DNA of 53,282 bases from a virus. Taxonomy: Duplodnaviria; Caudoviricetes. The DNA is taken from positions 1 through 53,282 of IMG/VR virus record IMGVR_UViG_3300021471_000002. One strand, given 5' to 3'. Of the stretch, positions 1 to 53,282 are shown piece after piece; within the stretch, counting starts at the first letter, position 1; the number at the start of each line of letters is the position of its first letter. Made by a program: the position numbers and the translations under genes. The notes below the pieces were generated by a model that worked only from the letters and a program-made list of their open reading frames with translations, was not told the DNA's origin and searched no databases.

Positions 1-127
1 CCGCCGCTACCGACATCCCGGTCGGTGTGTTGCAGAACAAGCCAACCACCGGCAGGGCAGCGGAGGTCTGTGTGTTGGGACCGACGAAGGTCGAGGCGGA
101 CGGTGCAATCACGGCCGGCGGGCTGAT
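1..127. repeat. Exact terminal direct repeat (copy 1); circular-assembly overlap
   Basis: 1-127 is identical to 53156-53282 and an ORF reads through the join. Confidence 0.95.
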
Positions 128-278
128 CGGTACGTCCGCCGATGGCCAGGCGGACGAGAAGACGGCCGGCACGGACACGACCGAGTTCATCTGCGGTCGT
201 GCGCTGGAGGCGGCTGCGGCCACCGGCGACATCATCGAGGCGGTCGTCAACTGCGTGTCGCCCGCTCGCGCCGCGTAA
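1..278 (+). CDS. Head decoration/capsid cement protein (DUF2190-like), 3' part
   Basis: GVLQNKP...V.VLG.TKVEA.GAI.AG..I...ADG.A...G.ALEAA...GDIIE pattern typical of DUF2190; directly upstream of MCP. Confidence 0.8.
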   Translation, partial: AATDIPVGVLQNKPTTGRAAEVCVLGPTKVEADGAITAGGLIGTSADGQADEKTAGTDTTEFICGRALEAAAATGDIIEAVVNCVSPARAA

Positions 279-308
279 TCGCCGGTTACCAAAGAAGGAG
301 GTGCAACT

Positions 309-1289
309 ATGCCAGCTGAACAACCAGGATCTGGCGACGTACACGTCGATCAGTTGCTGACCAACATCTCGGTCGGCTACAAAAATCAGTACTACATCGC
401 GGAGCAGATCTTCCCGGCCGTGTTGGTCGAGAAACGCTCCGACATCGTGCCGAAGTTCACTAAATCAGCGTGGTTCCGCGACGAGGCCAAGGAGCTCGGG
501 GAGCGTGAACCGCCCCCGGTGTCCGGGTACAACGTTGATCTGTCCGACACTTACTACTGCCGCGAATACGGTTTCGCTCATTTCATCAGCGATGCCCGAC
601 GCGACAACACCGACCAGCCGTTTGACGCCGTGCGCGACGGTGCAATGTGGGTCACCGACAAGCTTCTGCTGAAAGCAGAACGTATGTTCGTGACCGATTT
701 TTGGAAGACTGGGGTGTGGGGCACAGATGTGGCCGGAGGTGCGGATTTCACGAAGTGGTCAACCTATGCAACCTCGACGCCGATTGTTGACCTGCGCGGG
801 TGGATGCGCACTGTGCGCCGCTCTCTCGGCGGATTGGCGCCCAACACGCTGGTGCTCGGCGATCTGACGTTCGACGTGCTCGCCGACCACCCCAACTTGC
901 TCGACCGGATCAAATACTCCAGTTCGTCCGATAGTCCGGCGCTGGTGTCTCCGAACCTGATCGCACAGCTGGTTGGTGTGGAGCGGGTGCTGATTGGTCA
1001 GTCGCTGTACACCGACGATCCGGAGGGAACGGCGGAGTCCGGCGTGACATACACTCCGCTGTGGGACGACGATGCGCTGTTGGTCTACGTCGCCAGCCGT
1101 CCCTCGCTGTTCACCCCGTCAGCCGGCTACACGTTTGTGTGGCGTACCGCGTTCGGCGGCCCGCGTTACATCAAGCGCCGCCGGGACCCGATCAGCGACA
1201 AGGGGGAGCTGATCGAAGGCTTCCAGTACTTCGATCAGAAAGGCGTGGCGACCGACGCCGGGCTGTTTATATCTGACGCGGTGGACTGA
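309..1289 (+). CDS. Major capsid protein (lambda gpE-like family)
   Basis: 326 aa; N-terminal HVDQLLTNISVGYKN..YIAEQIFP.V.V, PNTLVLG, PSAGYTF motifs; strong SD AAGGAGG; position after scaffold and cement. Confidence 0.88.
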   Translation: MPAEQPGSGDVHVDQLLTNISVGYKNQYYIAEQIFPAVLVEKRSDIVPKFTKSAWFRDEAKELGEREPPPVSGYNVDLSDTYYCREYGFAHFISDARRDNTDQPFDAVRDGAMWVTDKLLLKAERMFVTDFWKTGVWGTDVAGGADFTKWSTYATSTPIVDLRGWMRTVRRSLGGLAPNTLVLGDLTFDVLADHPNLLDRIKYSSSSDSPALVSPNLIAQLVGVERVLIGQSLYTDDPEGTAESGVTYTPLWDDDALLVYVASRPSLFTPSAGYTFVWRTAFGGPRYIKRRRDPISDKGELIEGFQYFDQKGVATDAGLFISDAVD

Positions 1290-1291
1290 CG

Positions 1292-1624
1292 ATGAGCGGC
1301 GAGACATACGTTGTCGCAAATCGTGATTTCACGTACACCGCCGAGCTGCAGGTGCGGCGCGGGCAGGTCTTCGCCCTGGGCGGACATCGGAACGACGCAT
1401 TGCTGATTAAACACCGACACGTCGCACTGCTTGATCCTCAGCCGACAGCCGCAAAGGTGAAGCAGTTTCCGACTTGCGGCGAATGTGGTCGGCAGTTTGT
1501 CAGTGAGCACTGGCGCGAGCGGTGCGGCGAGCTGGACACACTGCCGGCCGGGGAGCAGCGGCGTGTGCGGCGGCGTGACGCGGCTCAGCGCAACGACCGC
1601 CGCATTGTAACTGTCGGCGCGTAG
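1292..1624 (+). CDS. Hypothetical protein with CxxC..F..H..C zinc-finger-like motif
   Basis: Coupled to MCP; TCGECGRQFVSEHWRERC. Confidence 0.6.
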   Translation: MSGETYVVANRDFTYTAELQVRRGQVFALGGHRNDALLIKHRHVALLDPQPTAAKVKQFPTCGECGRQFVSEHWRERCGELDTLPAGEQRRVRRRDAAQRNDRRIVTVGA

Positions 1625-1638
1625 GGAGGGGACAGGCG

Positions 1639-2055
1639 ATGACGGTCGCACAGGTGATCTACGGTGGCTCGCCGGTAGCGTTTTCCGGCAACTTCGAGGT
1701 GACGTTGTTGTCGAGCGCCGAGCGCACGTGCAGCGTCAGCAGCGGGGATCAACAAAATCACTACTCTCGCGGTGTTGCAATCGCATTCGATGTGACCGCC
1801 ATCACCGGCTCGCCGAGTTTGACGTTGTCGCTGGAGTGGAAAACGCCGCTCGGTGAGTACGTCACGCTGATGACTGCGCCGGCTGTGACGGCGGTCGGGC
1901 ATCACACGTATATCCTGTATCCCGACATCGCCGCCGCAGCCGCCGACGTCGAGGTGGCGGTCGGGTTTCCGTTGCCGTACTGCTGGCGCGTCACCGTGGC
2001 ACACGGGACGGCGGATGCGGTGACATACAGCGTCACAGCGTCACTGTTGCAGTAG
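1639..2055 (+). CDS. Hypothetical virion protein (beta-rich)
   Basis: SD GGAGG; in head-neck operon. Confidence 0.6.
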   Translation: MTVAQVIYGGSPVAFSGNFEVTLLSSAERTCSVSSGDQQNHYSRGVAIAFDVTAITGSPSLTLSLEWKTPLGEYVTLMTAPAVTAVGHHTYILYPDIAAAAADVEVAVGFPLPYCWRVTVAHGTADAVTYSVTASLLQ

Positions 2056-2069
2056 CTGGAGGTGTATGC

Positions 2070-2654
2070 GTGTCGCTCACCGATCTGGAGCGCCTGCGGC
2101 TGACGATAGCGGATCGCCCCCGCTCGGTGATTGACGAGCGGCTGGGCGTGGGCAACGGCGTGTTGGCTGCGTTCAGGATGCAGTTGTACCCGGTCGTGCC
2201 CGGCTCGGACGTGTTGCTATTGCGCGACGGCGACACGGCTCTGGTGCAGGTGCGGGATCAGGATTACACGATCACCGAGGAGTCGGGCGTGGTGCATTTT
2301 GCAACCGCGCCGGCTTCCGGCGTGGTGGTGATGGCGTCATACGACTGGACGGTGTTCAGTGACGACGAGCTGAACGATGCACTGGAGCAGGATGGCTCTG
2401 TGCGTCGGGCGGCGATGCGGGCGATTCGGTGGCTGTTGGCGGACACGGATCGTTTTGTCAAATATCAGCTCGGCCAGGAGAGTGTTGACCGCACTACATC
2501 CCGTCAGGCGCTGCTCGATCTGCTCGACGAGCTGCGGCGCGAGGCCGGCGCTCCGTTCTTGGTCGTGCTGGCCGACACCGAGGCGCGTGAGGAGGCGATG
2601 GCGCCGTTCATCGAGCAGAGCGAGGAGCTGGCGGATGAGCTTGCACTCACATAG
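2070..2654 (+). CDS. Head-tail connector/adaptor with inserted beta domain
   Basis: LERLRLTIAD...FSDDEL...AA..AI pattern of gp6/gp15-like adaptors; SD GGAGG. Confidence 0.6.
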   Translation: MSLTDLERLRLTIADRPRSVIDERLGVGNGVLAAFRMQLYPVVPGSDVLLLRDGDTALVQVRDQDYTITEESGVVHFATAPASGVVVMASYDWTVFSDDELNDALEQDGSVRRAAMRAIRWLLADTDRFVKYQLGQESVDRTTSRQALLDLLDELRREAGAPFLVVLADTEAREEAMAPFIEQSEELADELALT

Positions 2655-2985
2655 CAGATTGCCGGTGGCGGCGATGGCGGCCGGGGCTCGTGCAATCACA
2701 CGCGACAGCTACACGCACGCGACGGTGTACCGCGATGACGAGCTGGTGGCGGATTTCCAGTGCCGCATCGCGGTGGCGAACAACGCGGTGATGAGCGCGG
2801 ATGTACAGCGAGCAATGGGCGATGCCAGTCCGGGATTTTACGTTGCGCTGGTGTCGGCGCAGCTGGCGATGGACCGCGTGGTCAGGCAGGGCGATGAGCT
2901 GTGGACGGATGGCCGGCGCTACCGGGTGGTGTCCGTGGCCGCGTATCCGCACGAGGGTCAAATCCTGTTGCGGCACATTCAGTAG
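2635..2985 (+). CDS. Head closure/stopper-like protein
   Basis: In-frame ATG 2635 inside track ORF 2377-2985; VRQGDEL..DGRRYRVVSV pattern; position after adaptor. Confidence 0.55.
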   Translation: MSLHSHSRLPVAAMAAGARAITRDSYTHATVYRDDELVADFQCRIAVANNAVMSADVQRAMGDASPGFYVALVSAQLAMDRVVRQGDELWTDGRRYRVVSVAAYPHEGQILLRHIQ

Positions 2986-3026
2986 GCAGTAGACAGCAGG
3001 CGGTAGGCAGTTGTTGGTGGAGGTGA

Positions 3027-3347
3027 ATGATGGACGAGGTTGTGATCATCGAGAATGGAGTTGAAAAATGCCGGTTCGTTCCGCGTGAGATGGGTGATGA
3101 TTACCTGATCACCCCCTCGCGCTATCGTCCCTGGCCGGTCACGCCTGGCGTGGCGGAGGTGCGGGTTGGACGTCGGCTGATCGGGCGCGTCACGACCTGC
3201 CGGCGGGAGCAGTTCCAGCGGTGCCGGATCGAGTTTGATCCGGTGCGGACGAGCAGGAAGCGGCGCTCCGTCAGGTCGGAGGAGCCTGCGGCGGACGGCG
3301 GGGAGCCAGAGTCGGTCATCAAGCCTCCGGCGGAGGCGGAGGACTGA
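3027..3347 (+). CDS. Hypothetical protein
   Basis: SD GGAGGTG; in operon. Confidence 0.55.
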   Translation: MMDEVVIIENGVEKCRFVPREMGDDYLITPSRYRPWPVTPGVAEVRVGRRLIGRVTTCRREQFQRCRIEFDPVRTSRKRRSVRSEEPAADGGEPESVIKPPAEAED

Positions 3348-3550
3348 TGGCGACGCTCACGCTGGCGCTGTTCGTGATGGTGGAAGACGAGGGTATTGAG
3401 CCGGCGGCGGTGGAGGTGCCGGACAGAAGCGTGGTGGTGGATGACGAGCAAGCGGATGCGTTGCTGAATTTAGCGCTGCGGATGGTGAGCGAGATTAGCG
3501 ATGACAGAGTACAGCGATCTGGCCGAGTGGGCGCTGGCGACGTTGCGTGA
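3347..3550 (+). CDS. Hypothetical protein
   Basis: TGATG coupling to the previous ORF. Confidence 0.45.
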   Translation: MATLTLALFVMVEDEGIEPAAVEVPDRSVVVDDEQADALLNLALRMVSEISDDRVQRSGRVGAGDVA

Positions 3551-3968
3551 CGACATCACCGCCTGCGCCGCGGTAGTCGGCGGCGCAGATGGGATCATCG
3601 AATCGGGCAACGTCGATCCGCAGGCACTGGACGACGCGCAGCGAGCGCGTCGTGACTCGGGAAACGACCAGGTGCTAACGGTCATCGTGATGGACACAGG
3701 TGAGCGGGGGGGAACAGGCGAACGAGAGGGGAGCTTTAGTGTCTATGTCTGCGACCGTGGTGGTTACGGCCGCATTCGTGCCGCACGCGATGCGGTGCTG
3801 GCTGCGCTGGCCTCGAGGCCGGTGCAGCTGACACGCGGTCGGCACGTTGTGATGGTGCGCTACCTGGCGCGGACAGGACACGAGCGATTCACGGAGTACA
3901 ATCTGGATTACGAGCGTATTGATTTCGAGGGGGCGCTGGAGAGTTACGGCAGCGCAGAGGTATATTAG
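3501..3968 (+). CDS. Tail terminator/completion-like protein
   Basis: 155 aa immediately upstream of the tail tube; size and synteny only. Confidence 0.5.
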   Translation: MTEYSDLAEWALATLRDDITACAAVVGGADGIIESGNVDPQALDDAQRARRDSGNDQVLTVIVMDTGERGGTGEREGSFSVYVCDRGGYGRIRAARDAVLAALASRPVQLTRGRHVVMVRYLARTGHERFTEYNLDYERIDFEGALESYGSAEVY

Positions 3969-3977
3969 AAGGAGGCT

Positions 3978-4826
3978 GTGATGGCTACAACTAAAATCGC
4001 AACTGGAGCGGGGTTCCGGCACGTACAGGTTTTGCCGCTGGACGCCAATTCCCTGCCACTCGTCGGCGCCGCCGGCAGCACCGGCGACACCGGCAAAACG
4101 GCAAGCGGGGCGAAGACACTGACGTTGAACGTTCCGGACGCGCAGACTATCACGCACACCGGCGACGACCGGGTGATCAACATCGATATGCTACCGGCGA
4201 CCGAGGGCGTGACGGCGGAGCTGACGACCGGCAAAACCAACCTGGAGCTCGATGCGTTGTTGACCAACGTCGAGGTGTTCACGCTCGGCGAGATGCAGGC
4301 GATGCTGCACCAGACGGATCAGCAGGGCTGTGAGATTCAGGTGTGTCTGCTGGCATACCGCGCCGCGCAGGACGCCGATCCGTCCAGCGCGACGAAAGGG
4401 GCACGGCGTTGGGTGTGGGTGATGATGCCGAGCGCGATCGTTTTCCCCAAGCCGGCCTCGATGGAGGAGGGCAATCCGGACGAGAACTCTTATATGGTCG
4501 TGCCGCAAACGGTGACGGCGTGGCCGTGGGCGATTGCGTTTTCGGACACAACCGAAGGCGCCACCGAGGCCCAGCTCGCTCGTGGCATCTCCGAGGGGCC
4601 GCCGTTGCTCGAGGCGTGGGAGGGCGATGGGACAGAGACGGAATTCGATTTGAGCGAAACGGCGCGGTCAACGGACGCCGTGAAAGTGTACCATTGGGTG
4701 GCGGCCACCAAGACCGCGTCTGACGTGACCAGCAGCGTCACGATCACTACATCGTCAATCACGTTTTCGACCGCCCCGGCGAGCGGCGACAAGATCATCG
4801 CATTCTACGAGACCGCAAGCTGCTGA
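3978..4826 (+). CDS. Major tail tube protein with C-terminal accessory beta domain
   Basis: Thr/Ser-rich 282 aa, strong SD, directly upstream of the frameshifted chaperone and tape measure. Confidence 0.7.
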   Translation: MMATTKIATGAGFRHVQVLPLDANSLPLVGAAGSTGDTGKTASGAKTLTLNVPDAQTITHTGDDRVINIDMLPATEGVTAELTTGKTNLELDALLTNVEVFTLGEMQAMLHQTDQQGCEIQVCLLAYRAAQDADPSSATKGARRWVWVMMPSAIVFPKPASMEEGNPDENSYMVVPQTVTAWPWAIAFSDTTEGATEAQLARGISEGPPLLEAWEGDGTETEFDLSETARSTDAVKVYHWVAATKTASDVTSSVTITTSSITFSTAPASGDKIIAFYETASC

Positions 4827-5245
4827 TGGCTCTTCAAACGCGCACTGTGACGTATGAATCCTCGGACACGACGATCACGATTGTTGTGTCCGAGGCTACG
4901 GCGATGACCGGGATGAAGCGGGCGTTACTGCGAGGTCAGGCCAACGCCTACCTGCGGGCGCTCGACGAGGAGGCCGGCGACGGGGATAGTGACACCACGT
5001 CAGTTGATGCGCTGGCCACGGTGCTGCTGGCCCGGGTCGTCTATCCCGACTTGGTCGCGTGCGTGGTGGAGGCCAAGGGGCTAGACGTCTCCGAGCTCGA
5101 CGTGGCTGCGTTCAGCGAGTTACCTGACTCGCTCGTTGACGCCTGGGAGGCGGCGGTATACGAATTGAATCCGCACTGGCTTCCGTCGGCGTCGGCGGAC
5201 GAGGAGGAGCAGGCGGCAAAAAAAGGCAGGCCGAGCTCCGGGTAG
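4826..5245 (+). CDS. Tail assembly chaperone (gpG-like)
   Basis: Between tube and TMP; acidic; slippery A AAA AAA (5218-5224) near the 3' end. Confidence 0.75.
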   Translation: MALQTRTVTYESSDTTITIVVSEATAMTGMKRALLRGQANAYLRALDEEAGDGDSDTTSVDALATVLLARVVYPDLVACVVEAKGLDVSELDVAAFSELPDSLVDAWEAAVYELNPHWLPSASADEEEQAAKKGRPSSG

Positions 5246-5514
5246 CCGTTCGCGGCTGGTTAATCGATTACAACGCTGCGCTGGAGGAAGCTGCGGATGT
5301 AGACTCTCTGGAGGACGACGACACGTGGACGCTCGTGCGGCCGGAGGAAAGTTTCGCGATCTGGAAGCTCTGGCGCAGTATGGGGGCGCCACACGTGTTC
5401 GTGCCGCTGTGGAGTGGCGGCGTGCTGGACTGGCCGGAGTGGTTTGTCCACGACGCGGCGGTCTTGAACTGGCTGAACAGACTGACGCGCCGCGACATGG
5501 GACTGGAGGATTGA
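5224..5514 (+). CDS. Tail assembly chaperone -1 frameshift extension (gpGT-like); absent from ORF track
   Basis: -1 frame open from the slippery site: RQAELRVAVRGWLIDYN...PLWSGGVLDWPEWFVHD...MGLED* (TGA 5512-5514). Confidence 0.75.
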   Translation, partial: RQAELRVAVRGWLIDYNAALEEAADVDSLEDDDTWTLVRPEESFAIWKLWRSMGAPHVFVPLWSGGVLDWPEWFVHDAAVLNWLNRLTRRDMGLED

Positions 5515-5552
5515 AGCAGGCTGCGACCTGGCGTGGTTGTGGTCTGCTTTTT
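5514..5552 (+). terminator. Possible intrinsic terminator after gpGT
   Basis: aagcaggctgcgacc / ggttgtggtctgctt stem with several G-U pairs followed by a short T run. Confidence 0.4.
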
Positions 5553-5658
5553 GCGTACTGTGGATTTGTCTATGTGACGCTATAGCTTGACGCGCGACAG
5601 CCTGGCACGGCGACGATACGGCAAATGCCAGAGGCAATGCAAGTGAAGGCGGGGAGCA

Positions 5659-6192
5659 ATGATCGAGATACGAATAAAGGCAGAGCTGAAACAAGACGCT
5701 AAATGGACTGCACTGTGGACTGCGTTGGCCGACGTGGGCAATCTCGCCAACCGCGAAGTAGAAATCATTGCCGACACCGCCCGGCGCGGCATTGCCGAAA
5801 ACTTCGAGCAGGAGCGAGCGCCAGATGGGGCACGGTGGGAGCCGCTGGCGCCGCTTACGCGCCGGCAACGGGCGGAGGGAATAGACGAGCGCGGCGTTCC
5901 GTTCCGCGTCGGTCAGGCCCACCCTATCCTGGTACGGACGCAGGACTTGAAGCGCTCGTTCGTGGAGCGCACACATCCGCGCAACGTCACACGTGTTGAG
6001 CGCGGCGATGACATGATACGTGTGTTGCTCAGTGCGCGTGACGACCCGCAGACCCCGGGCCGAATCGCCAAGCTGCACTCCGGCAGCGGGCGTGTGCCGG
6101 CCCGGCCGTTCATCGGACTGAGCAACCGGTCGCTGGCGCGGGTCGACGAGCAGGCGCGGCGCGTGCTGGCGCAGCGACTGGAGAGAGTGTAG
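5659..6192 (+). CDS. Phage virion morphogenesis protein (Mu gpG / P2 S-like)
   Basis: NFEQE.APDG..WEPL and PARPFIGLS signature motifs. Confidence 0.8.
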   Translation: MIEIRIKAELKQDAKWTALWTALADVGNLANREVEIIADTARRGIAENFEQERAPDGARWEPLAPLTRRQRAEGIDERGVPFRVGQAHPILVRTQDLKRSFVERTHPRNVTRVERGDDMIRVLLSARDDPQTPGRIAKLHSGSGRVPARPFIGLSNRSLARVDEQARRVLAQRLERV

Positions 6193-6198
6193 TACTCA

Positions 6199-9100
6199 AT
6201 GTCTAACGAATACGCAATCAGGATCACAATAGACAGCCGTGATGTGCAAGCCCAGGCCGCCCGGGTCCGGCGGGTCATCGAGAGCGAGATAGCTCAGATC
6301 GCAACCGTGTCGCTTGACACGTCGGCGCTCGAGCGGGCGCTCAGCGGTGCCGGGCAGTTGTCGCTCGGTGGTGGCGAGATCGCCGGGCTTGAGAGCGCAG
6401 TGGAGCAGATACAGGAATTGCGTTCTTTGGTCGAACAGCCGTTGGTGGTCAGGATCGTCGTCGAGAGCACCGGGCTGGACGACGTCAGGGACAAGATGGC
6501 AAAAATCCGCGAAGATGCCGGCGGGCTGGGGCGGGCGGTAGCAGCCGGGTTAGGGCGGCAGGCGGATGCGCTGGAGAGACACCTGGCCGAGATCGAGTCG
6601 CGCATCACCGGTATAGTGAGCGCCGGCAAAAAGGTTGACATTGACGCGCCGCTGGAGGGGATGGAGCAGCTAGGAGAAGCACTGTCCGAGGACGAGAAGA
6701 AGGCATATAACCTGCAGCTCAAGCTGCGAGGACTTGACGAAGAGTCGCGGGTCTTGAACAAGCGGTTCGCCGAGCTCGGCGCGCAAAAGGTGATGCCGCT
6801 CGGCGGCGGGGAGTTGCAACCACTCAGCGAGCTATTCAGGATGTTCGACGCCCCGCACGTGCGGCGGAAAGTCAAATCGCTGGTGGCTGCGTTTGAGGCC
6901 GACGAAGAGCTGCGTCGGCTGGGTGAACGCATCGCTGAGGCCGAGGCGCGCGTACAGCAGGAAATAGAGCAGGGCTTGCAGGATATGATTGCGGCAGCGG
7001 ACCGGGCGAGGGAGGAGCTCGAGATACACCTCGCGAAGGAGCCGCCCGGCGTCAGGACTTTACCAGCCGAGATGCTTACGGAGGAACAGCGGGAATGGAT
7101 CGAGACAAACCAGATTCTGGCACGTGAATACGAGCGGCGACAGCAGGAGCTGTACGAGGCTAAGGCGCAGGCGCGATTTGGTGCGGAGTCGCAGGAGTTA
7201 CGCGATTTACGTGCGTCCGAGCAGGCACGTCGTCAGTTTCTGATCAGACAGATGAGCAGCGAGACCGCATTCTGGAAAGAGTGGGCACTAGGATCGGTCG
7301 AGGAGATCGCGCAGGCACTGAGACACCAGGGCCAGACGGCGGAGGCCGAGGCGCTGGAGGAGATGTATGCGATCTGGAAACGCCGCAAGCGCGTAGAAGA
7401 ACAACTAAAGCGCGGGCGTGGACGGCTGGTCAAAGGAGCACAGGTCGAGCTACCCAAAGAAGCCAAGGGAACGATGGTCGATCTGGTCAACGCTGAGCGT
7501 GTACTGGGCAAGGCGGCGGAGGACGTAACTAAGCAACTGGCCGAGCAAAGGAAAGAATTGAGCAAATTGATCATTCAGCTCGACCAGGCGGCTATGGCAG
7601 CGGACGGCTTTGGCGAGGCGCAGCGGATGGCGTTCATGCGTCTACAGAAGCTTGCGACGCGCGAGATCACGAAGCGCACGCCGCTGACGAAGACAACAAT
7701 CGAAGAGGCCAGCGACGTCAGCGTCGATGTCCTGGCGCGATTGTCGCGTGAGGCACAGCGTGTACGCGAGACGGTTGAGAAGGAGATGCAGGCCACGCTC
7801 GATCCGGTGCAGGAGACGGCGACCGAGATCGCGGAATCGCTGGCATCGCAACAAATTGAGGAGGCGGCAGCACGCCCGGCGCGCGGCATTGTAGCGTTGT
7901 GGCAGCGCGTGCGCGACATACTCGTCGGTCATTCGATCATACCGGATATGGTCAATGACATCAACGCCTGGCTGGCCCGGATCGGCGTCGAGTCTCCATT
8001 TGCCGAGCTGACAAAGCAAGGCAAGACCGCGGCCGACACGCTGGTCAACGAGTTTGCGCAGCTGGCCGAGGCGATCCCCGCGGAGCAGCTGGGTGAACGG
8101 ATCGATACACTCACGGCAGAGATTAACGCACTGGGTCAAGAGATGGAGGCGTTAACACTGCGCGGCCGGCAGGCGTCACAGAGATACCCCGCCGGTTACG
8201 GCGCGGCGGAGGAAACACGCCAAGCGCTTGGCGCATCGCCTGGGGTGCAAGGCAGCGCTCGCGAGGGCGCTGAGTGGTACCAGACGCTCAGTACAGACAT
8301 CGAGGCCGTGCGGCGGCTCAGTGCTGAGGATATGCGGCGGATGGACGAGCTGTGGTCGGCCATTGCGTCCAAACAAGCACAACTGGCTGCGCTGTTGCGT
8401 GCACAGCTGGCGCAGGCGAGCGAGACATATGCAGCGAAACTGAACGACGTGGCGAACGAGGATCAGTTCGAGCAATTGTACCGGCAGCTCGAAGCGACCG
8501 GGCACGAGATGGAGGCCGCCGAGCGGCGGATGGGTGAGGCAATCGCCGGCGTCCAGGAGCGTGTGGCCGCCGAGATAGCACGGGAGGCCGAGGCCGCCGA
8601 GAGGGAGGCCCGGGCCCGGGCCAGGTCACCCATTGGCAGAGCGGAGGCGGAGGAGCGCATTGCAGCGGCGAAGGCGGCCGCCGAACGGGAAAAGCAGCTC
8701 TACAGACAAACCACTGCTGTCGTCAGAGAAACCGAGAAACGCAAAACAGCGGAGGTAGTTACCGAGGCGCGGATCAGGCAGAAGAAGGTCGAGGAGGCCG
8801 AGAAGCGCGTGACCGCTCAGATCATTGCGGAGGCGCGGGCACAGCAGAGGCAGCGAGAGGAGGCCGCGAAACGCGAGACTGCTGCGACACGCGCGGCGGC
8901 AAAGGTGGCGGTGGAGGAGGCACAGGCGGTAGCACGCGCCCGGGCCGAGAGTGAGAAGCGCGCCACCATCGCTATGCGGCACGAACTGAAGGCACGCGAG
9001 CGCGCCGAGCGCGAGGCAGCGATAGCGCGGCGGCGTGAGGAGATGGCACGTGGCCTGGCGTTGGAGGCCGGCGTGGACTGGAACACATACGTCCAGGGTG

Positions 9101-12100
9101 CGTTGGCGGCCGGCCGCAGTGTGGATGAGATCATCGGCGCACTGCGGCGCGTCAGGCGGGAGCAGCGAGAGGCCGAGGCCGGCGCACGGCGGATGGGGAG
9201 GGAGTACGAACGCGGGGGACGCGGGATCGGACGGCTGGTCGCGGAGCTGAACAAGGCACGGACACAAGCATATGGCATCAATATGCTGATCACCGAGATC
9301 GGTCAGATGGGGCGCTCGTTGCAGTTCGCCGGCACCGCGCTGACCGGCTCGCTGACAATGGCGGCTAAATCGTACTTGGAGCTGGCGCGTGAGACCGACG
9401 CAGCCTCACGGTCGTTGTTGTTGAACCAGGAACTGACGCAGCAGATGCGCGAGAGCGTCATCGCTCTCGCCGGCGAGATTGGGATGCTGGACCCGCAGGA
9501 TGTGGCGCAGGGCGTCACGATCTGGGCACAGGCGACCGGTCAGGCAATCGAGAATGGAGAGCAGCTCAACCGCGTGCTGGAGCAGACCGTGCCTGTCCAA
9601 CAGCTGGCGGCACTGACGGGAATACAGATGGGCACCGCCAGCGATGCGGTCGCGGCGTCGCTCCGTCAGTTCAGATTGGGGATGAGTGAGACAGAGCGGG
9701 TGGTGGCGATATTCAACAAAGTCGCCGACGACACGCTGGCGACCGTACCCGATGTGGCCGAGGCGTTCAAATACGTCGGGCCGCAGGCCGCCGAGATGGG
9801 GGAGTCAATCGAGGACGTGGCGGCCGCGATTGGCATAATGGCGGAGCAGAACATACGTGGCAGTCAGGCCGGACGTGCATATCGTCAAATGATGATCTCG
9901 CTGGTAAATCCGACGGGAGAAGTTCGGGAGAGGCTGGAGGAGCTGTTCGGTACAGAACAACCGTTCTACGACGCGCAGGGGCAGTTCATCGGACTGGCGA
10001 ACGTCATAGATATGCTGGCCGGCGTGACGGAGGATATGACGGACGCCGAGCGCGATATGCTGTTGACGCAGTTGTTCTCTGCTAACGCGCTGCCGGCCGT
10101 AGCAGCGCTGGTGGCTGAGCAGACCGAGGGCCGCGAACGGAACATCAATGTGATGCGTGCCGAGGCGAAATTACAGCGCGGCATTATCGATAGCGAGGTG
10201 CGCGAGTACGCCAGGCTGCAGGAGGCATCGAGCGGCGTGAGCATCGCGATGATGGGGGCTCTCGATCTGTGGGACAGGCAGGTCGAGGATTACACAGAGA
10301 GCGATGCGGCGCGGGTGCAGCAGATGGAGATCAGATGGAAGGCATTCTGGCTGGCGATTGGACAGAGTGTGTTGAACGAGGCGATGCCGGCACTGGAGGC
10401 GGCATCAAGTCTGATCACCAGGATAACGGATATGATTCAGACCACGCCTGGCGGGAAGCTGGTCGGAGAGATGGCGGCCGCCGGCGTTGGCATATTGGCA
10501 ATCGGCACGCTGGCATCAACCAGTATGACGGTAGCGCGTGCTGTGGCCGGTCTGCGGGTGTTCGTCACCGCTGCACAGCGGATGGCGGATGCGCAGACAA
10601 CGGCCGGGACACAGTTCCAGACGGCAGTCACGGCGGCCGGGGAGCGTTTCGCGCAGATCGTGACTGCGGCGGCGGAGACCGCCGCGGCGACCGAAGTCGA
10701 GGGGGCAGAGGCAGAGACACTGATTGAAACTCAAGGAGCAGAGGCGGAGGCGGCGATTGAGGTACAGAGTGCCGGGTCGGTGGCCGGGCAACTGGGGACC
10801 GTGGCCGGGAAGCTGGGAAACGTCATCGGACTGCTGGGTCGGGTATGGGTTACGTGGATGGTAGGTGAACAGCTGTCGCAACAACTGACAGGACAGAGGA
10901 TCGAGCAGTGGTTCACAAACGCCGAAGGTGTTGCGGCCGGCGAGGCGGCTGCGACGGAGTTCTCCGGCCTGAGCCGTGCCGAGCTGCGGGACAAGCTGGA
11001 CGAGGTATCGGCCGATCTGGAGATCGTGAAACGGTTTTATGAAGAGTACGGACCAATGAGCGCCGAGGTCATCTTTGGAACCGGGCAAGGCTACGGCAGG
11101 TACGAGGAGATAATGGGCGGTCGGATGCGGGCGCTGTCTGGATCTGCGGTATACGACAAACTAGCTGAGCTGGAGACAATGCGCAACACATTGCTACAAC
11201 TGATCGGAGAGACGTATGCCGGGGTCACCGATCAGTGGACTCGTCACCGCGACGTCGTATTGCGCGACACTGATGCCCTCAGCTCGATGACAGACGCGAT
11301 CTGGCATCAGAGCGATGCGGTCAAAGACCGCATTAACTTGTCGGAAGAGGAGCAGAAGGCGGTCGATTTATACATCGAGCTACTGCGCAAACAGGCGGAG
11401 GAGATCGAACGATTCAACGATGCGATGCAGGAGGCATTGAACGATCTCAACGATGAATTAGCGGAGATGGCTCTGAAACACGCGCAGGAAATGGCGGAGG
11501 AGAGGCGGAAATTTCAGGAGGATGAGCGCGAGTCAGCAGCAGAACACAATCGACAGATGGCGAAACAACGCCGCGATCACGATTTGAAGATGCGGCGGAT
11601 GGAAGAAGACCATCTGATGCGTATGAGTGATCTGGCGCAGCAGCGTGATGCGCTGGGGATGGTGCGCGAGAGGAGACAGTACGACTTGCAGCGCCGGCGG
11701 GCGGAGGAGGATTTCGCCATCTCGCAGGGCGACGCCGAGGCGCAGTTCAACCGGGAGCGGGAGCGGCGGCGGGAAGAGCACGAGGCGCGGATGCGGGAGC
11801 GGGAGGCGGAGTACGAAGAGGAACGCCGGAAGCGGCGTGCTGAATACGAGGAGCGGAAAGCGGAACTGGAAAAAGAGCACCGCGAGACAATGAGTCAGTT
11901 GCGACAGGAATACTTCAACAAAATCAACGCCGAACTGGATTACTACAAACGCTCGCAAGCTGAACAGAACGCATATCACGCCGCGATGCTGGCGGATGCT
12001 CGCTCGTTTCTGGCAAACAATAGACAGCTATGGAACAACTACCTAGCGTCGTTTCCAACGCCGTCGCAGTCACACGGGCGAAGCAAATGGCCGCGTCCGT

Positions 12101-12432
12101 CCGGCGGCGGTATGGTGCCGGGCTACCAGACCGGGGGGTATGTGGCACGGACCGGTGTGATCTACGCTCACGCCGGCGAGTACGTGCTATCGCGTTCAAC
12201 AGTTGACGCCATAGAGCGCGGCCTGGGCCCGCTGACGCAGAGCAGGATGGTCGCCGGGATGGAGCGAGGCATTGGGGGTAGCATTCCTCGGCGCGTGAGC
12301 ATACAGCAGAATTTCACGTTTCACGGCTCGATGAGCGTGCAGGAGCGACAGTGGTTCAGACAAGTAGCACGGCGTGAGGCCGAGGCTGCGTTCCAGGAGA
12401 CGCTGCAGGGCGTGGTAGCGATGAGGGGATGA
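6199..12432 (+). CDS. Tail tape measure protein (TP901-type core)
   Basis: 2077 aa, helical; VGHSIIPDMV motif; core VAEAFKYVGPQA..MGESIEDVAAAIGIMAEQNIRGSQAG; C-terminal YQTGGYV...HAGEYVL. Confidence 0.92.
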   Translation: MSNEYAIRITIDSRDVQAQAARVRRVIESEIAQIATVSLDTSALERALSGAGQLSLGGGEIAGLESAVEQIQELRSLVEQPLVVRIVVESTGLDDVRDKMAKIREDAGGLGRAVAAGLGRQADALERHLAEIESRITGIVSAGKKVDIDAPLEGMEQLGEALSEDEKKAYNLQLKLRGLDEESRVLNKRFAELGAQKVMPLGGGELQPLSELFRMFDAPHVRRKVKSLVAAFEADEELRRLGERIAEAEARVQQEIEQGLQDMIAAADRAREELEIHLAKEPPGVRTLPAEMLTEEQREWIETNQILAREYERRQQELYEAKAQARFGAESQELRDLRASEQARRQFLIRQMSSETAFWKEWALGSVEEIAQALRHQGQTAEAEALEEMYAIWKRRKRVEEQLKRGRGRLVKGAQVELPKEAKGTMVDLVNAERVLGKAAEDVTKQLAEQRKELSKLIIQLDQAAMAADGFGEAQRMAFMRLQKLATREITKRTPLTKTTIEEASDVSVDVLARLSREAQRVRETVEKEMQATLDPVQETATEIAESLASQQIEEAAARPARGIVALWQRVRDILVGHSIIPDMVNDINAWLARIGVESPFAELTKQGKTAADTLVNEFAQLAEAIPAEQLGERIDTLTAEINALGQEMEALTLRGRQASQRYPAGYGAAEETRQALGASPGVQGSAREGAEWYQTLSTDIEAVRRLSAEDMRRMDELWSAIASKQAQLAALLRAQLAQASETYAAKLNDVANEDQFEQLYRQLEATGHEMEAAERRMGEAIAGVQERVAAEIAREAEAAEREARARARSPIGRAEAEERIAAAKAAAEREKQLYRQTTAVVRETEKRKTAEVVTEARIRQKKVEEAEKRVTAQIIAEARAQQRQREEAAKRETAATRAAAKVAVEEAQAVARARAESEKRATIAMRHELKARERAEREAAIARRREEMARGLALEAGVDWNTYVQGALAAGRSVDEIIGALRRVRREQREAEAGARRMGREYERGGRGIGRLVAELNKARTQAYGINMLITEIGQMGRSLQFAGTALTGSLTMAAKSYLELARETDAASRSLLLNQELTQQMRESVIALAGEIGMLDPQDVAQGVTIWAQATGQAIENGEQLNRVLEQTVPVQQLAALTGIQMGTASDAVAASLRQFRLGMSETERVVAIFNKVADDTLATVPDVAEAFKYVGPQAAEMGESIEDVAAAIGIMAEQNIRGSQAGRAYRQMMISLVNPTGEVRERLEELFGTEQPFYDAQGQFIGLANVIDMLAGVTEDMTDAERDMLLTQLFSANALPAVAALVAEQTEGRERNINVMRAEAKLQRGIIDSEVREYARLQEASSGVSIAMMGALDLWDRQVEDYTESDAARVQQMEIRWKAFWLAIGQSVLNEAMPALEAASSLITRITDMIQTTPGGKLVGEMAAAGVGILAIGTLASTSMTVARAVAGLRVFVTAAQRMADAQTTAGTQFQTAVTAAGERFAQIVTAAAETAAATEVEGAEAETLIETQGAEAEAAIEVQSAGSVAGQLGTVAGKLGNVIGLLGRVWVTWMVGEQLSQQLTGQRIEQWFTNAEGVAAGEAAATEFSGLSRAELRDKLDEVSADLEIVKRFYEEYGPMSAEVIFGTGQGYGRYEEIMGGRMRALSGSAVYDKLAELETMRNTLLQLIGETYAGVTDQWTRHRDVVLRDTDALSSMTDAIWHQSDAVKDRINLSEEEQKAVDLYIELLRKQAEEIERFNDAMQEALNDLNDELAEMALKHAQEMAEERRKFQEDERESAAEHNRQMAKQRRDHDLKMRRMEEDHLMRMSDLAQQRDALGMVRERRQYDLQRRRAEEDFAISQGDAEAQFNRERERRREEHEARMREREAEYEEERRKRRAEYEERKAELEKEHRETMSQLRQEYFNKINAELDYYKRSQAEQNAYHAAMLADARSFLANNRQLWNNYLASFPTPSQSHGRSKWPRPSGGGMVPGYQTGGYVARTGVIYAHAGEYVLSRSTVDAIERGLGPLTQSRMVAGMERGIGGSIPRRVSIQQNFTFHGSMSVQERQWFRQVARREAEAAFQETLQGVVAMRG

Positions 12433-12443
12433 GGGGATAGGCG

Positions 12444-12824
12444 ATGGCGGCATACGAGTTCAAGATCGGCGCGACGCTGGGCGGGATGGTGAACGTGGAA
12501 GAGCTGGCCGTGCCGTTGCCCGCGCCACGCTCGACATACCGACGGTATGCCACCGTCGTCGAGCTAGGCGACCGGTCGGCCAGAGGCTACGGCAACCCAT
12601 CGGCCACCTGGCGCTGGGCGGTGCTTACGCTGGCGCAGCGCGACCAGCTGAAAACGTTTTGTTCCGGTGCATCGGCGCAGGTGTACATTCGCACAAAAAA
12701 GCGCGATGACACCGAGGAGTGGGCTAATTTTCTGTGTTGGATGATCTGGCCGGAGGAAGAGGAGGTGCTGGCCGGCCGGGTGCTCGACATCGAGATTCAA
12801 TTCCGGGATATGGTGGAGCAGTGA
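12444..12824 (+). CDS. Distal tail protein-like
   Basis: 126 aa directly after TMP. Confidence 0.55.
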   Translation: MAAYEFKIGATLGGMVNVEELAVPLPAPRSTYRRYATVVELGDRSARGYGNPSATWRWAVLTLAQRDQLKTFCSGASAQVYIRTKKRDDTEEWANFLCWMIWPEEEEVLAGRVLDIEIQFRDMVEQ

Positions 12825-12825
12825 C

Positions 12826-15800
12826 GTGGGGGTCTGGGACTATCGCGCATTGACCGGCGCTGAGATCGAGAAGCTGGAGAGTGACGGACAATCGTCACGT
12901 GTCGGGATGTTCGTGTTGCCGGTGCGAGAGGTGTTTTCGGCGGTCGTCGCTACCGCCCCGTCGTCAAACGACCGCGTGGCAGAGATACAGTTCAGCTCGC
13001 CCTCCGGCGACCCGGGGGATGTGCTGGTGGATATGACCTGTCTGGTCGGCACAGCCGCCGGGGGTTATGACGTCGGTATCTGCCGCGTGCGGAAGCCGAT
13101 CTCAGGATCAAGGCTCTATCTGGGCGAGACATCGGACATCGCCTGGGCCGTCGGGCAGCACCTGACGGTCATCGAGGACTGGCAAATATGGGCTCGGCAC
13201 GTGCGCATCGTCGGCAGCGGAGACAGTTTCACGGTCTATATGGACTGGGACGTGGGGTATACCGACCAGTACGAAAATCACGATCCGGTGCCGGTGATGG
13301 GGGCGCACATCGTTAAAAAGCTGACCGGAGCGACGGTGGACGTGACAGAGTTCGATGCCGGCGACTCTTGGGTGCTCGACGCGGCGATCAACTCGTACTC
13401 TTGGGAGGCGCCCGGGGCGTCTGCGACGAGTGGAATGACGACGGCCAATCCGACGCTGACATACAACGCGCCCGGGTGGTATCGCGTTTCCTGCACTGTC
13501 GGCGCGGACAACGGCAAATCGGCGACCGGGCATCGGTGGGTGCGCATCTACGACGCCGACGATCCGCCGACCTGGATCGAGCTCGAGAGTTGTTCCGGCG
13601 ATTGGGGGCAGGGCGGGTGGACATTCAGGGTGACGGGGCACTACGACGTCGGATTGTCCGACATTAGAAACCGCGCGTTGGTGATCCTGTTCGCGGAGGA
13701 TTTCTACGACGGGGTCGAGGGGAGCGTCGGCATCGTGGCCGGGCGTGAGAACATCCTGGCGGTCGGTTGGATCGCCGGGGAGACAATTGTGCTGGATCCG
13801 CGCCATTCAACCGTCCAGTTCGAAGTGCAGGGCCCGCAGTTCTGGCTCAACGCAGTGACCGGCTTTCCGGCCGGCATCGAGGACACAACCGGCGCTATGA
13901 ACTGGGTACAGTACAGCGGCCTCACCGTCAGGCGGGCGGTGTGGGCGTTTCTGCACTGGCGCTCAACGGTATGCAGCGTGCTGGATGTGTTTCCGCCTGA
14001 CGACGAAACTCCGATTGGACTGTTCAATTCCGGCTTGGCGTCGCTGTGGGCGCAAATTGGCGAGGCGGCGGAGCGGACGATCAAGGCCCACCCGGCATGC
14101 GACAGGCTGGGGCGGCTGTATGTCCAGGTAGATAGCCAGCTCAAGCCGGAGTCGGAGCGCAGCAGTATACCGGTGGTGATGGACATTCTGAAGCGACACT
14201 GGCGTTCGGAGCAAGCGCTGCAACTGGAGCGGGTCGTAGTGTCGCAGACGGCACGGGTCGATCTGTCCGGTGTGGCGTTCAACCACGCTACCAACAGCGG
14301 AGAGCCGTACTTCTCGCTGGCACCCGGGCACGTGATGAAGCGGCTGGGCAACGTCAGAGCAGAGGATCATCTGGCGCTGACGAGCCAGGCACAGGCTAAC
14401 GAGCTGGCGGGGCTGATCTGCGGTAAAGACAACAATCCGTATCCGAACGTGGCGGTGCCGTTTGCGATCAACTGCCGCGTGTGGGACATCTGTCCGCATC
14501 AGTACGGACGGATAACCGTAGCGGAGTCGGACAATGTCAGAGGTGTAGCGCTGACGAATCTCAAGCTGATACCGCGCCGGGTCAGTTTTGCGCTGCACCA
14601 GGGCGAGGCCGGTGCGGGGATCGTGGTGGATGTTGATTTCGAGGGCTATACGACGGCGGAATCGTCGGTTGACGGCGATGTACCGCCGGAGGTGCCGGCT
14701 CCTCCCCCTCCCCCCGTCCCGTCTCCGATTCCGATCCCGCCACCACCACCGACGATCACCGATCCCGCGCCGGACGTGGTGATGATGGTGCTCGAAAATT
14801 CTGCCGAGCGCATTCTGGTGCGAACGACGAACTTCCAGGAAGCTTCGCCGTCCTGGGCGATCACGCTGTCGTCAGTTGACGCGCCGCACCACTACCGGGC
14901 GGACTATCAGGCACAGACGGCATACAGCATCGGCGGCGGTGACACGTGGTTGACGCTGTACCGCATTCACGATTTCAACACCAACTCGCCAACGCAATCG
15001 CAGGTAGCGTTCAGGACTGCGCCGGGCGTCATCTGGACGTATGGCGGTTACAGGTTCAACAACCTGGCGGTCGCTACCGATGATCCGAACGAGATAGCGA
15101 TAGGGGTCAAAAACCACCTGACCTCGCGGGCCAGGTTCCACGTTTCACACGATGGCGGCGACACGTGGACGGCGTCCAATATGTTTCCGTCGGAAACTAA
15201 CTACTATAACAACAACTCGAGTGGTGTATGGTGTGTCTACCCAAAGCCAGGGGCAACGCGGACTTGGTTCCTGATCGCGATGTGTGGCTGGTATGGGCCG
15301 TTCTATGTCTATGAGATCACCGACGTAGATATAGCAGGTGCCGGTCGTGTGCAGATTGAAGAGAGTGGTGATCCGCTGCACGATTACGACAAGCTGCTGG
15401 TGTCAGGTATGGACGGATTGACCAGCACCTGGTTCCGGGCGAGTCAGTTCACTCCGCAGGTCGTGGATTCGATGTTCAAGGGAAATGTTTCATCATTATC
15501 GCTCACCGGGCCATTCCAAGCGCATCCGATGATACCCTACTCTGTTTCATCGCCGGCGGTCATTCTCAGCACGAACCAAGCACGAGTGTACCGCAGCGGG
15601 TGGGAGGATATGGGAACGACGGGGCTGATCACCTCGGCGGCGTTCATCGCACCGTGTGCGCTGGACAATTCGCTGCGCTGGGCCATTGGCGGCAGCGGAA
15701 TAGTGGTTGACACGGTACTGAAGCCGCCGATTGTGAAATACACCGCCAACGGCGGCGCGGATGATGGCGATTGGTTGGATAAAACCGGCAATTTGCACAC

Positions 15801-15879
15801 GCTTCTGGATGCGCTGGAGTGGAACACGGTTGACGTACACACGATCATCCCCGTACTCGGCGGAGGCGATGCGACGTGA
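12826..15879 (+). CDS. Tail tip/hub protein with PKD-like segment, Pro-rich linker and C-terminal propeller-like domain
   Basis: 1017 aa; SYSWE...TYNAPGWYRVSCTV; PPEVPAPPPPPVPSPIPIPPPPP; Asp-box VSHDGGDTW. Confidence 0.65.
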   Translation: MGVWDYRALTGAEIEKLESDGQSSRVGMFVLPVREVFSAVVATAPSSNDRVAEIQFSSPSGDPGDVLVDMTCLVGTAAGGYDVGICRVRKPISGSRLYLGETSDIAWAVGQHLTVIEDWQIWARHVRIVGSGDSFTVYMDWDVGYTDQYENHDPVPVMGAHIVKKLTGATVDVTEFDAGDSWVLDAAINSYSWEAPGASATSGMTTANPTLTYNAPGWYRVSCTVGADNGKSATGHRWVRIYDADDPPTWIELESCSGDWGQGGWTFRVTGHYDVGLSDIRNRALVILFAEDFYDGVEGSVGIVAGRENILAVGWIAGETIVLDPRHSTVQFEVQGPQFWLNAVTGFPAGIEDTTGAMNWVQYSGLTVRRAVWAFLHWRSTVCSVLDVFPPDDETPIGLFNSGLASLWAQIGEAAERTIKAHPACDRLGRLYVQVDSQLKPESERSSIPVVMDILKRHWRSEQALQLERVVVSQTARVDLSGVAFNHATNSGEPYFSLAPGHVMKRLGNVRAEDHLALTSQAQANELAGLICGKDNNPYPNVAVPFAINCRVWDICPHQYGRITVAESDNVRGVALTNLKLIPRRVSFALHQGEAGAGIVVDVDFEGYTTAESSVDGDVPPEVPAPPPPPVPSPIPIPPPPPTITDPAPDVVMMVLENSAERILVRTTNFQEASPSWAITLSSVDAPHHYRADYQAQTAYSIGGGDTWLTLYRIHDFNTNSPTQSQVAFRTAPGVIWTYGGYRFNNLAVATDDPNEIAIGVKNHLTSRARFHVSHDGGDTWTASNMFPSETNYYNNNSSGVWCVYPKPGATRTWFLIAMCGWYGPFYVYEITDVDIAGAGRVQIEESGDPLHDYDKLLVSGMDGLTSTWFRASQFTPQVVDSMFKGNVSSLSLTGPFQAHPMIPYSVSSPAVILSTNQARVYRSGWEDMGTTGLITSAAFIAPCALDNSLRWAIGGSGIVVDTVLKPPIVKYTANGGADDGDWLDKTGNLHTLLDALEWNTVDVHTIIPVLGGGDAT

Positions 15880-17183
15880 TTACACTCGGTCGTTCGATTA
15901 TCGGTCGCGTTCAGCGTATGCTGCTCGATATGCTGAGCGCCTATCAGCCCGTCTTGCCGAAGTTCCCGGCGCTGCTGGGCGACGGGCACGGCACGGTCTC
16001 GGTGAGCGGAAAGCCGAATTTTGTCTATATCCGCATCGGTGCCGAGGGCGAGGATGGGTTGTCTGTAGCATTCAACCAGACGGTGCCGCTGCGCGATGGA
16101 CTGCCGATCATCGTGGGATACAGAGCGGAACAGCCGCAACTGTTCCAGGTGCTCGCGTTGCGCGAGGTCTACGCCGGCACAGGCCAGGCGTCGCCGCCGC
16201 AAGTCGTGCCACACGCCAGGACGCACGAGTTTCCTATGCTGGACGATCCGGACGCCGACGGATCGGATATGGGACATTGGCACTGGCGGCAGTTGCGGGG
16301 ACTGCGCACTGTGATCGTCTCGTCGTTCACGGTGCGCCTCGAGCCGTGGCTGATGGCGCGCTCCGATGGCTATCAGTGGATCGCGGCTCAGACGCTCGAT
16401 CTGACAGAAGACAAGCCGTCGTCCGGGGCGCGTTACGTGCTGACGTATATCGATCAGGATGGAGTGTTCAAGAAACGCGCCGGGACGGTCGTGCCGGCCA
16501 GCTCATTGAGCATCGAGGATCACGCACCGATGCCGGAGGTCGGCGAGTTCCCGTCGGCGCTCGTGCGGTTGTACCGGGGTCAGATCGAGCTGGAGGAGAC
16601 GACGGAGTCACAGGATGTGATAGACGTCCGCTGGCCCTGGGCGGTCTCGTTTCACACCATCACCGGCGAGTCGCATCTTGACGCGGTCGGCACGCCGGTC
16701 GATGGCGATGTGCTCACGTACAGTGCTGGCTATTGGCGCCCTCAGGCCGGCGGCGGGGGAGGAGGAGGGGGCAGCGGCGAGCAGGTCGTGATACCGCGCT
16801 GGCACGTGGACGGCCCGCTGGCGGCAGCGACCGAGATCGATGGTGTGTGGCGTCTTCCAGCGGCGTTCAAGGCAGACTATGGAGTCATCTATGTGAAAAC
16901 AACAGGCACGGCCGGCACGACGACGGTTGACATCGAGAAGAGCACAAACGACGGTGCGAGCTGGTCGTCGTGTTTCGCTGCACCGGGCGACCGGCCGAGC
17001 GTTACCGGCGGGGGCACGGATCACATCGCCAGCGGGACGATTGACCTGGAGCTCGATGCCGGCACGTGGCTCAGAGCGTCAATCGTCGAGGTTGCGACCG
17101 GAGCGCGTTCGCTGACCGTCCAGCTTGGCGGCGGCGCACCGCCGGTGGTCGGCAGCGAGTTGACGCACCTGGGGTGTGGTTGA
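15876..17183 (+). CDS. Minor tail protein
   Basis: GTGA overlap; DGDVLTY..G.W.P followed by a poly-Gly linker; Asp-box KSTNDGASW. Confidence 0.6.
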   Translation: MITLGRSIIGRVQRMLLDMLSAYQPVLPKFPALLGDGHGTVSVSGKPNFVYIRIGAEGEDGLSVAFNQTVPLRDGLPIIVGYRAEQPQLFQVLALREVYAGTGQASPPQVVPHARTHEFPMLDDPDADGSDMGHWHWRQLRGLRTVIVSSFTVRLEPWLMARSDGYQWIAAQTLDLTEDKPSSGARYVLTYIDQDGVFKKRAGTVVPASSLSIEDHAPMPEVGEFPSALVRLYRGQIELEETTESQDVIDVRWPWAVSFHTITGESHLDAVGTPVDGDVLTYSAGYWRPQAGGGGGGGGSGEQVVIPRWHVDGPLAAATEIDGVWRLPAAFKADYGVIYVKTTGTAGTTTVDIEKSTNDGASWSSCFAAPGDRPSVTGGGTDHIASGTIDLELDAGTWLRASIVEVATGARSLTVQLGGGAPPVVGSELTHLGCG

Positions 17184-17254
17184 CGTCGGCGCGGGAACGG
17201 ATGCGGATAGAGCGAGTCAATTCAGGAAGTCATTAGAAGAGAGGGAGGTTTGTT

Positions 17255-17839
17255 ATGACTATTCCAGCAGCGCCGCAGGAGAGCGGCGACAACAAACGTT
17301 TGCTGTTTCTATGCGAGAGCGATGGCGCCGGCGGATTGCGTCCGGTGTTGTTTTGCACGGCGGCAAACGACGGACAGCTCACCGAGGGGGAGCGGCTGCA
17401 AGCGCTGGCCGTAGGCGGCCGGCGTGCGCGGGGCGAGGCGGCCACCGATGGGCCTGTCCCGGTCGGCGGGACGTATTACTCGTCACCGTCGAACGTTGAC
17501 GACGGTGATATGGTCACAGTGCTGACAGACGCAGCCGGGCGTGTGCAAATCGCCGGGCCGGATACAGTGGAGACATACAATGTTACATTGACCAATGCCA
17601 ACACTGAATACAGCCAGACGCTTCCGAGCAATGTGCGTGCAGTAGCTTTCAGATGCCGCACGGCGTGCGACGTGCGGTTCGCTTGGGAGTCGGGGAGGGT
17701 TGCAGCACCAATAGCGCCGTACCAGACGCTCAAGGCAAACGGCGAGTATTGGAAGGATAACATCAGGGTCAGTAGCTTGACACTGTATCTGGCGAGCGAC
17801 ACGGCCGGCGTGGTGGTCGAAGTCGAGGCGTGGAGCTAA
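17255..17839 (+). CDS. Hypothetical virion protein
   Basis: SD GGAGG; in tail operon. Confidence 0.55.
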   Translation: MTIPAAPQESGDNKRLLFLCESDGAGGLRPVLFCTAANDGQLTEGERLQALAVGGRRARGEAATDGPVPVGGTYYSSPSNVDDGDMVTVLTDAAGRVQIAGPDTVETYNVTLTNANTEYSQTLPSNVRAVAFRCRTACDVRFAWESGRVAAPIAPYQTLKANGEYWKDNIRVSSLTLYLASDTAGVVVEVEAWS

Positions 17840-18324
17840 AGGGGGGTGTGATGCCTGTCACTAGATATCCAGCACAAATTACCAGGCACTTTTTTGTGCC
17901 GGCTGTCGCCGGTCTCAATGAGACAGACGGCACAAAGATCGTTTGCGATATTTATGGATTGTCATTCCCGCACGCCAAGCTGTGTAGTGCATCAAGTACT
18001 ATTATTGTGCCGACCGATTTTGTGTCTGGAATGACGGTTAAGACGATTGTCAGAAGTCAACACTATGGCAGCATATATGGCTTGCAGTACTTCTGCTCTG
18101 GTAAAGTTGAGGAGGGATACTATGACTCAAACACCGTCGACACTGAGGGCACTTGTAGCGTCTTTGAAAACGAGAACACGGTGGTCATGACTATAACTGT
18201 TGATTTTGCTGATTGTGGTGACATAATGTCACTCAGATTTACCAGGGACGGAACACACGGGAGTGATGATGATTTTTCCGTGTGGTTTGTTGGATGGATC
18301 ATAGAGTACACAGCGGAATACTAA
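17830..18324 (+). CDS. Hypothetical beta-rich protein, visibly lower GC (start may be ATG 17851)
   Basis: ORF between tail genes with AT-richer codons. Confidence 0.55.
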   Translation: MELKGGVMPVTRYPAQITRHFFVPAVAGLNETDGTKIVCDIYGLSFPHAKLCSASSTIIVPTDFVSGMTVKTIVRSQHYGSIYGLQYFCSGKVEEGYYDSNTVDTEGTCSVFENENTVVMTITVDFADCGDIMSLRFTRDGTHGSDDDFSVWFVGWIIEYTAEY

Positions 18325-18325
18325 A

Positions 18326-21220
18326 ATGATTCACGACGGCAAAGTCATAGGTCTGCCGCTGGTAGACTACACCGACACGAAGGCGAGCATCGAGGCGCTA
18401 TCTGGCCTGGAGGCCGGGATGACAGCCTACGCTTCCGATAGCCAGCAGTTCGGGTATTACGACGGCTCGGCCTGGCAGTGGCTGGACACCTCCCTGCCGG
18501 CCGACATACCGCTGGAGGATACCGGTGGCGACCACGACTTACTGCTCTCGTGCGACGAGGACCTGTCCGCTGATCACACGTTGGGTATTACCGTGTCCGA
18601 TGCCGACCGTGAGTTGGCCTTGCACGCGGACTTGACCGTGTCCGCTGCGTGCACACTGGACCAGGACCTCCAGCAGAGCGCCAGTCCAACATTCGATGGA
18701 TTGCATCTTTCGGATGTGGGTTCGTATGACCCGGGCAGAGACATCACCGATTTGTACCACCTGGTCGACAAGAAATACGTCGATGAGGCCGTGACGTCAT
18801 TGGGAGCAAGGTACTATATGACGGACACTGACTCTGGAATCAGTGGTTACAAATTGACGCAGATGGAGGCGCCATCGGGTTCAGAGGCATCACTCTCGTT
18901 CAACAACGTGACCGACGACCAGTTTCTGGCAGGCTGGATCGCGCCGTCTGCCGGAGAACCGCCGGTGCTGATTGCCGGTATCTATGATTGGCAGATTACG
19001 GTGGAAAAGACGGGCGGTACGAAGACACTGCGATTGTACTGGGAACTGGTAGAGCGCGAATCTGGCGGTAACGAGACGGTGATAGCCACTTCTTCCCTTA
19101 CCGACGAAATCGGCGCGAAGGACGTGTACCACGCGCCGGTCGTGCTATCCAGCGACTACGATATAGCCGACACGTCGTATGTCGTGGGGAAAATCTACGC
19201 CGAGGTGACCGGTTCCGGCAACGCGCCGAGTGTCACCATCTACTATATGGGTGCAACCGCCAGTCACTGGGAGATACCTGTCAACACGGAGATACTCGAT
19301 GGCATGTACGTCAATCGTGGCGGTGACACGATGACCGGCGAGTTGAGCGTGCCAGACCTCACCGTGTCCAACCTGGCCGCGAACCGTTTGGCGGCTACGG
19401 ATGGGACCAAGGGCTTGGCATCTGTGGCCGATCTGACGGATTGGGTGGCCGGTACAGCCAATCGGGTGTCGGTGACGGATGATGGCGATGGCACGATAAC
19501 GCTGTCTACGCCGCAGGATATTCACACCGGAGCCAGCCCGACGTTTGCCGACATCACGCTGGGGGCGGGAAGCATTGATCCGACGGAGCTATCGCCTGTG
19601 CTGGCGGGAAACGTTTTCACCGTTGACGATCTGCTTCTGCTCGGCCCTGGCTGTCCAATCGGTGCGACGTTCTGGCGGTCATTGCGCGGGCAGGAGGCGA
19701 CCATCTCCGGCGCGTTCCACCTGGCGGCGGGGAGGTGGGCGGGGACGCGGGCGCTGATGGTAGAGGAGGCGGCGACGAATATTGTCACCAATCCAGTGGC
19801 CGCCAAGAGTCGCAACGGCTACGACTCGGCGTGGGGTGATATAATTGTGCGCTCAACGGAAAAGTCGCTATTTGGCCCCGCATCTGTGAAATGGACATGG
19901 GATGGCGTTGGCGGTGGAGGTTGTAAATACAACTTGGCCGGTTACTCCGCCAACACTGATTACGTTGCAAGTGTGTATGTATGGATACCAGACATCCAGA
20001 CTGGTGATGTCAAATTCACAATATTTGGTGACGGATGGGTTTCGCTGGGAAAAACACTAATCACTGACCGAAACCGATGGGTCAGAGCAGTAGTCACGTT
20101 CAATACTGGCACAAACTCAGTCGTCAGGCCAACGGTGTACATCAATAGCCCATCCGCAAGTTTGTTTTTTTACGTGGACGGACTGAATGTCGTAGCTGGT
20201 AGTATAGCTACGTCACACATTGACGGCGACCTCGGCCCCGGCTACTCCTGGTCAGGTACACCACACGCCAGCGAATCCACACGCGCCGCAACCGAAGTCA
20301 ATCTTGACGATTACGCCGACCTCATCAGCGAAAATGATACTTGGTCATTGTCGCTGTGGTGGCAACCGCAATACGACGCCGATGACGACTGGCCCGACGC
20401 GGCGTATTTGTTCGATACTCGCGGCGCAAGTGACAACCACCGCGTCATCCTGGAGTTCGATGATGACGACGACAAATACAACGTCTATGTCAATGGCGCG
20501 TGGCGATTCCAATCGTCTGCGCAGACATTCCAGGCCGGTGAGTGGCAGCACGTCGTGCTGACATTCGATTTCGGCAATGATGAGTACACACTGAGCGTAA
20601 ACGGCGTACAGGACGGGACAGACACAACCAGCCTGACTGCCCCAACGCTGACGGAAATGAACCTCGGCAGCGACTACGCGGGCAACAATCACGCCAATGC
20701 CGCATATGCCGAGTTTGCATTGTTTGACCGAGTGCTTACATCGCAAGAGATTGCGGCTCTATACTTACGCAACGAACCGCTCAACGACCCAGGCGCAATC
20801 ATCGCGCCGGTGGACAATCTCGGCCCGTCGGCCGGGCGTTGGACCATCGGCATAAGCGCCGGCAGTACCAACAGCACAACGTATGTTGAGGTCGCTCCAA
20901 ATGGGACGGGGCGGTTCGGGTTTGGGCAATGGGTCAGTGGCATTATGCAATTCGAGGTCGTGATGTCACCGTCTAATTCCGCGCAGACTGCTTATGCGCG
21001 ACTGGCGTGGAATGATTCAGGAACGTGGCGCGAAGTGCCGAACTCTGAGGTATCACTGACCGGCACGACCACGGGCACGATAGTCAGGAGCGGGCCGATC
21101 TTTCTGTCACCCGGCGAGCGGGAATATAGAATCGAGGCCAGGAGCAGCGATGCAGGCGCATATGCGCGTATCAACGCGGCTGCCCTGGTATTGACACAAG
21201 GAGGCTTAGATGAGATATAG
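18326..21220 (+). CDS. Tail fibre/receptor-binding protein with carbohydrate-binding and LamG/concanavalin-like domains
   Basis: KKYVD and YVNRGGDTMTG fibre motifs; SLSLWW.P, GEWQHVVLTFD...LSVNG, FALFDRVLTSQEIAALY (LamG). Confidence 0.78.
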   Translation: MIHDGKVIGLPLVDYTDTKASIEALSGLEAGMTAYASDSQQFGYYDGSAWQWLDTSLPADIPLEDTGGDHDLLLSCDEDLSADHTLGITVSDADRELALHADLTVSAACTLDQDLQQSASPTFDGLHLSDVGSYDPGRDITDLYHLVDKKYVDEAVTSLGARYYMTDTDSGISGYKLTQMEAPSGSEASLSFNNVTDDQFLAGWIAPSAGEPPVLIAGIYDWQITVEKTGGTKTLRLYWELVERESGGNETVIATSSLTDEIGAKDVYHAPVVLSSDYDIADTSYVVGKIYAEVTGSGNAPSVTIYYMGATASHWEIPVNTEILDGMYVNRGGDTMTGELSVPDLTVSNLAANRLAATDGTKGLASVADLTDWVAGTANRVSVTDDGDGTITLSTPQDIHTGASPTFADITLGAGSIDPTELSPVLAGNVFTVDDLLLLGPGCPIGATFWRSLRGQEATISGAFHLAAGRWAGTRALMVEEAATNIVTNPVAAKSRNGYDSAWGDIIVRSTEKSLFGPASVKWTWDGVGGGGCKYNLAGYSANTDYVASVYVWIPDIQTGDVKFTIFGDGWVSLGKTLITDRNRWVRAVVTFNTGTNSVVRPTVYINSPSASLFFYVDGLNVVAGSIATSHIDGDLGPGYSWSGTPHASESTRAATEVNLDDYADLISENDTWSLSLWWQPQYDADDDWPDAAYLFDTRGASDNHRVILEFDDDDDKYNVYVNGAWRFQSSAQTFQAGEWQHVVLTFDFGNDEYTLSVNGVQDGTDTTSLTAPTLTEMNLGSDYAGNNHANAAYAEFALFDRVLTSQEIAALYLRNEPLNDPGAIIAPVDNLGPSAGRWTIGISAGSTNSTTYVEVAPNGTGRFGFGQWVSGIMQFEVVMSPSNSAQTAYARLAWNDSGTWREVPNSEVSLTGTTTGTIVRSGPIFLSPGEREYRIEARSSDAGAYARINAAALVLTQGGLDEI

Positions 21221-21683
21221 CAAACCGGACTTCGTACCGCGTTTAGCTGACGCGGGGTTGGACGATGTAATTCTGACGGCATTCAACGACACCATCACGT
21301 CCGAGGCGTTGGTAGAGATTGTAAATGCCTCTACCGGCCTGGGGCTGTCCGAGGCTGATTTGCACTACTACATCAGCCAGCGCGGGGGATTGGGGCTGAT
21401 AGTCACAGGTGGGTCACTGGCGTCCCAAATTGCCCGGCCGGATGCACCGACCGGGCTGGGACAGGACAAGGCAGCGGTGTGGTTCAGTGAACCGACAGGA
21501 GGCAAACTGACAATCCGGTGGTATGTCAACGGGGGATTAGTCTCGGAGGATACGCGAGATTGTGCCACCAATCGAGCAATGCCCAAATCTGCGCTGGAGT
21601 GCAAGGAGGGGGATGTGATTCAGGTGTGTGTAGTTGACGACAACGGTGTCGTCGGCTGGTGGGCGAGGATCGAGGTGGCGTGA
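21210..21683 (+). CDS. Hypothetical protein
   Basis: SD AGGAGG; overlaps the fibre stop. Confidence 0.55.
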   Translation: MRYSKPDFVPRLADAGLDDVILTAFNDTITSEALVEIVNASTGLGLSEADLHYYISQRGGLGLIVTGGSLASQIARPDAPTGLGQDKAAVWFSEPTGGKLTIRWYVNGGLVSEDTRDCATNRAMPKSALECKEGDVIQVCVVDDNGVVGWWARIEVA

Positions 21684-22078
21684 TTGTCCTGGAGACTGTT
21701 GAGAGGGTGGTGGTGCGGATGTCTGAATCGGATGATGTGTTACAGCAGGTATTGTTACAATTGCGTGAGCAGCAGATATTGCTGAGCAAGCTGACGTCGA
21801 CGAACGGATTGATTCCCGATCTCGGCATCAAGTTGACGGACATTGCTACCGACCTGGCGGCGCTGCGCGAGAATGTTCACACAAACTCGGAGATGATGCG
21901 AGCAAACGCGAGCCGGCTTGCAAATTTGCCGTGCGCCGAGATGGCGGCCGATCTGGAGGTGCTCAAGTGCGGCCTGCGCAGCGGCCGGACGAACTGGGAC
22001 CGCGTTACGACGGTCGGTCTGGGCGTGCTCCAGGCACTCGCCACAGCAGCGGTGCTGTATCTGGCAGGGATGAAATAG
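21659..22078 (+). CDS. Coiled-coil protein with C-terminal TM helix (XhlA/holin-like); true start probably 21680-21719
   Basis: Heptad region plus VTTVGLGVLQALATAAVLYLAG; last gene of the + arm. Confidence 0.5.
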   Translation: MGEDRGGVIVLETVERVVVRMSESDDVLQQVLLQLREQQILLSKLTSTNGLIPDLGIKLTDIATDLAALRENVHTNSEMMRANASRLANLPCAEMAADLEVLKCGLRSGRTNWDRVTTVGLGVLQALATAAVLYLAGMK

Positions 22079-22184
22079 CTATCGTGTACACTAGTGAACT
22101 GTACAGCCTACTTTAACAATTCAGCCAGCGGCAGTTGCACTGCGTCGAGTGTCTTTTGTGTTGTCATTGTCATCTGCAAATATG

Positions 22185-22361
22185 TCAAGAAATGTTTTCT
22201 CTCGCTCTCAAAATGTCAATGGCGTCAGCCATCATACGCAACTGTTCAGCAGTGAATACTACACCCACGAAGGAATAACCACTGTCATTATCAACCGGCG
22301 CGTCAACTTTCGGGTGGATTGTAGAATCCTCACATTCAAGATCAATCGTCATTTTCATCAT
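22185..22361 (-). CDS. Small hypothetical protein (58 aa); absent from ORF track
   Basis: AGGAG upstream; MMKMTIDLECEDSTIHPKVDAPVDNDSGYSFVGVVFTAEQLRMMADAIDILRARENIS*. Confidence 0.5.
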   Translation of the reverse strand: MMKMTIDLECEDSTIHPKVDAPVDNDSGYSFVGVVFTAEQLRMMADAIDILRARENIS

Positions 22362-22436
22362 TCATTCTCCTGTTGAGTTCCAGGCGTTACTGTTCAGTTC
22401 TGCCGGTCACAACGGCGGTGAACAATTCTTATGCTC

Positions 22437-23093
22437 TTATGCAATTCGCAGGTAACTCACGATTCTGTCCAGTTGCCATTTTCGCGCGGCCTCCACGGCG
22501 ACGTCAACGTCTCTGCCGGCAGCACGGGCGGCGTTCCGGATGGCCCAGGCGGCGTCCCTGGCCGCAGCCCAGGCGATGGGGCAGGCGTCTCTGGTGATGT
22601 CCCGGGCGGCGTCCCTGGTCGCGGCCCAGGTGGCGATCCTGCCGGCGGTCTGGGAGGCGCACGCCGCGGCCCAAGCGGCGTCCCTGGCGGCAGCCCAGGC
22701 GGCGATCCTGACGGTGGCCTGGGCAGCGCCCGCCGCGCCCTGGGCGGTGTACGCGGCGCCCAGGGCGGCGTTCCCGGCGGCGTCCCTGGCGGCAGTCAGT
22801 TCCTCGTCCGTGATCTCGCCTCGCAGCCAAGCTCGCTTGGCTGCGATGGCGGCGGATACACGAGGATCGTCTGAAAGATGTGCTACCCGCTCCGCAAAGT
22901 CGCAGGCCAGGGCGTGCATTTGCCGGTCGGCCAGAAACTCATTGTGCAACAACGCCCAGATCTTGTCCTCTGTCGAGATTTTCAGCGCCACGATGTCCCC
23001 GGCGCTGAGTGCCGGGCGACCGGCGAACAACTTCTCTATCCTCGCGGCGCTGTAACACGGCTCCCAGGCCAGTACCTGATCTATAGTAACCAT
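22437..23093 (-). CDS. Ala-rich AAWAAARDAA-repeat protein (Imm5-like domain)
   Basis: ALACDFAERV...DPR..AAI.A.RAWLRGE...EEL.AAR followed by AAWAAARDAA repeats; SD AAAGGAG. Confidence 0.7.
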   Translation of the reverse strand: MVTIDQVLAWEPCYSAARIEKLFAGRPALSAGDIVALKISTEDKIWALLHNEFLADRQMHALACDFAERVAHLSDDPRVSAAIAAKRAWLRGEITDEELTAARDAAGNAALGAAYTAQGAAGAAQATVRIAAWAAARDAAWAAACASQTAGRIATWAATRDAARDITRDACPIAWAAARDAAWAIRNAARAAGRDVDVAVEAARKWQLDRIVSYLRIA

Positions 23094-23129
23094 TTTGTTC
23101 TCCTTTGTCGCGTTACTTGTATGAGCTGC

Positions 23130-23795
23130 TTATGGCAGCGTGGTCTTTTGCTCATTCAATACTCTCTCCCAAAACTCGATCTGGCACTCAGTGTGAGCCT
23201 CCCACCGCTTGAACCACTCTGCATTTGCAGGGTCTTTCTCACGTCTTCGACGGAGTTGTCGTACCTCTGCTTGCAATCGCTTCACGCGGCGAGCAATGGC
23301 GGCAGGCTCGTATTTTCGCCGCACATTGTCCAGTGCCGCCTCCGCTCGATGTTGCCAGTAATCGCGTTTAGCGGTGTTTTCATAAACCGATTGGCTTAGT
23401 CTGTCAACTCTGTCCAGATCGCGCCGATGGCGACGCTCTGAATGGTGGCCGACCAGGACAGGTTGTCCAAACGGTATTTGATCCAGTATACTGTCTCGCA
23501 TAGCAGCATCTCGAGCGGCGCGTTCGCGTGCTCTGTCAGCGTAGTCACTGTACCGCTCCGCCGCCAACTCAGCTCGCTTTTGCATTCCACCGTACTCTGT
23601 CGCGATAACACCACACGCGGCTAACACTGCATCCTCTCGGTCTGGCCTCCACGCGGCGTGTAACACGCGCTGGCGTGGGGCCCAGCGGAAGCCGAGGCCA
23701 GTCAACGTTTGCCAGTCCTCATCTGGCAAACGTTCGCCATCGCCAACGTACACGCGGAGTTTGTCATCTTCAAGCGAATACGTTGCTTTCACCAT
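23130..23795 (-). CDS. DUF3560 domain protein
   Basis: IPFGQPVLVGHHSERRHRRD signature; N-terminal GFRWAP.Q motif. Confidence 0.8.
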   Translation of the reverse strand: MVKATYSLEDDKLRVYVGDGERLPDEDWQTLTGLGFRWAPRQRVLHAAWRPDREDAVLAACGVIATEYGGMQKRAELAAERYSDYADRARERAARDAAMRDSILDQIPFGQPVLVGHHSERRHRRDLDRVDRLSQSVYENTAKRDYWQHRAEAALDNVRRKYEPAAIARRVKRLQAEVRQLRRRREKDPANAEWFKRWEAHTECQIEFWERVLNEQKTTLP

Positions 23796-23911
23796 TCACC
23801 TCCAGCAGCCCGGCGTAACCGGCCGAGCGACAGTGATGCACTCGCCGTTATCCGGTCCAGTAGTGAACCCCATAGCCCCGCCCATCCCCCCTCCCCCCCC
23901 GCCCGGCAGAA

Positions 23912-24637
23912 TCATAGTTCGTCGTTATCATCGCCATGCAGCAGCGCTGTGCGATCTCGCAGCAGCGCTTCAACAGTATCCGGGCTCAATTGCGCGATCT
24001 GCTGAGACCTGCGGCGAGTCCGGGCGAGAGACTTGGCGTATGCGGCTATTGCGTCCGGGTCTGCGAGTTGTTTGGACGCCTCTTCCCAGTCCTGAGGCGA
24101 TGTCCCCTCGCTCAGGGCCATCGCCTCGGCCATCATCTCCTGCAGGGATGGCTGGCCGTAGGCCATCGAGATTGCGTTCGTCAGTGCCCGCTTCTGTGCC
24201 TGCTGCTCCCAGGTCCAGCCGCGAGGCGGTGCGACCTCGCGCTCGGCCGGCGTGACGACACCAACGGCGGATGTACTTACGAGGCTGTAGGCGGTCTCGA
24301 AGTCAGCACCGGCCGCGACAAACGCTTGAAGCACCGGGAGTGCATCGTGTCGTAGCAGGTCGCAGCGGACGATGAGGTCACCGTTGTCATCCTGCACAGT
24401 AGTCAGGCGGGTCGTGTATCCGCACTGGCGGTTGGCCCATCTGACGAGGCATTTGTAGCCTGTTCCGATTCGCGGCCCGTAGTCCCCGTCCACGAATATG
24501 ACGATGTCACCGCGTAGCTCCATAATGTGGAGCGCTTTCTGAACCGGGACGGGCAGCGATGAGACAATGTCGTAGTACACAGCGTCATCGTCATATTCGT
24601 CACTCTGGTAATAATAGTTGTCGCTCTTCTCGCTCAT
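23912..24637 (-). CDS. RecT/Red-beta-like single-strand annealing protein (divergent)
   Basis: IGTGYKCLVRWANRQ resembles RecT IGYKGL..LA.R; W..QAQKRALTNAISMAY resembles the M..KT.....L..AP helix; SD GAGGAG. Confidence 0.5.
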   Translation of the reverse strand: MSEKSDNYYYQSDEYDDDAVYYDIVSSLPVPVQKALHIMELRGDIVIFVDGDYGPRIGTGYKCLVRWANRQCGYTTRLTTVQDDNGDLIVRCDLLRHDALPVLQAFVAAGADFETAYSLVSTSAVGVVTPAEREVAPPRGWTWEQQAQKRALTNAISMAYGQPSLQEMMAEAMALSEGTSPQDWEEASKQLADPDAIAAYAKSLARTRRRSQQIAQLSPDTVEALLRDRTALLHGDDNDEL

Positions 24638-24669
24638 CTGTTTCCTCCTCTATTATTTATTGTTGTTTG

Positions 24670-25185
24670 TTATTGCTGTTTGAATGTGAACTGCACGTTA
24701 CCGAGCAGATAGCGTCCCAGCGCGACCGCCACGGGGGTGAAAAACGAGAACAAAATCTCGCTGAGCACGCCGTAGACCACCAGGACGATGATGATCGAGA
24801 ATACGGCGCTCTCCCACCCCCGTGCCGGCTCGTACAGAGCGAAGAAGTCGAGGACGCTGTCCAGCGCGAACATCGCGGCAGACACCGCCCGAAGTACGGC
24901 GTGGTCTGAAAGAGAGGTCAGGCCGCTGACCAGCGCGGTGAAAAATACGATCTGGATCACCGTTGGCAGCATTGCCAACGTAGCGCCGAGTACCCTCGGC
25001 GCGGCGTCGATAGCGGTGTGCGTCTCGACCATCACGCCCCAGCCGGTGTAGCTGGCCATGACGTCGTAGACGAAAATCACCGCGGCCGCGATTGACAACA
25101 CTGTCGAGAGCACGAACACAATCCAAACCGCCGTCCGCTGAGCAGTTTGTGCCCAGCCCTTGATTGAATCAACTATTGCTGTCAT
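24670..25185 (-). CDS. Membrane protein (about 4 TM)
   Basis: Four long hydrophobic segments; SD AAGGAG. Confidence 0.7.
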   Translation of the reverse strand: MTAIVDSIKGWAQTAQRTAVWIVFVLSTVLSIAAAVIFVYDVMASYTGWGVMVETHTAIDAAPRVLGATLAMLPTVIQIVFFTALVSGLTSLSDHAVLRAVSAAMFALDSVLDFFALYEPARGWESAVFSIIIVLVVYGVLSEILFSFFTPVAVALGRYLLGNVQFTFKQQ

Positions 25186-25186
25186 A

Positions 25187-25366
25187 TCATTTACTCCTTC
25201 TCTTGATCCTCCTGGCGTAGGCGCGTCTGTTCTGAGCGCTACGCTTGCACTTCACCGAGCAATACCGCTGACGCGGTTCGTCGGTTCTGAATCTGTTGCC
25301 GCATTCAACGCACGTGCGTTCGAACGCGCCGGTGTCCGTCGTACTGATTGGTCCGTAATTGCTCAT
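25187..25366 (-). CDS. Small zinc-finger protein (CGNR-type)
   Basis: CVECGNRF......RYCS.KC; start MSNYG with GGAGG upstream. Confidence 0.6.
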   Translation of the reverse strand: MSNYGPISTTDTGAFERTCVECGNRFRTDEPRQRYCSVKCKRSAQNRRAYARRIKRRSK

Positions 25367-25385
25367 AGGTAGTCCTCCTTCCAGT

Positions 25386-25682
25386 TCACGCGCCGGCACT
25401 CCGGTTGCACGCAACCGGCTGCCGGGGTTGCGATATGGAAAACAACGACAACTGTGCTACTCCGCCAATGCGTTCCACGCAATGCCAGTGATATGTTGCG
25501 ATGCTGTCGCCCTCCCGGACGGCCAGCTCTACACCGCCGCCATTGCAGACGGCGCAGCGGGAGCGCGCCGGCAACGTGATCACACCAATTTGTTTCAACA
25601 TAGAGCCTACCTGCATCCTGGACATCCGATCTCCTCTCCCTCGTCGTTGACCAGATCGCTTTCCTTGCACCAGTGGCCGCAA
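25386..25682 (-). CDS. Hypothetical protein with CxxC...HxxC (true start probably near 25625)
   Basis: CAVCNGG...YHWHC; fills the operon gap. Confidence 0.4.
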   Translation of the reverse strand: MRPLVQGKRSGQRRGRGDRMSRMQVGSMLKQIGVITLPARSRCAVCNGGGVELAVREGDSIATYHWHCVERIGGVAQLSLFSISQPRQPVACNRSAGA

Positions 25683-25891
25683 TACGGGCAGGTGGTCAGT
25701 CCGTGGTCCGCGAGGGTGTTAACCAGGTCGGTTTCATCGTACCACCAGATATTGAACTTGTCGATGATCTGGCTGGGCGTCATTGCGTTGTCGCCCTCGC
25801 CCTGCGAATCGAGCAGGTAGGCGACGACGATCTCGATGATGGTGTCCATCCACGGTTCCGTCTCTATTACCCAACGACTTGTCTCGTTCAT
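25607..25891 (-). CDS. Hypothetical zinc-ribbon protein
   Basis: CPYCGHWC...CPGC; SD AGGAG. Confidence 0.55.
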   Translation of the reverse strand: MNETSRWVIETEPWMDTIIEIVVAYLLDSQGEGDNAMTPSQIIDKFNIWWYDETDLVNTLADHGLTTCPYCGHWCKESDLVNDEGEEIGCPGCR

Positions 25892-25909
25892 ATCACTTCT
25901 CCTATTTCT

Positions 25910-27190
25910 TTATAGCACTTTTCGCACCAGCCCGCCGGCTCGCAGTGTGCCGGCGCGTGCGGCTCTGGCGGCCGCGCGGTCAGCTGCCTCTCTGGTGGTT
26001 GTCAAAACATCCTGGAGCGCCGCCCGCAGATCGGTGAGCGCCACAGCGTCCGCAGGCGCGACACTACCCGGCCGTCCGGTCTGGCGCGGTGTCGCCGCTG
26101 CACGTTCCCGCAGCACCTCGAGCTGCCGGCGGAGGTCATCGTCTCCGACGGCGTCCTTCATTTTGAACATCTCGAGCAGGCTATTGACCCGCTCGGCGAC
26201 TTTAGGATTCAGGAAGCCGTTCTTATCCACCGAGGCGGCGATCTCGGTCGCCTCGGCGTATGCCCAGGCCCGCAGGTTGGTGAACAGCTCCTCGAATGGC
26301 GAGGCGATGTGCTGGAGTTGTTCGCGTGCGTGTTCCAGTTCGGCCTGGCGGATCGCCTCCATCTTGATCTCGGCCTCCGAACGCGCCAGGCGGGCGCGTT
26401 CATAGGCTTCCACCTCGGCGGCGTGGTGTTCTGCTGCCTGGCGGCGAAGGGCGGCGGCTCGTTCGCTCTCGGCCTCCAAGTCGGCGGCGGTCATCAAGAC
26501 GGCGGTTTTGTATTCCGCCGTCAGATTGGACTCGACGTCGCTGCGCGACGGGAACAGGGGGCGGGCGCGGTCGACCATCCACGCGATGAACTCATCGCGT
26601 GAGTCAAACGTCAGCGCTCCGCCTCGCAGGTTCAACACCAGCCGCCCGTCGTCCGCGTGGCCGTTCGCGTGGCCGTTGGCGGCGAGGATTGCGTCCCACG
26701 CCTCGGCGGCGCGTGCGGCCTCGGCGGCCAGATAGGCCTCGCGCCACTCGTCGAGATGCGCGAGGATGGTCTCCTTGAGCTCGTCCCACTCGGCCGCCAG
26801 CTCGTTCCAGCGGGCGACAAAGGCGTCGTAGGCGGCATAGTAGAGATAGCGATACGGGCGGAACCCCGCGACGTCGTGAGCGTACTTGTCGAGTACTCCC
26901 CGCATCCTGCGAGAGATGCTCTGCAGGCGGCCGTGCACCTCGCGGGGGATCAGATAGGTCTGCCCTGCAGTGCACGTCCTCCCGCGCACTGACGAGCGGG
27001 GGATTCCGAGTCCGGTCATGGTGGCGCGGCGTGAGAACATCGTCACGCCGTGCACATCGACGTCAATCAGTATCCCCTGTCGCCTGAGAACGCTCAATTC
27101 AAACCAGACGCGCTCAAAGTGCGTCTCGCCGGTGGCTGCAGCTGCGGCTGCAATCGGATCGTTCAATCTATGTTCGTCCATTTGTACCAA
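25910..27190 (-). CDS. DUF3150-like coiled-coil protein (start probably ATG 27181)
   Basis: G.LIDVDV...R.A...LG.....AGQ.YLIP.E....L..I....R..L...Y.....F...W.EL..E pattern recalled for DUF3150-like proteins that accompany AAA/DUF1257/DUF2997. Confidence 0.5.
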   Translation of the reverse strand: MVQMDEHRLNDPIAAAAAATGETHFERVWFELSVLRRQGILIDVDVHGVTMFSRRATMTGLGIPRSSVRGRTCTAGQTYLIPREVHGRLQSISRRMRGVLDKYAHDVAGFRPYRYLYYAAYDAFVARWNELAAEWDELKETILAHLDEWREAYLAAEAARAAEAWDAILAANGHANGHADDGRLVLNLRGGALTFDSRDEFIAWMVDRARPLFPSRSDVESNLTAEYKTAVLMTAADLEAESERAAALRRQAAEHHAAEVEAYERARLARSEAEIKMEAIRQAELEHAREQLQHIASPFEELFTNLRAWAYAEATEIAASVDKNGFLNPKVAERVNSLLEMFKMKDAVGDDDLRRQLEVLRERAAATPRQTGRPGSVAPADAVALTDLRAALQDVLTTTREAADRAAARAARAGTLRAGGLVRKVL

Positions 27191-27486
27191 CTCCGGGCGT
27201 TAGTGACCAGCACTCGGCCATGCTGGTCGATTAGTCCACGCGGGAATTTAACACACAAACCGTGTCCTGGCCACGCGACAGTGAAGCCGAGCGGCATGAA
27301 GTTCACCATCGTGACGATGTCGAAGGCGTTGAGCCGCGCGCCGGGTGCGAATATGCCGGCGGGATCACACTTGACGACAACCCGGCCGCGGGCGACATAG
27401 CCATCGGTTCTGCTGTTTCCCGGCGTGGCAGATGAGGTGGTTGAATGTACCCGGGGACCTCTTCTTTCGTCAATTTCTATACTCAT
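27163..27486 (-). CDS. Hypothetical protein
   Basis: ATGA coupling to the helicase stop; DPAGIFAPGARL. Confidence 0.5.
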   Translation of the reverse strand: MSIEIDERRGPRVHSTTSSATPGNSRTDGYVARGRVVVKCDPAGIFAPGARLNAFDIVTMVNFMPLGFTVAWPGHGLCVKFPRGLIDQHGRVLVTNARSWYKWTNID

Positions 27487-29384
27487 CTCATCCACTCCTG
27501 CTCAATTGCCGTCACGTTTGACAGCAGTGTGAGCGGGCCGCGACGTGTGCGGATTTGCCACACCCTGTCGGCTACGATGTAGGCGGGCAACACACTGAGA
27601 AGAGCGGAGTTGCGCGCGATCTGGGCGTACGTGCAGGCGCCGGCGCGATGGTTTATGTACAAGTTGTAGTTTACACTACGCCACGTGTCCCTGGCTCCGG
27701 CCGCCAGTGCGCGGCGGACGACGGATGCCGGGGCGAGATCGGCGTCGTCATCGGCGTTGATGTTGGTGATCGCTGCGATCTGACGGAAAATGCTACGTGC
27801 CTCCAGCAACGATGAACGCCGCAGGAATTTGTCGCGGCAGAATTCACGTGAGAAGTCGGCGGTGGCCGCTGCGCGGTACGCAGCGAGGAGGGCAAAAGCA
27901 TCGCTGAGTTTCTCACGTGCCGCCGCGATGAACTCCGCATGTGCTTGATCCGCCTCTTGTTCCATTCCGCGCGGGCGGATGAGCACGTTTTGGACGCTCA
28001 TCAATGCAACTATGATAGCGACGGTGTGCTGGCAATCCAGACGTCTGGCTTCGATGAGCGTGCGGCTGTAGCGCGGGACGACAGGTATTTTCGACATCTG
28101 TCGGCCTATTTCCGTGATCACGCCACGCTCATCGAGTGCTCCGATAGCCGCCAGCTCTTGTTCGGCGTTCAGTATCCTTTCCTTGCCTGGGTGATCCAGG
28201 AAGGGGAGGGCGTTGACGTCGGTGATGCCGGCAGCTTTCAGCAGCAACACGACGTTGCTGAGGTTCATTCGTTTGATCTCCGGTACGCGGTAGCGCGGTA
28301 GCGCCGCGTGATCCTCGGCGCTCCACAGGCGGTAGCACACGCCATCGCCGGTGCGGCCGCAACGCCCGGCGCGCTGTGTCGCCGAGCTTTGGGAGATGGC
28401 ACGCAGCTTCAGCGTGCCGATGCCGTGCTCGTATTCGAAGACGCGCTCCGTGCCGGTGTCGATGACGTACCGGACGGACGGTATTGTGAGCGATGTTTCT
28501 GCTATGTTGGTCGCGACGACGATCTTCCGCCGCGACGGTGGCGCCGGGTTCAGGGCGCGGTCTCTATCATCGTCGCTCACAGCGGAGTGCAATGGCACGA
28601 TTATATCGTCTGGATTGCGGACTCGCAGACAAGTGATGCAATCGGCGATTTCACGTTTGCCTGGTTGGAATACCAGCACATCGCCGGGGGGGAGTTCGTC
28701 GATGATGTCGGCGACGGTCCGACCGGGCGCGTACACAATGTCGACGTGGTGCCGGCGACCGGCAGCGGGGATGGTTTTTGCAATACGCCGGACGAGCTCG
28801 GTGCGAATCGCGCCGGAGACGACTATCTGTTGTGATGAGCCGAGGTAGTCCTGGATCATAGATATATCCAGAGTAGCGCTCATCACGACGACCGGCGTGG
28901 TCGGGTGCTTCAATCTGACGAGTGCCAGGGCGACATCGCCGAAGAGCGAGCGTTCGTGAAACTCGTCAAACACGAACGTGCCGACATCGTCGGTTGCATT
29001 AGCGATCAGCATACGCATGAGCGTGCCATCTGTGACGTACAGTAGACGTGTTTCGTCACAGATGCGCTCATCGAACCGCACAGAATATCCCACCTCCTCG
29101 CCGACGCGCCCGCCGCGCTGTACCGCCACGTACTCGGCGACCGCCCGGGCTGTCAGGCGGCGCGGCTGTGTGACCACGACGCGCTGCTTGCCCGCCAGTC
29201 CCGCGTCCAGGATGGCGGGGGGGATGGTGGTTGTTTTGCCGGTCCCGGTGGGGGCGACGACCACGGCGCTACCGTCGCGCCTCAGGGCCTCGATGGTTGC
29301 CTTGACCATCGAGGCCGGAGCGACGGTGGCGCCGGTGGGGACGGCGACACTATCGACGAGGACGGCGCGAACCAGGCCCTTCAT
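27483..29384 (-). CDS. DEAH/RHA-family helicase (HrpA/HrpB-like) with HA2 domain
   Basis: APTGTGKTT, TQPRR, VGYSVRF, TDG.L, DEFHERS, MSAT, LVFQPG, PLHS, ATNIAETSLTI, QRAGRCGRT, G.CYRLW, LGALD-like...G..M...P..PR; ATGA coupling at 29381-29384 (alternative start 29393). Confidence 0.92.
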   Translation of the reverse strand: MKGLVRAVLVDSVAVPTGATVAPASMVKATIEALRRDGSAVVVAPTGTGKTTTIPPAILDAGLAGKQRVVVTQPRRLTARAVAEYVAVQRGGRVGEEVGYSVRFDERICDETRLLYVTDGTLMRMLIANATDDVGTFVFDEFHERSLFGDVALALVRLKHPTTPVVVMSATLDISMIQDYLGSSQQIVVSGAIRTELVRRIAKTIPAAGRRHHVDIVYAPGRTVADIIDELPPGDVLVFQPGKREIADCITCLRVRNPDDIIVPLHSAVSDDDRDRALNPAPPSRRKIVVATNIAETSLTIPSVRYVIDTGTERVFEYEHGIGTLKLRAISQSSATQRAGRCGRTGDGVCYRLWSAEDHAALPRYRVPEIKRMNLSNVVLLLKAAGITDVNALPFLDHPGKERILNAEQELAAIGALDERGVITEIGRQMSKIPVVPRYSRTLIEARRLDCQHTVAIIVALMSVQNVLIRPRGMEQEADQAHAEFIAAAREKLSDAFALLAAYRAAATADFSREFCRDKFLRRSSLLEARSIFRQIAAITNINADDDADLAPASVVRRALAAGARDTWRSVNYNLYINHRAGACTYAQIARNSALLSVLPAYIVADRVWQIRTRRGPLTLLSNVTAIEQEWMR

Positions 29385-29716
29385 TTCGTCCATTCTCCCG
29401 CGAGGATGAGTCGCGCCAGCTCTTCCTCTTCGGCTCGCACCGCATCGGCCCGTGTGCGGTACGGGCCTAGCAGCCGGCCGTCGCACAGTGCGACGAGCCA
29501 GCGCCCGGGCCAGGTTCGCGTCCAGGCCGCGAGCGGATCGCCGGGGATGGCACGGATGAGGTGGTGTACGAGGCGGGCAGCGGGGTTTGCCGGGATAACG
29601 TGGCCCCCGCGTTGGATGGTCGTCACGTCGCCGATGCGACGCAGATTGTCGGCGTCCAGGTCGGCGTGCGCGACAACGGTGAGATGGTTGCCGTCCGGGG
29701 GGATGATGGCGATCAC
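29381..29716 (-). CDS. Conserved hypothetical protein (RxxHV.P...W...LGP...R..A...E family)
   Basis: IQRGGHVIP...W.V.L..G.LLGPYRTRADAVRAE; resembles the small protein recalled next to DUF2997/DUF1257/AAA clusters. Confidence 0.55.
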   Translation of the reverse strand: MIAIIPPDGNHLTVVAHADLDADNLRRIGDVTTIQRGGHVIPANPAARLVHHLIRAIPGDPLAAWTRTWPGRWLVALCDGRLLGPYRTRADAVRAEEEELARLILAGEWTK

Positions 29717-29717
29717 G

Positions 29718-29912
29718 TTAGCCTCCGACTGTCACGCCCTCTTCGGAGGAGGCGGCGGTGAGGTAGAACTCGGCGGTGTGTTGTTCCTCATCCGCCACGC
29801 CGAGCTCGGCGGCGATGCGCTTCACCGCCTCTACGCAGGATGGACCGGTGTATCCTTCTGCCCGGACGGTCACTTTGCCGTCCGGGGCGATTTCGACAAT
29901 TATCTTCTTCAT
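29718..29912 (-). CDS. DUF2997 family protein
   Basis: MKKIIVEIAPDGKVTVRAEGYTGPSC.......LG......T.EFY; SD GGAGG. Confidence 0.8.
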   Translation of the reverse strand: MKKIIVEIAPDGKVTVRAEGYTGPSCVEAVKRIAAELGVADEEQHTAEFYLTAASSEEGVTVGG

Positions 29913-29913
29913 T

Positions 29914-30270
29914 TTAACCTCCAACGACAACAACTACTGTCCCGTCGGCGCGTTGTTCGCGCCAGCAGGTCTGGCCGGCGCTGACGGCGGTCATCTCGAC
30001 GACCTGGGCAGTGTATTCCTGCACCAGGCGGTTGAGGTCGGCAGTGTCGCCCCACCGCCCGGCGTAGTTGTCGTACACTACCTCGCCATCATCACTGACG
30101 ACGACCGGGAAGCGCCATCCCGGGATCTTGACGGTGTACCCGCACGCCACGCCGGCGGGAAAATGCACAGCGTGGCGCTCGGCGCTGATCTCATACCCCA
30201 GCCGCTCACAGGCAGTGGCCAGAGCAGCCAGGTTGTGGACTTCAACAGATAACTTTACTATGTGGCTCAT
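29914..30270 (-). CDS. DUF1257 / Ycf35-like protein
   Basis: MSHIV.....V.NL.AL..ACERLG...V..PGWRFPVV...G...YDNY.G.WG...L.QEY. Confidence 0.78.
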   Translation of the reverse strand: MSHIVKLSVEVHNLAALATACERLGYEISAERHAVHFPAGVACGYTVKIPGWRFPVVVSDDGEVVYDNYAGRWGDTADLNRLVQEYTAQVVEMTAVSAGQTCWREQRADGTVVVVVGG

Positions 30271-30305
30271 CTTACTTACTCCTTTCTTGCAATTTCCTTA
30301 CAGCC

Positions 30306-30334
30306 AATATACCACACTTGTACTACGCTGTCAA
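30306..30334 (-). promoter_or_regulatory. Sigma70-type promoter for the DUF1257 operon
   Basis: TTGACA-17 bp-TATATT with extended TGn. Confidence 0.7.
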
Positions 30335-31141
30335 GCGCTTTATTGTTCTCATTCGATAATCCGATCCGCGCATGTCAACGAACAGGCGGCCATAGTCTGA
30401 CATTTGCCAGAGCCGGGAGAACGAGGCCGGCCCGATCCAGGACGTCATCTCGGTTGGTTGCTTGTTGGTCGTGACGACGAGCGGACCGTGTACATACCGA
30501 CCGTTGATGATCTGGTACATCTTTTCCTGGTGCCAGGCGGTGTTGGCGACGTGCTCCAGGCCCATTTCATCCATCACCAGCAGGTCGGCGGTGGCGAGGT
30601 CGCGTATGATGCTGTACTCGCTTGCGGCCTCGTCGGCGTAGCTGGCGCGTATGCGGGCCAGGAGATCGGGGACAGAGACGGCCACGATGTGCCACCCGGC
30701 GGCGGTCAGTTCGTTGGCGATGGCGCTGGCGAGGTGGGTCTTGCCGGTGCCGAAATTGCCCCACAGGATCAGGGCGACGGGAATGCCCACCCGCGCCTCG
30801 CGACAGAACGCCTGCGCTGCCCGCAGGCCGCGCTGCTGGTATGGCAGCGTGGTCTCGAATTCAGCGAACGAGGCGCGGGGGTTGAGTGTCGTCCTGGCGA
30901 TGGCATCCTCCCTGGCGGATCGGATAAACTCTTGTTCCATCCTGCGCCGGTGGCACTCAAGGCACGGGACGAACGACTCCGCACCATTCTCTTCCGTGAA
31001 TACCCAGATCGGTTCGCCACACTCCGGGCAGGTGTGCACGGACGGGCGGAATCTCTCACGCCCCGGGACCCGGAGCAGGGGGGCGTTCAACAATTGCCGC
31101 AGCGACTGCGGCTTGTTGTTGTTCGATCTTATTGTGCTCAT
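30323..31141 (-). CDS. DnaC/IstB-like ATPase (helicase loader)
   Basis: CPECG...CLEC zinc motif, ASF.EF, Walker A GNFGTGKT, Walker B LLVMDEMG, IINGRY, TTN, SRL, G.DYR. Confidence 0.9.
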   Translation of the reverse strand: MSTIRSNNNKPQSLRQLLNAPLLRVPGRERFRPSVHTCPECGEPIWVFTEENGAESFVPCLECHRRRMEQEFIRSAREDAIARTTLNPRASFAEFETTLPYQQRGLRAAQAFCREARVGIPVALILWGNFGTGKTHLASAIANELTAAGWHIVAVSVPDLLARIRASYADEAASEYSIIRDLATADLLVMDEMGLEHVANTAWHQEKMYQIINGRYVHGPLVVTTNKQPTEMTSWIGPASFSRLWQMSDYGRLFVDMRGSDYRMRTIKRLTA

Positions 31142-31970
31142 TGTGTGTTTTCTCCTCGCGTTGTTTCCTCAGCCAGACCCGGGCCCGGGCCCAGTTACGC
31201 GGGATGTCCCACGGGTCCGGGGGTTGGCCGCGGCGACCGCGCCAATCGGCGGCATACCAATAGCGGGCAAACTGAGGAATGTGGGCCGGGGTTTTGCCGG
31301 CGTCAAGCAGCTGTTTCGTGACGCGATTGAGTTTTCCTCTATCGGTCTGTGTGATCAGTGTCAGATCAATTTGACACAGTTTTGCGATGGCGGCAAACAT
31401 TTCACGCCGCGTGCTTTCATCATCGCCGGGGGTTGAAACAGTACTCTCTGTAGAAGTACTCTCTGTAGAAGTACTCTCTGATATAGAATGCAGGTTTTCT
31501 GCATTCTGACCGGCATCAGATTGCAGGTTTTCCGCATTCTGACCGGCATCAGATTGCAGGTTTTCCGCATTCTGACCGGCGTCAGATTGCGGGTTTTCCG
31601 CATTCTGAGGTGTGTTCTGGGGATGGTCGTTCCGAGAATAGTACGAATCTATGAGTGCTACCAGGTTCTCGGTGTTCACGCGGTAGTGCAATTTTCCGCG
31701 TGGTCCGGTACGCATTTCGTCCAGCACACCGAGCTGCCGGAGCTTCCTACGGGCACTCTCTTGCTCCGTTCGAGTGAGTGCCGTTTCTGACTCGATCTCG
31801 GACTGGGTTTTCCAGATGTACCCGTCCGAGCGGTTGCCTTTTCCTGTCCAGTACAGTAGCTGGCACAGGAATACAGCCGCCTTGACACCGCCGACGATAC
31901 GGGCGATGTCGGGGTGGTAGGCCACCGGCCTGTCGGAGAGTAGACTCAGTAGTGCCCGTCCGTCGCTCAT
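31056..31970 (-). CDS. Replication initiator (lambda O/DnaD-like) containing tandem repeats
   Basis: RPVAYHP..ARIVGGVKAAVFLCQLLYW...WKT..E...ET.L...EQ..AR..L HTH; upstream of the DnaC-like gene; SD AGGAGG before ATG 31970. Confidence 0.82.
   Translation of the reverse strand: MSDGRALLSLLSDRPVAYHPDIARIVGGVKAAVFLCQLLYWTGKGNRSDGYIWKTQSEIESETALTRTEQESARRKLRQLGVLDEMRTGPRGKLHYRVNTENLVALIDSYYSRNDHPQNTPQNAENPQSDAGQNAENLQSDAGQNAENLQSDAGQNAENLHSISESTSTESTSTESTVSTPGDDESTRREMFAAIAKLCQIDLTLITQTDRGKLNRVTKQLLDAGKTPAHIPQFARYWYAADWRGRRGQPPDPWDIPRNWARARVWLRKQREEKTHNEHNKIEQQQAAVAAAIVERPPAPGPGA
31441..31608. repeat. Iteron-like arrays (putative ori): about 2.7 x 15 bp and 3.6 x 33 bp
   Basis: gtactctctgtagaa at 31441/31456/31471; tgcaggttttccgcattctgaccggcatcagat at 31489/31522/31555/31588. 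Confidence 0.75.
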
Positions 31971-31989
31971 CAACAAACCTCCTGAAAAC

Positions 31990-32112
31990 AAAAGTGCCCG
32001 ACTCTCTGAGCGAGGGCGTGACGGTGGCCTACCCCAAGAAAGGCCTTTGCCCACGCCCAGAGAGTCGGGCGCTTTTTTACCTTTTTCACCTTGGGGTTCG
32101 TCGGCCCGTCAC
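31990..32112 (-). ncRNA. Structured leader RNA, C4/CI-antisense-like
   Basis: 19-bp stem 31990-32008/32058-32076 with inner stems; bulge and loop are complementary to 32090-32112 and 31916-31927. Confidence 0.55.
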
Positions 32113-32126
32113 AGCCTGATGCTGTC

Positions 32127-32156
32127 ATTATATCACATTCCACCTTCAATTGTCAA
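32127..32156 (-). promoter_or_regulatory. Sigma70-type promoter for the replication genes
   Basis: TTGACA-18 bp-TATAAT with extended TGn. Confidence 0.75.
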
Positions 32157-32363
32157 CCCCGGTCCCGGTGGTGGCTCCGGTGGCGGTGGCGCGTACATGG
32201 AGCATTGGCCCTGGCGGGGTTCCTGGAGCTCGGGCAGTAATTCGCCCGTGATTGCGCAGATGATGTAGCCCTCGCCCGGCGGTTCGCCTGGCTCCCCCGC
32301 GTCCCGGCAGGCCGGGACGCGGTGGGCAAACGCGCAGTCAGCGCATGCGGGGATCTTTATCAT
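32133..32363 (-). CDS. Small Cys/Pro-rich hypothetical protein
   Basis: ATGA coupling to the AAA stop; CADC...C...C. Confidence 0.45.
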   Translation of the reverse strand: MIKIPACADCAFAHRVPACRDAGEPGEPPGEGYIICAITGELLPELQEPRQGQCSMYAPPPPEPPPGPGLTIEGGM

Positions 32364-33802
32364 CTGATTACCCTCCTGACCATTCTTCCGCCCTGGGCCT
32401 CCTCGGCCTGTTGGGCGGACTGCTGTTGTGACGCCGGCACGCACCGGCCGGCGGCCCAGTCGCGCAGGGCGTCGATTTGCTCGCGCATCGTGCGCGTGAG
32501 CGGTACGACGAACTGCGCCGCCTCTGCCGCCGTGGTGTTGTGTATGGCGGCGAGGCGGTAGGCGGTTGCTATCTCGGCGCCCGTCCAGCCGCGCTCATCC
32601 GGGCGCGGCTCGAGGGGGACGTCAAACACGCGGGCGTAAAGTGCTGCGATCTCCGCCCGCTCATCCACGCCGGGAACATCGAAGAAGAACAGGGCGTCCC
32701 ATCGCTCGGCGCGGGTGAACTCGGGGGGCAGCTTGGTTATGTCATTGCAGGTTGCTATGACATAAATGCCGCTGCCGGCCGGTCGGTCGTTCAACCAGGT
32801 GAGGAAGGCCTCACCGACGCGGGCGGCGGTGCCACCGTCGGAGCGGTGGCTGGACTGCACGCCGGACAATCCTTTCTCGATTTCGTCGATGATAAGGATG
32901 GCCGGCGCCATCGCCTCGACTGTTCTCAGAGCAGCGTGCATTTTCTGCTCACTCTCTCCGACGAGTGAGCCGAACACGCGGGAGAACTCCAGCTTGATCG
33001 CCGGGACGCCGACCTCGTTTCCGAGCGCCTGTGCGACCATCGTTTTCCCCACCCCTGGGACGCCGAGGAGTAATGCTCCTCGGGCGAGCTCGTGGCCACA
33101 CGTGGCACGCAGGAATTTCTTGACGTTATCGAGGCCGCCGATGTCATCGAACGTCCAGGACGTCCTGCTCCACTCCAGGACGGAGCTTTTGCGCAGCAGG
33201 CGTTCCTTCTGCGCTGCGATCTCGTCGGCGACTATCTCGCCGTGCCGGCTGATCGAGAGCGCGATACTGTTCACGAACTCGTATGCGCTCAGTCCGCGGC
33301 CGATGCGGCCCAGGGCAGCCGCCTCATCCTCGGTGATGGGGACGCCGTTGGCGACGGCGTTGGCGGCCGCGATGTCGGCCAGTTCCTCGGCGGTCGGGAG
33401 GTCGTGGTCAATGACCACTACGTATCGCTCGATCTCCGCCGGTACGGTCACGCCCGGTGGGGCGATGATGACCAGGCGGAGCATCGCCGAACTCCAGTTC
33501 GCCGCACCGTCGAGCAGGTGCTGAATGACGGACGGCGATTTGAGGTACAGGTGATAGTGTACAGCGATTAGCACGGTCGGCGGATCGGCTTCATTCAGCG
33601 CCCGGCCAACGGCGGTGGGATCGCCGTTGGCCTGTCCGCTTTCTCCGCGCTGCCAGGCCTCGAACGTGCGGATGCCGGCCACGCTGTCCCAGACCAGGAC
33701 GGTGGCCTCCCCCGCCCATTGGACCGCGACGTCGTTGACGGCGCGGAGCGGCTCGTGGGTAGCGACTACGACGATGGGAAAGGCGCGGATTTCATCTTTC
33801 AT
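32360..33802 (-). CDS. AAA+ ATPase, Ycf46-like
   Basis: Degenerate N-terminal AAA half; DIGGL, GVPGVGKT, SLVGESE, IDEIEKG, ATCN, LPPEF.RAERWD.LFF, PL.RTM.EQIDALRDWA...AS; start MKDEIRAF at 33802. Confidence 0.88.
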   Translation of the reverse strand: MKDEIRAFPIVVVATHEPLRAVNDVAVQWAGEATVLVWDSVAGIRTFEAWQRGESGQANGDPTAVGRALNEADPPTVLIAVHYHLYLKSPSVIQHLLDGAANWSSAMLRLVIIAPPGVTVPAEIERYVVVIDHDLPTAEELADIAAANAVANGVPITEDEAAALGRIGRGLSAYEFVNSIALSISRHGEIVADEIAAQKERLLRKSSVLEWSRTSWTFDDIGGLDNVKKFLRATCGHELARGALLLGVPGVGKTMVAQALGNEVGVPAIKLEFSRVFGSLVGESEQKMHAALRTVEAMAPAILIIDEIEKGLSGVQSSHRSDGGTAARVGEAFLTWLNDRPAGSGIYVIATCNDITKLPPEFTRAERWDALFFFDVPGVDERAEIAALYARVFDVPLEPRPDERGWTGAEIATAYRLAAIHNTTAAEAAQFVVPLTRTMREQIDALRDWAAGRCVPASQQQSAQQAEEAQGGRMVRRVIR

Positions 33803-33803
33803 C

Positions 33804-34295
33804 TTATGACTCCTCGATGGTGTACACCAGGTAGGTGTACCACCCGCCACCGTCCTCTGTGTGCGAGGAGACGATGATTGGATCGTCCTCGGTCGGCAGG
33901 CCCGGCTCGTCCGGCTTCTTGTAGCCGGCCGGGCATTCATCGAGCGGGAGCAGGTCATCATACACGCGCTCGATGACGACGGCGCGGCGGCGGAGGCGCG
34001 GGTTGCGGATGGATTCTACGGGGCGGATTACGAGCTGGTAATGCTCGAAGTCCACACCATCCTCGGCGTCCATGTGTCCTGTGTGGCGCCGGAAGTGCGC
34101 TACACAGGGGGTAGTGATGATGTCATAGAATCCGAATCCGGTGGGGATACGAATGGCGAACGGGAGGCGGTAGGCGCTGTTGCTGGCGAGATGTACCGCG
34201 TCCATACGACCGCCATAGTTGGCGCGGTGCTCGATCTCCGCGCAGTTTTCAAGATACAGGTTTGTGATTTCAAAGTATACGGACATTTTACTCAA
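33804..34295 (-). CDS. Hypothetical protein
   Basis: Coupled ORF with AAGGAG. Confidence 0.55.
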   Translation of the reverse strand: MSKMSVYFEITNLYLENCAEIEHRANYGGRMDAVHLASNSAYRLPFAIRIPTGFGFYDIITTPCVAHFRRHTGHMDAEDGVDFEHYQLVIRPVESIRNPRLRRRAVVIERVYDDLLPLDECPAGYKKPDEPGLPTEDDPIIVSSHTEDGGGWYTYLVYTIEES

Positions 34296-34818
34296 CTCCT
34301 TGTTTAATGTGATTGGCCCGGCAGTACTGTGCCAGGCGGTTTCTTATGCGCGTGCGGTACACGCGCACCGTGTTCACGTTCATTCCGAGCACGTCAGCGA
34401 TGACGGCGTTGTCTCTGACACCCTCGAGGACGAGCAACAAAATGCGCGCCTCGGTCTGCGCGATTTTGTGTCCCCGCTCGCCACCGCGGCGGCCGGCGAG
34501 TAGGATGTCAACTATCTCGCTCTCGGTGAGTGAGATAGTTGTGCTATCATCATCATCATCATCATCGTCGTGGATCAGATTTTCGAGGTAGTCATACTGG
34601 ATCGTGGACGAGGGATTTTTTCCGAAAATGCTGCGAGAGATGTATTTGCAGCATTCGCGGACTGCGGCGCCGAACGCGTAACCCGGATCGCGGTCCCGCA
34701 GGCGCCACAGGGTAACATCCGCGACCTGCTCCAGGTCCTCGATGTCCTGAGGGGACAGGTCGGGATGGTTCATTTTGGCTATGGCTCGCCAGGCTGCGGC
34801 TCGTGCTCTCATCGTCAT
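34288..34818 (-). CDS. ECF sigma factor-like / LuxR-type HTH protein
   Basis: Region-2-like DIEDLEQVA...LW and region-4 HTH IADVLGMNVNTVRVYRTRIRNRL; ATGA coupling at 34815-34818. Confidence 0.65.
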   Translation of the reverse strand: MTMRARAAAWRAIAKMNHPDLSPQDIEDLEQVADVTLWRLRDRDPGYAFGAAVRECCKYISRSIFGKNPSSTIQYDYLENLIHDDDDDDDDSTTISLTESEIVDILLAGRRGGERGHKIAQTEARILLLVLEGVRDNAVIADVLGMNVNTVRVYRTRIRNRLAQYCRANHIKQGVE

Positions 34819-35291
34819 TTGACACCTCGGAACTCGTCCGCCCACTGGAACCGGCATCCCGCCGCTTCTGCGGCTTGCCGGTCGGACTCGGAGTCTCCGA
34901 CAAACACTGTGTCTACGGGCGAGACTCCAAACTCCCGCATCCACTCCAAGAGCATCCCCGGGTTTGGCTTCTTGCGCGGTGAACGTGCCACCGCAAACTT
35001 GTAGCCGTCCAGAGACAGGCGGTGGCACAGCCACCGCATATGCGCGTGAACCTGCCCCAACGTAATCCTACCGCCGGGGCGGTTGAACCGTGCTCCGCCT
35101 TGGTTGGAGGCCAGGACAATGTGCTGTGTCCCGGCCTCCCGTGCCGTCCGAATCGCATCCTCGACGCCGGGGAGCAATTGGCGCTCAAAAGCACCAGTGC
35201 TCCCCTGACGGAACGGGGTCAGCGTTCCGTCGGCGTCGAGGATGAGAAGTTTAACCGGCGAAATGTCGGCCCCATCTACTTTTTCAGCCAT
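34815..35291 (-). CDS. HAD-IIIA phosphatase (GmhB/histidinol-phosphatase/PNKP-like)
   Basis: LDADGTL, LLPGV, SNQGG, RKKPNPGML, FVGDSESD..AAEAAG. Confidence 0.88.
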   Translation of the reverse strand: MAEKVDGADISPVKLLILDADGTLTPFRQGSTGAFERQLLPGVEDAIRTAREAGTQHIVLASNQGGARFNRPGGRITLGQVHAHMRWLCHRLSLDGYKFAVARSPRKKPNPGMLLEWMREFGVSPVDTVFVGDSESDRQAAEAAGCRFQWADEFRGVK

Positions 35292-35380
35292 CGTTTCTCT
35301 CCTTTTCTTTTTTTGCCCCGGTCGGGCGGCGAAAGCAGGCGCTCGACCGGGGGCGGTGGTCTGTTTTTTTTCTGACGTAT

Positions 35381-35692
35381 TTATTCCAGCATCCCGTAGA
35401 AGCCCCAGTCAACCTCAACGAGGCGACCGGGTTCGTGGATCACCCGCGACCGGCGCAACGGCACGTGTCGTCGCGGCCAGGACCGGCCAGGGTACACCGG
35501 CGTGACACCAAAGATGGCAATGCGCCAGTCGCCGGATTCCAGCGCGCGGGCGAGCCGACGCAGGTACCAGTCCTCGTCGGCGTCGGTGCTCACTGACGAG
35601 TATATGTCAGCGAGCATGGCAATAATCTCGTGCTCTAAGTCATCTGCGTTTATGTTGTTGAAATATTCCGGTATTTCTATGATTGTCTTCAC
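35381..35692 (-). CDS. Hypothetical acidic protein (cassette island 1)
   Basis: GTG start right after the 71-bp repeat. Confidence 0.6.
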   Translation of the reverse strand: MKTIIEIPEYFNNINADDLEHEIIAMLADIYSSVSTDADEDWYLRRLARALESGDWRIAIFGVTPVYPGRSWPRRHVPLRRSRVIHEPGRLVEVDWGFYGMLE

Positions 35693-35700
35693 CTTTCGTA

Positions 35701-35771
35701 TCCTCCGGTCGGCCTGTTCCCTCCGCCCTCTCGCGGGGCGGCTCTCCCTAAGTACCCTCGAGCGGGTCGAA
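35701..35771. repeat. About 71-bp intergenic direct repeat, copy A (copy B 36155-36226)
   Basis: tcctccggtcggcctgttccctccgccctctcgcggggcggctctccct(c)aagtaccctcgagcgggtcgaa. Confidence 0.9.
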
Positions 35772-35825
35772 TTCCCCCTCCTCCCCCGGCGAAAGCAGGC
35801 GGGGGAGGAGGGGCAGGGGGATGGT

Positions 35826-36122
35826 CTAATACTCCAATGCCTCGGCAGCTTCGAGCGCCTCGACGGCGTCGGCCCACGCCTTCACGGCGTCGGCGGGGGT
35901 GCCGATGCCCCAGCTGTCGTCCAAGGAGTCATCGCTGTAGCGATATGCGATGGTCGCGCCGTCATGGTCGAGCACGACGATCTCAATCAGCGCCGGGCCA
36001 TAGTCCAGGCCGTCCCGGCTCCCGCCCGGCACAACCACCAGGCTGTGCCGGTCGCAGGTTGTTAGACCGTATAATTCATCTTCTAATTTTTGGATCTTGA
36101 TCTCCAAAACTTTCTCGTCCAT
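35826..36122 (-). CDS. Hypothetical acidic protein (cassette island 1)
   Basis: GGAGGTAAAAAAAATG start, MDEKVLEIK. Confidence 0.6.
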   Translation of the reverse strand: MDEKVLEIKIQKLEDELYGLTTCDRHSLVVVPGGSRDGLDYGPALIEIVVLDHDGATIAYRYSDDSLDDSWGIGTPADAVKAWADAVEALEAAEALEY

Positions 36123-36154
36123 TTTTTTTACCTCCTCTGCCTCCCGGCCCCTCC

Positions 36155-36226
36155 TCCTCCGGTCGGCCTGTTCCCTCCGCCCTCTCGCGGGGCGGCTCTC
36201 CCTCAAGTACCCTCGAGCGGGTCGAA
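36155..36226. repeat. About 71-bp intergenic direct repeat, copy B
   Basis: Matches 35701-35771 with one indel. Confidence 0.9.
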
Positions 36227-36312
36227 AAAAGATTTATAGGAACTCTCAGTATTCTCAATCGAATCGTTGTTGGTTCCTGGCCGGGTGAATGGTGCACCCG
36301 GCCAGGGGGGGG

Positions 36313-36681
36313 TCAGAGAGCTTCAGTTACGACGTAAACGTCAATGATACGCTCGTAGTGATCAAACTCGAACGAAACATTGTTACCATCAACCCGCCTG
36401 TTCATCACAGCGCGGATGATTTTTCCTCCCCGCGCTGCGAATTTCGAGAATTTGATCGCGGCGGACAGGAGCGTGAGTGGTAACACAGCCTCGACCACGT
36501 CCGCGTCGGCGGTCAGGTGGTCGAAAGCTGACACGAACTCGCTTGTGCGTGTCGGCATTGTTACATTGATTGTTGTAATGACGACGTCATCACCGAACAA
36601 GCGTTTTAGTTCTGATAGTTGCTCTGGTTGTACGTCGTGTCGCGTCAATCGGACGATTTTGGTAGTTTCATTTTCAGCCAT
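36313..36681 (-). CDS. Small alpha/beta protein resembling Csx15/Csx16/Csx20-like proteins
   Basis: IVRLTRHDVQPEQLSELKRLFG...EAVLP..LL...FEFDHYERI; resemblance by eye only. Confidence 0.4.
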   Translation of the reverse strand: MAENETTKIVRLTRHDVQPEQLSELKRLFGDDVVITTINVTMPTRTSEFVSAFDHLTADADVVEAVLPLTLLSAAIKFSKFAARGGKIIRAVMNRRVDGNNVSFEFDHYERIIDVYVVTEAL

Positions 36682-36814
36682 CGTTTCTCTCCTTTTCTTT
36701 TGTTTTTTGCCCCGTTCGCCGCGCCCTGTTGCGCGTTACCCCGGGCCACCACGTGGCGGTGGGGCTATTGGCCCGGTTGTGGCAGGGTGGCGGCGCCACC
36801 CTGCCGGGGGGGGG

Positions 36815-37387
36815 TTACGCGAGGCGCTTCACCGCGGCGCAGATTGCGTCCGGATCGGCCTCGCAGCCGAGTATCCTTGCAATCTCGGCGAGCGTGTTGT
36901 TGTGCTCGCCGGGGGTGACGAATTCCCAGCCCTCGTCGCGCATCGCTGCGACGACGTGGGTGGGGACGTCTTTGATCTTCAAAACAACGCGGGAAGTGGG
37001 TTGATTGATCTTGGGGTACTTCTTGCTGCCTCCCGAGCTTGGGAACTTCCCTTCCAGGATCACGACCCCCTTTCCCGGTTCAACCGGGGCGTCGCGCCCC
37101 GAACGAACCAAGACCGGACGGTCGATCAGGGGGAGCTTAACTTTATTGTCGTTGTAGACATTGTCGGGTGGGGAAACGACGACTGTTTCAGTGGCTTCGT
37201 CGCCCGTCATGCCGTAATGCCGACGGACGAGGTCACGAATGATATCGATGCCTTCGTCCTCAAAAACCCACACGCGGGCGGCTTTGTCCCATTGGCCGCC
37301 CGCGGCGCGGGCGGCTTTGACGAACTGGTAGTTGTAAGGGGATTCGACGATAACTTTATTCTGATTCTGCGTAACTTTGATTTTCAT
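36815..37387 (-). CDS. Hypothetical protein with N-terminal HARP-like motif; first gene after the strong promoter
   Basis: V.SPYN..FV..AR..GG.WD....W.F; SD AAAGGAG. Confidence 0.6.
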   Translation of the reverse strand: MKIKVTQNQNKVIVESPYNYQFVKAARAAGGQWDKAARVWVFEDEGIDIIRDLVRRHYGMTGDEATETVVVSPPDNVYNDNKVKLPLIDRPVLVRSGRDAPVEPGKGVVILEGKFPSSGGSKKYPKINQPTSRVVLKIKDVPTHVVAAMRDEGWEFVTPGEHNNTLAEIARILGCEADPDAICAAVKRLA

Positions 37388-37428
37388 TTCTCTCCTTTCT
37401 TTTCGCTTTTCGTTTTTTTTGTTTCTCC

Positions 37429-37507
37429 GGGCTGTGGCCCCCATCTGTACTAACAGTATACCACATCCGTACACGTTTGTCAAGCTTTTTTGAACAATTT
37501 TAAGATT
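37429..37507 (-). promoter_or_regulatory. Strong sigma70 promoter with A-rich UP element, duplicated at 50058-50137
   Basis: TTGACA(37483-37478)-17 bp-TATACT(37460-37455), TGn extension. Confidence 0.8.
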
Positions 37508-37817
37508 AGAGAGCACCGAACCACCGGAGGATGTCTTCGGTGCCGGTGGCGATTATGAGAGGTGCATCGCCGTGGCCACCAACGCTGGCGGCAAACGCAG
37601 CCTCGGATCGGCTGAGTTTCCGGCCTGGCTGTTTGACCTCGACGCCCAGGATTTCCGTTCGTCCGGTTCGGCGGTTGAATCCCCAGACATACAGGTCTAC
37701 GCCGGCGCTTGCGACCGGCAGCGCGGACACATCGCACACGACGAAGCCGAGCGAGCGCAGCTCGCGAACAATAGCGGACTGGTTCTTGTCCGAACGCGGG
37801 TGGTGGGGGCGGGCCAT
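37506..37817 (-). CDS. PD-(D/E)XK nuclease (VRR-NUC/Holliday-junction-resolvase-like)
   Basis: R.D.NQ..IV..LR..G..V, G.DL.V.G, EVK.PG..L...E..F. Confidence 0.75.
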   Translation of the reverse strand: MARPHHPRSDKNQSAIVRELRSLGFVVCDVSALPVASAGVDLYVWGFNRRTGRTEILGVEVKQPGRKLSRSEAAFAASVGGHGDAPLIIATGTEDILRWFGAL

Positions 37818-37826
37818 CTGGAGTGG

Positions 37827-38216
37827 TCAGTAGTTGTTGTTGTCGCCGATTATGGTGAACCGCCGCGCGCTCTCGCTCTCGCCGTCATCGGAGTGATAGT
37901 ATGGCATGAGTGTGTTCCACCAGCTGCTACGCCGGTGGTCCGGCGGTGCTACTACAACAACCGGCGGGTATAGCTGTTGGTAGTGCTGCTGATGCTGCTG
38001 ATGGTGCTGTTGCCGTTGACTAGCCTCTCGCCTGCCGATCAGGAAGAGGATCAGGCCGGTGGGGATAGCTGCTCCGACACCGCATGTTGCGCCTGCCAGA
38101 ACCGCCAGCGCCTCGTCGCTCAGTCGGTTGAGGACGATGGTGGCCATCGTTGCGAGCAGTACAGCCAGCAGTACAGTGAGCGCTATTTTCGTTGATCTCG
38201 TGTTACTCGTGAACAT
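37827..38216 (-). CDS. Two-TM membrane protein with Gln/His/Pro-rich tail
   Basis: RLSDEALAVLAGATCGVGAAIPT, PPVVVV, RRFTIIG; SD GGAGGTG; resembles proteins recalled beside FtsK in Chloroflexota mobile elements. Confidence 0.65.
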   Translation of the reverse strand: MFTSNTRSTKIALTVLLAVLLATMATIVLNRLSDEALAVLAGATCGVGAAIPTGLILFLIGRREASQRQQHHQQHQQHYQQLYPPVVVVAPPDHRRSSWWNTLMPYYHSDDGESESARRFTIIGDNNNY

Positions 38217-38240
38217 TTTCACCTCCGAAAGTGCGACGCC

Positions 38241-38370
38241 GGCTTCACACCCGACGCCGGGGAGCCACGCAGCGCTACCACGCCATAGCAAACCATTCTG
38301 CTACCGCCGAGCGGTAGCAGGGTGTCCGACCGGGACACAGATGCTGCTTCTGGAAGCGGTAGCGGTAGCG
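38241..38370. other. Multi-hairpin intergenic structure (ncRNA or ssDNA signal)
   Basis: Stems 38298-38307/38311-38320, 38322-38327/38333-38338, 38343-38349/38354-38360, closed by 38273-38279/38364-38370. Confidence 0.5.
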
Positions 38371-38449
38371 ATTACTTATGCCGCCGCCGGTTGTGCAGGA
38401 ACGTAGCCGGCCGTGCACGTGCCGGGATTATCGTTTTCACTCTCGAATG

Positions 38450-39760
38450 CTACAATTCCCCGCGCAGCCGATCCACTGCCTGGCAGACCAGCGCGAAGCG
38501 GCGGCCACCTTCCGCTTCTCCGAGGGCGCGGCAAGCGGAGCGGTATGACCCGCCCGGGTCCCAGCCGGCCTTGCGCAGCCGGTCGATCATCGTCGTGACC
38601 TCGTCAACCGGGGGCGTGGCGGGTGGAAGTGTCGAGGGTGGCATTGTTATTGCCGGGCTAGGCTGCTCCGTCAGCTCATCCGCCACCGCCGCTTGCGGTA
38701 TGACAGCCGGTAAGCCATACAGTTCCTCCATCACCTCCGCGATCTCATCGTGGGAGATGTAGGCGCTCTGGAAGTGGATCACGCGTCCTTTTGCCACGGC
38801 CAGAAAGTCTCCCTGTCCCGTCAACCGCTCGGCTCCCGTGCCGCTCCAGCCGGTCGCGGTGCGGGCGTCCTCGATGCTGGTGACGCGCCCGACAAGCCGC
38901 ACCGGGAAGTTTGCCTTGACCAGCGGGCCCAGCACGGCGGCGGTGGGTTTCTGCGTTGCCGCGACGATGTGGATGCCGGCCTCGCGGCCGCGCTGTGTCA
39001 GTCGCGTTAGCGCCTGTTGTGCCGGTTTCCCGCTCACCATCAGCAGATCCGCCAGCTCATCGATCACGACTACTACAGGCGGCGGTGTAGAGCTTCTGTT
39101 ATGACCTCGACCTCGTCTTTCCATCAGTCGCACGAGGCTGAGGAGCGCTTCAGTTGCCTCGCTCGCATCATGGATGACCGGACGGACCAGGTGGGGCAAT
39201 CCTGCGAAGATGCTGAAGGCGTGTCCCTTGGGGTCTATGAGCACCAGCGCCAGCTCGTGGCCTTCCCCCGCGCGGGGAGAGGAGAAGGGAGTATTGGCCA
39301 CCGCCAGGCTCAGGATCATCGCCTGGAGGAGCACCGTCTTCCCCGACCCGGTGGTGCCGGCCGTCAGGACGTGAGCCACGCTGGGAGATGGCAATCGGAT
39401 AAGTAGCGGTGAGCCGTCCTCGGCCAGGCCGAGGACGGCGGTGGCCGGCGGGACGACATCCAGGTTGATCTGGCGAAGCAGAGGCAGCAGGCGCACCGGC
39501 TGCGGGTCGGTGCGAGGGATTTCGATGGCTACAGTAGCTCCCTGCCGGGAGACACGACAATCTGGTGCGTCGAGGGCGGATGCGAGCTCCTCGTGCAGGC
39601 CTTTGATCCTGGATATTCTGGCGCCTACGGCGGGCAGCACCTCGAAGCGCACCCAGCGTGGCGTGACCGTTCCGCCGGTCACACGTGCGCGCACTCTGTG
39701 CGATGATAGCACTGCCTCGATTCGGTCTGCCATAAACTCCAACTCGCGTTTCGTAGTCAT
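38450..39760 (-). CDS. FtsK/SpoIIIE-family DNA translocase (soluble, TraB-like)
   Basis: Alpha domain G.RISRIK.L..ELA.AL...V.IEIP; HVL.AGTTGSGKT, LIDPKG, IDELADL, GR.AGIH...ATQKP, GAERL.G.GD.L; Pro linker plus short helical C-terminus; no N-terminal TM. Confidence 0.9.
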   Translation of the reverse strand: MTTKRELEFMADRIEAVLSSHRVRARVTGGTVTPRWVRFEVLPAVGARISRIKGLHEELASALDAPDCRVSRQGATVAIEIPRTDPQPVRLLPLLRQINLDVVPPATAVLGLAEDGSPLLIRLPSPSVAHVLTAGTTGSGKTVLLQAMILSLAVANTPFSSPRAGEGHELALVLIDPKGHAFSIFAGLPHLVRPVIHDASEATEALLSLVRLMERRGRGHNRSSTPPPVVVVIDELADLLMVSGKPAQQALTRLTQRGREAGIHIVAATQKPTAAVLGPLVKANFPVRLVGRVTSIEDARTATGWSGTGAERLTGQGDFLAVAKGRVIHFQSAYISHDEIAEVMEELYGLPAVIPQAAVADELTEQPSPAITMPPSTLPPATPPVDEVTTMIDRLRKAGWDPGGSYRSACRALGEAEGGRRFALVCQAVDRLRGEL

Positions 39761-39782
39761 TTTTCGCTCTCAGATTTTTGCC

Positions 39783-40262
39783 TCAGGACGGTGTCTCCGG
39801 CGGCTCGTCCGGCGGCTCGTCCGGCGGCGGTGGCAGTATGCTCAGATCGCCGTCGCTGCAATCGTAGAGGGAATAACCAGTCTTCTCTGCGTACTGCGCC
39901 GCCTTCCTTCGTGCTACCTCGAGGCGTAAGCCTCGCACGCTGCCGCCACCCCACGGGTGGGTGAAATCGTCCGGGAAGTCATTCGTATCATCGCTCATCA
40001 CGACGATTGCGTGCCGCTCGCGGGAATACAACACCTGGAATCGTGGGCCGGCGTAGTATTTCGGTGCCTGATCGTGGAATTCGAGAACGGCATCGATCTC
40101 TGCCCGGACCTCGCGTTTGCACGCATCCAGGAGGACGGAGCGAACGTCGGCGGGGTCGTCATCATCATCAAGCTGTGCTGTGATCATCACGGATGGTTTC
40201 ACATTAGCGTCAGGTAGACTGATGGTTTCTGTCCACCCGACACGGACCCGGATCGTTTTCAT
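39783..40262 (-). CDS. Hypothetical protein
   Basis: SD AAAGGA; acidic, Pro-rich tail. Confidence 0.6.
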   Translation of the reverse strand: MKTIRVRVGWTETISLPDANVKPSVMITAQLDDDDDPADVRSVLLDACKREVRAEIDAVLEFHDQAPKYYAGPRFQVLYSRERHAIVVMSDDTNDFPDDFTHPWGGGSVRGLRLEVARRKAAQYAEKTGYSLYDCSDGDLSILPPPPDEPPDEPPETPS

Positions 40263-40414
40263 TGTTTTTTAATCCTTTCTTGTCTTGTCTTGCTGTTGAG
40301 CGGCCCGACCGGCCAGGTCGCACTACCGTCAACCACCTCTGCCGGTACCGGTTGCCGCTCGTGTTTCTGTGTCTTTTGCGTAAGCCGAGCCGTGTATGTG
40401 TCGCCTCACCGCAC

Positions 40415-41125
40415 CTATTCGACTCCTACCTCTACCTCCGCCGGGTCGACGCACACCTCTATCTGCCCGTCGCGGCGGGCGATCAGCCCGATCTGCTCGA
40501 GGCGGGCGAGGTGGTGCGCGACGGTCTGCCGCGTGACACCTGCAGCCTGCGCGATTTCTGATTGTGTCTGCGTCTGGTCAGCGGCGACTATGCGGAGTAT
40601 TTGCCGCGCCGTTTGCCCGATGTTGCGCAGATTTTGCCGCGCTTCTGCGCGTTCTCTGCGCTTCTGCGCGTTCTCTGCGCGTTCTCTGCGCCGTTGCTGC
40701 CTGGCAGCTTCGATGTCTGCCAGTCGCCGGCGGTGGTCGGCGCGGATGGCGATGACGGCCGTGCCGGCGAACGACAGGAGTGGAAACACCACCGGGGCAT
40801 ACACCGCGAGCCGGGGCGCGGTGTCGAGTAGAACGGTTAGACTGATTACGGCGATAAAGTAGACGCCCACCAGTGCCAGGCTGAGCGCAAGCGGGGCACT
40901 GGGGTCGGTCTTGCGTTTGCTGCGGTCGTAGTTCCAGAGCATCAGCGCGGTCGCTGTGGTCGCCAGACCAAGGCTCTCGATTGTGATCCCCGCGCTAACC
41001 GCAACCCAGATGGGCCATTTCAGGCGGTTATAAACCGCCTGGCCGACCAGGTACGCGGTTGGCAGCGGGGCGCCCCACGGCGCCACGCGGGCGATGATGT
41101 CTACGGCGGTGCTCTCGATATTCAC
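40415..41125 (-). CDS. Four-TM protein with coiled coil and C-terminal winged HTH (SpdA/KilB/DUF2637-like architecture)
   Basis: Hydrophobic N-half; TQSEIAQAAGVTRQTVAHHLARLEQIGLI. Confidence 0.7.
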   Translation of the reverse strand: MNIESTAVDIIARVAPWGAPLPTAYLVGQAVYNRLKWPIWVAVSAGITIESLGLATTATALMLWNYDRSKRKTDPSAPLALSLALVGVYFIAVISLTVLLDTAPRLAVYAPVVFPLLSFAGTAVIAIRADHRRRLADIEAARQQRRRERAENAQKRRERAEARQNLRNIGQTARQILRIVAADQTQTQSEIAQAAGVTRQTVAHHLARLEQIGLIARRDGQIEVCVDPAEVEVGVE

Positions 41126-41144
41126 AAGACACCACCACCTTCAA

Positions 41145-41351
41145 CTACTTTACCGCAGCAACGGTGTCCAGCACCTCTGCGGCGTTGCTGGGCGGGGCGA
41201 CGTCGTGCTCGCGCAGGGGTGCGATTTCAACGTATGTGAACCCCTGGCGCGTGATAATCACGCGGTGTCCCGCGACTGCTGCGTCGCAGAGACGGCCGAA
41301 CATCGCCCGGGCGTCGGACAGCGATACATAGATTGTTGCTTTCTCGTTCAT
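41145..41351 (-). CDS. Phd/YefM antitoxin-fold DNA-binding protein (orphan)
   Basis: VSLSDAR..F..L...A..G..VIITR.G; SD AGGAGG; first gene of the leftward arm. Confidence 0.72.
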   Translation of the reverse strand: MNEKATIYVSLSDARAMFGRLCDAAVAGHRVIITRQGFTYVEIAPLREHDVAPPSNAAEVLDTVAAVK

Positions 41352-41397
41352 TCTGTCACCTCCTATTGCTGATATAGTGTAAGTGTGCTACGCGCGT

Positions 41398-41427
41398 ATT
41401 GTACCATATTAACACCGCACTTGTCAA
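41398..41427 (-). promoter_or_regulatory. Leftward sigma70 promoter
   Basis: TTGACA-18 bp-TACAAT, TGn. Confidence 0.65.
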
Positions 41428-41471
41428 GTAAGTCCCTCGCGGCTTTCTCTCAAGACCCGGGCGGTTATGTG

Positions 41472-41501
41472 TTGACACGGCACGGTGTGTTGTTGTATAA
41501 T
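41472..41501 (+). promoter_or_regulatory. Rightward sigma70 promoter (divergent switch)
   Basis: TTGACA-18 bp-TATAAT, 9 nt before ATG 41511. Confidence 0.75.
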
Positions 41502-41510
41502 AATGACACC

Positions 41511-42824
41511 ATGATCGAGCTGCGGGACAGAATCATCGATCTGCGGCGCATTGACAGTGCGGAGTTGCAAGACAACGATGGCAACTGGCGCACCCACCCA
41601 CTGGCGCAGCGCGAGGCGCTGGCGGCTGTGCTGGACGAGGTAGGGATTGTCAACGCGCTCATTGCATACGAAAGTGAGCGGCAGGGAGGCCTGACGCTGA
41701 TAGACGGCCACCTCCGGGCGAATGAACACGCCGGAGTGTGGCCGGTTTTGGTTTTGGACCTCACCGACGACGAAGCGGACGTGGTACTGGCGACTCTGGA
41801 TCCGCTGGCAGGGATGGCGCGAACCATACCGGGGGCGTTGGCGTCGTTGGTGGATGGCATCACCGACGTCTCTCCCGACGTCCAGGCGACGTTGGACGCT
41901 ATTGCCAGGCAGGCGGACGGTGACATAGCGCACGCGATGGACGGTGACGGCGAGGTTGTCGAAGAGGGCGAGGCACGGGATCGTTTGGTGGCGGACTGGG
42001 AGATCGAGCGGGGCGCGGTGTGGTCTATCAGCTCGGCCTCGGTACGCGGCGGCGCGCATCGGGTAATGTGTGGCTCATCGCTAGAGCGCAGGGATCTCGA
42101 TGTGTTGTTCGACGGTCGCGTGGCCGATATGGTGTTTACCGATCCGCCCTACGGCATCCGGTTCGAGCCGGAGGATAGGAAACTCCGTGCTCGCGGCCCG
42201 CGTCACCGGTTCGCCGGCGGCATCATCGGTGACGATCAAGAGTTCGAGCAAAAAAAGTGGCTGTCGGCTGTTGATTCTTACTACGCCGGCGCGATATACA
42301 TCTGCGCTGCTAGAGACAGCTACCCGGAGCTGTGGACCTGGCTGCGGATCAGGTATGGCCGTCCGCCGACGGTCATCGTCTGGGTGAAAGAGATGTTCAC
42401 GATGACCCGGCGCGATTACCATCACCAGCATGAATTCTTGTTCTACGGTGAGAGCGGTGATGCTGGTCAGGCGTTGAACGACGAGATGATGGACGCCGGC
42501 GGGGGGATGGTGTTGTACTCCTGGAATGCCCGCCGCCGGTGGCTGGCCGGGCGAGGGGAGACGGATTTGTGGTTCATCAGGCGGGTGTCGTTGCGTGAGT
42601 ATGTACATCCGACACAGAAGCCGGTCGAGTTGGTCGAGCGAGCGATCACGAACTCCTGTCAGCGGGGAGGCGTGGTCGCCGATTTTTTTGGCGGGTCGGG
42701 GACAACGATGGTGGCGGCGGAGCGGACCGGGCGATTATCGTTGACGATGGAGCTGGATCCGCGTTTTGTCGCCGTCACGCTGAACCGCGCCCGCAGCCTG
42801 GGGCTGCGGGTCGAGCGGCTGTGA
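41511..42824 (+). CDS. ParB-like N-domain + beta-class DNA methyltransferase (DPPY, likely m6A)
   Basis: NWR.HP..Q...VG...LIDGH.R; HR..CG.S, FTDPPYG, HPTQKPVEL, DFFGGSGTT..AAE..GR...ELDP. Confidence 0.88.
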   Translation: MIELRDRIIDLRRIDSAELQDNDGNWRTHPLAQREALAAVLDEVGIVNALIAYESERQGGLTLIDGHLRANEHAGVWPVLVLDLTDDEADVVLATLDPLAGMARTIPGALASLVDGITDVSPDVQATLDAIARQADGDIAHAMDGDGEVVEEGEARDRLVADWEIERGAVWSISSASVRGGAHRVMCGSSLERRDLDVLFDGRVADMVFTDPPYGIRFEPEDRKLRARGPRHRFAGGIIGDDQEFEQKKWLSAVDSYYAGAIYICAARDSYPELWTWLRIRYGRPPTVIVWVKEMFTMTRRDYHHQHEFLFYGESGDAGQALNDEMMDAGGGMVLYSWNARRRWLAGRGETDLWFIRRVSLREYVHPTQKPVELVERAITNSCQRGGVVADFFGGSGTTMVAAERTGRLSLTMELDPRFVAVTLNRARSLGLRVERL

Positions 42825-42839
42825 AATTCAGGAGGTAAT

Positions 42840-44249
42840 GTGACAGAGAAGCGAAAGACACAGCACGGCTACCGTGATCGTATTGTCGAACTGGTACGTG
42901 TACACTCCTCCGATCTGCAGGACAACGAGGGTAACTGGCGCGTGCATCCCCTGGCGCAGCGCGAGGCGCTGGCCGGGATTCTGGAGCAAGTCGGGATCGC
43001 CGATGCTCTGCTGGCGTACAGATCGCAGCGCGCCGGCGGGGCTCTGGTCGTAATTGACGGTCATCTGCGCCGTGAATTCGGCGGTACCTGGCCGGTGTTG
43101 ATCCTGGACGTCACCGACGACGAGGCCGATCTGCTGTTGACCACGCTGGATCCGCTGGCATCACTGGCGCAGATGGACGGGGATAAGATGCGCGAGCTAA
43201 CGGAGCGTGTAGCACAATCGGCGGACGCGCGACTGCGGACGATGCTGGCCGATCTCGGTACAGAGGCCGAGTTGGCGGCATTTCGTGCCGCCGCCGCTGT
43301 GGAGAGTGGTAGCACGGACGACGCAGAGGTGCCGGACTACGTCGAGGCGGCGGATACGTTGCTGGAGAAGTGGGAGGTGCGATACGGCGACGTATGGAGT
43401 GCGTGCGACGGTGAGCATTTCATCATCTGCGGCGACTGCCGCGAGGCGGCGACGTGGGAGCGGCTGCTGGGAGCAGCGGGACTCGACAGTGTCAATGGTG
43501 TGATCACCTCCCCGCCATACGCCGAACAGCGGAAGAAGCAGTACGGCGGCGTGCCAGAAGGCGAGTATGTGGACTGGTTCGAGGCAGTTCAACGGAATAT
43601 CCGCACGTGGCTGGCCGACGACGGTAGTTTTTTTCTGAACATCAAGCCGCATGCGGCACGAGGTCAGCGCGTGCTGTACGTGTTCGACCTGGTGCTGGCG
43701 ATGGTGCGGAGGTGGGACTGGATGTTTGTCGACGAGTTGATCTGGTACAAAATCGGTCTCCCCGGCGGCTGGCGTAACCGATTGCGCAACTGCTTCGAGC
43801 CGATCTATCATTTCTCGAAGCAGCGGCAGATACGATTCTACCCGCGCAACGTGGGGTCGGAGGGCGACGTGCCCCGCTATCGCGTTCCGGGTAACTGGAA
43901 TCCGAAGACAGGGAACGCCGGTATACCGCCGGCGAATCGCCGTGAGCGTGGAGTGGCGCGGCCGGGCAACGTGATCCAGGTGCATGTGAACCAGGAGGCG
44001 CTGCCGCACGCTGCCGTGTTCCCGGTGGCGCTGGTCGAGTTTTTCGTCAAACTGGCCTCGGAAGATGGCAATGTGTGGCTGGATCCGTTCTTGGGCAGCG
44101 GCACGACAATCGTGGCGGCGCACCGCCTGGGTCGGCGGGGGCTGGGGATCGAGCATCTGGCGAGGCACGTTGCCGTGTCGCTGGAACGGATGGCTGCGCT
44201 GGGCATGGAGCCGCGGCTGGAGCGGCGGGAGGAGAAGGAGGAGGAGTAG
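42840..44249 (+). CDS. ParB-like N-domain + beta-class DNA methyltransferase (SPPY, likely m4C)
   Basis: Same N-domain; ICGDC, TSPPY, IWYK, H.AVFP..L, DPFLGSGTT. Confidence 0.88.
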   Translation: MTEKRKTQHGYRDRIVELVRVHSSDLQDNEGNWRVHPLAQREALAGILEQVGIADALLAYRSQRAGGALVVIDGHLRREFGGTWPVLILDVTDDEADLLLTTLDPLASLAQMDGDKMRELTERVAQSADARLRTMLADLGTEAELAAFRAAAAVESGSTDDAEVPDYVEAADTLLEKWEVRYGDVWSACDGEHFIICGDCREAATWERLLGAAGLDSVNGVITSPPYAEQRKKQYGGVPEGEYVDWFEAVQRNIRTWLADDGSFFLNIKPHAARGQRVLYVFDLVLAMVRRWDWMFVDELIWYKIGLPGGWRNRLRNCFEPIYHFSKQRQIRFYPRNVGSEGDVPRYRVPGNWNPKTGNAGIPPANRRERGVARPGNVIQVHVNQEALPHAAVFPVALVEFFVKLASEDGNVWLDPFLGSGTTIVAAHRLGRRGLGIEHLARHVAVSLERMAALGMEPRLERREEKEEE

Positions 44250-44251
44250 GT

Positions 44252-44926
44252 ATGGCGCGGGGTCGGAAGCTGAAGCTGCACAGCGATGCGTATGGCTGGA
44301 TGACAGATGAAATCCGCGAGTTGTTGCGCGCGATCCAGCCTCCTTGGGTTGGAAAAAAGCGGACGTCGGTCATCCGGCTGGCGTTCGCGGCGGCACAGAA
44401 CAAACCACTCAAACGAGTATTCGACGATCCAGATGTGTGTTCGCGCAACGTCTGGTACACCAAGTGGTCGCGACAGCCGGACGTGCGGGCGGCGTTCGAT
44501 GCGTGCGTTGCCCGCGTGCGTGAGTGGATCGATGAGGAGACGGCCGCCATCGAGGAACATTACCGCCAGGAGCGTCGCCGGGCGCTGGCTCAATACAGCG
44601 CGGCCGCGCCGGCTGCGCTGGCGACGGTGATGACCGACCGGGGCGAGCGGGGCGAGGCGCGGATCAAAGCGGCCGAGACGCTGATCAGGTTTGCAGATCC
44701 TGACGTGGCGGGCAAAGTCCGCACCGGCGGCGGGTTGAACGTGGATGTGGAGGTTGCCGATCTGGATGCGGCAATCGAGCGCGAATTACGTCGGCTGGCA
44801 GACGGCGGCGGTGTTGACGATGCGCCTGCTGTGGACCTCGATCCTGACAACGTCGGCGCCGGCTGCGCGGCTATGGCGGCGGACGCCGAGCTGGCGATAG
44901 CGACGGATGGCGACACCGGCGGATGA
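44252..44926 (+). CDS. Terminase small subunit (putative)
   Basis: Helical, directly upstream of and overlapping TerL; Y.KW......AA, A...L...R..AA..L pattern. Confidence 0.6.
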   Translation: MARGRKLKLHSDAYGWMTDEIRELLRAIQPPWVGKKRTSVIRLAFAAAQNKPLKRVFDDPDVCSRNVWYTKWSRQPDVRAAFDACVARVREWIDEETAAIEEHYRQERRRALAQYSAAAPAALATVMTDRGERGEARIKAAETLIRFADPDVAGKVRTGGGLNVDVEVADLDAAIERELRRLADGGGVDDAPAVDLDPDNVGAGCAAMAADAELAIATDGDTGG

Positions 44927-46337
44927 CTGGAGGAGCTGGTCGCCGGAGCGGAAGCTGGCGTTGCTGGCGCGGTTGCGACGTCGCTGGCGAGCGGGGTGGT
45001 TCCCGCATCGCTCCGGTGTGGCGTATGATCCCGCGCAGTCAGCCGAGCTGGCACGATTTCATTCCAGCCGGGCGCGGTTTCGGCTCCTGGCCGGCGGCCG
45101 TGGGTCTGGTAAGACGGCCGCCGGTGCGCAGGAGGCGTTGCGTCGTGTCCGGCGCGGCTTGTCCGGCGCGGTACTGAATCCGGACTTTGAGAATTTCAAA
45201 TACTCCACCTGGCCGGAGTTTCGGTTGTGGATTCCCTGGCAGCACGTCATACCCGCCGACCGGCGGATGGGCGAGGAGGGCTGGGAGCCACACCAACCGT
45301 TCGTGCTGCATTTCGACACCGGGGCCCGGGTGGTGTGCAAAGGCCTGCGGGACCCGGACGCGGCGCGGGGGCCGAACATCAACTGGCTGTGGTACGACGA
45401 GGCGGCCAGGGATCGGGACGGTACGGCCTGGCGGCTGGCGATTGCGTCTGTGCGGAAAGGGGACTCGCCGGCGGCGTGGTGTACGACTACACCGCGAGGC
45501 AAACGTCACTGGACGTATGAGTGGTTCGTGGATGCCGAACTGCCCCCCGACGCCGCCGAGCTGCTGGACGCGGCCGGCTACACCGGGCAGTTGTTCGAGT
45601 ATTTTCGTATCACGATTCACGACAATCGCGAGCATCTCGATCCGCTGTTCTACGCCTCGATGCTGGCCTCGTACACCGGCTGGTTGCGCGATCAGGAGAT
45701 CGACGGACTGTTCGTCGAGGGTTTCGGTACGCTGGCGCAGCGTCAGTGGTTCAAGATCGTAGACGCTGCCCCGGCAGGGCTGCGCTGGGTGCGGTTCTGG
45801 GACCTGGCGACGACGGAGCGTCAGTTGTCGCCCCGCTCCGGGCGGCGCGATGCGCATGATCCAGATTATACCGCCGGCGCGTTGCTGGCGCGGAGCGCGG
45901 ACGGCAGGTTGTGGTTGCGCGACGTGGTGCGCGGGCAGTGGGCGTGGATGGCAGCGAAGAGCACGATTAAACAGACGGCGCTACTGGATGGCCGGGCGGT
46001 ACCGATCGGGGTCGAGGCAGTGGCGGGATTCAGGACGGCAGTAGCGGAGCTGCAGGCCGACCGCGATTTGGCAGGCTATGTAGTGCGCGGCTATGGTGTC
46101 GAGCGCGACAAAGTAGCGCGGGCCAATCCTTGGCTGGCGCAGGCGGAGGCGGGCAATTTCTACCTGGTGCGCGGTGGGTGGAATCGTGCGTTTCTGGACG
46201 AGGTTGAGAGTTTTCCGGTCGGAGATCACGACGATCAGGTTGACGCCGTCTCCGGCGCTCTGGAGATGCTGGTGGCCGGGCTGGCATCGCGGTTGCCGGA
46301 CCAGGCCGGGTTGAGGAAGGCGGGAGAGTGGGACTAG
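44907..46337 (+). CDS. terL: Terminase large subunit
   Basis: Walker A GGRGSGKT, RG.N, Walker B WYDEAA, TTTP.G, DN.HL, nuclease WDLA...DYTA...E...DK..RA...FP.G.HDDQVDA. Confidence 0.95.
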   Translation: MATPADDWRSWSPERKLALLARLRRRWRAGWFPHRSGVAYDPAQSAELARFHSSRARFRLLAGGRGSGKTAAGAQEALRRVRRGLSGAVLNPDFENFKYSTWPEFRLWIPWQHVIPADRRMGEEGWEPHQPFVLHFDTGARVVCKGLRDPDAARGPNINWLWYDEAARDRDGTAWRLAIASVRKGDSPAAWCTTTPRGKRHWTYEWFVDAELPPDAAELLDAAGYTGQLFEYFRITIHDNREHLDPLFYASMLASYTGWLRDQEIDGLFVEGFGTLAQRQWFKIVDAAPAGLRWVRFWDLATTERQLSPRSGRRDAHDPDYTAGALLARSADGRLWLRDVVRGQWAWMAAKSTIKQTALLDGRAVPIGVEAVAGFRTAVAELQADRDLAGYVVRGYGVERDKVARANPWLAQAEAGNFYLVRGGWNRAFLDEVESFPVGDHDDQVDAVSGALEMLVAGLASRLPDQAGLRKAGEWD

Positions 46338-46408
46338 CCGGTCAGGCTGTGGATTTACTTACGTGATGCTGTAGAGAAAGAGCAGATCGGAGCAAGATCA
46401 AGAGAGGA

Positions 46409-48481
46409 GTGGCTATGGCGAGGTTGAATCCGTACCGCGAGATCGGAAGTACCGGGCGCTCGCAGTGGGGCGCAGAAATCAGACTAAGCGAGCACAAAAC
46501 GCTGCGCGGTATGGCGGCGTGGCGGGTATACGAGCAGATGCGGCACGACGACGCAACAGGCACGATGATGTACCTCGCGCTGTCGTTGCCGATCCGCTCG
46601 GTGAGCTGGTCGTGCCGAGCCGGCGGCGACGGTCCGCAGGACGAGGAGGCCGCTCGGTTCGCGTGGGAGTGTCTGGACAGCATGTCGTTGTCGTTTTCGG
46701 ACGTCATTGCCGATGTGTGCACGATGTTTGAGTTCGGTTGGTCGTTGTTCGAGATGGTGTTGAAGCGGCGCCGGGATGGGCGCGTGGGGTTCAAAAAGCT
46801 TGCCTTCCGGCCGCAGCTGACGCTGGCCGGATGGGAATACGCCGAGGACGGCGACATCAAGGCGATGAAACAGTACACGCCGGCAGGTGGTGTGGTGACG
46901 ATTCCGCTTGCGAGGTCGTTGTTGTTCAGGACTACGCGCAACGGCGACAATCCAGAGGGCGTCAGCATATACAGATCGGCGGTACGTCCGTTCCAGTTCC
47001 GTCGCAAACTGGAGCGAATTGAAGGCATCGGGCTATACCGGCGCTGGGCGGGTTTCCCGCATCTCGTGCTGCCGGCGGGCGCCACCAGGCGGGGCGAGGT
47101 GGCGGATGGAGAAACATCGGATGAGGAGCGGGCCGAGCAGATGCTCCAGGCGATTTACGAAGACCGGATGATGGGCGCCTGCACCCCCGCCGGCTGGGAA
47201 TTGTCGCTTGGTGGGCCGGAAGGGAACGTTGACAAAACGATGGGGGACACGATTCTCAGGAAAGATACGGAGATGGCGCGGGCCATCCTGGCGCAGTTCC
47301 TGCTGCTCGGCATGCGCTCGGTCGGAACGCAAGCACTGGCCGAGACGTTGCTGGACACGTTTGCGTTGTCGGTAGAGGCGTATCTGGAGAACATCACGCA
47401 GGAGTTCAATAGATACGCGATTCCGTATCTGTTTCGTTATAATGCGTTTCCGTCCGACACAGCGTTGCCGATTTTGACGCACACTTCTCCTCGCCGCGCC
47501 GATTTGGAGGCGGTGGGGCAGTATTTGTCGCAGTTGACCAATGTCGGACTGATCACGGCCGACGCCGACACGGAGGCGTTCCTCCGCTCGCTGGTTCCCG
47601 GTATGCCGGCGTCCGGCGGCGAGGCGCGAGGTGACGTTAGCGAGGGCGCAGAGGAGCACAGCAGTGTTATCATCGAGACGTTCGGCGGCGATGAGCGTGC
47701 TGCACAGTACCACGCGCTGGCAGACGCGAATGCTGCCGCACAGCGGCGCAACCTCGAGGCGCTATCCGACGATCTGGCGGGGGCGGTGGGTGAGATGGGG
47801 CCGGACACGACGGAGGAGGAGCTACGCTCGACGTTTGACGACATTGTCCTGGCGGCGTTGTTGGTGTTTCGCGAGCGCTCGATGCTCGACATCGGAGCGG
47901 CGTTCTGGCTGGCGTTTGGGATGGATTCCGGTGGCCCGGCGCAGCTGGCGGCGCTGCAGAACGAGGTCGCGGTGGCGGACTCCTGGCTCGGATACAATGC
48001 CGACGGGACGTTGCGACGTGTCAATCCCGCCGGGCGTCCGACGTTGTTTGGCGACATTGCGGGAACGCTGGAGGGTCGGATCGCGGCGATTCTGCTGTTG
48101 TTGAAAGACGGCCGCACCGACGAGGCGATGGCAGAGGTCGTGGGCGCAGTGCGGTCGGCGACGAGGGGCTACGCACGCGGGGAGCAGTATGCCGGGCACG
48201 TCTGGCACGCAGTGTGGGAGGGAGCGCGTCAGCGTGAGCTGTACGGCATCGAGACCGGCGCGGGGACGGCCTGGCGCTGGCGCTGGGTCAACGATCCGCT
48301 GGCTCAGCACTGTGCCGAATGCTCGGTGTTCGGCGCCGATCCGCCGGGGCGGGAATACGAGTCCTGGGAGGCGATGATGGCGATAACCGGAGGCGTGCTG
48401 CCAGGTCTGGGGACCGAGTGCGACGGCAATTGTCGCTGTCACCTGGAATGCGACGAATCCGGGGGGTGGGGATGGGCGTGA
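46409..48481 (+). CDS. Portal protein (DUF935/Mu gp29-like) fused to a Mu-F/SPP1-gp7-like head morphogenesis domain
   Basis: EIG.TG, YEQM..D, FG.S.FE.V, NPEG.S..R, D.EMA.A.LAQFL.LG..GT.AL; C-terminal W.W......HC..C...PG..T.C.GNCRC. Confidence 0.85.
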   Translation: MAMARLNPYREIGSTGRSQWGAEIRLSEHKTLRGMAAWRVYEQMRHDDATGTMMYLALSLPIRSVSWSCRAGGDGPQDEEAARFAWECLDSMSLSFSDVIADVCTMFEFGWSLFEMVLKRRRDGRVGFKKLAFRPQLTLAGWEYAEDGDIKAMKQYTPAGGVVTIPLARSLLFRTTRNGDNPEGVSIYRSAVRPFQFRRKLERIEGIGLYRRWAGFPHLVLPAGATRRGEVADGETSDEERAEQMLQAIYEDRMMGACTPAGWELSLGGPEGNVDKTMGDTILRKDTEMARAILAQFLLLGMRSVGTQALAETLLDTFALSVEAYLENITQEFNRYAIPYLFRYNAFPSDTALPILTHTSPRRADLEAVGQYLSQLTNVGLITADADTEAFLRSLVPGMPASGGEARGDVSEGAEEHSSVIIETFGGDERAAQYHALADANAAAQRRNLEALSDDLAGAVGEMGPDTTEEELRSTFDDIVLAALLVFRERSMLDIGAAFWLAFGMDSGGPAQLAALQNEVAVADSWLGYNADGTLRRVNPAGRPTLFGDIAGTLEGRIAAILLLLKDGRTDEAMAEVVGAVRSATRGYARGEQYAGHVWHAVWEGARQRELYGIETGAGTAWRWRWVNDPLAQHCAECSVFGADPPGREYESWEAMMAITGGVLPGLGTECDGNCRCHLECDESGGWGWA

Positions 48482-48711
48482 ACGAACGCAGCACGGCGCG
48501 GACGGTACGTATTCCGACCGTCCTGGTGGCATTCGTGAATCGCGTGATGGCGCTCCCGCCGGGGATTCACACGATTCACATTGTCAAGGCCGGGCGGGGT
48601 GCCGCCGGGCTAATTGGCTGGGCTGTGACTGTTGGGGAACGTCTGGAGGGTGGAGTGGTGATCAACGAGCTTGGGGGCTCAGCAGGCGAGAACAGGGAGG
48701 TGGCGTCCTGA
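48472..48711 (+). CDS. Small hypothetical protein
   Basis: Overlaps the portal stop. Confidence 0.4.
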   Translation: MGVNERSTARTVRIPTVLVAFVNRVMALPPGIHTIHIVKAGRGAAGLIGWAVTVGERLEGGVVINELGGSAGENREVAS

Positions 48712-48750
48712 TGAGAAGTGGCCGCTTGAGTGCCGTGGTGGCTGTGCTAC

Positions 48751-48996
48751 TCACGAGGGGCTCCCCCCTCTGTGTCGGCTATATGCGGCGAGCATCTCCG
48801 CAGCCTCCTCCCGCGTTAGGGAGGGAACTGTTTTTACCCGCTCCATCCAGGCCAGGGCCTGGGCCGGTGACGCGGTCGGTGGTTCTTCGTTCCCGCTGCC
48901 GTACCACGCTGACAGGTAGGCAACGTCGAACTCGAATCCGTGCTCGCGCATTAGTGCGGCGGCTAATGCCGCCACGCTCGGCTTTCTCATTTCCAT
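48751..48996 (-). CDS. Hypothetical protein (cassette island 2)
   Basis: AAAGGTGA before ATG, right after the hairpin repeat. Confidence 0.55.
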   Translation of the reverse strand: MEMRKPSVAALAAALMREHGFEFDVAYLSAWYGSGNEEPPTASPAQALAWMERVKTVPSLTREEAAEMLAAYSRHRGGSPS

Positions 48997-49012
48997 TCAC
49001 CTTTCCGGGGGA

Positions 49013-49093
49013 CCTTTCCCCCCTCCAGGGCGTCCGAGTGGTCGGGCGCCCTGGAGGGGGCCGGAGCGCGGTCGTCTGCGCTCCGGCGGCGGG
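49013..49093. repeat. About 80-bp double-hairpin intergenic repeat, copy A (copy B 49737-49816)
   Basis: ccccctccagggcgtccga-gtgg-tcgggcgccctggaggggg followed by gccggagcgcgg-tcgt-ctgcgctccggc. Confidence 0.92.
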
Positions 49094-49094
49094 T

Positions 49095-49496
49095 CTAGTA
49101 GCTGCGGGTGGTGCGCACGCAATCCTCGGCGGCAACCGTAGCCGCAATTGCGGCTACGGCTGACTCGACGATCTCGAGTGCTACGCGGGCATCGTCAATG
49201 CAATTGTTAGCGCTGTTTATCATAAGGGTTATGTCGGCTTTGTTGTTACTGTCGGATTTGGTGAGAATACTATCGCGCACCGCGTCGCTCAGGGCGGTGA
49301 CAACGGCGCTGAGGTCGGCGATAGTATCGGCGGCGTCGTCTAATATCTCGCAAGATTCGTAAGCAATTGCTCCCGCGATAGTGAGGATAGCCTCGCGGAG
49401 CGAGGCTATGACGACGTCTTCGGCGATGCCGCCCGCGCTGCGGCTACGGCAGAGTGTATTGAGACCGTCAAGAAGTAAATCTGTTTTTTCGTTCAT
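49095..49496 (-). CDS. Helical hypothetical protein (cassette island 2)
   Basis: AAAGGAGCATAATG start, MNEKTDLL. Confidence 0.6.
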   Translation of the reverse strand: MNEKTDLLLDGLNTLCRSRSAGGIAEDVVIASLREAILTIAGAIAYESCEILDDAADTIADLSAVVTALSDAVRDSILTKSDSNNKADITLMINSANNCIDDARVALEIVESAVAAIAATVAAEDCVRTTRSY

Positions 49497-49506
49497 TATG
49501 CTCCTT

Positions 49507-49707
49507 TTATTGTACCACCAGCTTCTCGAGGTCCGCCAGGGCTTTCTTGGCGGCCTCAAGGGCATCGAGGAAGAACTCGATGCCTTCCTCCTCCATCTCG
49601 GTCCCTCGGCTGGCAAGGGCCAGCCCGGCGATCTCGGTTGCCTCGGTCAGTGTGTTTTCGATCTCCAATATCGTTACTGCGTTTCCCTTTCTCGCGTTTC
49701 CCTTCAT
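49507..49707 (-). CDS. Small acidic helical protein (cassette island 2)
   Basis: AAAGGAGCACAATG start. Confidence 0.6.
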   Translation of the reverse strand: MKGNARKGNAVTILEIENTLTEATEIAGLALASRGTEMEEEGIEFFLDALEAAKKALADLEKLVVQ

Positions 49708-49736
49708 TGTGCTCCTTTCTTTCTGATTTTCGGGGG

Positions 49737-49816
49737 CCTTTCCCCCTCCAGGGCGTCCGAGTGGTCGGGCGCTCTGGAGGGGGCCGGAGCGCGGTCGTCT
49801 GCGCTCCGGCGGCGGG
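49737..49816. repeat. About 80-bp double-hairpin intergenic repeat, copy B
   Basis: Differs from copy A by one C>T that keeps pairing as G-U on the + strand and one C-run indel. Confidence 0.92.
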
Positions 49817-49819
49817 CTG

Positions 49820-50029
49820 TTAACTGATCGAGCGGGCGAATCGTGCTATGTCTGCCAGCTCGGATGCGATGTGTGCAGCCGATCCGGCGTGTGCCCAGCT
49901 AGTTTCGTCTTCGAATAGGGTCGCTCTTATTTGCAACTGTCGCAACGCGTTCTCGATCTCGGTAATCGATGCGCGTGCTCTCTCTACCGCTTCGATTGTC
50001 TCCTTCGGGGCTGTCCTTTTTTCGCTCAT
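49820..50029 (-). CDS. Small helical protein with W.H.G...H...L motif (cassette island 2)
   Basis: AAAGGAGTATAATG start; SWAHAGSAAHIASELADI. Confidence 0.62.
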   Translation of the reverse strand: MSEKRTAPKETIEAVERARASITEIENALRQLQIRATLFEDETSWAHAGSAAHIASELADIARFARSIS

Positions 50030-50057
50030 TATACTCCTTTCTTTTCTTCTCTTCTCG

Positions 50058-50137
50058 GGGCTGTCGCCCCACCCTCGTACTACCATTATACCACATCTGT
50101 ACATCTGTGTCAAGCTTTTTTGAACAATCTTAAGATT
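50058..50137 (-). promoter_or_regulatory. Strong sigma70 promoter, paralog of 37429-37507
   Basis: TTGACA(50113-50108)-17 bp-TATAAT(50090-50085), TGn, same UP element. Confidence 0.85.
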
Positions 50138-50307
50138 TGCCAATTTTTCGCGTAGTAATCACCTGCCCGACCACCATACCTACGCAACTCGGCCACCCGC
50201 ACAACCCGGCCCTGGTCCGGCGGAGGGCTTTTCACGGAACAATTGAAATCAAACTGTATCTGAAGTTACACGACAGAGCTACCTGCGGCGAAATACTTGC
50301 AAAATGC

Positions 50308-50336
50308 TTGACAGGCAGATGGCGGTGTTGTATAAT
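50308..50336 (+). promoter_or_regulatory. Consensus promoter for the lysis/head/tail operon
   Basis: TTGACA-17 bp-TATAAT. Confidence 0.82.
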
Positions 50337-50422
50337 ATCGACAACGGAATACAAAGCCCGGCACGAGCCGTGTGGCCGACGCGCCGGGGGACGCCAGGGC
50401 ACGAAGCGAATACAGCGGACAC

Positions 50423-50467
50423 AGCGGGCAGACTGATCAACTGATCAATGGTCTGCCCGCTTTTTTT
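50423..50467 (+). terminator. Intrinsic terminator in the late-operon leader
   Basis: gcgggcagac / gtctgcccgc stem followed by T7. Confidence 0.8.
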
Positions 50468-50495
50468 GTTCTGAAGCAGGAGGCCAGGAGGCACG

Positions 50496-51233
50496 ATGGA
50501 GAGAGTACTGTTCAGTCAACGCGACAAACGATGGAGCGACATCCACCTCGGCACGGCCGGCGGTATGTTCATCGGCGGTGCCGGTTGTCTGTTGAGCGTC
50601 TCGGCAGCGATGCTGCGCGAGACGTTTTCCGTGTCTGTGGACCCCGGCGTCCTCAACCGCTGGTTGTGCCGGAACAGCGGATACACCCACGGCAACCTGC
50701 TGGTGTTCGACGCACTCCGGCGTGCGGCGCTGGAGCTGGGCGGAGTCGAGCTTGCCGTTCGCGTCATTGACTGCGCAAACGTACCCGCCCCACTCGACCA
50801 GATAGACGCAACGCTGGACGGGGGGGGCGGTGTGCTGGTGCTGGTTGATTTCCATCCCGGCGGCGCGATACAACAGCACTGGATCAGAATCCTGGAGCGT
50901 GACGCGAGTGGTGGCGAAGCGGATTACATCGTGCACGATCCGTGGCTGCCGGCGGCGGTCAATCCGTACAGGCTGATGCCACGCTATGCGCATTACTCTT
51001 GGAGTTCGCCGGCGCGTGTGATATTCAGAATCGTGCTGTACCGGCAGGCGGGTGACGCCGGTGCGTTGCCTCCGGCCTCCAAGGCCGGTGCGGTAAACGA
51101 AGCACAGGAGAAGCTGTTTCTGAATCTGGACACACCGGGCGAGATTATGACGTTCACTACTGAAAGCCACGCCCCCGCCGACGCATACACCATCGCCTGC
51201 GGTGGCGGGTACTGTACTGTTACACATTCATAG
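50496..51233 (+). CDS. Peptidase C39-like cysteine protease (candidate lysin)
   Basis: SQ.D.RW....LG......GC...S.AM, QHWI, I.HDPW give Q/C/H/D; next to a holin-like gene. Confidence 0.72.
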   Translation: MERVLFSQRDKRWSDIHLGTAGGMFIGGAGCLLSVSAAMLRETFSVSVDPGVLNRWLCRNSGYTHGNLLVFDALRRAALELGGVELAVRVIDCANVPAPLDQIDATLDGGGGVLVLVDFHPGGAIQQHWIRILERDASGGEADYIVHDPWLPAAVNPYRLMPRYAHYSWSSPARVIFRIVLYRQAGDAGALPPASKAGAVNEAQEKLFLNLDTPGEIMTFTTESHAPADAYTIACGGGYCTVTHS

Positions 51234-51250
51234 ACGAGAGGAGGATACAG

Positions 51251-51544
51251 ATGGACTTTGGAACTATTGAGATCGGTGGTGTACCTGTGATGGCGCTGAT
51301 CGTGGCGCTGGTGGCGCTGTGTCGCGAGTGGTTTGGACTGCGCGGCAACGCTCTGCGGATGCTGAGCGCCGGCCTGGGAGTTCTGTTCGGCGTGCTCTAC
51401 CAGTTCTTGGCGGGCTGGCCGGCGGACGCGGAAGGCTGGGTGGTATTTGGCGTGCAGTTGCTATACGGCGTCATCGCCAGCGGCTTGGTGGACATCACAC
51501 GCGACATTGTCGGTCGCGCTGCATCGTGCAGCGATAGCCGGTAG
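51251..51544 (+). CDS. Holin-like membrane protein
   Basis: 97 aa, 3 hydrophobic segments, G..ASG..D motif; SD GAGGAGG. Confidence 0.68.
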   Translation: MDFGTIEIGGVPVMALIVALVALCREWFGLRGNALRMLSAGLGVLFGVLYQFLAGWPADAEGWVVFGVQLLYGVIASGLVDITRDIVGRAASCSDSR

Positions 51545-51589
51545 CCGGCCGGCCGGCGAGACGGCCAGGAGTAGACGGGAGGAGACGGG

Positions 51590-53041
51590 ATGCCAGGCGA
51601 CGGGGGTTTTCTGGTCGAGCGGGGGTTCATCGTCAATCTGTTCGCGCAGTCCGGTGACGCCGGCGGCTCGCCGGCGGCGCGGGCTTTGGCCGGCGAGCCG
51701 ATCCTGATCATACCGCGAGGCACATTCCACCGGCTGGGTCGCACATTCACGGTGGACGACGGGGTGATCGCCGATTTCGTGGAAAACTGGCTGCATCGCG
51801 GTGAACGCGGCATCAGGCGTACACGGCTGGCGGTGGACACGGATCACAACGGCCGCGCGGTGGGTTGGTATGCCGACATCCTGCCGCTCGACGGCGGCCT
51901 GGGGGCGACGTTCACCTGGAACGACGCCGGGCGGCGTGCGCTCGAGGATGGCGAGTTCGCATACTTTTCGGCAACCGTCTACTGGCAAATAGTCGATCCG
52001 GTGACCGGCGAGGTCGTGCACAACCAGGTTGGCGGTGGCGCATTGACTAATTATCCGTTTTTCGGCGAAGAGACGGCGCTGTATTCCCTGCGCGTGGGGG
52101 GTGTTGGGAGTACGGCGCCGGTCTTTTTCGCCGTCACAAAAACCGAGGACGGTGTACAGTACCCGGCGCGGGCATACCTGGTGGTAGAGGACCCGGCCAA
52201 GCCGACGACCTGGCACTTGCGCGTGTACTCCTGGCAGGACGGAGAACTGCGGCCAGATCATCGGCTGATGGGTGCGGCCAAGGCGGCGCTGTTATCGCCG
52301 GGCGGCCACCGGGGCAATCGGTACACCGGGCCGCAGCGTGAGGAGGCGATCCGCAAGCTGCGGGCGTTGTATGAATCAGAGGGTTTGGAATTTAGAGCAA
52401 AAGGAGGCAGTGTTATGAACGAGAACATCACGCTGGAGCGACTCGGCGACTGGTTGGTGGGGTTGTTCTCCCGCCTGCCGCCGGTCGACGACGGCACCGG
52501 CGGCGGCGAGAGCGATGCCGGCGGCGGTGGCGACGAGCGGCTTGTGGAGTTGTCTACTCAAATTGACAGTCTGCGCGAGCAGTTCGAGCAGGTAGTCGAA
52601 GAGCGGGATCAGTACCGCCGGCAGATCGAGGAGCTGCGCGGAACGGTGGCGCAGGTGCAGGACGAGCGAGATGCCGAGCGGTTTGCGCAGATGGTGCGGA
52701 GCGAGTTCGCGCATCTGCCGACGACCGCCGACGAGCTGGCGGCTCACATCCGCTGGTTGCACGAGACGGATGTTGCCGGCGATGACGGCACTCAGGTGCA
52801 CGCGGAGTTTTTCTGCGAGCTGTTGCGGCGAGCCGATGCCGAATTTGCACGCGCCTTCGCCGAACGCGGTCACGGCCGCGTCATCAGCGGCGGGGCAATG
52901 CAGGCAATTGACAGCGCGGTAGCCGAATACCGCAAAGAGCATCCCGACGTTGACTACGACGTGGCGCTCGGTGCGGTGCTGGCGCTCAAGCCGGAGCTGT
53001 TCGCCGCCTACGAGGATGAACGGGAACGAGGAGGTGTGTGA
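51590..53041 (+). CDS. Mu gpI-like prohead protease + scaffold
   Basis: IIP.G.F, VD.DH..AVGW, W...G...L....F.Y.SA, GALTN.PF; acidic coiled-coil C-half; in-frame internal SD+ATG at 52415. Confidence 0.82.
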   Translation: MPGDGGFLVERGFIVNLFAQSGDAGGSPAARALAGEPILIIPRGTFHRLGRTFTVDDGVIADFVENWLHRGERGIRRTRLAVDTDHNGRAVGWYADILPLDGGLGATFTWNDAGRRALEDGEFAYFSATVYWQIVDPVTGEVVHNQVGGGALTNYPFFGEETALYSLRVGGVGSTAPVFFAVTKTEDGVQYPARAYLVVEDPAKPTTWHLRVYSWQDGELRPDHRLMGAAKAALLSPGGHRGNRYTGPQREEAIRKLRALYESEGLEFRAKGGSVMNENITLERLGDWLVGLFSRLPPVDDGTGGGESDAGGGGDERLVELSTQIDSLREQFEQVVEERDQYRRQIEELRGTVAQVQDERDAERFAQMVRSEFAHLPTTADELAAHIRWLHETDVAGDDGTQVHAEFFCELLRRADAEFARAFAERGHGRVISGGAMQAIDSAVAEYRKEHPDVDYDVALGAVLALKPELFAAYEDERERGGV

Positions 53042-53282
53042 TGGCTGTTGAAGCTCAGGGTGCGTATATCCTGCGGTCGTGGCCGGCGGGCGAGGATTTG
53101 TCGGCCAAACAGTTCAGGTTTGTAAAACTGTCGTCCGGCACTGTCGTGGCGTGCGCCGCCGCTACCGACATCCCGGTCGGTGTGTTGCAGAACAAGCCAA
53201 CCACCGGCAGGGCAGCGGAGGTCTGTGTGTTGGGACCGACGAAGGTCGAGGCGGACGGTGCAATCACGGCCGGCGGGCTGAT
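53041..53282 (+). CDS. Head decoration/capsid cement protein (DUF2190-like), 5' part; continues at 128-278 across the join (130 aa total)
   Basis: ATG 53041 overlaps the protease TGA; MAVEAQGAYILRSWPAGEDLSAKQFRFVKL...PVGVLQNKP; lies between scaffold and MCP. Confidence 0.8.
   Translation, partial: MAVEAQGAYILRSWPAGEDLSAKQFRFVKLSSGTVVACAAATDIPVGVLQNKPTTGRAAEVCVLGPTKVEADGAITAGGL
53156..53282. repeat. Exact terminal direct repeat (copy 2)
   Basis: Identical to 1-127. Confidence 0.95.

What the first reader, a model, noticed from the sequence alone, without database searches (positions are those of the whole stretch)
37827..41351. TraB/Spd-like dsDNA transfer module (soluble FtsK + TM-wHTH + 2-TM protein) inside a virion-producing phage
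Seen: the leftward operon opens with a Phd-like regulator, a 4-TM+coiled-coil+wHTH protein, a hypothetical, an FtsK motor without membrane anchor, a structured spacer and a 2-TM protein. Another 4-TM protein lies at 24670-25185. TerL and portal are present, so FtsK is not the packaging motor. Knowledge: Streptomyces plasmids and AICEs move dsDNA with one FtsK-like TraB plus Spd membrane proteins, with no T4SS or relaxase. Inference: the phage may spread its genome cell-to-cell across septa of a filamentous host (Chloroflexota are often filamentous) or segregate as an episome, giving a phage/AICE-like hybrid. The 2-TM protein could be a split anchor.
Basis: partly seen in the sequence, partly recalled or inferred. 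Interest (0 to 1): 0.8.

Follow-up and report, generated by a model that had tools for sequence, protein, structure and literature searches.

The report
Phage copy of host two-part FtsK pump
A complete phage of filament-forming Chloroflexota bacteria, which has no gene for inserting itself into the host chromosome, carries a copy of its host's DNA pump and that pump's small membrane partner, most likely to keep its free-floating genome in dividing cells rather than to push DNA between cells as plasmids of Streptomyces do.

Summary
The genes are real: a six-gene leftward operon (41427 to 37506) in a complete 53-kb tailed phage with no integrase, resolvase or ParA. The FtsK is an alpha+beta motor with no membrane helix. 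It is not TraB. It scores 23 bits on the TraB model (cut-off 800) against 154 bits on FtsK, and in the tree it falls inside a Chloroflexota chromosomal family of short FtsK paralogs.

In hosts the pair sits beside lexA behind GAAC-N4-GTTC boxes (35 of 76 loci against 67 of 4302 background windows). The phage copies have no box and carry an extra three-helix C-terminal domain.

In three other loci carrying this phage-type FtsK, a ParA gene, a small gene and an iteron array stand where this phage has the TM-wHTH gene. The TM-wHTH family is absent from all 82 FtsK loci and lies near some FtsK-like ATPase in only 4 of 14 other loci.

Best reading: an episome segregation or DNA-clearing module. Spread between cells is not excluded. 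Earlier follow-ups of this scan had already found the host SOS operon on other DNA.

The parts
41398..41427 (-). Promoter-like site (TTGACA-18-TACAAT, with TG) that heads the leftward operon
   Evidence: 11 of 12 hexamer matches. It faces away from a 12-of-12 site at 41472-41501 on the + strand. This is a consensus match only.
41145..41351 (-). 68-aa Phd/YefM-like small protein, probably the operon's DNA-binding regulator. No toxin partner is present.
   Evidence: PF02604 E 2.6e-6, 27.6 bits, below the 29.8 cut-off; weak phmmer matches (E 7.6e-5 and 5.7e-4) to the first gene of the same operon in L002 and L003.
40415..41125 (-). 236-aa membrane protein: a conserved N-terminal domain of about four helices, a basic repeat linker and a C-terminal winged helix-turn-helix
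   Evidence: HTH_24 E 6.4e-10, residues 172-215. (hydropathy); 116 relatives with invariant motifs in the membrane part; no Pfam family for the membrane part.
39783..40262 (-). 159-aa acidic protein with a Pro/Asp/Glu tail and no known family
   Evidence: no family; no relative in any fetched locus.
38450..39760 (-). 436-aa soluble FtsK paralog: alpha+beta motor (residues 1 to about 350), a disordered linker, and a phage-specific C-terminal domain
   Evidence: Pfam. (FtsK 153.8 bits against TraB 23); the model matches the FtsK motor 6t8g/2iut at E about 1e-27. Walker A K141/T142 and Walker B D234/E235 are invariant. (tree).
38453..38602 (-). C-terminal three-helix domain of the FtsK (residues 387-436), present only in the phage-type copies
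   Evidence: conserved in all 14 phage-type relatives aligned and absent from the short cellular proteins; pLDDT above 90, three helices; no PDB fold match with E below 1.
38217..38449 (-). 233-nt structured spacer holding four copies of GCTACCGC (38300-38369). Two of them form a perfect 10-bp hairpin.
   Evidence: z -2.78; 0 of 200 shuffles fold as well; 11 copies in the window against 2.46 expected, 4 of them here. (hairpin I15). (no Rfam family). The spacer is not conserved in the other phage-type loci.
37827..38216 (-). 129-aa two-helix membrane partner of the short FtsK: TM hairpin, Pro/Gln-rich tail with YPPVVVV, and a C-terminal RRFxIIG motif
   Evidence: SD plus ATG. (two TM segments); family alignment with P52, R118 and G124 invariant. 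(71 of 74 loci). (whole genomes).
37506..37817 (-). 103-aa last gene of the operon, with only a faint VRR-NUC likeness
   Evidence: VRR_NUC E 0.051, below cut-off; no similarity to the clear VRR-NUC gene of L100 (E 3.8).

Best explanation
The region is the early leftward operon of a complete, integrase-less tailed phage. Its host is probably an Anaerolineae-type member of the Chloroflexota.

The core is a two-gene cassette taken from the host chromosome: a short soluble FtsK paralog (alpha+beta motor, no membrane domain, no gamma domain) and its own small two-helix membrane partner. In host genomes this pair stands beside lexA behind LexA boxes, so there it is probably a damage-induced DNA pump tethered to the membrane by a separate polypeptide.

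Phage copies have lost the LexA box and gained a three-helix C-terminal domain. In other phages they sit directly behind ParA, a small protein and an iteron array, which together look like a plasmid-type partition locus.

I infer that the pump, held at the membrane by the 2-TM partner, clears or moves copies of the non-integrated phage genome at closing septa so that daughter cells keep it. In this phage the membrane-anchored wHTH protein and the 159-aa protein stand where ParA and its adaptor stand elsewhere, and may tether or regulate.

Shown: the gene content, the family relations, the co-conservation, the LexA boxes in hosts, and the lack of an integrase. Inferred: binding of the partner to the motor, episomal life, and the segregation role.
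For: - The record is complete, with no integrase, resolvase or ParA.
- The motor nests in a 95-row clade of short Chloroflexota FtsKs (SH-aLRT 99). That clade is separate from the canonical long FtsKs of the same genomes.
- The window's closest cellular relatives, at 68-74% identity, lie among lexA, holA and DUF6391 genes.
- Five host genomes each hold two long FtsKs plus one or two short ones. The six long ones I scanned have alpha, beta and gamma domains, three of them also the 4TM domain; all three short ones scanned have alpha and beta only.
- The partner lies just downstream in 71 of 74 loci, and beside 8 of 9 copies in whole genomes.
- A perfect LexA box lies within -250..+10 of the short ftsK in 35 of 76 loci, against 67 of 4302 background windows, Fisher p 3e-39. 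With up to one mismatch, 29 of 30 lexA genes carry the box.
- ParA (AAA_31, E 6.5e-33) stands at the TM-wHTH position in L002, L003 and L011, followed by arrays of 8-mers spaced 12-13 bp apart. Two of those phages, 95-100% complete, lack an integrase.
- Papers on Bacillus plasmid prophages describe FtsK/SpoIIIE beside par or rep genes and read it as segregation (passages of PMC11526630, and of 10.1101/2025.11.07.687105).
Against: - No direct evidence that this phage is temperate or episomal: I identified no repressor and looked at no read or coverage data.
- The window itself has no ParA. Its spacer motif (GCTACCGC, overlapping copies and a hairpin) does not resemble the 12-13-bp iterons of the other phages.
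- The two near-complete ParA-bearing phages share no detectable TerL with the window. They are relatives of this operon only, not of the whole phage.
- L017, a phage-type copy lying next to a 2014-aa ORF, has neither ParA nor the partner.
- The phage-type motors do not form one clade (AU test p 0.0017), so each capture could serve a different end.
- Other phages with FtsK-like genes, such as Mycobacterium phage Omega and the Bacillus gamma-like phages, include integrating ones, and the function there is unknown.
Confidence: 0.5

Rival explanations
1. TraB/Spd-like spread. The membrane-tethered pump loads on a phage DNA site through its C-terminal helical domain and, together with the four-helix DNA-binding membrane protein, pushes double-stranded phage DNA across septal walls into neighbouring cells of the host filament.
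For: - The logic matches what passages of PMC4447253 state. TraB's C terminus recognises direct 8-bp repeats in clt. SpdB2 is a four-helix oligomeric membrane protein that binds DNA. [quoted passage not shown]
- Here there is a phage-only three-helix C-domain and four GCTACCGC copies right after the gene.
- There is also a conserved four-helix membrane protein with a wHTH. It lies next to other FtsK-like ATPases in L098, L100, L101 and L107.
- Probable hosts belong to classes with filamentous members (titles and abstracts in the listing).
Against: - The TraB model gives 23 bits against a cut-off of 800, while the FtsK model gives 153.8 bits.
- The motor derives from a chromosomal family.
- Pfam finds no SpdB_N or DUF2637 in 0 of 6 membrane domains, and none among the precomputed Pfam entries of the 116 listed homologs.
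- The TM-wHTH family is absent from 82 of 82 FtsK loci and lies away from any FtsK-like ATPase in 10 of 14 other loci.
- Other phage-type copies follow ParA and iterons, which points to partition.
- The 8-mers here are two overlapping copies plus an inverted pair, not a direct array.
Confidence: 0.12
2. Lytic-cycle helper or host takeover. The captured SOS pump works during productive infection. It might untangle or clear replicating phage concatemers and host DNA from septa, or mimic part of the host damage response. It would have no role in inheritance.
For: - PHROGs files the closest phage families under 'moron, auxiliary metabolic gene and host takeover'.
- The operon sits among early and replication genes, with a consensus-like promoter.
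- I identified no repressor.
Against: - It does not explain the recurrent placement behind ParA and iterons.
- It does not explain the lack of integrases in the 3 complete or near-complete phages that have the phage-type gene.
Confidence: 0.25
3. The operon is not one machine. FtsK plus partner is one unit. The TM-wHTH protein is an unrelated membrane-bound transcription regulator or exclusion protein that merely shares the early operon.
For: - 0 of 82 FtsK loci hold a TM-wHTH gene.
- 10 of 14 TM-wHTH loci with usable flanks have no FtsK-like ATPase within 6 kb, and 0 of 14 hold the 2-TM partner.
- Two TM-wHTH contigs carry integrases (for L102).
Against: - An FtsK-like ATPase lies near the gene in 4 of 14 loci (weakly in a fifth, L099). 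That is more than I would expect for a gene rare in phages, though I did not measure a background rate.
- The strongly conserved membrane domain (26 invariant columns in 19 sequences) suggests more than an anchor.
Confidence: 0.4

Closest known systems
Chloroflexota short FtsK plus 2-TM partner operon beside lexA
   Same: The motor lies in the same clade and has the same alpha+beta-only architecture. The same partner family lies directly downstream.
   Different: The phage copy has no LexA box and has an extra three-helix C-terminal domain. It has a 233-nt structured spacer before the partner gene, and it is embedded in a phage early operon.
Canonical FtsK (E. coli and P. aeruginosa; PDB 2ius, 2iut, 6t8b, 6t8g)
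   Same: The alpha+beta motor fold matches at E about 1e-27 and 32-36% identity. The Walker motifs are intact. E. coli ftsK is also SOS-induced, from the dinH promoter (passages of PMC4080785).
   Different: It has no 4TM domain, no long linker and no gamma (KOPS-reading) domain. The membrane anchor is a separate gene. The host genomes keep full-length FtsKs as well.
TraB plus Spd proteins of Streptomyces plasmids and AICEs (pSVH1)
   Same: The logic is similar: an FtsK-like pump, a C-terminal DNA-reading domain, nearby 8-bp repeats, and multi-helix membrane proteins that bind DNA (PMC4447253).
   Different: It fails the TraB model (23 of 800 bits) and has no N-terminal membrane part. Pfam finds no Spd family. 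The motor comes from a chromosomal paralog. No genuine TraB sequence could be put in the tree.
FtsK/SpoIIIE genes of other phages and plasmid prophages (Mycobacterium phage Omega gp203, Bacillus gamma-like phages, RBClin15)
   Same: These are soluble FtsK-like ATPases in tailed phages, in places next to par or rep genes.
   Different: They share only about 35% identity, and Omega gp203 groups with the canonical long FtsKs rather than with this family. I looked at the genes around only one of them, Omega gp203; none of the 19 annotated features there is called a membrane partner, and I ran no profile search for one.
Type Ib-like ParA, small adaptor and iteron partition loci
   Same: In L002, L003 and L011 such a set lies directly upstream of the phage-type FtsK.
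   Different: The window has no ParA. A membrane wHTH protein and an acidic 159-aa protein stand in its place.

Membership tests
Plasmid TraB (NCBIfam NF041214) | Whole-protein match to the TraB model at or above its cut-off | tested here: not met
   23.0 bits, E 2.4e-5, against a cut-off of 800. The FtsK model PRK10263 scores 153.8 bits on the same protein.
Plasmid TraB (NCBIfam NF041214) | N-terminal membrane-associated part on the same polypeptide | tested here: not met
   no hydrophobic segment; the FtsK_alpha domain begins at residue 3.
Plasmid TraB (NCBIfam NF041214) | C-terminal DNA-recognition domain that reads direct 8-bp repeats (clt), as stated in PMC4447253 | tested here: inconclusive
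   A confident three-helix C-domain exists but has no significant fold match. Four GCTACCGC copies follow the gene, as two overlapping copies plus an inverted pair. Binding was not tested.
Spd proteins (SpdB_N PF27080, DUF2637 PF10935) | Match of the membrane protein to the family profile | tested here: not met
   0 of 6 N-terminal domains match at E up to 10; no such family among the precomputed Pfam entries of the listed homologs. One search gave only a 0.76-0.77 lead. One search had no positive control, and no profile-profile test was possible.
FtsK/SpoIIIE translocases (Pfam PF01580 with PF17854) | Alpha and beta motor domains with intact Walker A and B | tested here: met
   (120.3 and 47.2 bits). 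(invariant K141, T142, D234, E235). (FtsK motor structures, E about 1e-27).
Canonical septal FtsK | 4TM domain and gamma domain | tested here: not met
   neither PF13491 nor PF09397 matches; neither appears among the 120 listed homologs; both are present in the long FtsKs of host genomes.
Chloroflexota short FtsK / 2-TM module | Motor inside the short-FtsK clade | tested here: met
   clade of 95 rows, SH-aLRT 99. The window lies in a 41-row subclade (95) with Anaerolineae sequences.
Chloroflexota short FtsK / 2-TM module | Partner gene directly downstream on the same strand | tested here: met
   the window's 2-TM protein aligns with the family, and 71 of 74 loci have it.
Chloroflexota short FtsK / 2-TM module | LexA box (GAAC-N4-GTTC) upstream | tested here: not met
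   no box, even with one mismatch, in 37400-41700. None in the 4 other phage-type loci. 35 of 76 loci overall have a perfect box.
Chloroflexota short FtsK / 2-TM module | Physical binding of the partner tail to the motor | not testable with these tools
   This needs a pull-down, a two-hybrid test or a solved complex.
ParABS-type partition locus | ParA/Soj ATPase | tested here: not met
   no AAA_31 match in the whole record. It is met in L002 and, by alignment, in L003 and L011.
Phd/YefM antitoxin | Family match above cut-off, plus an adjacent toxin | tested here: inconclusive
   27.6 bits against a cut-off of 29.8, and only residues 8-37 match. The next gene is the TM-wHTH protein, not a Doc- or YoeB-like toxin.

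The most novel reading that the evidence does not exclude
A virion-forming phage of filamentous Chloroflexota has rebuilt, from a host SOS pump and a membrane DNA-binding protein, a machine that works like Streptomyces TraB/Spd. It would pump its double-stranded genome through septa along the filament, so the phage could spread from cell to cell without lysis as well as by particles.
Probability: 0.12. Interest if true: 0.9.

Novelty: new variant of a known kind. Interest (0 to 1): 0.55.

Why it matters
FtsK-like genes in phages are annotated often but not explained. Here the origin can be traced. The phage gene is one half of a two-part host DNA pump (motor plus a separate membrane partner) that Chloroflexota appear to switch on after DNA damage. 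I found no paper describing that pump.

Phages and phage-like contigs have taken it up, by the AU test more than once. They dropped the LexA control and added a small domain that may read DNA. In three of the four other phage-type loci they also placed it behind plasmid-type partition genes.

This gives a testable model for how integrase-less phages of a poorly studied, largely uncultured and often filamentous phylum are inherited. It offers a natural experiment on what the FtsK membrane domain is for. It also assigns a probable host from a single gene. If the minority reading holds, it would be a second, independent origin of FtsK-driven dsDNA transfer between cells.

Tried and rejected
- **Complex prediction.** Complex prediction on the FtsK motor (residues 1-352, alignment A5) with the partner's cytoplasmic tail (residues 62-129, alignment A4) returned 'no answer': scores 0.17 and 0.13 against a mark of 0.32, and the controls were not run. 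It counts neither for nor against binding.
- I could not see the contigs behind P0003, P0004, P0006 and P0029 (phage-type FtsKs) or behind the long contigs holding TM-wHTH homologs.
- **TraB in the tree.** The Streptomyces plasmid hit H65 turned out to be an EccC-like type VII ATPase. A TraB-model search of that plasmid found only this same protein, at 33.8 bits. The tree therefore has TcpA, Omega gp203 and canonical FtsKs but no TraB, and the TraB test rests on the HMM score alone.
- **SpdB_N/DUF2637 lead.** The atlas lead was not confirmed by Pfam. A DUF2637 search of five records found nothing, nor did the control genomes, so it is uninformative.
- **C-terminal domain as an FtsK gamma or other wHTH.** No PDB match had E below 1. 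The weak hits were mixed HTH domains.
- **GCTACCGC as a genome-wide signal.** The second cluster (28287-28336) lies in the helicase coding frame. The spacer is not conserved in L002, L003, L011 or L017.
- **VRR-NUC.** The 103-aa protein shows no similarity to L100's VRR-NUC.
- **LexA boxes in the window.** The three perfect boxes (678, 9955, 33489) are not near the operon and are within the range of shuffles.
- **Backbone kinship.** The window's TerL has no match in five other phage records.
- **Not done.** Supplementary files of the papers were not opened.
- **Literature.** Searches found no paper on a short FtsK with a separate membrane partner in Chloroflexota. This rests on those four searches only.
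- **Rows dropped.** Only 66 of 82 loci gave an FtsK ORF under my crude ORF caller, so only those entered the tree. CS_L009, CS_L013 and LONG_L093, which were long branches from bad ORF calls, were removed before the AU test. I had seen the first tree before I ran that test.

Full report
**What the window is.** The window is a whole virus record of 53,282 bases. Its first 127 bases recur exactly at its end. It encodes a major head protein, a 2077-aa tape measure, TerL, portal and a head protease. It also encodes an O-like/DnaD-like initiator, an AAA ATPase, a DEAH helicase and a sigma-like protein. Six-frame searches of the whole record found no tyrosine integrase, no serine resolvase and no ParA-type ATPase.

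**The observation.** On the minus strand, behind a promoter-like site at 41427-41398, lie six genes in this order:
- a 68-aa Phd-like protein (PF02604, 27.6 bits, below its cut-off);
- a 236-aa membrane protein with a C-terminal winged helix-turn-helix;
- a 159-aa acidic protein of no family;
- a 436-aa FtsK with FtsK_alpha and FtsK_SpoIIIE domains and no hydrophobic segment;
- a 2-TM protein;
- a 103-aa protein.

A 233-nt spacer precedes the 2-TM gene. The next promoter-like site on that strand is at 37483-37455. The 2-TM gene most likely starts at ATG 38216 behind GGAGGTG, giving 129 aa. The spacer folds better than all 200 shuffles (z -2.78) and matches no Rfam family.

**Where the FtsK comes from.**
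- In the large protein collection, 3582 proteins matched. The best 120 are nearly all proteins of 350-470 aa carrying only the alpha and beta domains, several named by their sources as coming from Anaerolineae or Chloroflexota genomes.
- Most of these are 70-75% identical to the first 79% of the phage protein. A minority match its full length at 63-66% and share its C-terminal extension.
The best 80 loci are all Chloroflexota: Anaerolineae, Thermoflexales, Caldilineales and Ardenticatenia.
- Clustering the flanking ORFs showed recurrent neighbours. Pfam names them as LexA (upstream in 24 loci), DNA polymerase III delta and DUF6391. This is a chromosomal setting.
- Five of these genomes each hold two long FtsK genes scoring 207-228 bits on PF01580, plus one or two short ones scoring 63-87 bits.
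- The six long ones I scanned carry alpha, beta and gamma domains, and three of them also the 4TM domain. All three short ones scanned carry alpha and beta only.
- In a tree of 109 rows the short family is one clade of 95 rows (SH-aLRT 99), apart from the long FtsKs. Mycobacterium phage Omega gp203 groups with the long FtsKs. The window sits in a 41-row subclade (95) with Anaerolineae sequences whose loci show the lexA/holA context.
- The NCBIfam FtsK model scores 153.8 bits and the TraB model 23.0 bits against a cut-off of 800.
- An AlphaFold model (mean pLDDT 76) matches solved FtsK motors at E about 1e-27 and 32-36% identity, and TcpA at about 1e-15.

**The 2-TM protein is the motor's fixed partner.**
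- Of 49 window proteins compared with 82 loci, only FtsK (82 loci) and the 2-TM protein (41 loci, always just downstream) had matches beyond the methylases.
- A profile built from 33 partners finds one within 1.5 kb downstream, on the same strand, in 71 of 74 loci that have at least 700 bases downstream. The misses are L017, L034 and L063. It finds none elsewhere in those loci.
- In five whole genomes, 8 of 9 partner genes lie beside an FtsK_SpoIIIE hit.
- The family shares a TM hairpin, a Pro/Gln-rich tail with a YPPVVV-like stretch, and a C-terminal RxFxVxG motif.
Binding itself is not shown.

**What the pair is in the host.**
- A perfect GAAC-N4-GTTC box lies within -250..+10 of the short ftsK in 35 of 76 loci, against 67 of 4302 other windows of the same loci (Fisher p 3e-39).
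- With up to one mismatch, 29 of 30 lexA genes in these loci carry such a box. This validates the motif for these organisms.
- The host pair therefore looks like an SOS operon. E. coli ftsK is also SOS-induced, from dinH (passages of PMC4080785).
- Earlier follow-ups of this scan reached the same reading on other genomes. My counts were made before I read them.
- The window has no such box, even with one mismatch, in 37400-41700. Neither do the four other phage-type loci.

**What the phage copies add.**
- All 14 relatives with full-length similarity share a C-terminal domain (consensus RL..GW...SYRxACRALGEAEGG..F.LV..AV.RL) that the cellular proteins lack.
- It is predicted with pLDDT above 90 as three helices behind a disordered linker. 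It has no significant match in the PDB. The best E is 1.4, and the weak hits are mostly mixed helix-turn-helix domains.
- The motors of these phage-type proteins do not form one clade. Forcing them together costs 153 log-likelihood units, p-AU 0.0017 (three long-branch rows were dropped, and I had seen the first tree). Either the motor was captured or exchanged repeatedly, or the domain has moved.

**Context in other phage-type loci.**
- L002, L003 and L011 keep the same order as the window: a small DNA-binding protein, a 254-261-aa protein, a 123-144-aa protein, FtsK, then the 2-TM partner. L002 and L003 also have the divergent ParB-methylase gene.
- The 254-261-aa protein there is a ParA ATPase. 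It matches AAA_31 at E 6.5e-33 in L002, and the Walker box KGGTAKTT aligns in all three.
- Between the small gene and FtsK lie arrays of related 8-mers at 12-13-bp spacing: ACGGCACC and variants in L002, ACGGTGTC/GACACCGT in L003, and GGGGCCGT in L011. ParA, a small protein and iterons together look like a plasmid-type partition locus.
- The two records that are 95-100% complete have no tyrosine integrase.
- They share no detectable TerL with the window. What is shared is the operon, not the phage backbone.
- L017, next to a 2014-aa ORF, has neither ParA nor the partner.

**The TM-wHTH protein.**
- It has 116 relatives at 37-51% identity. These share a strongly conserved four-helix membrane domain, a variable basic linker and the wHTH.
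- None occurs in the 82 FtsK loci.
- I fetched 5 viral and 19 metagenome loci for this family. Fourteen of these had about 1.8 kb or more on both sides of the gene, or at least 3 kb downstream.
- Four of the 14 (L098, L100, L101, L107) have an FtsK-like ATPase within 6 kb. That ATPase is a different, more distant kind: about 30% identity and no FtsK_alpha hit. One more, L099, has a weak candidate with membrane helices. None has the 2-TM partner.
- Three such contigs carry integrases.
- The protein atlas gave DUF2637 and SpdB_N clusters at 0.76-0.77, which the tool itself rates as chance level. Pfam found neither family in six N-terminal domains.
- So the three-gene set is peculiar to this phage. 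The link between TM-wHTH and FtsK-like ATPases is loose at best.

**The spacer.** GCTACCGC occurs 11 times in the window against 2.46 expected (0 of 100 shuffles reach 11). Four copies lie in 38300-38369: two overlapping, and two forming a perfect 10-bp hairpin. Three more lie in the helicase coding frame. The spacer is not conserved in the other phage-type loci. It may be a protein-binding site, a processing hairpin or an attenuator. I could not tell which.

**How it most likely works.**
- Shown: this is a host-derived motor with its dedicated membrane partner, detached from LexA control and fitted with a new small domain. It sits in a phage that cannot integrate by any recombinase I could detect, and in other phages the same genes follow partition genes.
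- Inferred: the partner tethers hexamers of the motor at the membrane or septum. The C-domain, or the wHTH protein, directs it to phage DNA. The pump then clears or distributes episomal phage genomes at division.
- Papers on Bacillus plasmid prophages read their FtsK/SpoIIIE genes the same way, without tests (passages). I put this reading at 0.5.
- A purely lytic helper role gets 0.25.
- The TraB/Spd-like spread along filaments gets 0.12. The parallels to what PMC4447253 states are real: a C-terminal clt reader, 8-bp repeats, a four-helix DNA-binding SpdB2, and SpdB2 homologues on actinophages. Every membership test failed or was inconclusive.

**Comparison and novelty.**
- FtsK-like genes in phages are known (305 phage records match; reviews).
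- New relative to the papers I could search are the two-part form with a separate membrane partner, its origin in a Chloroflexota SOS operon, the phage-specific C-domain, and the swap of ParA for a membrane wHTH protein.
- Within this scan, the host operon and the existence of box-less mobile copies had been noted before on other DNA.
- I rate this a new variant of a known kind, with interest 0.55.

Noticed in passing
window 41385-42824 and 42840-44249 (+), promoter-like site 41472-41501: Two tandem genes with a DNA methylase domain (N6_N4_Mtase; phrog_498), transcribed away from the FtsK operon from a 12-of-12 consensus promoter. The first ORF's true start is probably downstream of that promoter. 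L002 and L003 have one such gene in the same place.
   Followed up: partly
L002 5808-5889, L003 5814-5897, L011 6299-6378: Arrays of related 8-mers (ACGGCACC, ACGGTGTC/GACACCGT, GGGGCCGT) at 12-13-bp spacing. They lie between a small gene that follows ParA and the phage-type FtsK. They are probably partition-site iterons.
   Followed up: partly
window about 31490-31610: Four tandem repeats of about 33 bp inside the O-like/DnaD-like initiator gene (31056-32054), as in a lambda-type origin lying within the initiator gene.
   Followed up: no
G003 (genome of L068), contigs C1, C16, C25: One Caldilineaceae genome holds four copies of the 2-TM partner and at least three short FtsK-like genes. One partner (C25:15665-16072) has no FtsK hit listed beside it.
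   Followed up: no
L099 7832-9751 and L100 2138-4006: FtsK-like or AAA ATPases of 622-639 aa with predicted N-terminal membrane helices. They lie beside TM-wHTH homologs in viral contigs that also carry integrases. This is a membrane-anchored architecture closer to TraB than the window's own.
   Followed up: partly
window 40639-40691: Tandem 18-19-nt repeats inside the TM-wHTH gene encode its repetitive basic linker (RRERAENAQKRRERAEARQ). The linker varies in length across the family.
   Followed up: no
window 34288-35034 (-): A sigma-70-like protein (phrog_1740, E 1.3e-6). A phage sigma factor together with an FtsK/SpoIIIE gene is also reported for Bacillus gamma-like phages (passages of PMC4113786).
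   Followed up: no
cellular loci, between lexA and the short ftsK, and after the partner gene: Small conserved ORFs travel with the host operon. These include a Cys-rich protein of 145-161 aa upstream (for example L051 9483-9968) and an 82-aa protein downstream (for example L045 11664-11912). Neither has a Pfam family.
   Followed up: no
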